From: Trichosphaerium sp. ATCC 40318
Taxonomy: Eukaryota; Protista; Tubulinea
Reading direction: 5' to 3'
Assembly: GCA_038496445.1 (NCBI GenBank)
Contig: JALMLS010000103.1
Span: 128,733 to 192,732, forward strand
DNA length: 64,000 nucleotides
Both the position numbers and the translations under genes were made by a program. Positions 1 to 64,000 of the stretch are shown here, in pieces (positions within the stretch are counted from its first letter, which is position 1; each line of letters opens with the position of its first letter). The notes beneath the pieces were generated by a model that did not search any database, was not told the origin of the DNA, and was given only the letters and a program-made list of their open reading frames with translations.

Positions 1-739
1 TGTGGCTGTAGTGATATTACTGTTGAAGGGATAAAAGCACTCAAAGATGTTCATGATATTACACTTGATTTTCCCAAACCTGAATGGTATGAACACCTTG
101 GTAACATACATACTACTCGTATAGAGTGGGACATGTTTGGTACAAAGTCAGTTCTTGAAGAGGATCTGGTCAAATCATTGATCAATACCAAACATTTGGC
201 TTTACATTATGCAAATAGGAGCAGATGCCATTCTTATTCATTTAACCAAGCTTGAACGTCTTGACCTATATTCAAATTATAAAGTTTCAGACTCAACTTT
301 GAAGCATTTAGTAAATCTCAAGCAACTCACTCTTGATGAGTGTGACTCTATCACAGGTTCATGTTTTGAGCATTTGGTCAACCTTAGATGTGTGACACTT
401 TGTGCATGTCGGCGTTTTCAAAGCAGTAGTTTACAGCACCTCATTAGTGTCGATCATCTCTTCCTTGATAAGATGCACAATATTGACGTTCAATACTTGA
501 GTCATTTGAAGCGCCTCACTTTAACAAGATGCATACAGCCAAAAGAATCAGGTGTGAAGTATTTGATTAACCTTGAGTACCTGAACATTCGTTATTGTTC
601 TGTTTTTGAAACTAGAGACTTGAAGCATTTGACATCTCTCCAATTCTTAGAGGTTAGTTCCAAGCAAGCTCAAGAGTATAAGAAACAGTTTGATAAACTG
701 GATGTTGTTTTACTCGTACGTAAAAGATATGAAGCGTAA
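1..739 (+). CDS. LRR protein of the F-box/LRR family, 5'-truncated by the window edge, with an apparent frameshift near 205-215
   Basis: Frame 1 from base 1 reads CGCSDITVEGIKALKDVHDITL...HLGNIHTTRIE...KSLINTKHLALHY. The cysteine-containing LRRs continue in frame 2 (209-739). No intron signal at the switch. Confidence 0.7.
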
Positions 740-1286
740 TTGATTTCATAAAAAAGTTTCAACGCTGTTACAATAAATTATTGTCACTTTTTCTACTTTC
801 TATCCTTTTTGTGTTTTGACACTTCTGTTTGCTGGATACACTTTTTGGTTTCAAAATATATGCGTCATTGGTATACATAGATGCTAGCTAAGGTTGACAG
901 TCGGTTGCACCACATTCTTTGTCATGTGTATATGACAAGGACACAAGCTTTAAGGACTGTAACGTCTGAAGGAATTCCAATACGTGCAACGTCTCAATCT
1001 ACTACCATAGTTTGCTATCTCTGGCCCTAGCAATGAGAAATGCCTCAATGTCATTGATAGCCATAGTCATTTCACTGTTACATTGTAGTCACCAGCAAAT
1101 ATACCTTGGAGCTCATCTTGAACTTCCTAATAGCAAGTTCGAAAAAAAAGTAAGTGAGAGCTTCATTAATCACTACAATTTTTTGCGCACATGGACGTGC
1201 ATTCCGTATTGCTTACAAAGTACGAGTTACAACCTAAACTGATGTTTTATTTTTGTTACATAAGAGTGTATATTCTCTTTGTTATT

Positions 1287-2356
1287 TTAATTTTTCCCTT
1301 TCTTTTTTTGCCTTGTTTTGCTTCTTGTTGTCACATTAGGCTTATTTCTTACCACACAAGGGTTCTCAAGAGAAGGAAGATCAATCACAGTATTACTTGG
1401 CTTGATTGCAAAACCTACAACAGTACCAAAAGCTTTTTGAGCTTTGTACTCTTTGTTCTCTCCTGGGACATATAATGGAGAGTTCCCTGCTTGTGGCTCT
1501 TTCTCCTTTGTCGGTGTCGTTTTTTGACGTTTCGACGGCGTATCACGTGGTTCTACTGCTGTAGCGACTACTGTATCAAGTTTACGCTTCTTTGAGGGAG
1601 TAGGAGTCGGTGGATCAGGTGTTGGATCAGGAGAAGTTGTTTTAGGCTCTTGTGTAGAGATGTTTTGATTATTGTTGTGCGTTAAAAGATTTTCGAGTTT
1701 ATCATCGTATTCTGTCTTTAAACGGACAAGAGTGTTACGTAATTTACGAATTTGAGCCTAATTATATGTCAGTGGGGTAATCTCGACGGATTTCTTGTTA
1801 ATGTATCTGATTTTCAAACCGAAAACAAAAACAAAAAAAAAAAAAGTTTGTGGATTTACCCACGTGCCTTTTGTTTATCAACTGTTTGTTGTCTTTTACG
1901 TAATTCGATGATGAGTTGGGTTCTCTCTTCATCTATAACGTCCGTATGACCTTTATTAACATCTAACTGGTTACGGAGCTTTGTAACCTCTCTCTTATGA
2001 ACTCTTGAACGCCCGTCAGCGTAAGCATCAATCTTTTTTTTCTCTAAAAACAAAAACAATATTAATACGTCACCGGCTGTCTTTGAGTTATAATACTCGA
2101 TAGTTTAATATTAAGGTACCTAAAGATACTACAAGGTTATATACATACTCTTCAATCTCAAGTTCTTGTCCTGTGACTGGATCGATAATTACAATTATGT
2201 TCTTGCTCTTTTAAAAAATATCACGTGGTAAGTACAACGTTACATTTAGGGTTTAAAACTTTTTATGTTTATTTTTTTTTGTAATTCTGCTGGAAGAAGG
2301 AAAGAGATGAATTAAAGATTAAGAGCATTAGCTATATTTAATTAACAACGTACCAT
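1287..2356 (-). CDS. Orphan coiled-coil/basic protein, spliced, paralog of 49066-50368
   Basis: Exons give IIVIIDPVTGQELEIEEYVYNLVVSL, KREVTKLRNQLD...KQK and AQIRKLRNTLVRLK...PLYVPGE, collinear with the 49-kb copy. One extra A in a 6-A run near 1520 shifts the frame. Start codon is uncertain. Confidence 0.6.
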
Positions 2357-3432
2357 TTTAACAGGTTAGCTGTTGCGTGTTTCGCAAAAGAAAATGTTAT
2401 ACAATTTTGATGTGAAACGCCGGGTGATTCAGGTGTGAACTGCATTGACTACAACTCGAGATATTAGCTCTAACACATGCTTCACCGATTAAACTCATGC
2501 CTAATAGTAGCTTTGGGGGTACTAGATCGTTCGAAAAGCGCTCTGGAACAAAAAAACTTTCTCGTCGTTTACATATCACGTTGAAGTGCTCGTCAGTACT
2601 TTATGGCGTTGTTGTTTCGTTTACGGTATTGAACTTGGAAACACCTACTTTTTAGAATAAGAAAGATGTGCGCATTCGATTACCACGCCAAAGAAGCCTC
2701 GAGATGCAGTTCTCTTTGAGCCCACGTGTTAAATTATTGATAATAGTAAAAATGAGTTTAAAGCCAACTGTGTCAATATTATGTACTGCAGCTGAGCCAC
2801 ATTTCAGGCGCTTTTAACCAACATACTTGGACAAACAATGCTATCTACGATATCAAGCAGGCAACGAAGTGCAACCTGAGCTGATAGATGTGACATGTTA
2901 AATAAACCACACGCTCTGTCAGGGACAGTTCATTAATACTGTCTTCATGATTTAATGGTTCTTTGGACTGGTCTAATGAACAACGAGCCTCAAAAAATAA
3001 ATCTTGTTGTTATTTTACTGCCAACGGATTACATGATTAGATGCAATATATTTTTGGAATTGAGAACAAAAGAATACTTCGTTTATCTCATTCACCGATA
3101 GGTGCGCCTCCGATATTTGGTGTGTTTGTTCTACCAGGTAGATAAGTTCATGCAAGAGATTGTATTGTGGTGAGCAGCACTACCGCCTACAATTCAGATA
3201 AGTATCTCCTTTGGCATCTGGTTTGGTCCACTTAGTAGTATTAGGTATGTGGTATGTGTTAACCCTGATGTCCAGCGTATCCGCTGGTAGAGATTTTATG
3301 CTATTACTCACAATTTTTTACTAAATCATTAGTGCTGTGGATGCAAAAGATAAAGTTCTTAGAATTCAAATATTTAGGAGCGCGTTTTTAAAAAACAATA
3401 TTTTTATTGACCTCAGAACATGAACGTACAAA

Positions 3433-4341
3433 TTAAAGTTGAACTGTGTACAACACTTTCGTACCCTTTACATAGTAACATGCATCACACAAGGTACCAT
3501 CATCATGCCAAGACTTGTGCTCTCCTTCAAGCAAACCTTTAACATAGTAGCACTTCTGTATTAATTGACGATTTTGTCCCCATGTCTTATGCTCTCCTTC
3601 CAGGCTACCTTTAACAAAAAAACACTGTTCCCGTGGTACACCATTGCTATACCACTTCTTTCTCTCTCCAACTTGCATGTCGTTTAGAAAAGTACCTTCC
3701 TCAATCATCCTACCTTCTTCATGCCAACACTGGTACTTTCCTTCTTGCTTGCCATTGACATAAAACTCTTTCCTACATAACTGCCCATTAGCATGCCATA
3801 GAGTATATTCTCCTAGTCGTTTTCCTCCGGTATAATGACATTGGGAAACCAACTGACCTCCCTCGTTCCATTTCTTATGATACCCTTCTTTGATGCCATT
3901 AACATAGTTTACTTCTTCACATAACTGTTGGTTGTTCCACCAACTCTTGTATTCTCCATGAAGAACATCATTGACGTAATGACACTTATCCATTAATTGA
4001 CCATCATAACTCCAAATAGTAAATTCTCCATGTCTCTTACCGTTAATGTAGTAATCTTTTTTCCACACCTGATCATTATTCCACCACACTTTTTGCTCAC
4101 CGTGAAGTTGACCATGTTTCCAGGACTCTTCTACTGACTTTAGAATGGTACCATTTATTATTCTTGCTTTAATCCATTTCTGATGTTTTTGTAGTTCGTT
4201 GTCAAACCTCACTGCTGTAGCAGTTTTTTTCGATAGTAGCGGCCATTTTAAATACACTTCAAGGTCCAAATCAGTAATTTCGAGCTGTATCTCTACAGGT
4301 AGGTAAGAAATGAGGGAACAATTTTGTTCGTCTGTGTTCAT
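3433..4341 (-). CDS. Intronless protein with an F-box-like N-terminus and MORN-variant (YwqK-like) repeats
   Basis: N-terminal LISYLPVEIQLEI motif, then about 9-10 repeats of G.Y..W..NGQL.....Y.NG...G. Confidence 0.85.
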   Translation of the reverse strand: MNTDEQNCSLISYLPVEIQLEITDLDLEVYLKWPLLSKKTATAVRFDNELQKHQKWIKARIINGTILKSVEESWKHGQLHGEQKVWWNNDQVWKKDYYINGKRHGEFTIWSYDGQLMDKCHYVNDVLHGEYKSWWNNQQLCEEVNYVNGIKEGYHKKWNEGGQLVSQCHYTGGKRLGEYTLWHANGQLCRKEFYVNGKQEGKYQCWHEEGRMIEEGTFLNDMQVGERKKWYSNGVPREQCFFVKGSLEGEHKTWGQNRQLIQKCYYVKGLLEGEHKSWHDDGTLCDACYYVKGTKVLYTVQL

Positions 4342-5354
4342 CTGGTTCTATGGCCTACAACTTCAAATGAATTCCTTAATCGTTTTAACAGTTTCTTACA
4401 CAGATAAGAGAAGTTGTGATCAACGTAATACGCTCAAATACAAACCCCAGTTTGTCCGAGAAAAGTCAACGCAAGTGTCGAAATGGAAAAATCAATGTGT
4501 AAAGATTGTATTGGCAATTGCTGACGTTTTCGCTCTTTTTTTAAATCATGTGCTTGTATGGCACAGAAAATAAGCGTACAGCAATATTTCTTCGTTATGT
4601 TATTGGTAGCAAACTTTATTTCGCAATATAAAAGTGTCTATCACGTGATGACCGACATTTCTGCACGTGTACTTCGGTTTACTTATGTAGCCATCAGAAT
4701 GGACAAAGAGAGCTTTAGAACACTTTTTCAAGCATAAAAATACTACAGCAACACGACACAACAACTTAACGCCAATTGTGTAAGGAAGTGGTCTTGACCG
4801 CCTTTTGGCGTAGCAGTAAGCTAGACTTCCTAATAATTGAAAGTACGCTACAGTTCACGTGATGCGTATTTAACTTAACATTGAGATTTATTTCCTTGGA
4901 GTACATCACGATATAATTGCAACAAAAACGATTTATTCACCGCTACCCTTCTTGAGTGGTAACAGTGCATGTTGTACTGTATTAAGTTGCAAAATATGGC
5001 CTTATCAATACTACATTTGTCAGTACCAATTCACAAGTGTAAAACTAACTCAAACTATCTTGCAACAACTGTTCTTTATGTATGTACCTCTGATCAAGGA
5101 AAATTACAGCGTCAAAACCAAGTATTATACTGATAAGGAACATTGTGTACGTTAGTACTTTACTACAAATAAATGCTAAGTAAGAGTACCACCTTTTTCG
5201 AAAAGAAATCTTAGTTCCAAGTATATTTTGTTCAACCTTTACATCCACTTATAAAGTGGCTGTTCATTTGAATTGGAAATAATATTAATATAAAAGCTGG
5301 TTGTTGAATCATTGCAAAAAAGTCATTGATAGCATGGTTGTCTAACTTTTAGTT

Positions 5355-5502
5355 GGATTTGACCTGAAATATGGCTATTTTTATTTAAAGGTTAAAAGCC
5401 ACTCCCGATTAGCACGCACGTGACTTTCTGTTCTTATGCTCAAACCTCTCCGAAAAATCAGGCTTAGCGTTAACACAAAAAGCGTTATTTCAGGTCAAAT
5501 CC
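5355..5502. mobile_element. MITE-like element with 17-bp terminal inverted repeats
   Basis: GGATTTGACCTGAAATA (5355-5371) and TATTTCAGGTCAAATCC (5486-5502) are perfect reverse complements. The internal CACGTGACTTTCTGTTC recurs elsewhere in the window. Confidence 0.6.
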
Positions 5503-5705
5503 TGTGACATCTTATGTACAAGTATAGCGCTAATCAATGTTTATTAATAAGTGTTCTCTGAATGTACCTAAATAAAAATAGTTTTCTATCAATTTCTTCA
5601 AATGGTCGCTTATCTTTACTTTACACGACTTCTTACACGACTCTTTGACCCTTGTTACATTTCATTACAACATCTCTTACAACTTATTTGCTACATTGTA
5701 ACGAA

Positions 5706-6848
5706 ATGGAAGGAGAATACGCAAAAAAGACAAGCAAAGCAGCTTTCAACCTTATTACGCTCCCTATTGAAATGATAGTTCATGTTCTTAAACAAGGGGC
5801 TTTTGCGCTTCGCTCGGCGCAAACATGCCGCGCACTGCGTGATATTGTCCATAACCACATTGGATATAATAAAATAGCGATTCAACACGAAGAAGAAGTG
5901 AAAATGCTGTCTGGTAGTCCGTTACTACAAAATACAAAGCTTTCGTTTTTTAAGGGCAGTATAGCACGTATGTCACTTAAAACTAGAATTAAGTATGGTC
6001 GTAGTTGTAAGTTTGATATAACAGATAGACACTTGCATTTACTCGCAGGTGTACATACTATCAGTTTCTACAAGTGCAATTTGACAGATGATGGTATTAA
6101 GTCATTGGCAGGTGTGCACACAATCTGCCTGGCTGGGTGTAAATCAATAACAGATGAGGGCATCAAGGCATTGGCGGGTGTGCATGACATTGATTTATCA
6201 TTTACAAGTGTAACAGATGAGGGCATCAAGGCTTTGGCAGGTGTGCATACAATCAAGTTGCGTGGAGTTAAAACAATAACAAATGAGGGCATCAAGGCAT
6301 TGGCAGGTGTTTATGACATTGATTTAGAATTTACAAGTGTAACAGATGAGGGCATCAAGGCTTTGGCAGGTGTGCACACGATCAATTTAGGATGCACAGG
6401 TGCTATAAATGAGGGTATTAAGGCATTGGCAGGTGTACATGAGATTGATTTATCAAATACAATAGTGACAGATGAAGGATTGAAGGCATTGGCAGGTGTA
6501 CACACAATCAACCTGAGTGAAGTTAACACAATAACAAATGAGGGTATCAAGACTTTGGCAGGTGTGTATGACATTGATTTACAATTTACAAAAGTAACAG
6601 ATGAGGGCATTAAGGCTTTGGCAGGCGTGCACACAATCAACCTGCGTGGATGTAAATCAATCACATACGAGAGCATCAAAGCATTGTCAGGTGTACATAC
6701 AATTAATTTATCAACTACAAATGTAACAGACAAATGTTTGAAGGCATTGTCACGTGCGCACACAATCACCCTGAATAATTGTAAATATGTAACAGATGAG
6801 GGCATTAAGGCTTTACAAGGTAGAGTTTTCAGATCTAAGAAACACTAA
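5706..6848 (+). CDS. Intronless F-box/leucine-rich repeat protein
   Basis: F-box-like FNLITLPIEMIVHVL...AQTCRALRDIV, followed by about 12 repeats of 21-22 aa (ALAGVH.I.L....(C)..(I/V)TDEGIK). ATG at 5706 chosen by alignment with paralogs. Confidence 0.9.
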   Translation: MEGEYAKKTSKAAFNLITLPIEMIVHVLKQGAFALRSAQTCRALRDIVHNHIGYNKIAIQHEEEVKMLSGSPLLQNTKLSFFKGSIARMSLKTRIKYGRSCKFDITDRHLHLLAGVHTISFYKCNLTDDGIKSLAGVHTICLAGCKSITDEGIKALAGVHDIDLSFTSVTDEGIKALAGVHTIKLRGVKTITNEGIKALAGVYDIDLEFTSVTDEGIKALAGVHTINLGCTGAINEGIKALAGVHEIDLSNTIVTDEGLKALAGVHTINLSEVNTITNEGIKTLAGVYDIDLQFTKVTDEGIKALAGVHTINLRGCKSITYESIKALSGVHTINLSTTNVTDKCLKALSRAHTITLNNCKYVTDEGIKALQGRVFRSKKH

Positions 6849-7542
6849 GGTTTCATTTTGATACACTTTCAATTGATGAAGAAGCTCAAAGTGAGAATGA
6901 TAGTTTAAATAGTAATGAAAGTAAAGATAGGTTGACGAAAGGAAGTAACAATATTCTTGTATCATGTTTTAATTTGTAAAGAACCCTTATCTTTCTTTAT
7001 ATTTTGATTGTGTACAACAGAAACAATCACCAGATGCAACACAATACACAACTAGTCGGAATCTGAAGTACCTAACCTATGTCGAAAACCTATCAGTTAG
7101 TGGACCAGCGACAACGTAGTAGAATATATACAGGGTATATAACGTGGACAGTGTTTGGCCTAAATTGGTACAACCAAGTTCCCAAACACACTTGTTTGAG
7201 AACAGGAAGATGGGAGCGCAGCGGTGGTGGTGGGCAAGGTCGTCAAAGGTTTATTTGACAGAGATATACGTGTACGAGGTGCACACAGAGAGTCAGAGGA
7301 ATCAGACAGCTGGTCAAGAAGCTTCTTTTTCGCAGGAATAAAACTCTCAGTTTTCTTCTCCGACTAAGCACTCAAAACTTCGGATTTTACTATTTAATAG
7401 TAATAGATACTGCCCCTCAAGCTTCTTTTCAGTTTGTCTGATTTCTTTTTCTTATTAGAGATTTAATGTCTGACAATTCAAGTGTTTTAAACTTGTCCGT
7501 AGACCACTTTTGTGACATGGTGCAAATTCATGTTGCAAACGA

Positions 7543-7670
7543 GGTTTGAGTTGAAATACTGCTATGCTACTGCTGGCTTTTAAGACCGCGTCAGCAAGCA
7601 CGTGACTTTCTGCTCGTACGTCCATAAGAACACTTACGTGGATAAGATGTTGAGTCTCAAGTTACCTGTG
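7543..7670. mobile_element. Degenerate copy of the MITE at 5355
   Basis: GGTTTGAGTTGAAATACTGCTAT...GCACGTGACTTTCTGCTC...CTCAAGTTACCTGTG resembles both ends and the core of 5355-5502. Confidence 0.4.
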
Positions 7671-7941
7671 TTCACAACCATCTCGAACATTAGATTTAGC
7701 AACAAACAATGTAAGACGAATACAACTCTACAAGATTTTGGGCTCTGTAAGGAAAACAAGTCTCCAAGAGTGTTTTATTAACCTACAACGTTTCTCTTTA
7801 AGAGCAACAGGTACTATACTTTTATGAGAATGATACTAAAGCGATTGCGTGTCAAAAGGCTTCGCTGAAAAAAGACATTAAAAGAAAACTCGCGGAAAAT
7901 AAGCTCAACGGCATTAAGATTAAAAAGAGAATTAATACAAA

Positions 7942-10900
7942 ATGGCTACAGAAGCAAAGATTCAAAGCCTACAACGCCATTTTGGTAATGGTATTGATAG
8001 AGATGTATTAGAAAGCGTATTGGTACGTACAACTCTTTAATAGTACCTCAGAGTGATTACTTACGCGGTAAATAAGGCTGTAAATGATGGAGACGTTAAC
8101 TTGTCTATTACGTTTTTAACTGGCCAACAAGGCGACTACATAGTAGATCCAAACGTATGTAACCCCTTATAACGAGTTATCTAAAAAAAACAACATTTAA
8201 CACAAACGCCTAGCAACCTACAGATGGACTCCCAAACGACTACCCTGGTAAAGTAAACACAGTACGCAATAAACACAGCTTAAATCATTTATCTCTGTTA
8301 ACAAACTTCGCAAGGGCGCTGTAGCACGCTCTAGTGTTAAAGTAGAGCCACCAACAGCAAATACACAAAAAATTTTGGCTTTGAAAAAGCTATTTCTTCA
8401 AGAGAGCTTACTTCAAGAACATTTCGCTGTACGCTCATTGCTCCCTACGTTATAAAGACCCCGTTGACGTTGATATAAGGCACAAGAAGAGGATTTTGAG
8501 CAATACGCCTCAACTCTACTTAGATTATTATTTCATAGAGTAGAAATCGTAAAAGGTTGCAGATCAAGGATATTAGCAACGTGTACGCTTGTTTTAACGA
8601 GAAAACTTATTAACTTTTCCGCAAATTCCACAAAACGGCGAAATTTACCCTTTAAATCGTTTAATAATATACCTAGGCTGGGCTCGTAGATGCTATGCAT
8701 TACCTTCTATACTATTGAAGCATTTTGAAGGTAAACGGTTTGAGAGATTCTTCAAATTTACGTTTAAGCACCTTGACTAAACTTATTGCTTAGAATTGTT
8801 TGCTTTGCCTGAAGTTCTTCGTAGTTTGAAGCTATTAGATGCTCGCCGTCAAATAAGGTACTTCAGTGATTATATAAAGCATGTAGGGCTAATGTATTGA
8901 CCTCAGAGCAATTGAGAAACGTATTGCTCGTCTACAAAAACAAGGAACTGTTAAGGCTAGAAAAATGGGACAGTTGAAGTCAGCCATTAATGACCTTCAA
9001 AAGGAAGCTCTTGAACAAGGATCTGTGTCTGGTGCTTTGTGTAAAAAGATAAAAGCTTGGGTTGGCACAATAGATACAGAAAAATTGACTTTCTTCGCCT
9101 TGAATATGCCACGTGAACCATGGAGGTATTTTATTGGTTTCTTTTTTGAAATAAGAAATAATTAAGAAACCACTTTTGTGTAACCTTACTTTCTTAAAGA
9201 GAATTGGCTGATATTGTTCACTTGAATCCGTCATCATTCAAGCTTGACTGGTTCCTGGGATTTGTATTTGGCGCTCCAGCACCACAAGAAAGTATCTTGA
9301 CAGCTTGCGAAGGTATGGTTATTTAAATCTTTCGTATTTTGTTTTTTTTTTAGTTGCTTACTGGTTTTACAAACAGGTATTTCCACAGCAAATGTTGTAG
9401 AAATATTACAGAAACACGAAGTACCATATTCGTATTTGAGGCTACACGTCCGCCCTTTGGTACGGCGACAAATTTGATTTTTTCCTTTTTTTGTCGGGTT
9501 GTTGACCAAGCATTTTTCGTTGCATTTTCTCTGACTATTTTTTGTTTAGCCAGATGCCGCTAAAGCACAAATTGCTTTATACGCTCCTATTGATACATTA
9601 ATTTGGTATCATGAGGAGTTATCCACTGTCCAGGTTAACAACACAATTCAAGCGCGTCTTCAAGCTGGAGAATCTGTTACATTTTCTTATGGTAAACTGA
9701 TGGAACGTCTTCTTTACTTTAAGGTACGTCGCTCTTTGACTTCTCTAACCAATCACTGTTTTATCGATATACCGTATACTAACAGGTCTACAGAGAATCA
9801 ATGCACCATTCTACGAGACCCTCATACCTCTGGCTGAGGACAGATTGAGTAAAATCGATTTGGAGTTGGAACCGCCTGTATCCGTTTTGGGTGACGCTTC
9901 TTACTCTATGGATGTTGCTATTCGTACATCTACCATTATATCATCAGGTATATCAATCAAAACCCTTTCGTACTTCATGTTGAAGCTAATCTGTGAGCTT
10001 TTTTTAGTGCTTACTGTTCTTACTGCTGCTGAGCTTAAGTTCTTCCATACTCGTGTTGTAGATCCACCTTGTTATCCTGCTTCTATTAGACAAGTTATAC
10101 AAGTTGCAGAGAATGTAAAAGCTGATGGTATGACAGCACCAGCAGCCGGTTTATGGTATGTAAATTGTTTTGTAGATTTTTTTGCGTTTTTCTGTTTTAC
10201 TCACGTGCTGTTAACTTGATGGGTTTTAACATGTATTATAGGCCCTACTACCAACAAAAAAAGAGGATCAAATTCTTTGTTGTTGTTACAGGTACATATT
10301 GTTGTTGGAAACTCTGTTCTGGACGCGAAAACCCTTCTGACTTTGTTTTGTTTAGATGAAATCGAAAATATCAAATTTGATGATCGGTACTACTTCCCTG
10401 ATCTATTCCAGAAGTACTATGAAGAGGTATACCCTGCAAAGATAGTATTTGTTTCTTTCTTGGAGAATCCAAGTCAAAAAGGAAGAATGGTACGTACCAT
10501 TAGAAACAGTTTGAAGCAACAAACTAAAAAACGAGAAAAAAAAAACGAAATACATTTCAACTGAACACGTGCAATCTGTGGCGCTTTCTGCTTTTTTTCC
10601 ACCCCTTGAAAGTTATTTCATACAGCGAAATAAACGTTAATGATATCTTCGATTTAATAACTTTTTTTAGGTGACTTCCTTGGAGAATATGGGATTTGAT
10701 GTTTTACAGTTCCGTCTAGATGGAAACAGACCAGATCTTACAAAGATGGATACTTTACTTGGTCTTCTTGCATCTGAAGCATCTACATTCTCAGGAGCTG
10801 TAACTAGGCTTGCTACACTCTATAAAAAAGAAGGTCTTGATGCTGTTATTAATGCACTTATGAACCCTGTCCTTAAAAAGAAGAAAAGAAACTTGATTCA

Positions 10901-11327
10901 AGATCAACAGAATAAACAAATAGAACTACCTGATAGCGATGATGAGGAAGAAGGAGATGATAAAGATGTTAAAAAAGAAGAAGGTGGATTAGTTGAAGCT
11001 AGAAGAGAGTTCAGTGATTCTATTGCTGCTAAAGAACAAGAGATTGAGAAGTTAAAGAATGAGCTTAATGTATTACAAGCTAACCTTGGCAGTCAAGCTA
11101 TACCACAAGACTTTTTATGTCCTATTACACAGGTATTATTCCAAGATCCTGTTATTGCTGAGGATGGACATTCTTATGAGAGAAGCGCTATTTCTTCTTG
11201 GTTTGAGTCACATAATAGATCACCTATGACTGGACAAGTTCTTGATAGTAAGCATCTTATACCTAATCATGCTATTCGTAAGGCTATAGCTGAATTATTG
11301 GAAAGAGGCGCCTCACCTGATGTATAA
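7942..11327 (+). CDS. Multi-exon protein: CUE-like N-terminus, TROVE-like helical region, vWA (MIDAS) domain and C-terminal U-box
   Basis: IQSLQRHFGNGIDRDVLESVL-AVNDGDVNLSITFL (CUE-like). VLGDASYSM...GMTAPA...VVTDEIEN (MIDAS). IPQDFLCPITQVLFQDPVIAEDGHSYERSAISSWF...SPMT...LIPNHAIR (U-box). Confidence 0.8.
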
Positions 11328-11768
11328 ACAAAGTACAATAAAAAAAACAATTAAATTTCATAAAACGTTAAGAAGTTTTATTGTTTTGTTTGTGTGACGC
11401 TTGAGTGATTGTTATAGCCTACAACAATGATAGGGAATCCATATGGGATTGTTGCTAAGCTTTAACCCTTTTGAGCGCACAGACTGTGCTGTGATCTCAT
11501 CCAACTTACGACATTGCTAAACTCAGACACTTTAACTGATATCACATTTGATTCAAAAAAAATGCGACTGCCTACTTTATCTTTTTCAGACATAAACAAT
11601 TTCAAACTCTGGATGGGCGTCTTTCAGAAAAGGTATTGGAATAAATACTTGAGTCGCTAGGAGTAGTTTCCAAGTGAAAATGTTCAAAAAGCGAACAAGT
11701 TGCTCCTTTTTGAAAAATCACTAAACTGCTTTATTCAATATTTAGAACCTTTTTTTTTTACTTCTCTT

Positions 11769-14389
11769 CTAGCTATATAAAGCGTTCATATAAGCACGAA
11801 GGACTGGTTTAAGAATACCAGAATCAGCTGTTAAGGTGAAGCCTGTCATGTAGCTAAAAAATAAGAAAACTCATTAATTTCAGGTATTGTTTAGACATTA
11901 GTACGTACACGCTTGCCATTCCTTCTGATGATCCAGGGTTTCCTTTTACTTCCTCAATACATGCTTTTAAATCACCTAGCCACGCTTGAACATCAAAATC
12001 TGTGCGATCTCCAAGCTGTAGGTTCATACTAGTGAAAACGACATGAGAAATTTCTTGGGTTTTTTTTCTTGGTTTTTTTTTACCATATTGGTTTTTGCAT
12101 CCTATTGAAGTTCTTCCATCCGCGTGCTTCCAAAGCATCAGCTACCATCAAACTATCTGCTGCCGTTGTTCTAAACGGTAGACAACATGCATCTGGGGAT
12201 CCAACAATCTCAACTCCGTCCATATCATTGATACTACACTTTTGTTAACAATACTTTAATAAGAGTTTCAAACATACCCTTTCACAACCTCGTCAAACGT
12301 ATCTTGACAACGTCGAGCTGATTTCATAAATCCTTGTTACGATATTAGACACTCCATTACTTATAAATCTACATGTACCATCTTCACCCATTGAGATCAT
12401 AGCAGCCCAAGCACTCGCTTAAACAAAAAGACTAAGAATAAAGTAATTTTACACAAACGTTTACATACCTAGAATTCCACCTGAGCGAGATCCAGTCATT
12501 GAAGGTGAAGCGTATAACCCTCCTATTACAAAATAAATACACTTTTCAATACTTACTCAGAAAGCAATCGTTCTTACCACACCAGAAAGTTGTAGTATAA
12601 AAATGATACTTTCTAATTTCGGCATCCCTTTGAAAAAACACTTAGTTTTGTTTGATGGATTAACAAATACTGAAACTTACTTGAATATAACTGTACTAAC
12701 TCCTTTGGCTACATGTGCGTACTTGTGTACATCTGCAGTTATAGAAGTAACGCCAGGAACTATTTAACAATAAACAAACTGGTGTCTGTTCAAAAGACAA
12801 AAAGAGATCCAAAAGAACTGCTTCATTACCTTTCAAGTTATACTTTTTGGTTATAACACCCATCTTTGATAACCAAGGAATCAAAAAACCTCCCAAGCAA
12901 GAATCTAATTTTATCATAAACGACTCATGTGCTTAATCAAACAGAAAAAAAAATTTGTTCTTACCAACATGAAATGGAACACCTGCCGCCTTACTGATGC
13001 CAGCAAGAGTTGGTATATCGTCAATATGTCCATGAGGCCTTATGGATATCGTAAGATTCAAGGCAAAAAGGTGAAACTTCTTTATTAACGAGAAGCAGAG
13101 AAACCGTACCAACATGGTGCAGAAGCAGCGCACTGAAAAACAAGTTAGTATACAACCTCGAAGCAGCTCGTACCATGATTGTATTTTTGTTTATCCTTGA
13201 TTTGTACGCCGGAATATCAACAGTAACGTCTGCAGTCAGTGGTGTTGTTATGAATTCTACGCAAAGATACTCACACGCCTAAAAAATAAATAAACTTTTA
13301 AGAAATAATTAAGAAACAAATCTATACCTTCTTGAAAGCAGGATGAATAGTTACTGGTCCGACCCTTTTTTTACCAAAATAAGTACACTCATTACAACAA
13401 CGAAAAAGTATAAAATAACAACTAGAATAACACAAACGCCAGGAAATTAATGTGGGAAAATAGCACGTGCATATTTGGTTTTGTGATTCCTTTAACTTCT
13501 TTTGCGTAGTCTCTGTACGCTTTTACTGTCATAAGAATACTTTCTGTACCACCCGTTGTACAAACACCAACACAGTCATCGTCGCCACCAAGCATATTAA
13601 TAGTCATACGGATAATGTCGTTCTAATAAAATTAAGCTTACTTCAAACTTGAAAATTCTCGTACCTCAAACTTTCTGACTCCTGGGAATACAAGCGGGTA
13701 CGTAGCATTTGTTCTTTCGAACATACAATAAGCTTCCGTAGCAATAGGTATTTTGGCGCCATATATACCAGCCATTGCTTTTCCTGACTTGAATGACTTC
13801 TGATTGGCTATTTCTTCCTAAACAAACTTAGTTTTATTGTTTTTCCGAAAAAAAAACTGTTCGTTCACCAACCTCAAGGTATCCTTTGATTTTATCAGAA
13901 TCTACACCCTAACAACGATATTATTATTTAAAAAAGTGCTTAAATCCAAAATGGATAGAAACAATGTGTACCGATGCTGGAATAGTCAAAAATCTATTCT
14001 CATCATTTTCTTTTGTCTTTTTAACCATTTCGACAACCTATGATAAGGAAAAGTTTTTCTTTAGATCTCATTGACAGGTATTTTCTCTTTTACCTTTGAT
14101 ATTGCTTTCTTTTGCTCTCCTTTTATAATCCCACGCGTCCCTGGTAATTGTTGACTTTTTTTCAAAATATAAGCGAATAACGTGTCTTTAATGCCTTCAA
14201 ACAAGCGTTAGGTTGTTTGTGTCGTTGTAATTAAACTAAATAAACGTTTAAATAACACTTACCATACTTGCGTAAAGAGCTAAATACGTAATAAACCGCT
14301 ACAGCACATATCACGTGTTCAATCCACCGTAAAGTTTTTGTAGGAAAGTATTGCTTCAAAAACTCGGCAATACGCGCTACACTGTCCAT
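11769..14389 (-). CDS. SGPL1: Sphingosine-1-phosphate lyase (PLP-dependent), multi-exon
   Basis: CTTGGTESILMTVKAYRD, PHGHIDDI, FHVDSCLGGFLIP, ITADVHKY, GGLYASPSMTGSRSG motifs. Confidence 0.92.
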
Positions 14390-14705
14390 GACACGAGCTG
14401 TGTTTAAGACGATGGTTGACCAAAGAACCTAAAGTGAGTTATAGTCGTCTACTTTGTTGACTTCACAAGTGTCATGATTCGTGTCAATGGCGACACATGT
14501 GAATCAAACAGAGCTAGCTGTGATGTGTTATACAGAGAGTTGTTCGCTTGACAAAATGTCCTACTATTTGACACTTTTTTTAGCAAAATTGGCCTTGTTT
14601 GCCGAAAAAAAAAACTGGTTTTTGGTCTTTCTTTTGCCTGTCTAGCGAATTCAACGCATTTCGAAAGCTACTAGGTACATCACTGAGTTTGCAACCAATA
14701 CTACC

Positions 14706-17594
14706 ATGAGCTTCCCATCACGTACTGTTAGCACAAGGTGAGTTCAAAAAAAACTGTTTTAAAACGCGTTGTATTGGTGCCAACCGCTGTTATACAGGTT
14801 TGGGTACCTTGATTTATCCAGCTTGAAACCAAAAGCTGCCAACGCAGGCCCAAAGTCTCCACGTGCGACAAACTCTGGTTTCGATACGTTTGAAGTCATA
14901 TCAGACATGTGTCCTGGCAAAGAAAGCAAATGGCCTCACAGAAGCGTTAATACGAAATTTATGTGCACAATGGGACCAGCAGTACTAGAGGAGGGTAAAA
15001 TGAAAGAGTTACTACAAAGCGGCATGCAAATAGCAAGATTTAATTTCTCGCACGGCACTGCACAAGTACGTTACTCTAATGATGTCCTTCACGCTAAAAA
15101 TGGCGCTCTACAATTTTTTTAAACGCAAAAACGAGCACATTGAACAAAACATTCGTAGCAGCTCAGAATTTGGGTATTTTAGCCTCGTTTAGCTTCTAAG
15201 CTTTATTTTATTCCTTCACGTGATTTGATGGTTGTTTAGGATCGTATGAAGGCCTTGGAATTACTTCGTAACGCTGAAAAGGAGACTGGCATACAATGTG
15301 CTACATTATGCGATACTCACGGCGCTGAAATAAGAACGGTAAAAAGAAGAAAAACTGAAAATTGTTTTAGGCTTTTTTGAACGCCTCTGCGTTTGGGAAC
15401 CTTTAGTTCTCGTTGCTATGTTATCCTTTGAACCCGTAATAATGTAAATTATGAGTTACAACATGAACTATGAGAATTGGAGACCCTGAATCGCCTCTTT
15501 GTGACATTTTTATTTATTTTTTACAAACCGTTGTTTTGTTTTATTTTTAAATTGCTTCTAGGGTAAAGTTACAGGCGGTAAAGCTTTTCTAAAGGAAGGA
15601 GAGAAGTTTAATATCTACGTGAACTACATGATTGGTGACGAAAAGGGTGTATGCTTGAGAGACTTTTGGGAGTTTCCAAAGTTTGTTCAGGTACTAAAAT
15701 AATAATTATGCGATTTGTTTGATTTGACATCCTTCTGTAGGTTGGAGATATCTTGCGACTTGATTACGGTTTAGTTAGCCTTAAAGTAACAGCTGTAAAA
15801 AAGTTCAGTGTTGAGACAGTAATTGAGAACAGTGGACCTTTGGGTGATCATAAAATCAGTACTGTCATTTTTCTTTTCAAGCATGTGCTCCACAACTGCT
15901 TTATTTGTCTTCTCTCGTTACTTATAAGTATAGTTACTGTCTTGGGACAAAAAGGATCTATCAATGATAGACCTTTCTTGGCATACAAGGATACCATTGA
16001 TATTGATTTTGCAATCCGCAATAACTTTGACTTTATCGCAGCGTCTTATGTTCAAGTATGTTCTTACCGGCTTACAAAAAAGATATTGTATTAAACAAAT
16101 TAATTAATTAATAGAGAAAAGAAGATGTTTCAGAACTCAGGGAGCTTCCTGGTGTACGTCAGAACCAAAACCTAAAACAACCTTCTTTTTCATTGAAAAG
16201 TTATTGGTTCTACCCGATCTGGAAAACATTTATTTTTAAAATCTATGTAGGTTGCAGAGTCTGGTATTGCTATCATCTCTAAAATCGAGTCTCAATTGGC
16301 TTATGATAACTTGGAGGAGATTATTAGTGTTTCAGATGGTATTTACCTTACCCGCTCAGATATTGCTGTAGAAGTACCTATTTGGAAGGTAAGACAATCA
16401 ATGTTCTCTGCATCACGCACAGAATTATTACTAAGACAGTTTTGCAGATCTGCGAAGTACAAAAAGACATTGCAAAGAAATGTACGTTGTTGAGCTCCTA
16501 TTTTACTATATCTATTACTGTTTTGCTTTAAGATTCCTACAGTGACTGATATGTTCTTTTAGGTAACCAAGCAGGTGTTCCTTGCTTTTTGGGTTCACAA
16601 GTGTTGACATCAATGGTCAGAAACCCAAGACCAACAAGGTAATTAAATTTTGTTGGGTACGACTTTTTCTGTGCTTCTTATGCCTCATAGAGCTGAGTGT
16701 ACTGACGTTGCCAATGCTATATACGAAGGATATGATGGTCTTTGTCTTACTACTTGCACTGCTATTGGAAAATACCCAGTAGAGGCTTTGGAGCAACTTA
16801 CAAAGATTGCAGTTGAAGTAGAAAAAGAACAAGGGTAAGGAGGCCATTCTTTTCGCATTTAGAAAGGCATTTTCTTATTTGTCTATCTAGTTCCTATGAT
16901 CTGTACGTTAAAATGAGACAACATGTTCTACGTACAGTAGATGTTGTAAGCACCACAGAGGTACATAGTTGAACCTTTTCTCGTTTTTTTCTTAGAAATG
17001 TTGCTTCTATTGTCACAATTTTTTTTTATCTTGTGCTAAAACTTTGGATTAGACTGTTGCTTCTTCTATTGTAAAGTCTGCGTGGGATCTTAATGCAACT
17101 CTCATTTTGCTTCTATCTCAAAACGGAGACAACTCTAGATTTATTGCAAAATACAGACCTCATTGTCCTGTAATTTGTGTTACTGATGGCAAAACTGCCC
17201 GTCAAGTATTACAGCATAGGTAAGTGCATTTCAACTTTTTTAAGCTCAGTAGTGACACTAAAGTTACATTTTTTAAATTGGCACAAATGCTGTCAATGTA
17301 AAGATAGTTTTAATCGCTTTTGTCTGTTTGACTCTAATTGGGTTTTTTTAGATGTTGTTCTGGTAGAGTCGTAGATAATATTGGAGAACAAATTGCTAAA
17401 GGTAACGCAGAATCTATCATTAAAGACACCATAGAATACGCTAAGAAGCAAGGTAAGATAAAATGTGAAGAGAATTTTATCACTTCTGTATTTTACTAAT
17501 TTGGTTTCTAGGTCTTGTGGAATCTGGTGAACATATAATAGTAGCCTCTGGTAAAGAAGAAATTAGCCATTACGTTGTAAGAGTGGTAGAATAA
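14706..17594 (+). CDS. pyk: Pyruvate kinase-like protein with divergent active-site motifs, multi-exon
   Basis: TKFMCTMGP, ARFNFSHG, DTHGAEIRT, IISKIES, NPRPTRAECTDVANAI, GKYPVEA, KYRPHCPVI. Confidence 0.9.
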
Positions 17595-18107
17595 TAAAAC
17601 CAAGACGAGCAAGCAATAAAATGTTCTTTTTGTGCTGCATTTGTTAAAGTTGAGGGTTTTCTATTATTTAGATAGTTAGAATGATATTCTCGACTGTCTG
17701 GTTTACTATATCATTGAATCAAATACCAAGATCAACTAGGTATGATTTGTTATTATTTCAGTATTGAACAGACTGTTGTGAAGACATAGGGCTGGATTGC
17801 CATCCTTGTACATGCAATGTACTTGCAGTGTACCTCTATCGTTCCATTGTTTGTATTCTCCATGTAGCACACAACCTTTTTTATAGCCACAATGTATCTT
17901 CATCTGTCCATTTTGTACACAGTGAGAAAGACTATTCGAACAAGTCTTAGCAAGTCAACGAACCGGTGTGCAGTGAGTGTAATTTAGTTGCCACAAGCGT
18001 AAGTACGATTGAAAAGAAAACCTGAGGTTGCATTGATATGATGAGTGTTTGTTGCTCTGAGAGCAAGATTGACAACATGAACAACGATTTATTTGGTTCT
18101 TTTTTTT

Positions 18108-19926
18108 TTAGCTTTCCAAAGCATCCAATCGTATACGAACTTCTTCTATTTGGTTATCAACACATACTTGCGTTTCTTCATCACCGAGAGCATCACAACG
18201 AAGAGAAAGCGCTGCTTTGCTAGCCAAAACACGAGCAATCTACGAAAAATGTGAGAATTGACCATATTGATGTAAGCGAGCTTAAGGTTGAAGTTGCAGG
18301 TATGTTTTCTTTCACTAAAATAGTTTTTTTGTTGTTTGCTCACTTGTGTTGACTAACAAAATCAATGCTTTAGAGTGTTAGATAATGTGGACATACCATT
18401 CCTTTTGGTTCAGTAGATTTAATGAAAGAAGAGTGGTATATTAGGCCATATTTTGGTGTATTACCATTATTTTTCAATGCACGAAACAGAGCTTTTTCTG
18501 CTCCAAGAATTTGTATTGTAGAAGCAGGGATCTTCATCTTTTGTGTGGCACTAAATACCTTTGAAATACGTTTTGCGTCCCAATCTGGGCTCAATAGGCT
18601 TGAGACACTAGGAGCAATAATCTAACAAAGTTTTATGAGGGCTGAGAAAAATAGGAGAAAGCAAGAGCGAGAGTTGCGTAAAACGAAGGATTATGAAGCA
18701 TGAACGTACATTCATTTGGTTTTTGATGTTTGCTATTAGTTCTTTCTTGTACTGTAATGCTTCTATGACATCATCACAATGTTGCGTAATGGCGTTGATA
18801 TCTTCTACTGATACATCAGTACCCATACTCTGCTCAGCGGCTATTTGTAGTTGTGTAATAGTATCATTATCCATAAGAGATGTCAAATCAGTTTTAGCAA
18901 TATTTTTTCTGTTACCTACAACAAAAAGGTTAAAAAACAGAGATTGATAAAGTGATCAGTTCATAAACCAACATAATGAAAATCACGGGGGGTGGGTGTA
19001 GTACCAACTAGTTTGACAACTTTAACATATACTATATCATCGACGATATTTACCATTTCTGGAAAATGCCATCCATACCACTCTTTAACACGCAGTACTT
19101 TTGTTTCAATTTTTTTTTCTGTTTCCTCCAAAAGAGCTAAATAGACTTCTTGTTAGTACTGGTAGCAAGATATTATTATGTCATGACTTTAAAAAACACT
19201 TCGTTTTGAACTGAAACTATCAAGGAAAGGAGAGATGGCCTCCGCGCCGTAAATCAATGTCACGGAGATTAGCAAAGGATTTATGTCTGTGCTTGAAACA
19301 TGACAAGTGAACTATAAACAGTGGTGTCACGTACAGATGCTTTCGGCAATCCTCTCATTAGACTGTTCCTTTTGGTCTATTTGATTGCTAAGATTATGAG
19401 CTAGCTCCGTTCTTTTTTGATCCATGTCTATCTTCCCGACTTCACCTTCAAGCAAGGCATCTAGTTGTTGCCGTATACAACGCATAAGTTCTTGTGTAGA
19501 GCTTGTGTGAATGCATTTTATACCAATAGCTTCTTCTATACGCTCTCCGAGCTTATTGTCGGATACCGCTAGTGTTTTTGTCTTATCGGCGTGGTCGTTG
19601 AGAAACTGGATAACAAATCCGTTTACGAAGCTATCAAGTAGTGATTTTGTAGTTTCTGTGGCGTTGAGTGCTGATTCAAACGGTTGGAACGCCACAACAT
19701 CAATTCTACCGATTTAAGATAAGTGAATGCCTAAATGGTATCTAAAAGCTCATATACGCACAGATTCTTTGCATTATTGATGTCTATGAACTCGTTAATC
19801 ATATTCTTCTCTCTGTCTAAAATTCCGTCATCTTTCAGCTTGAACAAGGCAAGGCCCGCTTATAATTGGTTAGAATACGTTCGCCTCATTATTGTAAGTA
19901 CCAGCTGTTGCTAGAAAGACCAACAT
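18108..19926 (-). CDS. NOP58: NOP58/NOP56-family box C/D snoRNP protein, divergent, lacking the KKE/D tail
   Basis: MLVFLATA-GLALFK, RVKEWYGWHFPE, AAEQSMGTDVS, PASTIQILGAEKALFRALK...TPKYGLIYHS, IARVLASKAALSLRCDALG. Confidence 0.85.
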
Positions 19927-21040
19927 TCTAAGAAATTTTGACTACGCAAAGACCACTGCCCCAACAAACTAAGGTTCAAGATATGGTGAGTGTCGTAAGG
20001 TTCACCGCACTCCGACGTATTTTGGCATAGTGGGTTATAATATGCGACCAGTTCCATGTTAAAAAGCTAAAGTACTACTTTTGCAATTTACAAAGTTTGT
20101 TTTCACGCGATAATTTTGTCGTTTCAACCCATCGTTATGAATAAAAAGCGTGAAAAGAGGAACGTTCAGTTATACCTTCAGTGTTGCGGTTGTACTTCAA
20201 TCAATGCTTGCATTAAAGGCTGTTTAGGTACACTGTTACCAACAGAATTGCACCACAGCTAAAGGCACAACTCTTTCTGAATTAATTGTTGTAAACAATC
20301 ACGTTTTGAAACTTGGAATTTTCTAAGCCAACACTGAAATGTCCTAAACGATCTTTATCTAGAAGGCAAGAATATCATCATTTCTGTTTACACCAGCCAA
20401 GAGTAAACAATTTGAAATGGCTGGTGGAATCAGAAAATGTTTAGTGGGGAAATTGGCAAGTTTAGTATTATTTGGTCAATTTTTGGAGAGTTTGTTCGAA
20501 TATTTATGTGTACAAATACGCTGACTGTAGTTAGAAAAGTACGGTGATAAGTCCTATTGCAAAGCAGTTTCTTTACGTTTGTTGTATCTAACCTAGCGCA
20601 CTAGCGAATATTCTTTGTAAAACACGCGCTAGTCGCTTGTTTATGGAGAATCCAAAACATTGTTGGTTTAGTGATCTACTATTGGCTTTGAACTATATCC
20701 TGTAGCGGAGTAACAAATACAACGCGTTGCGCTAGTTGTAGTAACTTGCTCGATAAGTCCTCGCAAGTTCTTGGCTCTCTGTCACTCCATAACCCTACAC
20801 TAATCGGCCTTTTTAATCTCGCTTTATTTTAAAGGGCAAATGAACCCGATAAACTAACAAAACCAGAACGTATTAAGCAACCTTGGTGCGTGTTATATAC
20901 TATTTAACGGCTTTTTTAGCCAGTACACAATGATAACGTTATGTTACGGAAAATAAATCACGTGTTTTTCAGAACATTTTATCACGTGATGTGTACACAA
21001 ACAAAACAAATCAGTAAACACAAAACAACACACGCAACAG

Positions 21041-21976
21041 ATGAATACTCTCATTTTACTTGCGCTGGCTTGCGTTATCGCTGTAACTACAGCACAATGG
21101 AACCCACGGCATCCTGGTTGGACAGACAGTTATTCTCGAGGTGGTAGATGCTGGTGTCGTTCTAGTAACTTCGATCACGACCTAGACGACATTACAAAAG
21201 TTTGGTTCGTTATCAACGGCGTAAGAAGAAACATCAGAACAATCTGTGAAGAACTCGAGAAGCACCCAAACTACGCACCATTCAGGGATGGTACCGACCC
21301 ACCTTACAACGATATTCAATGCGGTAACGGTCCACCAAACACTGCCGCTGATGAAACAGGGTGTCCTGGAAGAACCGATCTAGGACCTAGCGGATGTAAC
21401 AATATTGGTGTAAAATGGGATGTCGCTTGGCTCAGAGGGCGTCCAATCTTCGGCGGCGGTAGTACCCCTCCACCACCAACTGGTAATACATTTATTATCC
21501 GTAAAGGAAATGCAAATGGGTTCGCTCTTGATGGCGGTAATGGCGCATCTAACAACCAAAATGTAAAGCTTTGGACGTACCGCAGATCAAACGTAAACCA
21601 ACAATTTGAACAAATCTCCAGAAGCGGCGGTTTTGTTTCGTTCAAGAAAAAGAACACAAATCATTGTTTAGATGGTGGTTCTGGAGGACGTAGAGGACAA
21701 AATTTGAAGTTGAATCCTTGCGGTACCAATAACCAAAATCAACACTGGAGGAAGGTTAGTGGTCGTTACTTTTTTTCTTTTTTTTTTCTTGAAAGGTTCA
21801 TCTTTTTAATTTTTTTTAAGGTGAATGTTGGCGGTGGTAAAACAAGACTTCAGAAGAGGAACGCCGGTGGATTTTCTATTGATGGAAACAACGGTGGTGC
21901 AAGAAACCAAAATGTCTACTTGTGGAGCTCATCCAACTCAAACGGAAATCAACAATGGATCTTAGAAAGCGTATAA
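21041..21976 (+). CDS. Secreted protein: signal peptide, Cys-rich domain, Pro linker and ricin-B lectin domain; probable 66-nt intron at 21755-21820
   Basis: Hydrophobic N-terminus, then WTDSYSRGGRCWC...YNDIQCGNGP. Three QxW-type repeats (NQQF, NQHW, NQQW). The GT...AG T-rich segment interrupts the lectin repeat. Confidence 0.85.
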   Translation: MNTLILLALACVIAVTTAQWNPRHPGWTDSYSRGGRCWCRSSNFDHDLDDITKVWFVINGVRRNIRTICEELEKHPNYAPFRDGTDPPYNDIQCGNGPPNTAADETGCPGRTDLGPSGCNNIGVKWDVAWLRGRPIFGGGSTPPPPTGNTFIIRKGNANGFALDGGNGASNNQNVKLWTYRRSNVNQQFEQISRSGGFVSFKKKNTNHCLDGGSGGRRGQNLKLNPCGTNNQNQHWRKVSGRYFFSFFFLERFIFLIFFKVNVGGGKTRLQKRNAGGFSIDGNNGGARNQNVYLWSSSNSNGNQQWILESV

Positions 21977-22410
21977 AGATTGTATTTCAATAAACTAGCC
22001 TTTTTACACTGTATTATTTGCTTTAGTTTTGTTTATCATCAATACAATGCACCACAATAGAAACATTGTCATAAGTAAGGTACCTTGTTTCAGAATATGC
22101 AGTTGGAACGTTATATTTCATCAACAAATGCAACAGCTCAACGGTAATTCTTTCTGGTGGTCTTTACGGATTATGTGTTGTTGAGTGATAAAAACCGATA
22201 AGTATTAAACATCACGTGTCTTCAATGGTTGAACTGTTTGCCATGTCTCAAACAATTAGATGATTAAATTGCTGCCGTAAAAATTGTAGTTCCAGCCGTT
22301 CGGCCACAAAGCAACGATTTTTATTGGTTTTTGTTTAAATACGAACGTTGACTAGTCTAATTAGCGCCGTGACACCACCGCAAGAATGCTACTGGAGAGT
22401 TGAGGGTACC

Positions 22411-24692
22411 ATGCATCTAAACGCGTTTAGAAGCCGTTTTATTATACGGCGCGCTACAATGCATCGCTACGGCGCGTGCATGCCTTCGTATGCGGGTTTC
22501 GCGACGGTACGTCTTTAATTACCCCCAAAATTATTTAACTATGCTCCTTACGCATTAAAACCGCGTATTGATTGGTATTTTGGAGTTACACCGCTTTATT
22601 AATTTTCTTTCCATAAAATACGTTCACACGCTCAAAAAACCGTTATGTAGGCGATAAATAATGAAACCAACGATATTAACGCAACCAGAAGCAAACATAT
22701 GAGAAAATACTTGAGAAAAAAGCAGAACGATTCAGATTTCTCTGTCAGAACTTTCACCTCTGCAGTGCCACAAATAGATGATTTTGACTTTTCCTTAAAT
22801 GAACTACGTTCTTTACGAAGTGAAGGACATGAATTGAACTCACGTGCTTACGCATCTGTCTTTCGTTTAGCTCCAAACTTGGAAGAAGCAATTTCACTTA
22901 TTCCGGAGATGCAAAAAGATAAAGTACCTATTGACGTTGTCATCTCTTCTACAATTCTTAAGATAAGTGGTGGCGAAAAAGACCCAGAGAAGAGCTTATT
23001 TGCTATGGATAAACTTATTGATTTGGGATATAATCCAGATGTTAAGGCATACAATAACTTGTTAAATGTTTTTGTTAGAAATCATCGAGTTGACTTAACT
23101 CTAAAGAAACTTAATGAGATGGAGTCAAAAGGCTTTAAACCTAATTTATATACACATAACTTGATTCTTACATTATGGGCGAATGAAGGTAATATAGATG
23201 AAGCTATGAGTCAGTTTGATTTTATGGAATCAAAGAATGAGACAAATTGTATTACACATGAAATAATCTTTGAATTGTTCGCTAAGAAGGATAAGATAAA
23301 AAGAATAATTAAACATTATGATTATATGGTATCAAAGAATATAGTACCAAGTACAAAAGCATATACAACTTTAATATGTGCATTGTCAAGAGTTGGTAAT
23401 AATTATGATGAAAAAATTTTAAAGGTTCACCAAGATATGCTCGAGAATAATGTTAGGACAAGTATTATAATTCAAAATATATTAGAAAATGTAACAAAAT
23501 TACAAGACACAAACGGATTCGTACTAGGTACATGTCTAAGGGTTTTTTTAAGCGAAATTGTTTATGTCCTAACTTTCTCTCTTTTTTCTTAGAAAAAGAC
23601 TTACATGATGCCATGGAAGCTTGCCTTTTGCCTGCATTGGCAGGGTTTATAATGGAAGAAGTTGATATGGTTAAGCGTATGAAGACTGATTTTAAAGGTT
23701 ATGATATCGAAATATGTGAAACAGACAAGCACATGATAAAACAGCTTGACGTTCTTATCACGAAACTAAAAACATATCCTTGGTTATCGATTGATCTTGA
23801 AGGTATTGTGAACAGAATAACAGTAATTCAAGTACGCTATTTGGTTAACAAGAGTGTTGGTTTATTCACTTATGTTTAGATGTGCGTTGATAAGAAGGTT
23901 TTAGTGTTGCACTCACAAAGGTCATGGAGTGATGATGTAATAAAGAGTATGGATTTTTGGTTTACTTTTGGTATTTTATTAAACATTCTCTTTTCTTAAG
24001 GATTGAAGCAAGTTGTTGAAGATACTTCTATAACAAAGATGTTTTGGGCTTATCACTGGGACGTTAAAGTATTCAACAAACACATGGGTATGCGCTCAAT
24101 ACATTTGACTTGAATTTTTACCATCGAGATTGTGTTTGTTCTAGGTTTTTTTTAAATGGGTCATAGGAATTAACGTCAAAAATATACTGGACCTACAATT
24201 AGTCCATCAGAAGATGGAAAAGCAATCACGTGTTCTTGGTTTAGCAAAGGCAGCTGCAAAGTATACAAACCGCGATTGTACGCTATCTTTTTTTTTACTT
24301 GACTGTGAGCTTAGAACTTCTACTCTTTTACAGACTTGCTCATGTTGAACTTGATCCAGATCGGCCTGTTCTTTGCCTTGGATAATTAGAAATTACTTTA
24401 AATTATCCTCACAACATTTTACACTCATCTCCTCTTATTGCATCTTTATTCACCTTCTCATTTAGATGTCAAACATAATAATGTAATGTCAGCTCTGATG
24501 AAAGGATCACGAGGTCGTTATTGGTCCTCTTTTAAAACACTCCCTTCTTCAGCAAAATTTTATGCAATTTCTGACGTTTTGAGTATACAAGAACTTTTTA
24601 TCGCTTTTTTGAAGCTAAACATTGACTTCAATGAAACAAGGTTTATACATCCTAAAGACAAGAAAAAGGCTTCTCCGTATGCCATACAATAA
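22411..24692 (+). CDS. Pentatricopeptide-repeat protein fused to a C-terminal DEDDy 3'-5' exonuclease, probably mitochondrial
   Basis: Arg-rich N-terminus MHLNAFRSRFIIRRAT. PPR motifs PDVKAYNNLL, PNLYTHNLIL, PSTKAYTTLI. Exo I SIDLEG, Exo II AYHWDV, Exo III YAISD. Confidence 0.8.
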
Positions 24693-25159
24693 AAATAAAT
24701 GTAATCATTACTGAAGTATGTTTCAGAGCAAGCTAGGCCATCATACAAAATGAGTCACCGTGGTGCAAATAGTAGTTTAGTGTTAATGCATGAAGTACTG
24801 TATAGTTGTAGCGATTGTTTTATTAGTAGGCAAATCACGTTTTTGTGCAAATATGGGTTACACTGTGTCAAGGTTGGTTGCAATTACAGCTTCTTGTCAG
24901 TGTTGTAGTGTGCGTGTTGCTTCAATTAATTACAGAACTGAATCTTGTACCAAAAAACAGCATCAGTTCTGGCTTAAACTTGTACGTGACAATTGCCAGG
25001 TTTTATTACAATTTTTGATCCCTCTTTAGCGTCTACAAACAATGTAGTATACATAAGTTCTACCCCAAACACAATAAGTCAACCAGAGTACCTAATTTCA
25101 GATAACCAGCAACGTCAGCTTTTATCTGCTTTGAAAATAGAAGCAAGTATAAGGCTACA

Positions 25160-25739
25160 ATGGGTGCATCATTTAATAAGGCTCAACGGCTATTCGGCTA
25201 TGACATCCAGATGTACACTGTTTTAATGGTAGGGTTAGATGCAGCAGGTAAAACCTAGCTTCTGTTACTAGCTAATCTCGCATGCAGGTAAAACAACGAT
25301 TGCTTATAAGCTAAAAGATGGTGAGGAAGTAGTAACAATGCCAGAAATTGGTTTTAACGTGGAACGAATTCCCTACAATAATATTGCATTCACAATCTTT
25401 GATTTCGGAGGAGACACTGTAAGACATGAATGGCAGAGAGAATACGATAAAGGAGCAAGTGCGATAGTACTTGTAGTAGATAGTAACGATAGAGACCGTA
25501 TAGAGGAAGCACGAGGCCAACTATCAAGGATGCTAACAACAGATGCACTAAAAGGTGCACCTATACTGGTGTTTGCAAACAAGCAAGACTTACCAAAAGC
25601 TATGACACCTTCTGAAGTAACTGAAGAGTTGGGCTTGTCTAACTTACGTGGTAGAAAGTGGCACACTCAAGGGACATGTGCGCCTTATGGTGAAGGGTTG
25701 CATGAAGGGTTGGACTGGTTGTCAATGATCTTTAAATAA
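25160..25739 (+). CDS. Arf/Arl-family small GTPase, atypical; 40-nt intron at 25248-25287
   Basis: MG start, [45 protein letters not shown]. Confidence 0.9.
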
Positions 25740-26005
25740 GGTAAATTGTATTGGTACCTGTAGAAAGTGTTATTTGTCAGCATTGGCACATTTTTTGTTC
25801 GATGAAATATGTACACCTGCCAAAGCGTTTGATATAAAATCCTTCATCCGTGGATACATTAGTTTCAGAAGCACCTACTAGCACGGGACTCCGCAGATTA
25901 GACTTCAAAAAACAGTCGTAGTAGGTCAAGAGAAACCGCGCGAAAAATTTTTGTTGCATCTTCATAATAAAATTTTCAGTTCAAAGAGAAAACAAGATTA
26001 AACCT

Positions 26006-29000
26006 ATGGAACCTAAGCGCAATAGTAAAGTGGTTGTATCTGACGATGCATCGAATCCAATACACGTTCCAGAACTAGCTTGTAAGATATTTCAGTATTG
26101 TACCAACGATACTCAACAAGCCTATCCCGTACTACTGTATGTTCAGAATACGCCATTTATTTCATTATTAACACAACTTAGAGACATTTTAATAAAATAT
26201 CAAAAGACCCACGCCTTACGACATGGTTCGATTTACCTGGCCGCATAGAAGCCGTAGAGGATTTTACAGCAATCAAATTCGTTGAGAACGCCGAAAAGTC
26301 ACAAGCTCTCTTTAAGGGTTATAACAACACTTTATCGAAGCATGTAGAGCCACTTGTAGATGCAGGCCCAGTTCTAGAAGCAGCACGTGAATGGAGAATG
26401 CAGTATGTCACCTTTAAAAAAAACCTCTTATTTCCCGCTTCAAACTCATTTTCAAAGCTTCTCAGGCGCCCCTGTCAAAGCCAAGAACCTTGGATACGAA
26501 CATCTAGGTCTTGTTGATAAGGACGACAATGTGCTTTGTGTTTTAAAACCCTTGCCATTACCAGAATCTACTATTGCAGCTTTTGCTGCATTAACAAGTG
26601 ACTTGAGATACTATCCAGACTTGTTTCGTTACAGATTTGAAGAAGTAGATATTAATAAGAGTCTCGTGTTTATGTATAGGAATATAGCAGAGAAGGCTTA
26701 CAGGTTTTATATACAAGTTAACTTCAAAAAGTGCGTCACCACAAAAACACGTGGAGAAGAAAACAACTTTCCAAAAAAAAAAAGTTAATGTTGTTTGTTC
26801 CTAGGTTCAAAGAACTGTTTGAAAGTTCTGATGATATGGATTGTGATGAAGAGGAGCGTGATGATCAACGGCAAAGTATATTCAAGCATATTGGTGTATT
26901 TGTTGAAGCCAAGGGGACACAAGATAAGGAAATGAAAACTGTACGTCATAGCTCTTTCTTTATTCTCAGTTTTGTTCAAAAAATTGATTGCTTCTCTTAG
27001 AATTATCACAAAGTTGTATTTGGTCCTAAAAAGGGTCGTCCTGCATTAATTTCAGGGACAGATATGTTAGTACCATACGAGACTGCTAAGTTAATGATGA
27101 AATTACGTAAGTTACAAAAGTCTGAAGAAATTTACGTCAAATTGCATGATTCTCTCAGAGAAGCATTGTTGAACAACCAGTTTGCAAAGGTAGAATCTTC
27201 AGTCTATGGTTCAATTTGGTTTATTCTAACGACTTGATTTCAGGGTGAAAAGTTCGCTTATCCATTAGTGCAAAAGTATACAGTTCCTGAATTGAACAGT
27301 GGTAACCTTGACTTTCTAAAAGGTGCATATTCTTTTTTTGAATCATTTAATTCTCATCACTTAAACTTGTTTTTGCTTTTTAGGTGAAGATGCGATAATG
27401 TTGACTACCTTAAACCGCCTCAAACTGAAGGTAACTGTAGCACCTATAGTAGAAATAATTAAAAAACACCCAAGACCTACACATGTTGGTATGTATTGTG
27501 CGTTACATGCAGATCAAAAGATTGTACTGCAAAATGTATATAATGACGTGACATACAACAACACAACAATAAAATGTCACAACAACACAACAACAAAGTG
27601 ACACAACAACACAACAAGCTGACGGCAAAATGTACAAAGTACAATTGTAACAAAAATTAACACACAGCCATTAGAAATATGTACACATTGTGTCTAAACA
27701 TGTGCAGTAAAAGCTCACAATGGTCTGAAAATCAGAAAGTGTGAAAATATTACTCCTGTGTCGTCACAGACATTAAAAACACTGCACAGTAGGCAAGACT
27801 TATTCGCAAATCCAGAAAATAACAAAATCTAATATTTATTTGTAGACAGCTTACATAGTATTTCTAACTGAAAAATCACACACAGCTTGGTTACGATGAC
27901 ATACATAATAATAAATACAATTTTTCTATTAAATATTTTACTAGCATGCTGTGTGATGAACAGAGTACACCTGATTTCTTCTTCTGAAAAACTCGTTATT
28001 GAAAAAAAAAAATTATCAAATTACGCACAATGCACTTGAGTAAATGCCCCACTAATGCTGCGTCCACAATTGTCTCATGTTCATTAGTGTACAAGTGAGT
28101 GTGAACAAGAGGTTCTGGTAACCCATACAATTGATGTGTGTTTGCGTAGTATTGTAGTGCTAGCTCATCATCAAGTTGTTCAAGCTCTTCTTCCTTTTTT
28201 TTCTTTCTTGATTGTTGCTCCATGCGCATTTGTGCAGCGTGAGCGTGCTAAACTAGTTAGTGAAGGCTTGTAACAATTACACTACCTTTTTTTGGCGTTT
28301 TATGCGGTTTTGGAATTGTTTAACATCCTAATTGCATTTAACAAGCAAAAAAAAACACGTGATTGTTTGGTCTACAAAATTAAGCACGAAAATTGTGATA
28401 ACGTTTACCTCCTCACACTTGCTAGTAAATTTGCGTTTGGAACGCTATATAATCATTAAAATTACTGTACGTTTGGTAAAACTTACTGTTCGGACAGCGA
28501 TGACATTATTGATGTCGTCTACGTCCTACTCGTATTAGTACTAACTATTAAACCAAAAAAAACCACGTGGTACGTTTTTTCTTCCCAAAATGTAGCCTTT
28601 TCCGCTGAACTAATCAAATTAGCATTATCTTTGTGTGCGGTGTACCTTTGAGGATAGGAGTGCAGCCTAAAATTACATGTGAGTGAAAACTACCAAAACG
28701 CATAAACTCAAACGTACGTCTTTTTTTTCTGGCTTGTCTGGTGTGTGGATTGATTTTTCTTGTTCAAGGTTTGAAAACAAGTTTGGAGAGTAAACTAATC
28801 AGCGTTACACCCATCTTGAAAATTACATACTTGCTTGTTTGACCTCACGTTCAGGTGTAGACAAAAGGTAATTGTATTCCGCTAACTCCTCTAAAGTGAA
28901 ATTAAAACGCAGGTAGGTTACACAAAGACATACTAGGTGGACTGTTTTTCCACTGTTTTTGTGATGCCAAGTTTTTTAATTCTTCCAGCGCACTATTATA

Positions 29001-31275
29001 TTGCTCCATTTGCTTCAAACGTGCTTGAATGTTGCTAGAACCCAGGGACGCTCTGATTTTTGCTTCATCCACCTGACGTTTACTTTTAATGCTATTTTGT
29101 AGCTTCGTAGCCTATAACATTGAGATGCAAACAAAAAACTCTCTTGTACCAGCTGCTTCAACTGAATGTTGGTCCTCAGGTCTTTACCATGGCCGTCTGT
29201 GTGAGGAATGTTATTTCAAATGTAGCACAAATAAACGTACAGCGGCTTTGTTTACACCACGTTTTGCTTAGGCAAATTACATCTTCATTATTTACTTGAG
29301 GACACCTGTGTTGTCTACCATTCCGTTTGAACCTCATATCACTCTTAACAAGATGACAAATGGTACATATATGGCCTCTATTATTGCGCAATGGTATAGG
29401 ATCAACTGGATAACCTGCTGGTCTAGGTGGATCAGGAGGTACGTGTGTCATTGTTTAATAAACTAAATGTATTTATTTTTCCATCACAAAATCACATATG
29501 GCAACAGAAAAAGCTAATTATATGTTAGGTTTGGCTGCCGCAGTAGGTGGTCAAAGCTTTGCTAGAAAGCTTTTTGGAGCATCTGCTGGAAAGACAAAAT
29601 ACTGGCTCACAAAATTTGTAGATCCCACCTTTCATAGCAACAAAAATGGGGGGCTTCGCACAACAAAGTTTACTCCAGGTAGATTTTTTTTTTGAGTTTA
29701 GTTAATTGTCGTTTAGAGCAAGAAAAAAATGTGTGGGATGTTGTACTTTTTTTACACAGTGTGGACCCCCAACTGACGTTGATTGAGTATGCCACGGTAA
29801 TCAACGAATTAATTGTGCCATATAAAATCTCTAGAGCATGGATATCACGGAGATTTATTGCTATGGGGTGGACTTGGAAAGTATGAACATATAAATTTTT
29901 TGATATTTTTTTATTTATTTTTTTGCAGGTTGTGGAGCACAAGCAAATTCAAAAATACACTCCAGAAAATATGTTACACTATAACAGGTTTCTTTCTTTT
30001 GTATTGTCAGTGTCTCCATCACAGTTAAAGTTTGCAGACGAGACACACTTTGTTTCTAAAAGTTTGTATTTTTTTTTTTAATTTTTTTTTTTCACTTTTT
30101 TTTTAGGCAACTATCGAAAATATGGCCGAGGCCCTTGTGGCCATAAAGTAGTAGTTATTAATGAACCTATTCTAAGTAAGTCCGCTAACCTAACTATATT
30201 GACGTCACTTACTGCAGATGTACGTTTTTATCCCAACAATCGTTTTTTCTCAAATTTCTATTAAAAAAATTATATAGGTTCCAGTGCTTGGTATGTATCA
30301 TAAACAGAAGAACACACAGCATGATTGGGCGTCTTTTGTTTACTATGCACTAAAAAATGATTATTTGGTGGCCGGAGATATTTTGGTATGTGATAATGCC
30401 CCTATTCACTGTGCCGACAAAGTACTAGTACTAGTAACAGAGGCTTGTGAATCAAAAAATGTGAAATTATTATTACTACCAACTTATTCACCGGAGCTAA
30501 ACCCTTGTGAACTTGTATTCGGAACAGTAAAAAATCACATCCGTTATTACAGAGGAAAAGAGCCTTTAGATGTAGAAGTAATGATGGCATTGTCAAGAAT
30601 TTCAAAAACAAAACTTAAAAACTTTTATAAAAAATGTCGTGGTGGTGTAGAGCTTGAATAAATTTTGGCCTGTACTTATTAAAGTAACTTCATTAAACAG
30701 CAAACTTGTTCTTTTTATTGAGTACTATTAATAGATCTTGCCATACTGTGCACTTGTCTACTGTACATTTTGCCGTCAGCTTGTTGTGTTGTTGTGTCAC
30801 TTTGTTGTTGTGTTGTTGTGACATTTTATTGTTGTGTTGTTGTATGTCACGTCATTATGTACATTTTGCAGTACAATCTTTTGATCTGCATGTAACGCAC
30901 AATAGTACAATACTAGTTACTCGCTTTTTTTCTTTATTTCTTCTTTTGACTCTTTTGTAGGCAGCAAATTCCACAAGCCTGCTTATACAGGCCAAGAAGA
31001 GGATTATAAAATCGTTGAAATGTTCTTGGAAGAACTTGAATTGGAAGAAACTAATTTCTTTTGGCTTAAAGCAATGCCCAAAAAACTTATGTTAATACAC
31101 GCAAAAGTAAGGCTGTTTGATGATGAGACTTTTCAAACCTTCAATCAAACTTATAGAGCACATCCAATACTTATCGCTACAATCATTGATGAAACATTAA
31201 TTTAAATAGAGGGAAATAAACTATTACAAAATGCCAGAATTGATCCAGACTATCAAGAAAAAAGATTATCGATAA
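26006..31275 (+). CDS. Uncharacterised multi-exon protein with a possible F-box-like N-terminus; one intron (27489-30960) carries the transposon
   Basis: Frame is preserved across the large intron: ...PRPTHVG|gtatgta...tttgtag|SKFHKPAYTGQEEDYKIVEMFLE. 3' end is either 31205 or 31275. Confidence 0.6.
27496..27636 (+). repeat. Left TIR with three internal ACAACAACACAACAA direct repeats
   Basis: Reverse complement of 30762-30902. Confidence 0.95.
27941..29451 (-). CDS. Transposon-borne orphan gene of about 10 exons: CxxC...HxC motif, coiled coil and basic segments
   Basis: Chain of GT-AG introns joins MTHVPPDPP...HICTICH...HRCPQ, ATKLQNSIKSKRQ..., RSKRKFTSKCEE, DVKQFQNRIKRQKK and HAHAAQMRMEQQSRKKKK. 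Two junctions need a 1-base correction in A-runs. Confidence 0.7.
29498..30661 (+). CDS. IS630/Tc1-like DD38E transposase with 4 introns, apparently intact
   Basis: Spliced frame contains KFADETHF, LVCDNAPIH and LPTYSPELNPCE.VFG..K, with 38 residues between the second D and the E. Confidence 0.9.
30762..30902 (-). repeat. Right TIR
   Basis: Reverse complement of 27496-27636. Confidence 0.95.
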
Positions 31276-31741
31276 CCCCATTTTTCAGTCTATCGTTACT
31301 CATAACCTAAATAATTTCCATCCCTCATATTTGATGAAATGGATGCTACCAAGTGAATTACATATTTTATGCCTGTTACAACGTACTGAATGCTCATTGT
31401 GATGAACAAATACAAACTAAAAAATGAGATTCTTATCGATACTTTTTTCTACGAAAATCGGCTCAATTCCACCCAGTTGGATTGAAAGCTGAGAGATAGC
31501 GTTCTTTCATAAACTGGTGACGAGCTCAATTCGTCTATTTAATGTTCTTCAACCTTTGTCCTTAGAGTTGCAAACAATATTAATTAGTGACCCTCTGCTC
31601 GTTTATTGTCCGAGCAACAAGCTGTTTAAACTGGCCGTTATTAAGTCGTTATCGAACCAAAAACTATTCAAAGATATTCAACATAAGTATTTTTTTCCTG
31701 GACAATTTTTTTTCAAATAGTTCAATAATACTTCAAACGCA

Positions 31742-32065
31742 ATGACAGACGCAAACAATGTTGAAACTACTGTAAAGAAGCTCCTATAAGGACCAGCAGC
31801 ATGGGCAAAACACTGCAAGACCGTTAAGATGATGTCAAGTGCTACAGTTCGTACAAACCATGAAACGTTCAAAAAGTTGGTAGAGATAGGTAAACCTGCT
31901 CTACCAACTATATTCAAGTCGTATAAGAAAAAAGAACACAGTTTGCTCTATTTCTTCCTTCTAGAAGCAATAATAGCCGGAGATATATATGAGGATGTCC
32001 CAGGCGTACGACAACAGAATAGACAAGATTGGCTAGCCTATGCAAGGGAAAATGGGTATTTGTAA
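31742..32065 (+). pseudogene. Small intronless helical-domain gene with an in-frame TAA at 31787-31789
   Basis: MTDANNVETTVKKLL*GPAAWAKHCKTVKMMSS...HETFKKLVEIGKPALP...LLEAII...DWLAYARENGYL in a single frame. Confidence 0.5.
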
Positions 32066-32542
32066 AGTTACACACAATGTAAAAAATAAACGACAAAAAT
32101 AGAAAAAAAAACCACAAAGACATTTACTACGAGTAATGAAATTCTTTCGTTTGCAAAAATTGTCAGTAGAATGTTGTATCAATAAGACACTCTCCACGCG
32201 CATTATACTAGAGTAAGGCTCTTGACAATTAATTGTCGGCACGTGTAAAAAACTTGTGAACCAAAACAAACAAGAAACACTTTACTATTTAAGGAGTTGA
32301 CTGAAATAATGTGTCTTTCCTAGATGAGCCACCCGCTAGTTTGAAAGCCATCCGTTGACATGTCCCATGGAACACTTAGTGTGATTATAAGAGCAGAAAG
32401 TCATGTGCTTGGTACTGATCGGAGATGGCATGGGAAAAGGTGATATCAGAAAAAAAGTACATTATTTTGGCTTCAAGTTTTGTCGCCTAACCACAATCGT
32501 CGCACAAACTAAATTAACAGCTTACGTGTGAATTGCATTATT

Positions 32543-34860
32543 TTATTCAACTTGCAACTTTGGCCCAAAGTAATATGGTTCAAGAGGTGGTGGAATCTTG
32601 ATATTTCCCTTTTCATCTTGATAATTCTCCAAAATCGTCTACACAGAAGTATCAGAGAAACCGTTCAACGTCTATAGCGACAAGAAAACAAAGCAATGCT
32701 GCAAAAACACTCCATTACACAGCAGCATAATTAGCACGTGTGATATTCAAAAGTAACGTGAAATATCATTTGTTTCAATCACGTGTCACTTGTATGTGAT
32801 GAAGGCAGGAAGAATAAAAATTAAGAGATAGAATATCGTACCAGTATCATCCTAGGAACAGCAACTGATGTGGCATTTAAGGTATGTGCAAACTTCATTT
32901 TACCGTTTGTATCTTTGTATTGAATGCTGAGTCTACGTGATTGATGGTCTAAGCAGTTGGCGCAAGAAGTTACCTTATTTGCAAACGTAAGCAAAGCATA
33001 GCCGACAAAATACTAATTGAAAAAAGACGCTACCTCTCCATAGTTATCTCTACCAGGCATCCACGCTTCAATATCAAATTTTCTGTACAATGTCTTTCCT
33101 AATTCTTCTGATGGCATCTCAAGGACTCTAAACAAGAATAAACACAAAGAAGTGTAAAGAAAAGGTCAATAAACGCCGTTACCTGTAGTGAACATTGAGT
33201 TGTTTCATCATTTCGCCTTGAATATCCAAAAGTTGTTGATGCCATTTTTCGCTATCTTCTTCCTTACAAATAACAAACATTTCCGTTTTGGCAAACTGAC
33301 GAACACGGTAAAGGCCTCTATTTGTCATACCCTTACCTGAACAAAACATAAGGCCGAGCTCAAAGCAGAAATTGCAAAAAGGCTACTCCCTATCGGGGAA
33401 TCGAACCCCGAGCCTCCGGATGAAAACCGAAAATGTTAACCATTACACCAATAGGGAATTGATGTTGTGAAATAAACGAAATTTTGCTCTTTTGTACAAA
33501 AAAAGTTTCTGCTCTCATCTTATCAACGTACGCTTCAATTGCTTTCTTCCACTCTCTTTTCTAAAAGCATGACCAGATCCAATAACCTTAATTGGTAAAT
33601 CTTTCGCATCATATACTTTATCTATAAACATTCCAGCCAAAGGGATTTCAGCAGTGCCAGTAAGGATCAGGTTATCTTTTCCTTCTATCAAGTAGTTTTC
33701 AGAATTTTTGCTACGTGGTTTGAAGCCACATGCTAGTTACGTGTTATTCTGGTATAGCTCAATGTATTTTTGTACCCTCTGCTACTTTAATGTGTACAAG
33801 ATCCGGTGTCATAACAGGAGTGAATCCTTGTTTTGCTGCCTCAGCCATTGACCAATTAATAAGTGCCATTTCCAAAAATGCTCCTCCGTTCTTTAAACCT
33901 GCAAATTTACCATTTGTGACATCAGCTGCAGCCTAAATCATAGTTAAATATATATTATTATAAATTACTGTTTCGTAATAGTCACAAACAGTTTCTTTGA
34001 CTTTTTTTTTTTTACGGAATGTTATGTACCTTAAAATCGACCATATCATGCTTCATCATCAACTCAACATGATCTTGTGGCGTGAACTTGATCTTTGTTT
34101 TTTTGCCATTGTAAGAAACTGCACGTGCGTTCTCCTCAGGACCTACAAAAGGCATTAAAAAAAATTCGAAAAAGTAATGAATAAAAAAACGAAATAGGAC
34201 AACAAGGCTCTAAAAACTTACCAATAGGCGATTCAGAGTGGGTCCAGTTTGGAATTTTATCGCCAGCTGCAACAAGATCATCCCAAACTTGCACTACTTC
34301 AACTTCTTTGAGTGCTACTTCTTGAACGATTTTTTCACACTTACAAATTATGTCAAGTCCATGTTTACACTATTGTTGGCGTACGTCATCAAGGAGGTCA
34401 GCTTTTTCGTGCTCGTCCTTTGTTTCTTTGCTCAAGTTAATTTTTTCGAGCCTTTCAGCGTTCAGCGCTTTGATTTCCTTTTTAATAGTGTTGTGCTCGT
34501 CATACAAGTCGATAACCTACGCGATGTCAAATGCTGTTGCAATTGCGTAAAAATACGTCTACCATGCTCCACGACTATGCTTATCGCTTGGAAACTCAAA
34601 ATATACGTACCTTGTCCAAATCGGCGTATTTCTTGGCGTTTCTCTTTTCAATATTCATTGTGTGCTTGTATCGGTTCTCTTTGTACGAAGGGAAATCCAA
34701 TACAGGGCCTGGAGCACCAGTTAGACCGTTAGCTCAACAAAAAGTTTTTTGTACGTAGGTCGTCATAGTTTACAGTGGATTTTGGCTCTCCAGGGTCTTG
34801 TTCCACTTTTGAGCTTTGTTTAGTCGCTACATAGCGCATACTCAACGGAACCCTACGCAT
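32543..34860 (-). CDS. SARS2: Seryl-tRNA synthetase, mitochondrial type, multi-exon
   Basis: [15 protein letters not shown]...[60 protein letters not shown]. Arg-rich N-terminus MRRVPLSMR. Confidence 0.9.
33386..33457 (-). tRNA. tRNA-Glu(TTC), inside SerRS intron 33337-33531
   Basis: TCCCTAT/ATAGGGA acceptor stem, anticodon loop TTTTCAT, T-arm GGGGTTCGATTCCCC, downstream TTTTT. Confidence 0.95.
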
Positions 34861-35167
34861 AGAGCGCGCTGACCTGCGGGTAGAATAACGTAGAACGCGA
34901 GAAGTAAGCTAAGGGAGTCAGCGAGCTATACATTGTATGGCATGTGAACTCACCATGGTTTACTGTTGTAACACTTTGGGCTTGAATGCTGTCACCTGAT
35001 GCTAATTTGACAATTTCTGAACAAAAAAAAAGCCAGATAACATTTCTTAACTAGAATAAGTCGACCGTTAACACCCCCTCACAGTGGCGATAATTCAATA
35101 TAAAAACCGTAGTAGTCTGTAGACGTTGGCGCGAAAAAAGAGGATTTTAATTGTTCAAACACGTCGA

Positions 35168-35638
35168 ATGGCGCAACAAACGCGCCAGGTTGTGGTATTG
35201 AGAATGAAAAAAAAGAAAACGAAGATTGAAACACAGGCCATTGATGATAAAGAAAATAGAATCAACGGAGAACCACCACGCAAGAAACGAAAACTAAAAC
35301 ACCATGTACAATTTACAGGACAGCAGTTATTTTTTTACAACGCTGTCGACCCTCCTATACGCCGTTTATCAGCTGCAGCAGTATCAGAAGCCAAGATAAA
35401 GTACACTGAAAATCGTAAACGTAAACGGCTCAAACCAAAGCGAAAGAGAGTCAATAAACGTTTAAATACGCGAAAAGCGCCTACCTGGAAGCCTAAACCA
35501 GGAACAATTGAAGAGAAACTGCTAGACTCGGATGACGAAAACGATTCTGACACAGACGAAGACAGCGCAGAGATCATTGTACTAAAGACAACAACTAAAA
35601 AACTTGTCACCAACAAAAAATCGCTTCTCCCACGATGA
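35168..35638 (+). CDS. Lys/Arg-rich low-complexity protein with an acidic patch, uncharacterised
   Basis: Long intronless ORF with DKEN, NLS-like PPRKKRK and KHHVQF. Fills the gap between SerRS and the JMJD4 3' end. Confidence 0.45.
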   Translation: MAQQTRQVVVLRMKKKKTKIETQAIDDKENRINGEPPRKKRKLKHHVQFTGQQLFFYNAVDPPIRRLSAAAVSEAKIKYTENRKRKRLKPKRKRVNKRLNTRKAPTWKPKPGTIEEKLLDSDDENDSDTDEDSAEIIVLKTTTKKLVTNKKSLLPR

Positions 35639-35707
35639 CACTCCAGACGATCAAAAGAAGTGACGCCGGTGGAACTCGCGCAAAAAAACCTTGTGAGACG
35701 TAGTTGA

Positions 35708-38026
35708 TCAAAGAGAGAATCCTTGTTTTACACGCGTAAATGTAGAGTACACAGTTGATGCCAATGTGATGTCTAAGGATCCTCTATCGTGTAAAGATTG
35801 TATTGTAGAATGTGTAGATAAAATTTGCAGAACATTAGCAAGACGGCTTAAATCTAGTGCGGCACTATACCGCACGCCAATCTTTGTGTCTGAGCGTTCT
35901 AAAGAAGACATGGTAGAATCTGCAATAGCCTTCAATAGCATCCAAAAGTCTAGCAAGTTCATACCTTCACAGCTGAGTTAGAGTGATTGTTGTGATTATG
36001 AGTGCCTGATGTACCTGCATTTGCTTTTAGCATTAATTGGCAGTGATCTATCCATTCTATGTTGTTATCAAACCCTTCTTTGCAATCACTGATTGCCTCT
36101 TCAACATCAGTTAAATCATCGAGTAGCTTACGCAAAATAACGTCTATGTTACCTACAATTAGTGAGAAACGAAAGTAAGGAAAAAAAAAACATACAAGCA
36201 TTAGCCCAGTTATGATTTATGGAAATTGTGTCTTCAAGATTAATAACTTGATGATGCCAATCACTGGGTACTACTGTTGTTAACAAAAACCTCGAGTACA
36301 AAGCAGAAATTGCAAAAAGGCTACTCCCTATCGGGGAATCGAACCCCGAGCCTCCGGATGAAAACCGAAAATGTTAACCATTACACCAATAGGGATTTTG
36401 ATGTGATAATAATTAGCTACGTAATCGGCCGCAATTTTTCAAAATTATTTTGTGTACCAAATATTGTTTCTCCCTGCTCTTGTATACACCTTATAGGCAC
36501 TAAATTTGTGAGACGTGGGTACCTACCATCAGTTAAATAACTAATTAGAGTGTTCAGCACCTTGTTGTGTCATATTCACCGACATCACGGACATAATGGC
36601 CATTCCTTTTCAACTTTAATTTGTGTTTTTCTAAACAATGTGACTTACATGTCTTTAAGGTCCGCCTCAGTGGAAGGTGGATACAACAGCCTAATCACTT
36701 TAATATGGGAAAAACACGCGTGTGAAGACTTTAGTACCATAACTTCCGACCAACAATATTAACTGACCTTTAAAAATGTTAAAGCGGATCAATCAACTAC
36801 CAATAGGACCATGAGAAAGAGCGGAAAACGTCTGCATGAAGTCCAGTCCATGACCCTGCGTGAATCAACATAATGCGAAATTATTTGGGGAATACCTTTG
36901 GGTCCAATGTACACAAACTTGTAATCATCATCGCCCAGTGTTTTCGTCCTAACAAAAATTTAGTGAAAACAATTGTTCAAAAAGGTAGTTACCAAAATTC
37001 ATTAATCCAGTCGCTTGAAAAAATGGCCTACTCCTGTATTACAACAAGAGATACTTCAACAATAGGTACCGGTACTGTATAAACTTCAGGTTTCGGGAAA
37101 GTGTGCGCCAGGTGCCAATCCTGTGGAGTGTAAGAATAGAAAATATCCTTGCAATTCTTACCTTTACATATAAGCACTTTGTGTTCGCCTTCGGGTCTGC
37201 TGATTGTTGTTTCCAATGCTTCATAACTGTAGAGAACTGAAAGAATAAGGTTAGACGAATGAACATATGTTACTAAGACAGGTAGTTGTACAAAAAAATT
37301 GGGAAGGCAATTATTGCCAGTAGCCACCCTTGCACACGGATTCATTTAGTAAAAGGCGAAATGGATTCTCGTTATGTACAAGGGCTTGCAGAATAGAAAG
37401 TACATACGGAATTTAAAGTAGAGAGAACCAAAAAAAAAAAAAAGTGGGACGAAGAGTGGCAAAGAGATCTCTCAATGATAATGCAAGTTTTGTTTTGCTT
37501 TTCAGTGAAAGAAACAAAGTGACATTTTGACACATGCATCTGTCATCGTACTTTCATTTCAGTTCTTTTTTCAGTGCCACGTTCAATTGTATTGCAATGT
37601 GCTACAGTGACTTGTGCATCACCGTACACTTTTTGGAGATAATCAAAATTCGGTTTATCTTGTTTGTTTGAGCGCCAAGCCTTGTTTTAACTAAGTATGA
37701 AGCGTAAAACAATACAAAAAATGTAAATACCGTATAGCAAGGCCAGTTGTCAGGAAGATGCGTTATTACTACTGGAATCTAAATTGGTATCAAAAAGAAC
37801 GTAGGGAACGCTATGAAACGCACGTTTGGACTCATATAATGACGCAAGAAATAATCGTACGTAACGAGGCGCCCATCAATCCTTTTTATGTCTAAAGGTT
37901 CATTTGTACGATCAATAGGCTATTTCGAATAAACAAACTCAAGCGGTATTTGTCAACTGGTACCTTCAAACATGCGACAAACGTATCTGCTGTAATACTA
38001 CGAACAGTATCATCTACGTTCCTCAT
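35708..38026 (-). CDS. JMJD4: JmjC-domain 2-oxoglutarate oxygenase JMJD4, multi-exon
   Basis: KPNFDYLQKVYGDAQV, YVKDWHL, DDDYKFVYIGPKGSWTGLHADVFRSFSWS, QEQGETIFVPSDWHHQVINLEDTISINHNW, CQLMLKANAGMN. Confidence 0.9.
36324..36395 (-). tRNA. tRNA-Glu(TTC), inside JMJD4 intron about 36271-36457
   Basis: Identical to the copy at 33386. Confidence 0.95.
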
Positions 38027-38139
38027 GAAACTGCTGGCGCTGTTTATAACTTTTATTGACCAAAAAACCTCATACTTGCATTGCAAGCGTATCTTGCAAC
38101 TCGTACACGCCCACACAATACTTGTAGATATCTGAACGC

Positions 38140-40495
<2,356 letters not shown>

Positions 40496-40657
40496 AGTTG
40501 TAAACATGATGTTAGTACAAGTAGCAAATAAAGTATAAAATGTACACCAGTAATAGTTTTGTGCAAGTACACAGCGAATAAAATGAAAACGCAAATGCTG
40601 ATAGAACTCTAGCCGCTGAAGAACATAATAATGGTGCACAAAAATGCAAAAAGGCTA

Positions 40658-40729
40658 CTCCCTATCGGGGAATCGAACCCCGAGCCTCCGGATGAAAACC
40701 GAAAATGTTAACCATTACACCAATAGGGA
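40658..40729 (-). tRNA. tRNA-Glu(TTC), intergenic
   Basis: Identical to the other two copies. Confidence 0.95.
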
Positions 40730-41187
40730 TTTTGATGTGATTGACTGAATAAATTAGCTCACAACGTTCGCAACAGTTTAGTCTATAGACGGTTTTTTTG
40801 CGTTTACAACCACAAACACTCTTTCGTACCATTTGAAGTATTTTTTTTTCACGTTTAGCGTAAATTTGTGAGGTTTTACTTCGCCACTTGAGTTAAAAGT
40901 ATTTAGCTACGTTGCTCGCTTGTTTCGTATGAACATGATAGGCATACTCGCTTGTTACTTTATCAAGCACATAAGTAGTTTCTATTAGCGCCAGGCAAAG
41001 AGGTTTGGTACCGAACGTAGCGTCGTTTTGTGCTAGCATTGCGTTTGGTTGGCGGGTTAGTTAATTTTGACTTTGGGCGGAAAGTTTATGGTCTGACAAG
41101 TACTTTTCAAGATAAATTTGCTTAGCCTGCAAAAGCAACGTCTCTTAACGAGTTGGAAGTACGATTGGTATCGTTCGTGGCTAAAAC

Positions 41188-44100
41188 ATGGCAATTCCAA
41201 CCGAACAGACAAAGAGCCAGTTCAAGGTATGCAAGCGCTACTTTATGACCGTTTTTGTCGCACACTCTAAAAACAACCATACTCTCCTTTTCTTGTCGCT
41301 CTTAAATGCATGAGCGTGAATTTCCATTGCGTGCATACCATGTGAGAGATAAAACTATGCGTCAATGTTTTGCCTCTTTTTTTATTTACCTTCGATCAAA
41401 ACGAACTGTTTGTAGTTTAAACGCGTGAAATATGCAGAAAGGCACTTTTAGCCCATTTGTCAGTTTTTCGATGAGTGTTTCTCCTCGGCCATCGCGTATC
41501 TACTACAAACAATGCCGTTTCCTTTGCCTTCGTAGTTCTACAAAACGTACTACGATAAATTTTAATACGTCACCTCTAAAACGCCATTTGTACACATAAA
41601 ACCTTCTTTATCGCGTTCGCATCGTTTTGCAAATATAGTCCACTGCAAACTGGCATTATTTGTCCCAACACATAGTTCTTAATTGCTTGACGCTCATATT
41701 TTACTTAGAGCCTTTCCGGACGTACTTGGAAGCCAAGTTCGAATTACACAAACTTGCAAGTTGGCGGTGTGGGCCAAAACTTGGTTAAATCAAATGAAGT
41801 GTACTACGCCGTACCGTGGTCTGCAGGGTACACTTTTTTAGCCTTATTCTGAGCCACTTCATTGATAAAAACCTGTGAACTATTTTTTTGCCTTTTTTTG
41901 TTAACTTTTTCTAAAACTAGTGGTGGCGCACTTGCAGTATTTCCTCTCTGTGATACTGGTAAAGTAGCAGAAAAACCAAATCTTATACAAGCACATACAT
42001 CGTCTTTGACATCATTTGAGTTCTCTCCATTTCATGAGAACATGGTTGCTACAGGGTAAGACTCATTAGTTGAGATTTTCTTTTTTTTTTTTTTCATTTC
42101 TAATGCGATTGCGTAGATCACGCGAACCTGTAGTTAAGGTATGGCAGTTTCCTAAAGGCGGACCTACCGATAATGATCTTAAACCGTCACAAACACTTAG
42201 TGGTCATACAAAACGTATTTCTTTTGTAGAATTCCATCCTACTGCCGATAATGTAATATTGTCGTGTTCAGGTGATAACACCACTAAAGTTTGGTACGTT
42301 GTAGAGTGGTTGTACCATTTATGTTGACAGCGTTTAATAGGGACATTGAGAGTGGCAGTGAGATAACTTCTTTGGAAGGTCACACAGCCAATATTCTATC
42401 AGCTAAATGGAGTAAAAATTCTCTTATTGTATCTTCTTGTAAAGATAAGCAAGTCAGACTTTTTGATCCACGTGCTGCGAAAAAAGCAACCAAAGTACCG
42501 AAATTGAATTATTGCAATAATCTCCCAATCATTAATGCGTTCTTTCTAGGCTGTTCTTGCACATGAATCCGCAAAAGGATTTAATGTTTGTTGGCTTGGA
42601 GCTGCTCCTATGGACTTTAAACGAAAACATCCTGTACAAAAAGAATTCTGTACAGTTGGTTGGAACAAGAAGAGTCAACGTGAATTGGGTACGAATTAGC
42701 ACAAAACAGTTTTTTCTCATCTGTGCTCATGTATCTGCAGTTGTTTGGGATGTTGGTACTCTTAAAGAACTATCAAGAACCATTATCGATACATCTTCGA
42801 GTTTCCTTATGCCTTTCTACGATCCTGGCACAGGTCTTTTGTACCTTGCTGAGAAGGTTTGTTTATTTCCATCGTATAGTTTATTGTTTAACTTTGGAAT
42901 AGGGTAATAAGATTTATTGGTATGAAATACGTCCAAGTGAGCCTAGAGTACTGACTGGTGGACGATTTGTGTCTCAAGGACAGAATTCAGTAACAATGAT
43001 GAGAAAAGTGAGTTTATTTTTGGTCACCATTTTGTTCTGGTGATTTAGTTATTAACCTCTTTTGATAGTCTATTTGTGATGTAAACTCATGTGAAGTCGC
43101 TCGTTTCTTGCTATTATACAAAAGCCAAAAAGATTACTTGCAAACAGTATCATTTCACGTTCCAAGGAAAGAGGTACACTCGTTGTTATACAACTAAAAA
43201 TTTCGTTTGTCTAAATACGTAATTGTAGCAAACTCATTTCCACGCTGATTTATTCCCACCTGTTCCTATGGGTATTCCAGCAATGTCTGCTGCAGATTAT
43301 AAAAAGGGAAAGAATGCTGATCTTAAGCTTCGCTCTCTACAACCTCATGGAAAACTTGTATCTGAGATTTCTCAACGAAAACTTATTGCAAAGCAAAGTG
43401 GGTTAACTGGTCATATGGCCGTAAAAGCCAAGTGCGTTATTTCTTTGTTTTTCAATGTGGTGCGGAGTCTAGATTGACATTTATTGTTTAGGACTGAAGG
43501 ATGGCTTGAAATATTACAACCTGGTATTTTCTTTAAGAGCTGGGCAAAACAATGGATTGTCATTAAGTCCAAGGGTATCTACTGTTTCGCAGATAAGGAT
43601 GCTGCAACTGCTTCTCGTACTATTTTCTATGATAGTATGAACAGCATTGAGGCTCATCCTCAAGGACCTGAGGTAGCTATTTTTTCTTTTGTTTTTTCTT
43701 TTATTTTAATGTTTAACATTTATCGCTAGCATATTATTGTAAATTCTTCTCCTGAAGCATTGCGTATTCGTGCTGCTACAAAAGAAGATCGTGATGCCTG
43801 GCTTATGTCTCTTAATAGTGCTAAATCTAGAGCTCTGGAAGATATGATATCAACTTATGAACCACGCTCAACATCTGGTTCAAAGGCACAACCAACAAAG
43901 CAAGAAGCTAAACGTACAGCAGTAGTACGTTTATAATAATGACAGCAAGGTTTCATATCTAACCTTTATTTTAGCTTGGTGCTTGGGGAGCCAGTAGCAA
44001 GCCAGTTGCAGAAGCTCCAAAGGAAGCAGGAAGTGATATGGAAGGTTATTTGGGGTAAGTTCTATTTATGTTTGTTCTAAAAGTTCGTTTAATTGATTTA

Positions 44101-47100
44101 TTCTTTTTATAGTATGTTTGTTCCTGGTATGATCTGGAATAGATGGGATAAAACATTCTGGAGAGTTGAAGATAATATATTATCGAGTTATGCATCTGAA
44201 AGTAATAGGGTATGTTTGTTTTCATTTACTATTTTTTTTTCTTTCGTGTTTTTGCTTACGAAGGTATTAGGATGTAAAAGAATCTATTCATTTAGATAAA
44301 GTTGTTTCTGTTCACCGTGCTGATAATATTGAAGATAAAGCTTTTGTGTTTAAAGTTACAACATCAACGAGAACTTGGATGTTGTTGGGTAACAGCAATG
44401 AGAATGTAAATGAATGGGTATCATTCCTTGACAAGAAAAGAAAAGAGCTTCGCCCAGAGGGAGTAGATGATGGCGACGATAATCAACCCGATCTAATGGA
44501 AGGTTGGATACAAGTGCGACAAGGTACGATAAGGGTGAATTTGCACCCTAGAACTAATTATTGGTTTAGGTACTTTTGCGCTATGGAAAAAGCGTTGGTG
44601 TGTTGCTGTTGGCTCTGAGATTCTTGTCTATAAATCCGAACAATCTCAAGAACCTCTACAAAGATTCAAGCTAGCTCCTGCCTCAGAAGTGACAACCTCA
44701 CACAGAAACCCAGAAGTTGGTCTTCAAGTTAGCTACCCTGGTCAAGCAAGTGCACATCTTCTTTGTACGTCTCCAGAAGAAAGAGATGAATGGCTTGCGG
44801 CCATCTATGAGTTCTGGGTAGTGAGTAAATCAACACTTGATATTCTTGACTCTTTCGGTATTAATGTTGAACATGTACGCTTCTATTGAAAGTTAATTCT
44901 ATCTTTAATCTATTTACTAGGATACTAAACAATCAGTTGCAACGTTGGAGAAATCACTTGATAACTTTGTTGTATTGTGGAAGCCATATGATATGCGTAT
45001 GGGTAAAGCACCAGTTGGAGCTAGAAATGTGCTTATTCATGTCAGAGGTGAGTGTTCTACTACTTCCTAGCACGTGATTCACAAAGGTTTTTTAGGTAGA
45101 CAACGTGTTCATTGCCGTGTTTGTTCTCCTTCATGGAAGTCTCTTCATAAAGCTGGTGTATTCATTTATGACATGGGTAAACAGATTTATATTTGGGCTG
45201 GAGAAGACGCTAACAGGTAACTATTACTTATTGTTTTGACAAATGGGTTTGTTAACGTCTGTTTCTAGGATTCAGTGGGCTCAAGCAACTGATATCGCAG
45301 GTCGTATACGTAAAAAGGAACGTGGTAATATGGCCTCAATCTTCGCCATGGGTATGTATTTTAAGAGTAGTTGGGAGGTTGTATTGACACTTTAAATAGC
45401 GCAAGATGGTAAAAAGGATTTTGCTGAGTTCTGGAATGAGCTTGGAGGCAAACATACTATTACCAGAGTTGTAAATCCTGAAGATGAGGATAAAGAACCT
45501 ATTGTTATAAAACTATACAGGTTTGTTAAACTACAAATAGTGCTAAGTATTGATGTTCTTTAAGAATTCTAGAAAACCAAGTCAATCTTGTACATGCTGG
45601 TCGTCCACCTTCACGTACTAAACTAGAGTCACGTGCTGTATTTATTGTCGAGTTCGGTCCTGAAATATTCATTTGGGTTGGTAAAGGATCCTCCAATAAG
45701 CAAAGAAAACTAGGAGTTGTCTTGGCTCGTGTATGTACCTTTTGTTTAAACTAGCTTTGTTTTAGTTTTTCTAACAAAGTTGTACAGAAGGTTCAACAAA
45801 AGAAAAAGACATGGTCACTTGTGACACGTGTTGGTGAAAATGCAGAGACTGTTCTTTTTAAACATAAGTTTAAAGATTTCCCTGGAATGCTTCCAATATC
45901 AACAGGACCAAGGCAAGCTGCTAAGGGTAATGTTGCTATTCGTGTACAAGAACTTCCAGTGGAAGATTTGGCAAAGGTCATGCTACTCAAAGAGCAAGGT
46001 CCAGTCAAACAAGTATGTCATAGGGCGGCTTAAATCTTTACACTAAAGTACTCACTGTTTCTTCTAGAAGCCTATCAAATCTGGGCTTGCTGCACCAAAC
46101 CCTGAGGATGTAGATCAAGGAAATGGCCGTATGCTTGTACGCCTACCGAATCTCTTCTCTTTTTTTAATTCATTCCTTTTTAGATTTGGGCTATTGATGG
46201 ATATGAACGTATACCACTACCAGTAGCCTTGCATGGACAATTCTTTACTAGTGATTCTTATTTGATTAAGTATACTTATAAATACAACAATTCTGAGCAA
46301 TATCTTATCTACTTTTGGCAAGGACGTGATTGCTCAATTGTACGATGCAAATTAGTCATAAAACAATCCAACTAATACCATGGTATAGAATGAGAAAGGT
46401 ACATCAGCTTATATGACAAAAGAACTTGATGATCTTCTGGGCGGAGCTGCAACTCAGGTAACTATTAGCCCATTTACTTGACTATCGCCTAACCAAGAAC
46501 TGTTTAGATTCGTGTACCACAGCATATGGAACCTCCACATTTCAAAAAGATATTCCGCGGAACTGGGATAGTTATGCATGAAGTAAGCTTATTTGAACAA
46601 CGTTTATGCTTTTTGGGTTCTAAATAGCTATTTTTAAGGGTGTTGTACAAAGTGCTTGGATGGAGAAACCAAAAATGTTATTTGAAGTACGCGCAGGACC
46701 TAAAGGCGCAAAAGCAGTTGAGATTAAACCTGTACGATAGTAATTGTCTTTGGTATTTGTTATTCTGACTTTATATTAAGATTGCTTCAAACCTTCATTC
46801 TGGACATGCTTTTGTTGCTGTAAACTCAACGACTGCATATATTTGGGTTGGAAAACGTGCTTCTCCTGTACGTAAAGTAAAGACAAGTTATTTTTATTGA
46901 CAAATGATAATTAGGAAGAAATGGAGTTTGCTAAGAAATTTGCTAATAATATGGACGCTCCAAAACGTGCTAGATTAGAATTACAAGCTCTTGAAGCCAA
47001 AAACAAACAAGAACTTGAATCAGATGAAGAAGAGAGTGAAGAGGAAGATTATATTGATGAAGAAGATCGTAAGCGTAGAGAGCGTATGAAGTACGTATAA

Positions 47101-48249
47101 TCACAAAGACTGTCTGTTTGTGCTTTCTTTCACAAGCTAATATTTGTTGCTAAGACAGCGCCGTAAGAACAAGAAGCAAACTGATGATAGAGCGTACATA
47201 TAATGATTGTTTCGAAGTTATGAACCTTAACTCTGTTGTTTAGTATTGCAGCTAAAGCAGCAACTCAAAGTAGTGCTAGCAAGATATACGCCAACCTAGA
47301 TGTTCATAAAATCGAACAAATTCCTGAGGGTAGAGAACCTGCTGAGTTTTGGTCATTGCTTGGTGGTACGCAATTGTGAAAGAAGATAGTGCGTCGTTTT
47401 TGGGTTTAATGTCCTATTGTAGGTAAGAAACCGTACTTTACTGATGCACCACAAAAACATGTAACTTGTCGTATGTTTATGTGCCACAACGCAACCGGAG
47501 TAGCAAAGGTATTAAATGAACTCACAATGTTTACTATAACAGTTTATTAATCATTTGCTGTAGGTTTACCCAATTTCACCTGTTGAATACTGTCAAGACT
47601 CCCTTGATCTTACCAGTGTCATGATTATTGATGCTACAACTGAGATGTGGATATGGTTTGGAGAACAAAGTAAACACGTTGCACAGAAGCAATCTATGCT
47701 CGCAGTACAGGTACTTGTGTAAAAAAATACTAACAACATGCAGTGTTTAACTTCCTTTTATAGGCTTACCTTAATTTGGCTCCTGGGAAGAATGAAAGGA
47801 CTCCAGTTTGGCTAACACATCAATATCAAGAGCCAAAAGAGTTTACACAATTATTCCATGGATGGAGCACTACTAGATACCGCAAGAGGGTACGGCATTT
47901 GTTGTTTCTTTGAAATGCTGTTTGAGACTAACGCTCTTTATAGGCACCTGTAGGCAAACCAGAGTACAAACATCCAATGAAAGAAGTCCTCAAGGATTAT
48001 ATGCGTACACAGTACACTTATGCTGAGCTTCTCAAGCGACCACGTGGTGTAGACCCAACTCGATTAGAGGTATTAAAAACCAACTTTTAAGCTCTTTTTT
48101 TTTGTGACGTCTGTTTACTTATATGCTTGTTTTAGGAATACCTATCGCCTGAAGAGTTCCAAAAAGTATTTAAAATGTCTTTGGAAGAGTATCAAATTAT
48201 ACCTACATGGAAGAGAACTGGCATTAAAAAAGAAGCAAACCTATTCTAA
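41188..48249 (+). CDS. vilA: Villidin-like actin-binding protein: coronin-type WD40, 3 PH domains, gelsolin/villin repeats and villin headpiece
   Basis: Coronin motifs (FSPFHEN, FHPTADN, LMPFYDPGT, FHVPRK, FHADLFPP). PH starts EGWLE, EGYLG and EGWIQ. Gelsolin motifs GQFFTSDSY and YFWQGRD. Headpiece GVDPTRLEEYLSPEEF...LPTWRELALKKKQ/KEANLF. Confidence 0.9.
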
Positions 48250-49065
48250 ACAGTATTTCAAAGAAATTTCTTCTATGAAATTAATCCCTAACCTCTCTAC
48301 GCCCCTTTGTAATGTGCACTTATGACGTCAGTTGTTATTATTAAATGTACATACCCTTGTTACATGTATTGTCTGATTTTTTTGCGTTGTAACTTGTTGG
48401 TGTGGAGTTGATGGCACCATGTTGTTTTAATGTTTAAGAACAAGGTTGCGTGTTGGTTTTAATTTTCTTGAAATTACATGAACAGTCACTGATTATGAGC
48501 CATTCGCTCCACCTTCTTTTCTCTTGTTTTAGAGCCTCTTTTTGGTGTTCCTGTAGGTTAATACAATAAAGTCTGCGTAGTTCCTTTTTTGTTTGCCATC
48601 GCAGATGTTTAGGGCAGTCCTTAGCGCTTCCTTTAGTGCCCTTCATGCTAAAAAGGATAGTAAACTCACGCATAAAGAGCGTTGTTTCTGAATATAAAGG
48701 AAATCTCGACTTAGATATTGTTTTTGGGGACATTGTTGGACAGACAACACAAGTATTGTTCTAAAACACAGTTTTTTTCCCAAATTCTTTCTCCAGTTTT
48801 TATGTTTAGACAGTAGTTCCAACACTACTTTTCACGTGAAACTCAACTCACGACTCTACTGCGCGCTCGAACGAAGGTTCATTATTGACATGGTATTGGT
48901 GTACCGAGAATTTTCTTTTTTTTCACATTTTTTCTTTAGCGTTCACTTAACGATTTCACACTGAAACAGACTGTTGTGATACATTCCGGCCAAACCAAGC
49001 AACACAAGGGTTTTTTTAAACGCAATTAAATAAGAATAACCCTTATTTAAAACAGCCAAGACAAG

Positions 49066-50368
49066 ATGGTACACTGTTTTAAAACAAAGACTGTGAAGAA
49101 CGAAGTTCTGGTTTTTTTTTTTTTTTTTGGTTTCGGTTTTTTGTTAATTCGTTTTACACAAAACATTTCATGATTCATTTATTTCAGTCTTGGCGTTCTT
49201 GTACCTAATTTTTTAATAGAATTGTAATAATTTCATTGTAGTAACAGATCCAGAGACAGGACGTGAAGTAGAGGTAGAAGAGAGTGTGTATAATGTTGTG
49301 GTATCTTTAGGTATTCTTTTTTGTGTTTTGGAAGAATGAAATTACAAATCTTCAAAACACCAAACGATGACGAACTTTTTTGTCTAACTTCGATCGTTTT
49401 TTCAGAGAAAATAAAGTCTGTTGGGAACCGTAAAGTTAGTTCCTCCAGAGGTGATCTATCAAGACTACGTCGTCAGATAAAGGTATTGAAAGATAAATCA
49501 AGAACAGACGAAATAGAGAAGAAAAAATTGACACGCGCTTTGCAAGAGTCAGAAGTAACCGTAGGAGAGCAGAAAGTGAGTTCATCTGGCACATTTTTTT
49601 TTCGTGGATATTTTTCTATTTTTTGGGAGATGGATTTTGACACGTGTCGTATTTTTGATGAGATAAAAACAAATTACTATTTAAACACGCATGTGTTTAT
49701 ACTTTGCAACTTGAAATTCGCTCGTTGTGGAAAATTCAAAGTAGCAGTTTACGTTGAAACTTTTTTTTTTTTAATTTTCAGAGCGCTTGGTTTAACTATT
49801 TTACCGATAGAAGACTATACGCCAGTTACGTAATCAGTTGGTTCTATTAAAGTCAGGCTTTGATAACATACCATCTCGGCTCTATGTACCTGATGCTAGA
49901 TCTATACATGAGTCAAAAGTCGTGAATAGTTTTATTTCTCAACCAACGAAGAAAAGAAAATCAACAGAACGAAAATCTCTTCCTATTCTCGCAACGCTAG
50001 CCATACCAGAACAACAAGAAAAGCCACCAAGAAAGCGCGTGCGTGTGCGCCATGTCAAGAGCTTAAACTCTCCGCTGTATGTTCCTGGTGGTCCGGAAAC
50101 AACGTCAAAAATGTTTAAGCATCCAACATATAGTGTTGAAAGAATATACGAAAGAACCACTATCACACCACTGTCGTCAACAAACTTTCCTAAGTTAAAC
50201 GCAACAGAATCATTAGATAAAGAGAGGAAACGAATGAACGCATTAAAAAGAGAAGAAGATGATATATTCAGAGGTCAAAATCAACGACAACAGAAAATGT
50301 CAACATCTATTAATATAGCAAGACTTAACAGTAGAAGCGATAGTGATATGCTTAAAAATTCTTTGTAA
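49066..50368 (+). CDS. Orphan coiled-coil/basic protein, spliced, paralog of 1287-2356
   Basis: FIVVTDPETGREVEVEESVYNVVVSL, RGDLSRLRRQIK...EQK, KTIRQLRNQLVLLK...NSPLYVPGG. Intron positions match the paralog. Start codon is uncertain. Confidence 0.65.
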
Positions 50369-50641
50369 AAATAAACCACCAAATGTAGCTTATTTATATC
50401 TCCGCCTACTGGAACTAAACTATGGCATATTGGCCAGCAGTGTATTCGTAACAAGGTTACTTTGAAGAGCACAACCAGTTGAAACTGTTTTCAACCTCAA
50501 TGGTCCACAGTGATTTGTCATAGTGGTTTAATTGCTTCATATTGTAGTACTATACAAAGGGGTGACATTAGAGTCCAGTAGTTTTTTTGTCAAGACACGT
50601 GATTTATTAAAAAACCAATACAAGAAAAGCAAATTATCTGA

Positions 50642-51995
50642 CTACCATAAAGTAAATCCTCCGTCAATGACCTAGGGTAGTGCAATGTTACAAAGAGAGT
50701 TTTTAGTTTATTAATACCATATTATGTCCTGTCATAAAATCTAAAGACACCAATCAAAACAAAAAAAATACAAGTGGGAACATTCAAACTTACCACTGAC
50801 TTCGCTTGCCAAAAAGACTACGGCTCCTTGTAAGTCCTCTACTTCTCCAAGAGTGCCAGCTGGTGTATCGCTTATCCATTTACCTTTAACTTCTTCAGCT
50901 TCAGGACCTTGTATGAGCGGCGTGTTGATGTATCCTGGGCTTTTAACAACTCGTTAATTGCATGGATAAGGAAATGTATTGTAAACCTGATACAGTTTAC
51001 ACGGACACCTCTTGATGCCCACTCTGCAGCCATACTCTTTGTTAGCTGAATCACGCCTGCCTTGCTGGCATTGTATGAACACTATGTAAACAATGACATC
51101 TCACTTGCGTTAGTAATTAGGTACCTGTGGTTGAGGATGAACTATGATACTACCAGACATCGATGCAGCTGGCAAAATGTAAGCTGTTTATTTTTAGTCA
51201 AACAACCAAACTCGTACTATTAATGATTTTACCATACCCAGCCTCTAACATTATCTTTGCTTCTGCTTGAGCACAAAGAAACACACCTACATGAATATTG
51301 TCTATTGGGATTCTAGTAGACTAGGTTGAGATGTATGTGCCTTTTAGATTGACATCCATCACGCTATTATATTTTAGTAATTGTAACATTTATTATAGTA
51401 CAAGTTTCGTGCCTGCTCCATTGATTTATAGTCAATGACTCTGCGGAAGCATTTGTACAAATACCAGCATTGTTAACCTTAATTTCCATTCTGTTATTGG
51501 CGGTTATGTACAATGCTACTTACTCCAATATGGAGTGCTCCTTTCCAATCCAAGACTTGTTTTATCATTGACTCAACATCCTCTAATACAGAAATTTATC
51601 AGTATCACCTAATAAGTGACCTCACCTTTCTTAGTTACATCCGTTCTAATGGCTATTCGTTTAGTTAAAAATCGAAATAACAAGTCATTAAAATCACGTG
51701 CCAATTGATTGTATGTTCTTCTTTTTAAGCTCTTCCACTACACTTTCGGCACGTTCTATAGCGATATCTACCACTGCAACATATGCTCCTGCCTCTCCAA
51801 GTGCGTGGCAGAAAGCCCTACCAATACCTTGACCTTTTTGTTCAAATTAAAGAGAGAAACACTACATTGGCATACCTCCGCCTTTAATCGATATTAGATG
51901 TCATAATTGCTTGTTTTAAGAAAGTATGTACCAGTAACCAGAGCCACTCTATCTTTAAGAGAGAAACGTTGTAGTATAGGAGTATTAGTTGACAT
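50642..51995 (-). CDS. Short-chain dehydrogenase/reductase (sugar-alcohol/ketose reductase-like), multi-exon
   Basis: [65 protein letters not shown]. Confidence 0.9.
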
Positions 51996-53651
51996 TCTTA
52001 TAGTTCGAGAAGTTGTGTATTTTGGTAATTTTTATTTCTCGTCAACTACGTTCTTCTGGCCACTAGGGCTACAAGAGTAATTACTCTGGACGTAGAGACG
52101 CAGCCATGGTATAATATCGACTGATTTAGTTAAACTGACCAAAGATACCTATGCAATCGCCACCCCGAAGCTTAACAATAGTTATTTTGGTAAAAATGCC
52201 ATGGTCCGTTTTCTACAAGGGAAACTTGGTTGGCCTTGAGAGCTATATTCCAGTGGGGACTACGACCTGTCAAAATAGCGTGGTGCATTGGTACAAGAAG
52301 AACAGGTGATGTAAGAGCAGTGTTGCCTTATTGGAGGTACGTTTTCGAACTTGAAACCAAATATACAATCACGTGATAAGTCTGTAAGACTACTTTAGGC
52401 TTTGGCAATCATGGATTTAATTAATCCAGAAGGTCCTTGAGGCTGAAACGTAAGCGTGATGCTGTAGGTTATGAAGAAACAAGAAAAGAATTACAGCAAG
52501 AACAATGCATGCTCCCAAAAAGTCATCCACAATTGAACCAAATATCTAGTGGTGAAACATTCTCTGTACAATTTCAGCAAGCAAATCCACCTCCTTCTTT
52601 GTTCCCACTTATAAATCCAGTACCAGAGATTTCATGGCTGGTGTAACTTATCTCTGGTGTAATTATGTAAATAATAAAGTTTGACTATCCTTGTTAAAGC
52701 TTTAAATAACGTCCACGTGTTATTTAATACAACGCAATAGAGTGTACATTTTTCTAGCCATAATGGAATGGTGTTAATGTTTCAGCCATAAGAGTAAGAC
52801 TACAAAACCTGTAAACAATTTTTTCAACTTTTTAAAAATAGATTAAAAAGCTCAGTTATATGAAAGTGCACACGAGTTTGGTGATTAAAAAGCGCTTTAG
52901 CGTCCCCTCGTAATTTTGCTCAATTCCGAGTTAATGAGTCCGGCAGTGCCTGGGTATTGACAGCACGAATGATTTGAGTTATTTTGCTTATTTAATGGAT
53001 TACATTGATAAAACCGTGGAATGTTAGCTTGGTATTCTGCCTTTTCCTAATCCTCTCTGTATCCAAAAAAAAAGTTATTTTCCGAAACCCCGAATGACTC
53101 CTCATTGGCGAAATACCTTTCCTTGACACGTTTTGCTTTGTTATTCCTAATTATCCACATATGAGTATTTTATATAATTTTGGATGAGTTACTGGATTTT
53201 TGAAGTTTGCGAGTGGAAAAATTGATTAAAACAAAACATTGAGAAGCTGTTCACTAATACGTCACTGCGTGACAGGAACTCCTTAATACCTCCAATGAAC
53301 TTGATTGTAACGTGCAACAGCATACGTTACTATTCTCTGATTACATTTAATCATGAGATTAATGAACATTAAAATATATTCTCTGAATTATGTAATGACC
53401 TTTAATAAATACGCTACTATCCTACAACTAAGGCCACGTCTCTCTTACAAGTATTCTCATCTCGTGTTCCCTTCAACGTTTCATTGATACAAAAGTGGCC
53501 TGGCAAAAACAACTTTGTAAGGAATTAAGGCAGACTATGCATTAAGCCACCGTTTTTAGAAAATAAACTAACTTCTCGCAGTATACTTGTGCTCGCAACA
53601 CTTGTACGCTATTAGTACGAATATTTGACAAAAACTACCGGTGATCATACA

Positions 53652-54731
53652 ATGGAAAAGGAGAAACAACAAACACAGTTCAACCAAGTATTTGACCTTG
53701 TTGCGCTACCAATTGAGTTAATAGTCCATATTCTCAAACAAGGGACGTATACACTTCGTACAGCCCAAACGTGCCATCTTTTACGAGATATTGTTCACAA
53801 CCATGTTGGGTATGGTCGTATCCGTATTAAAAACACAAATGAAGTTCAGATGCTTTCTGGTAGCCCATTACTCCACAATACGAATATTGATTTTTTTCGA
53901 TACACGCCAACAAACGACATTATTGCGGCATTGGCAGGTGTGCACACTATCAATTTGCGTTGTTGTAGATCAATAACAGACAATGGCATTGTGGCGTTGG
54001 CAGGTGTACATGATATTGAGTTATCAGGTACAAATGTAACAGATGAAGGTTTGAAGGCATTGGCAGGTGTACACACTATCAACCTATCTTGTTGTGAGTC
54101 AATAACAGACAACGGCATTGTGGCATTGGCAGGTGTACATGATATTAATTTATCAGAAACAAATGTAACAGATGAAGGTTCGAAGGCATTGGCAGGTGTA
54201 CACACAATCTCCTTGTTTTGTTGTAAGCCAATAACAGACAATGGCATTGCGGCATTGGCAGGTGTACACTCTATCAACTTGTATGGTTGTAGATCAATAA
54301 CAGACAATGGCATTGCAGCATTGGCAGGTGTACATGATATTGATTTATCATTTTCAAATGTAACAGATGAAGGTTTGAAGGCGTTGGCAGGTGTACACAC
54401 TATCGACTTGTATGCTTGTAAATCAATAACAGACAATGGCATTGCGGCATTGGCAGGTGTACATACGATTAATTTAACATTTACAAATGTAACAGATGAA
54501 GGCTTGAAGGCATTGGCAGGTGTACATACGATTAATTTATCAGATACAAATGTAACAGATGAAGGCTTGAAGGCATTGGCAGGTGTGCACTCTATCAGAT
54601 TGTTTGGTTCTAAGTCAATAACAGACAATGGCATTGCGGCATTGGCAGGTGCACACACTATCTCCGCATATGGTTGTGAGTTAATAACAGACAATAGCAT
54701 TGCAAGCACTGGTAGGCTCAAAAGTAAGTAG
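53652..54731 (+). CDS. Intronless F-box/LRR protein
   Basis: FDLVALPIELIVHIL F-box-like motif and about 12 LAGVH repeats. Confidence 0.9.
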   Translation: MEKEKQQTQFNQVFDLVALPIELIVHILKQGTYTLRTAQTCHLLRDIVHNHVGYGRIRIKNTNEVQMLSGSPLLHNTNIDFFRYTPTNDIIAALAGVHTINLRCCRSITDNGIVALAGVHDIELSGTNVTDEGLKALAGVHTINLSCCESITDNGIVALAGVHDINLSETNVTDEGSKALAGVHTISLFCCKPITDNGIAALAGVHSINLYGCRSITDNGIAALAGVHDIDLSFSNVTDEGLKALAGVHTIDLYACKSITDNGIAALAGVHTINLTFTNVTDEGLKALAGVHTINLSDTNVTDEGLKALAGVHSIRLFGSKSITDNGIAALAGAHTISAYGCELITDNSIASTGRLKSK

Positions 54732-55089
54732 CTTGGAAATATTCAGCAAAATTATTTCATGCCATGTGCAATACGTCTAATATGTAAGCAGTTGTTGCTC
54801 TAGTAAAGTTCTATTAATCAGTAAGAAAAACTTACTATTATCTCCATTAAACACATTTGGTGCTATAGGACTAATTTTCAAAGCTGATAACATGACTTTA
54901 TACACAAAATGTATTTGCACTCAAGTATATTCCGCTTAGACATCCTTTATGGGCATTTCCAGTGTACTCTTTGTAAAAGTCTCTATTTTGTTAATTGACA
55001 AAAACTAACACACATGACTTGTGTGCCAATGTTGGAACAAAAAAAGGAAGTTAACGTGACCATTCACCAAAGGTTTAAATAAAGCATGT

Positions 55090-55230
55090 TACGACTTAAC
55101 AACGTGACAGACTTAGGGTCAGATGCCTCATACCATCAGTCTTTGTGTTGCTAAAGTAAACAGAACATGGAGTATAGCAGGAGTAATAACAGATGACAAA
55201 GGTTTAAAAGAACTGACTGCACATTAAATA
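55090..55230 (+). pseudogene. Remnant of an LRR-gene 3' end
   Basis: GCAGGAGTAATAACAGATGACAAAGGTTTAAAAGAACTGACTG resembles the 3' end of the 56564-57403 gene. Confidence 0.45.
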
Positions 55231-55499
55231 AATACGTTTTGGAAAGCTGGGATACCATGACACTTTGCTACATTAAAATAGATTTCTAGACACCGTATTA
55301 CCATCTGTTAGCTTATAACTCATCTCCTTGAACCTCTTTTATTCCAACAATCGATCCATTTACGAACATAAGTGTGTTGCCTTTGTACAACGTATGTATA
55401 ACAAAGTTGGAAGTCTAGCTAGCTAGTGAGAGCTAGTGAAGAAGTTTTCCAAAGATCTTTCCCAAAAGGCCAGTTTACCAATAAAGTACATTTGAGTTT

Positions 55500-56359
55500 A
55501 ACATCTATTGCCTGTGCTATCTGGACTGTGCCTTCTCACATCTCACGGAATTTTACAATGACAGATGTTTGGTTTGTTACAGCCAAGTGATACCCAAAGC
55601 CTCAACATCCGATTTTCTTATCTTTTTGCAAACACTTCGAAGTTTAATACTTTTGAGAGTTTTCAAACTGAGATGTAATCTTGAGGCAATATAATAACTC
55701 CAGATACTCAAGATTTACTAAGTTCTTGAATGCTGAGTCTGTATGTAATAGCAAAATCTGAGAGCCAGATGTTTGACGTTTGTTAGTACTTTGCTTGCAT
55801 CATCTCTCAATGTTCTGCCATTCTCAATTCTCACAGTATGTACATTGCCTAGTTGTTTGATACATTCACTTTGTGTACCCTCTATTCCAATGAGTTTAAT
55901 ATGCTTTGCGAATTCCTTTACTCCTTGAGGAGTTATATGAGTGCAACCAGAAATATTGATGGTATGTACACCTACAAGAGCCTTCAATGAAGCATCTGTT
56001 ACAGAAGTGTATTCAAGTTTATTTTGCTTTCTTCCTTTGGGCATTAATGCAAGTACACCTCGTCAGTAATCCTTGTTGATGCAAGGTTTATAGTATGCAC
56101 TCCACAAAGGTGAGACAAGTCATGTTCTGATAGATGTATAAGCTGCAGTTAATATGAGCAAGGACTTCCTTTCAGAACATCACACTCTGATGAATGTTTC
56201 AAGTTTATAGTTTCTGGTCCGATATTACAACGAATAATGTCGTTAAATACGTGATAAACTGTGGAAGCTTTAATACGTTGTTTTCTGGTTAAACATCTTA
56301 GAATTAGCGGGTAGATTCTGAATCGTTGTAGATAGTATTGCATCTGGTGGTAGTGACAT
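55500..56359 (-). pseudogene. F-box/LRR pseudogene, same subfamily as 1-739
   Basis: Broken frames give LILRCL...FNDIIRCNIG...LKGSP, LCGVHTINLA, ALVGVHTINISGC, QLGNVHTVRIE...LTNVKHLAL, with several stops and frameshifts. Confidence 0.75.
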
Positions 56360-56563
56360 TTGTTGCTTTGTACACGAGCTACTGTAAATCAAGATGAAAC
56401 TTGATGTCACGTGTTTTGTTTGTATAGACTGTATTTGACTGTTTGACCTTTTAATATACGAATAGACTTTTTGTTGCTCTACAAGGATCGTAGAGTCTAA
56501 CAAGGGTTCAGAATTGAGCCGAAACTTATCACGTTGGCACGTGTTTAGAATTATTGAAACAAA

Positions 56564-57403
56564 ATGGAGGAAGATTACACAGAGAGCACAAATCAGCAGA
56601 CATTCGACCTTATTGTGCTACCTATTGAATTAATAGTGCATATTCTGAAACAAGGAAAGTACACGCTCCGTTCAGCCCAAACATGCCACATTATGCGAGA
56701 CATTGTTCATAACCATATTGGTTATGGTAAAATCAAAATTAAAACAGAAAATGACCTTCAAAAACTTTGTGGTAGTCCATTGCTCCAAAATACAACTATA
56801 ATATTTGAGAGTGTAGTGCAAGCTAACTTTTGGCTAAACAACAGCAAAATGCATTTACTTGCAGGTGTGCGCAAGATTAATTTGGCATATACAAGGGTAA
56901 CAGATGAAGGTTTGAAGGCACTGGCAGGTGTACATACTATCAACTTAAGTTGGTGTAAATCAATAACAGATGAGGGTGTCAAGGCTTTGGCTGGTGTACA
57001 CAAGATTTATTTACCATTTACAGATATAACAGATGAAGGTTTGAAGGCGTTGGCAGGTGTACATACTATTAGTTTGTCACATTGCAAATTAATTACGGAC
57101 AAGGGCATTTCAGCATTGACAGGAGTACATGAGATTAATTTATCAGATACAGATGTAACAGACAAGGGCATTTCAGCATTGACAGGAGTACACACTATTA
57201 ATTTATCTAAAGTATATATAACAGATGAAGGTTTGAAGCCATTGGCAGGTGTACATACAATCTACTTGATAACGTTTTCAATAACAGCTGCAGGGTTAAA
57301 GGCAATTTCAGGTGTACATACTATCTACTTGATAGCGGGAGCAATAGCAGACGACAAAGGTATAAAAGAATTGACTGGCGCACAAAAGGTAATTAGACAC
57401 TAG
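56564..57403 (+). CDS. Intronless F-box/LRR protein
   Basis: FDLIVLPIELIVHIL motif and about 8 L(A/T)GVH repeats. Confidence 0.9.
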   Translation: MEEDYTESTNQQTFDLIVLPIELIVHILKQGKYTLRSAQTCHIMRDIVHNHIGYGKIKIKTENDLQKLCGSPLLQNTTIIFESVVQANFWLNNSKMHLLAGVRKINLAYTRVTDEGLKALAGVHTINLSWCKSITDEGVKALAGVHKIYLPFTDITDEGLKALAGVHTISLSHCKLITDKGISALTGVHEINLSDTDVTDKGISALTGVHTINLSKVYITDEGLKPLAGVHTIYLITFSITAAGLKAISGVHTIYLIAGAIADDKGIKELTGAQKVIRH

Positions 57404-60022
57404 TTTCAGCTGTTATTATCGCCATACTGACTTGTCACATTAAATAAATATACCCTTGACATGACTCTATCCGCTGGCATAAAACAGTTGTCTACAGCAC
57501 AGATTTCAAAACAATTTATCGCAATGCTATGAATAGAGCGAATCGGATCTAAACAATCCGACTTATGAAAATTGCAAGTTTTTGCTGAGATAGAAACTGG
57601 CAAATCTTCTAATATTGTGCAGTTTGTACAAAAACGCGAACTGTACACTTGTAGTTACAGTTTGAGATTTGACAGATTTGACGAGCTCTCCCAGTAACTA
57701 CTTCTGCCAGAACTGACAGTTTAGAAAAGCGCTGCAAAATGATGATAACCAGCTTTCAAAAGGTGGTTACCCAGTTTGTTTGTTGTCGTCTTACAATCTA
57801 ATGTTAGTGATGTTACGAAAACGTTTGCAAACTGTAAACCAACAAAAAAATTTTTTGGAATTGTCTTTGGTAAGGCGTTGTGGTATCACGCCCACTGCTG
57901 CCAAAGAAACTTGAACTAACCCATTCCTTGGTTGTTGCCCAAAGACAGTACAAGTGCATTTAATGTGACTGGTAAGTGGTTAAAAATGAAGTTAGAATAG
58001 CTACATTGCACTCTTCTCTCCATGTCTATTACATTACCGGTTGTAAACACGTGCAAGGCTTGAATGTTCTTGGGATGTGGACCTGCGCTTTCACTCATTT
58101 GTAAGAAATTACTGTGAGTTTCGACTCAAAAACGACTTGGACCAAATTTTTTCATTATTTTTTAAGACCGTTTGGTAACATCTATCTAACTCATTTATTT
58201 ATCACTAACACCTTCCAAGAAGTTCACTTACCATGGGCGGGTGACTTGGGTGTTGCCTTTGTATGTTGGTTCTAACCTAGGAGCTATTATAACACCTTAT
58301 TACAAAAAACTGTGTCCGGCATTCTACCCAGCATTGGCGAAAGCAAGGTGGCAATTCTACCAACTCAAGAGAATTTCACTTAGATTTTAGAGGCGCTTAT
58401 GTTGGCCTCTGACGCTACTGTATTACTCTGCAGTGCTATAGTGTTAAATAAAAGTATAAATCGTACCAATGCCAGTTTTCACGTGCTCAAAGCGGCTATT
58501 TACATGCGTAACCACACTTGTTGAGCCACGAAAACAACCAAAGTGAGGTTTTAGCGCTCTTTTGTCAACCTAATTATGATGGATGTCTTGCGAATGGGTA
58601 GCGATTACCTTTGTTTCTTGCAGTTTCTTACACCTCCAATGAAAATGACATATCTCCCAGAACTTGTGCGTTTGTTATTTCTTACATTTCTTGAGTGAAA
58701 GGCAGTTCGCCTATTTGCCCTAGTTTTTTTCACACTTGCTTGCTACGGGCAATAACTTGAATGACACGGGTAATAATGACATGAACAGAAAGTCACGTGT
58801 ATGCTACAAGTCAGGGTTCGGCCTTTTAAAAGTAGCTAAACGTTACAATAGCGTTATTGTACGTCAAAGCCAGAAACAATTTCGCGAATCTGAGCGATGG
58901 AATTCACCTTTGTTGTTGTATCTACTAATCTACGAGTTCGTAAACTATAGCATGGGTTCTACTTTGTTCCGGTACGTATAGGATAAGACAGGGTCTACTT
59001 AATCTTAAAAATGTGAGAAACTACAGATATTTGTCCTTGAGATATTACGAACTTATGGTTTGTTGCTACGCGCAAGAAGAGCAATTTCTGAAATAAAATA
59101 ATACTACCCATAAATACTCGGGTATTGAAAAAAATGAGTTTTCTAGCCTGTAGAAGTCCAAAAAGAACTAGTCTTTGAAGTGTAGTGTATTTTTATAAGT
59201 GCTGGTGCATATTAGAGAGTTGTCGGGCTTGGTTTTGGGTATTGGTTTAAAAATCAGTGAAAATAAGTCAACCAGCATTTGACTTAGGTCCTTAAGTCCT
59301 TTGATTTTATTAATCATTTTACGGAACAACCATCACCCACACATAGGTAAACATCTAATTACTTCGATTAATACACTACCCGTGGCCTGGCACTCAATTT
59401 TTCGTAGGCTGACGACATAGTTAAGTCCCAAAACCAAAACCCAAAAAAGAATTAAAACAATGGGAAGCATTTTTGTATGTTCAAGTGTCGCTGAAGCCAA
59501 TGTCGGATACATGAATTGTGGTCTATGTAAATGCTGTCTTTGCTTGGATATGAAAATAGTAGACAAGAACATAAAGGCTTTTGTTTGTTGTACAACAAAA
59601 CCAGTACAACCTGTTTTAGAGGGTAAAATAAGAAACGCTTATAAATAACACTAAGCGCCAACCTTTTTTGGAAAGCACGGCGCCAGTCGATTCAAAGTTG
59701 TAAAAAGTTAATAAAGTAGAAACTTTCTAGTGATTATCATTTGGCGGTCTGTTTGTCCGGTTTAGCTATTTAACAAAAAAGATCTAACGACTTAAATGAC
59801 TTCTAGTAGCTTGAAATTTTTTCTGTTTTCATTGCAGAACCTGGTACAGAAGAGACGCCTAAAGTTTACATAGGTGCTCACATGATTTGCTTGCATTCAT
59901 ACACATGCTGCTAAAATACAAAGCAACAAGTACAGATCTTTAGTTGGTAAAATATTGTCCGTTTCAGTCAAGTTGGTCTAGTTATTTCGTCATTTGTTTT
60001 TTTCTCATAAAAGTGCTCCAAC

Positions 60023-60146
60023 TGTAAGAGGTATAAGTGTACGGGTATCCGAGTGGTAGTGAACTCCGTAGTGTATTTATTGTGTCCCCTTAAGGGGGTT
60101 TTGTACAAGGTTAAGTCATAATAAATCACGTGTTGTGTATCTTACA
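60023..60146 (-). repeat. 3' LTR, 124 bp
   Basis: TGTAAGA...TCTTACA termini directly after the polypurine tract, with an internal AATAAA. Confidence 0.8.
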
Positions 60147-60283
60147 GGACTCCCTTTCTTCTTAAGCTAGCGTCTCGTTAGTCGATCCATCTCTTCCATA
60201 TCTATCATCTTCAGCTCTTGGCTCGGAAACCTTCATAACCGTGGACCAGTACTTGTACTGGAGGTCGATTTAGCCTCACTGTA

Positions 60284-63200
60284 TTATTGATCTCCAGACA
60301 ACGCTAGTGCAACATCTAATGCGAAGCGATCTTCAAAGTGTTCGATGAGATCATCTAACCATTCTCTGACCTCTTCTTTGGTTCTCAATTTCTTTAACTC
60401 TTTTGTCATCCTTCCTTGAATGTAGGCATCTCTAACGTATGGAGATCCTTTACCAATCAAATTCTTCAATCCTGATTTGATCTTCGTTGCTTTCATCTTG
60501 GGGGCTACAGCTGCTATATCTTTGAGTAATCCTAGTAATAGATCCGTCCTATGTGCTTTATTCCTTGTATTTATGCGTCTGTGGGTCTTCTGTGTTTGTA
60601 TCTCTTGCGTAACTACCCCTTTTTTGAGTGTATCTGCCAGGTCTTCTGTCAATTGTATGTCTTTTGTTGGTTCTACATAGTCGTCATCGCCTATCTTTCG
60701 TATCTCTTCATCGCTTTCGAATTTGTTAAAAATAAATGTTTCATCCTCTGGTCTCAGGAATGAATCTATGAACGGTTTAACCCTTTCCACATTGATGACT
60801 CTGCTCATTCTGCTGTCTTCTGGTAAATTTAGTAGGCATGTGGTTGGTCCAGGTCTACTGAGTATCGTGTAGGGTCCTCTCCATTTGCAGGTAAACTTTC
60901 CTTCATCTTCTTGTCGGTATGGTACACTGAGCCATACTAGTTGACCTGCTTTGTAATCTACGAATCGTCGTTTTTTGTTGTAATATCTCGCTTGATCTTT
61001 CTTCGCTTTCAGTATGGCTTTCTTCGCTATCTGGTATGAGTATCTCAATCTATGTGCCAGTACATCTGCCCAGTGAGACATCTTGTATTTATCTGGTATC
61101 TGTACTTTATCTTCTGATAACATATCTAGTGGTATGCGTGGTTCTCTTCCAAACATAAGCATAAAAGGCGAGTACTTGGTAGAATGATGTACTGCAGTCC
61201 GATATGCGTACAGCGCGTATGGGATCCAATAATCCAATCGTTTTGTTGCGCATTTACGAATGACTTCAGTATTTCAACGATAGTGTGGTTGAACCGTTCG
61301 GTTTGTCCATCCGTCTGTGGATGAAACGCTGTGGTTCTTTTCGGGTGGATGTATAGCATGTTCGTCACTGTAGATAAGAACTTTCCCGTGAAATCTTTGC
61401 CTTGATCGGTTAATACCTGTTTGGGTAGACCGTATCTGAAGCAGAATTCTTTAACGAATACCGGTGCTACGTCTGTGGCGTGATGACTGACCAATGGATA
61501 TGCGTCCGACCATTTGGTGAAGTGATCTGTGATCACCAGCATGTACTTATATCCCCTTGCTGTTTGTGGTAGCGGTCCTACTATGTCCATGGCTACCACT
61601 TGCATCGGTTCTAGGATAGGGAAGTTCACTGTGAATCCACCTTTAGGTAATCTTGGCGTCTTAGCCTTCTGGCATTTTTTGCATGATTCACACCATTCCC
61701 TCACATCTGCGTACATGTTGGGCCAGTAGAATCGCTCACTAAGCCTTTGGTACGTTTTAATGAAACCAAAGTGTCCTGCGAATGGTGCATCGTGGCCTTG
61801 TCTCATCACGAAATTCTGCAGCATACTTGGTACGTATATTTTGACGCGTCTGTTGCTGGCCTTTCCCTTGTGCCTTTTATCCACTTGATATAGGATATGT
61901 GTATCATCATCATATCCCAGGCCCTTGACTTTTGTTATGAATGTGGAGCGTCTGAATCCGTTCTCTCTGCGTGTCCATTCGGGTATGGTGCCTTTGATTA
62001 TGAATTGTATGTACGCTCTGATATCTGGATCTGTTTTCTGACATTCACTCCAGTCGATCGGTTCTGTTTTTTGTACTGTTTGCTTCAGTTCTTCACTGTC
62101 ATCGCTTCTATCTACTTGGTGGCGTGTTTCTGTGTGATCTTCATCTTCTATGTGATTTAGTTCTTCGCCTGATGATAGTGGAGGTCTTGTGAGGGCGTTG
62201 GCGTCTAAGTGTTTGGAGCCACGTTTGTATTTGAGTTTGAAGTCATAGTTCTGTAACTCTAGTAACCATCTAGCCACTAATGCTCTCGGGTTCTTTAGGT
62301 TCTGAATGTATTCCAACGGTTTATGGTCTGTATACACCATCAAGGTGAATTGAGTAAGGGATATATATCCTGCAAACTCTTTTATTGCCGATATGACTCC
62401 TAGCGTTTCTCGCTCTATTGTAGAGTATTTCCTCTGCGTAGCTGTAAAAGCTTTGCTAAAATAGGCGATCACGTGCTCTCTTCCATTTATTCGTTGTACT
62501 AGTGTAGCGCCCAATGCTACTTGTGATGCGTCTACATGCACTTCGAATGGCAATGTGAAATCTGGATGTTGTAATATCGGTGGTGATATCAGCATCTCTT
62601 TTAGTGTTTCAAATGCCTTTTGATGTTCTTCTTGCCATTTCCATTCGACGTCTTTACGTTTTAACTTGTTTAGTGGGCTCGCGATGTGTGCATATCGGTG
62701 TACGAATCGTCTGTAATATCCAGTTATCCCCAAGAATCGTTCCACCTCTGTGATATCTCTAGGTGCCGATGCATCTCTGATCGTCTTGATGATGCGTGGG
62801 TTGGTAGCTATTCCGTTAGCTGTCACTACATGTCCAAGGAATTCTACTTCATCTTTGAATATGACCGTCTTGTCTGCTTTCAGTTTGATGTTATGTTCTC
62901 GCAATCTTTGGAACATGAAGTTGAGATGTACTAAGTGTTCTTCGAATGTACTGCTGAACACGATGATGTCATCTACATAACAAAGACACACTTGCCATAA
63001 CAGTCCTGATAGCATGAGGTTCATGTGTCTCTGGAACGTGGCTTGCGCATTCTTCAAACCGAATGGCATTCCTAACCATTCGTATAATCCCCATGGTGTT
63101 GCAAATGCTGTTTTGGACCGATCTCTCTTCGCCATCGCTATCTGCCAGTATCCAGAGATAGCGTCAAAGAGTGAGAAGAACTTGGCTCTGGACAATGCTT

Positions 63201-64000
63201 CAAGTAGTTCAGTGATTCGTGGTAATGGGTGTACATCTTTCTTGGTTACTTTGTTAAGCTCCCTGTAGTCGATGCAGAATCTCCATGTACCATCCTTCTT
63301 TTTTACTAACACTACGGGCGCCGACCATTGCGATTTAGATTCTTGTATCACTCCCATTTTCAGCATCTTTTCCACTTCGTCTTTCACAATTTGGTACTTC
63401 TGAGGTGGTAAAGGTCTGTATGGTATGTGTACCGGTCTTGTTCCCTCTTTGGTGTCGATATAATGCTCTGTGCCTTTTGCATCTGCCGGTTGTTCTAATT
63501 TTGATGTAAATACGTCTAGATTATCGGCCATGAATGTGTAGGCTACTTCTTTCTGTTCCTCTGATATGTTACTTCCCTCCATTTTGAACATGTGTTTCGC
63601 TTTCGCTACATCTTCTTGTGTCACTTTTTTGCACGATATCTTGATGTTCTTCATCTCTTTTTCGTAATCTATATCCAGAGATGTGACTTCTTCGTCGTCT
63701 GTGATAGTGCGAAAGCTGGCAATGTTGCATCCCTTCTTTATTATTCGCGTACGGTTTGACATATTCATCACTTGTGTAGGTACCATGAATCTGTTAACCA
63801 CATTGCAACAGGTTCGAGCCAGTTGTATGCCCAATTTATTGAATACTACATCGTTGCCATTGACGTCATCGTGTTTGTGTGCTTCTACTATTCCTGTTTT
63901 CGCTGTCACGGAGATGATAGTCGTGCCCAGAATACGCATTGTGAGTATTTGGGTATTTTGACTCGTCCTTCTGTGATAACGTGTGTTTCATCTGGCTTCG
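60284..64000 (-). CDS. pol: Gypsy Pol polyprotein (RT, RNase H, integrase) with a 1-bp frameshift near 61235
   Basis: WRFCIDYRELN, MPFGLKNA, YVDD, VDAS, YTDHKPL, HHCC zinc finger, MDIVG/TDQG/QTERFN, WRGPY. A missing G in (TG)GGAT splits NDW-DYWIPYALYAYRT. Confidence 0.93.

Follow-up and report, generated by a model that had tools for sequence, protein, structure and literature searches.

A two-gene IS630-like transposon with a putative zinc-finger partner protein in Trichosphaerium sp. ATCC 40318

The window analysed here, a stretch of 64,000 nucleotides from Trichosphaerium sp. ATCC 40318, a protist with very short introns, contains a transposon in which an IS630-type DDE transposase gene and a second, intron-rich gene (ORF2) are arranged head-to-head between long terminal inverted repeats (TIRs). 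The element is a member of a clade in which a pair of genes is enclosed by the inverted ends. With a probability of roughly 60% we regard it as an autonomous cut-and-paste transposon that belongs to the IS630 branch and was inserted recently; the second product of the clade, a putative zinc-finger protein, would on this reading serve as a cofactor of transposition.

The element spans positions 27496-30902 (3,407 bp) and lies between the two copies of a TA target-site duplication (27494-27495 and 30903-30904), both of which were read directly from the sequence. Its TIRs, each 141 bp in length, were located with a repeat finder at 27496-27636 (plus strand, beginning with TTGTGCGTTACATGCAG) and 30762-30902 (minus strand). 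Comparison of the left TIR with the reverse complement of the right end, base by base, yielded 140 of 141 identical positions, with the sole mismatch at position 44. Three 24-nt subrepeats are present in each TIR, in the left one in tandem (ACAACAACACAACAA..., 27555-27626, plus strand, direct-repeat family D1) and in the right one at 30781-30852 (minus strand, direct-repeat family D2); these subrepeats are candidate protein-binding sites. Within the window, the terminal 22-mer matched at both ends of the element only (chance expectation 0), and the interior enclosed by the TIRs has room for two genes only. Judged by the near-identity of the TIRs and by both reading frames, which are intact, the element looks young.

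The plus-strand gene (29498-30661) encodes an IS630-type DDE transposase of 324 amino acids in five exons (29498-29678, 29717-29880, 29929-30061, 30107-30219 and 30278-30661). From the ATG at 29498 onwards the translation is uninterrupted, and all four introns exhibit GT..AG borders. The motifs FADETHF, VCDNAPIH and SPELNPCE were found, and the catalytic triad D152/D236/E270 shows 83 residues between the two aspartates and 33 residues between the second aspartate and the glutamate. The last exon matched the Pfam domain DDE_3 (3e-13) as well as the NCBIfam IS630 family (3.7e-13). Intron-free full-length relatives, in which HTH_33 and DDE_3 were detected, reached 101-102 bits against the NCBIfam IS630 model (about 1e-29; the cut-off of the model is 100 bits) and covered nearly the whole model. 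By contrast, a profile of the C-terminal part of the clade's transposases showed only distant similarity to Sleeping Beauty (2e-4) and SETMAR/mariner (9e-4). The TA duplication, the TIRs, the DDE_3/IS630 match and the triad spacing place the element in the IS630/Tc1/mariner superfamily, probably within the IS630 branch. A scan of viral contigs with the transposase returned weak relatives only, located at contig ends. These results corroborate most of what the first-pass annotation had read from this region, namely a young two-gene IS630/Tc1-superfamily element with near-perfect 141-bp TIRs, a TA duplication and an intact four-intron transposase carrying FADE, CDNAPIH and SPELNPCE. Its assignment to DD38E has to be revised, since a D-E spacing of 33 residues together with the IS630 profile match corresponds to the DD33/34E type.

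ORF2 was modelled on the minus strand (27891-29451) as 12 exons encoding 352 amino acids, with a frame that is open throughout and with all introns being GT..AG. Its exons 1-6 extend over 29451-29241, 29196-29150, 29111-28934, 28890-28831, 28794-28718 and 28666-28646, and exons 7-12 over 28609-28574, 28525-28487, 28444-28409, 28327-28286, 28247-28029 and 27983-27891. The least certain parts of this model are the 81-nt intron at 28328-28408 and the stop in the last exon. The ATG of ORF2 at 29451 faces the ATG of the transposase at 29498, and the 46-bp spacer between the divergent start codons (29452-29497, coordinates from both gene models) is presumed to be a bidirectional control region. Strand and start codon of this gene had been recognized in the first-pass annotation, whose structure of about 10 exons ending at 27941 is replaced by 12 exons ending at 27891.

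The spliced structure that had been proposed for both genes is borne out by introns seen in public RNA contigs. These contigs, whose run type is unrecorded, were taken as RNA because of the adapters and the exact intron joints in the sequencing runs. The joints cover introns 1, 2 and 4 of the transposase as well as the minus-strand ORF2 introns 27984-28028, 28526-28573, 28610-28645 and 28667-28717, of which the latter two flank a micro-exon of 21 nt. Contigs of 1.2-1.3 kb derived from sibling copies additionally revealed a long plus-strand transcript, which is antisense to ORF2 and runs into the transposase exons. Its GT..AG introns, mapped from the contig joints to 28868-28916, 29201-29271 and 29439-29528 (plus strand, region 28868-29528), have canonical splice sites in the window copy; the last of them excises both start codons, and the leader is stop-filled in all frames. 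The upstream plus-strand exons were also considered as an N-terminal extension of the transposase and rejected on account of these stops; such an extension is furthermore contradicted by the intron-free relatives, which begin within ~12 residues of the ATG used in the window.

In the window copy, purifying selection acts on both genes. The test drew on the 40 of 64 differences that were listed, taken from more than one sibling contig: 13 of the 18 listed exonic differences in ORF2 were synonymous (P 2e-5 versus 24% expected), as were 11 of the 16 in the transposase (P 3e-4). Sibling differences in the ORF2 region fall on third codon positions of the minus strand, and a sibling copy of ~92-95% identity keeps ORF2 at the same position, so that the gene noticed in the first pass is indeed retained among siblings.

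The N-terminal part of the ORF2 protein contains an eight-ligand Cys/His domain (29192-29367, minus strand), which is split by intron 1 and was delineated via the alignments A3 and A4 and a profile. The ligands C29, C32, H33, H49, C51, C60, C66 and H72, the first five of which account for the CxxC...HxC segment noted earlier, fall in invariant or near-invariant columns of both alignments. Typical members of the family display the pattern C-x2-C-H ... H-x-C ... C ... C-P-T-x-Y-x-x-G-H-P-E; ORF2 is a divergent member, in which CKQSRYGH replaces the typical CPTxYxxGHPE and both CPT and GHPE are degenerate. When the 2,078 segments of the six-frame translated window were searched with a profile built without the window, the ORF2 segment came out on top (E 5e-4); the spliced ORF2 protein gave a modest score of 19.8 bits, equivalent to E 6e-5 at equal database size. 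A second match of the profile in the window, at ~430 on the minus strand, overlaps an LRR gene in antisense orientation and was discarded as chance. Among 1.84 billion representative proteins, 31 (63-308 aa) were matched by the same profile. The domain probably binds two zinc ions, and on sequence grounds ORF2 is assigned to a new family of partner proteins, which is defined in this analysis as 'CCH-HC-C-C-H'.

External databases were searched with single exons or with database relatives as queries. The ORF2 exons yielded only chance matches in Pfam, none of them to Myb or recombinase domains, and chance hits alone were likewise obtained for 14 domain sequences and for nine full-length relatives, the latter again without a Myb or recombinase match. 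Searching PDB sequences with the profile returned only chance matches to the CxxCH of cytochrome c. The AlphaFold model of the domain, with a pLDDT of 69 alone and 71-89 inside the full protein, gave nothing at E<1 with Foldseek against PDB and the AlphaFold clusters. Neither a feature search of the ESM Atlas with ORF2 exon 1 and the database relative P0063 (no match >0.9) nor a word-indexed homologue search with the 73-aa exon 11, the largest C-terminal exon of ORF2, led to a homologue, and tblastn of ORF2 against the fetched loci produced E values of ~0.5-20 only, at the zinc motif. The kinship between ORF2 and the partner genes of the relatives emerged solely via the combined motif and profile approach.

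In the loci anchored on related transposases, 23 occurrences of the Cys/His motif lie on the strand opposite to the transposase and a single one shares its strand. The profile matches in loci L001-L088 were all located upstream and on the opposite strand, representing about 15-17 distinct metagenomic elements; together with the 31 database proteins they show that ORF2, previously called an orphan, shares its N-terminal domain with many partner genes. In four relatives (L030, L088, L009 and L015) the gene pair sits between TIRs that are flanked by TA; TA also flanks L030, L088, L001 and L009, and the termini are similar across elements (TA|TTGTGC.., TTACCG.., TTGCCG..). Starting from the partner protein instead, a DDE_3 transposase was found adjacent in every informative contig (L089, L103, L101). 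The gene for P0063 lies 111 bp from a 333-aa DDE_3 gene in head-to-head orientation, that for P0058 is likewise head-to-head with a transposase, and that for P0087 is arranged tail-to-tail. Typically, the clade combines a transposase of ~325-335 aa, consisting of a winged-helix and a DDE_3 domain, with a basic protein of ~200-350 aa, in which the N-terminal Cys/His domain is followed by charged helical or coiled-coil segments. The two genes are usually head-to-head with a short spacer between them, and the partner proteins are barely alignable beyond the ~45-residue domain. At ~9 related loci with sufficient upstream DNA no zinc-finger gene was found; two of the loci without it, L001 and L052, contain a different second gene instead. 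A transposase tree built from 120 columns and 68 rows has hardly any resolved branches and therefore favours neither a single origin of the pairing nor multiple ones. Judged from the metagenomic contigs, the pairing appears to span many environmental eukaryotes and the clade to be widespread.

IS630/Tc1/mariner elements are textbook one-protein transposons, and it is due to this simplicity that Sleeping Beauty, Mos1 and Himar1 became genetic tools. The window element resembles bacterial IS630 and eukaryotic Tc1-like (DD34E) elements in its TA duplication, its TIRs, the ~330-aa transposase with helix-turn-helix and DDE_3 domains and the catalytic D..D..E with ~33-34 residues ahead of E. Unlike these single-protein elements, the clade adds a second conserved gene; the window element further differs in its long TIRs (141 bp, including subrepeats) and in the spliceosomal introns of its two genes. 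PIF/Harbinger elements likewise harbor two genes inside their TIRs and, by analogy, the second one would in both cases encode a small, probably DNA-binding protein; in PIF/Harbinger, a Myb/SANT-like protein recruits the transposase both to the transposon ends and into the nucleus. The present clade differs in having DDE_3 instead of DDE_Tnp_4, a TA instead of a 3-bp duplication and a partner without a Myb/SANT domain. Additional ORFs within the IS630/Tc1/mariner superfamily are also carried by the TBE and Tec elements of ciliates, both of which possess three ORFs, including a site-specific recombinase in Tec and a zinc-finger protein in TBE (PMC7325037). These descriptions set them apart from the window element with its two genes and no match to a recombinase. 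Intruder, which belongs to the same superfamily, exhibits DD38E spacing as opposed to the 33 residues found here and is presented as an animal family of narrow taxonomic range (PMC7731502). No description of the two-gene family was found in the searchable literature, in keeping with the initial impression that it might be undescribed.

With respect to function, a cofactor role in transposition is the most likely one for the zinc-finger protein, as suggested by its persistent linkage to the transposase and by analogy. It would be required by, or strongly helpful to, the transposase and may bind the subterminal repeats or chromatin; alternatively, it could import the transposase into the nucleus and deliver it to the transposon ends. 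Either mode would be comparable to that of the Myb-like partner in PIF/Harbinger. On this reading, the short spacer in the centre would be a bidirectional control region from which both genes are co-expressed. The transposase retains its own helix-turn-helix and may therefore need no help in DNA binding. Only tentatively do we extend the cofactor reading to the whole clade as an obligate two-protein system, in which the second subunit would carry an unclassified two-zinc domain; the clade would thus be the IS630/Tc1/mariner counterpart of PIF/Harbinger, represented in the window by a copy that is intact and expressed and may be active. Rather unlikely, in our view, is a role of the zinc-finger protein as a conserved regulator of the transposon, either a repressor of transposition or an anti-silencing factor comparable to VANC, which counters host silencing of VANDAL Mutator-like elements. 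Linkage and selection speak for a regulator as much as for a cofactor, and the DNA-binding region of the transposase itself, the fast divergence of the partners outside the zinc domain, as expected of proteins in conflict with the host, and the overlap of spliced sense and antisense transcripts across ORF2, under which silencing by small RNAs is to be expected, are in line with it. However, genes for self-restraint would be hard to keep across transposases that are merely 35-46% identical, and neither the Pfam nor the PDB-sequence searches matched a known silencing-suppressor or repressor domain.

Two further explanations deny ORF2 a role in the element altogether. That it was captured once from the host, or represents a lineage-specific orphan, and travels as passive cargo of the window copy would agree with exons that find no match in Pfam and with the negative word-indexed search for homologues of exon 11. 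This is highly improbable given that the same domain is encoded beside related transposases, and inside their TIRs, in the 15-17 or so independent elements, and that the close sibling keeps the gene in place with synonymous-biased change. The antisense contigs, which join plus-strand introns in the ORF2 region to transposase exons, could also be taken to mean that the upstream exons are the leader of the transposase mRNA and that the minus-strand frame was over-read. Yet it is the plus-strand leader that is filled with stops, whereas 12 minus-strand exons thread in frame, minus-strand introns appear in RNA, sibling differences follow minus-strand third codon positions and the encoded domain is conserved, so that this explanation is barely credible.

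Retention of a second gene in a deep and widespread branch would mean that part of the IS630/Tc1/mariner superfamily works, or is controlled, differently. The zinc-binding domain would represent a new family for the catalogue. Furthermore, the annotation of protist and metagenomic genomes, in which such genes are currently uncalled or listed as 'hypothetical proteins', would be improved, and the intact and expressed window copy could form the basis of a transposition assay.

The element at 27496–30902 is a two-gene, TA-targeting, IS630-like transposon. In agreement with the first-pass annotation, it is bounded by near-perfect terminal inverted repeats (TIRs) of 141 bp, for which base-by-base comparison revealed a single mismatch at position 44 and a likeness that ends abruptly past 141 bp; sequence inspection located the TA target-site duplication on both flanks (27494–5 and 30903–4). 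The value obtained with the repeat finder, 154 nt at 96%, also counts the TA together with some fortuitous matches past the repeat; the same tool indicated three tandem 24-nt subrepeats per TIR. The terminal 22-mer occurs at two sites only in the 64-kb window, one at each end (chance expectation 0). A plus-strand host gene apparently harbours the element in one of its introns (27380–27495 and 30905–31100), with a donor ...AAACTGAAG/GTAACTG near 27430 and an acceptor TTTTGTAG/GCAGC near 30961; past the acceptor the host frame is open again, and without the element the intron would measure ~123 nt. Elsewhere in the window, Atlas features liken a 311-aa ORF (21041–21973) to ricin-B/beta-trefoil lectin domains (scores 0.88), a lead only.

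The plus-strand transposase gene (29498–30661) is intact with four introns, as annotated: five exons, joined over GT..AG introns of 38–58 nt, yield an open frame of 324 codons, and the three annotated motifs supply the catalytic residues D152 (FADETHF), D236 (VCDNAPIH) and E270 (SPELNPCE). Since 33 residues separate the second D from the E, the earlier DD38E assignment was a miscount. The last exon matched Pfam DDE_3 (3e-13) and the NCBIfam IS630-family model (3.7e-13). Three intron-free metagenome relatives (P0096, P0097 and P0101) contain HTH_33 and DDE_3 and aligned with almost the entire IS630 model, scoring 101–102 bits (cut-off 100 bits). Judged by its sequence, the transposase looks IS630-like and unlike a typical Tc1 or mariner enzyme, as a profile of the C-terminal half reached no better than 2e-4 for Sleeping Beauty and 9e-4 for SETMAR. 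The element fell within the IS630/Tc1/mariner superfamily and outside DD38E/Intruder, PIF/Harbinger and TBE/Tec.

The second gene, ORF2, starts on the minus strand at 29451; 46 bp separate its ATG from that of the transposase (29498). Strand and spacing were as first described, but the approximately ten exons proposed earlier were replaced by twelve, which carry a 352-codon frame through canonical GT..AG introns to an end at 27891; the plus strand across this region has stops in every frame. ORF2 encodes a basic protein (pI 9.6) with a high content of K, L, S, E and Q, in which K/R clusters and long charged stretches occur.

Both genes are spliced, expressed and constrained. Four small public runs, all from a single organism, contain contigs 90–100% identical to the element; adapter remnants and exact intron joints point to RNA (the run type is not on record). 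Introns 1, 2 and 4 of the transposase were spliced as predicted, as were four of ORF2, namely 27984–28028, 28526–28573 and the pair 28610–28645 and 28667–28717 on either side of a 21-nt micro-exon. A sibling copy, ~92–95% identical, retains ORF2 and the transposase in unchanged arrangement. Among the 40 of 64 differences listed, which come from more than one sibling copy, 13 of 18 in ORF2 exons (P 2e-5 vs 24% expected) and 11 of 16 in the transposase (P 3e-4) were synonymous; three single-base deletions of a sibling at 29138–29142 are located in an ORF2 intron. Four single-base indels were present in the last ORF2 exon of a sibling transcript (27921, 27953, 27957 and 27960, within 27876–27983), which suggests that the extreme C-terminus, or the chosen stop codon, may not be conserved between copies or that this sibling is decaying.

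The same contigs, from sibling copies, unveiled plus-strand GT..AG introns in the ORF2 region (28868–28916, 29201–29271 and 29439–29528). They belong to a non-coding leader, antisense to ORF2, that runs on into the spliced transposase exons and whose last intron, 29439–29528, takes out both start codons. An extension of the transposase was ruled out, since intron-free relatives begin within ~12 residues of the window ATG; the leader could be read-through, regulation or a silencing substrate.

Since exon-level searches with ORF2 found no family, the DNA around transposase relatives was analyzed (88 loci, transposase set on the plus strand). Several loci contained an opposite-strand ORF just upstream of the transposase with CxxCH...HxC, as in ORF2, and the pattern C..CH.{6,34}H.{1,3}C occurred 23 times on the minus vs once on the plus strand. 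The aligned, putatively zinc-binding domain reads C-x2-C-H, basic loop, H-x-C, C, C(-P-T), G-H(-P-E), after which come charged helices. Across 17 longer relatives, the residues C, C, H, C, C, C, P, T and H show no variation and one further H almost none. ORF2 has all eight putative ligands (C29, C32, H33, H49, C51, C60, C66 and H72), with degenerate CPT and GHPE motifs. With a profile built without the window, ORF2 exon 1 ranked first of 2,078 six-frame window segments (E 5e-4) and the spliced protein scored 19.8 bits; ORF2 is not the orphan it had been taken for. A 'TCTKCH' match to the domain profile, antisense to an LRR-type ORF (209–739, plus strand), was dismissed as chance. One database protein, P0080 (195 aa), carries the domain twice in tandem. 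In several partner genes (P0066, P0069, P0071, P0075 and P0083) the ORF runs into intron-like sequence directly after ...KYLKG, which suggests that an intron is conserved here, some two codons away from the first ORF2 intron (R70/Y71).

Pfam gave no family for the ORF2 exons, the domain set or full-length relatives, sequence searches of solved structures only CxxCH chance matches and no domain relative, and PDB and AlphaFold clusters no fold match for the domain model. This model had a pLDDT of 69 alone and 71–89 inside a full-length model. In the full-length model of the relative P0063, the putative zinc domain follows a disordered N-terminus; a helical middle part and then a disordered acidic linker lead on to a long C-terminal helix, which is predicted with confidence.

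The association of the partner gene with this transposase group is of long standing. At E<=0.01, all profile matches in the 88 loci lay upstream of the transposase and in the opposite orientation to it, in ~15–17 distinct elements. In four of these loci (L030, L088, L009 and L015) both genes are enclosed by TA-flanked inverted repeats, forming elements of 2.3–3.9 kb with termini similar to those of the window copy (TA/TTGTGCG, TTGTGCCG, TTACCGTG, TTGCCGTT). Among 1.84 billion representative proteins, the domain profile matched only 31 (63–308 aa); the entries consulted had no name or read 'hypothetical protein'. From the domain side, linkage rests on the contigs of P0063, P0058 and P0084/P0087, the others being too short: P0063 is head-to-head with a 333-aa DDE_3 gene (gap 111 bp), P0058 head-to-head with a transposase, and the P0084/P0087 group tail-to-tail. 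In the latter lineage the domain gene carries an N-terminal extension of ~100–190 aa (L101:4087–6513, L102:323–2557).

The domain is absent from about nine of the related loci for which sufficient upstream sequence was available. A complete, TA-flanked 3.5-kb metagenome IS630-like element with 58-nt TIRs (L001:3181–6712) has a divergently oriented, non-zinc-finger second gene in common with L052:357–602 (29% over 82 aa, E 8e-7); the transposases of both cluster with that of L064 (SH-aLRT 91). The transposase tree favours neither single nor multiple origin of the pairing. Superfamily reviews name ciliate TBE and Tec as the only multi-ORF members (PMC7325037), a partner of this kind goes unmentioned in cross-kingdom IS630/Tc1 surveys (PMC11544213), and a two-gene family with such a partner was not found in the full-text papers searched.

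That the partner instead regulates transposition or counters host silencing is the less likely alternative. The reading we prefer, at roughly 45–50%, is that the partner would be a zinc-dependent subunit that binds nucleic acid or chromatin and assists transposition. That the pairing has persisted across transposases only 35–46% identical, and in two different gene orientations, speaks for a partner function which the element cannot easily lose. This function is probably not simple end recognition, given that the transposase has a helix-turn-helix region of its own.
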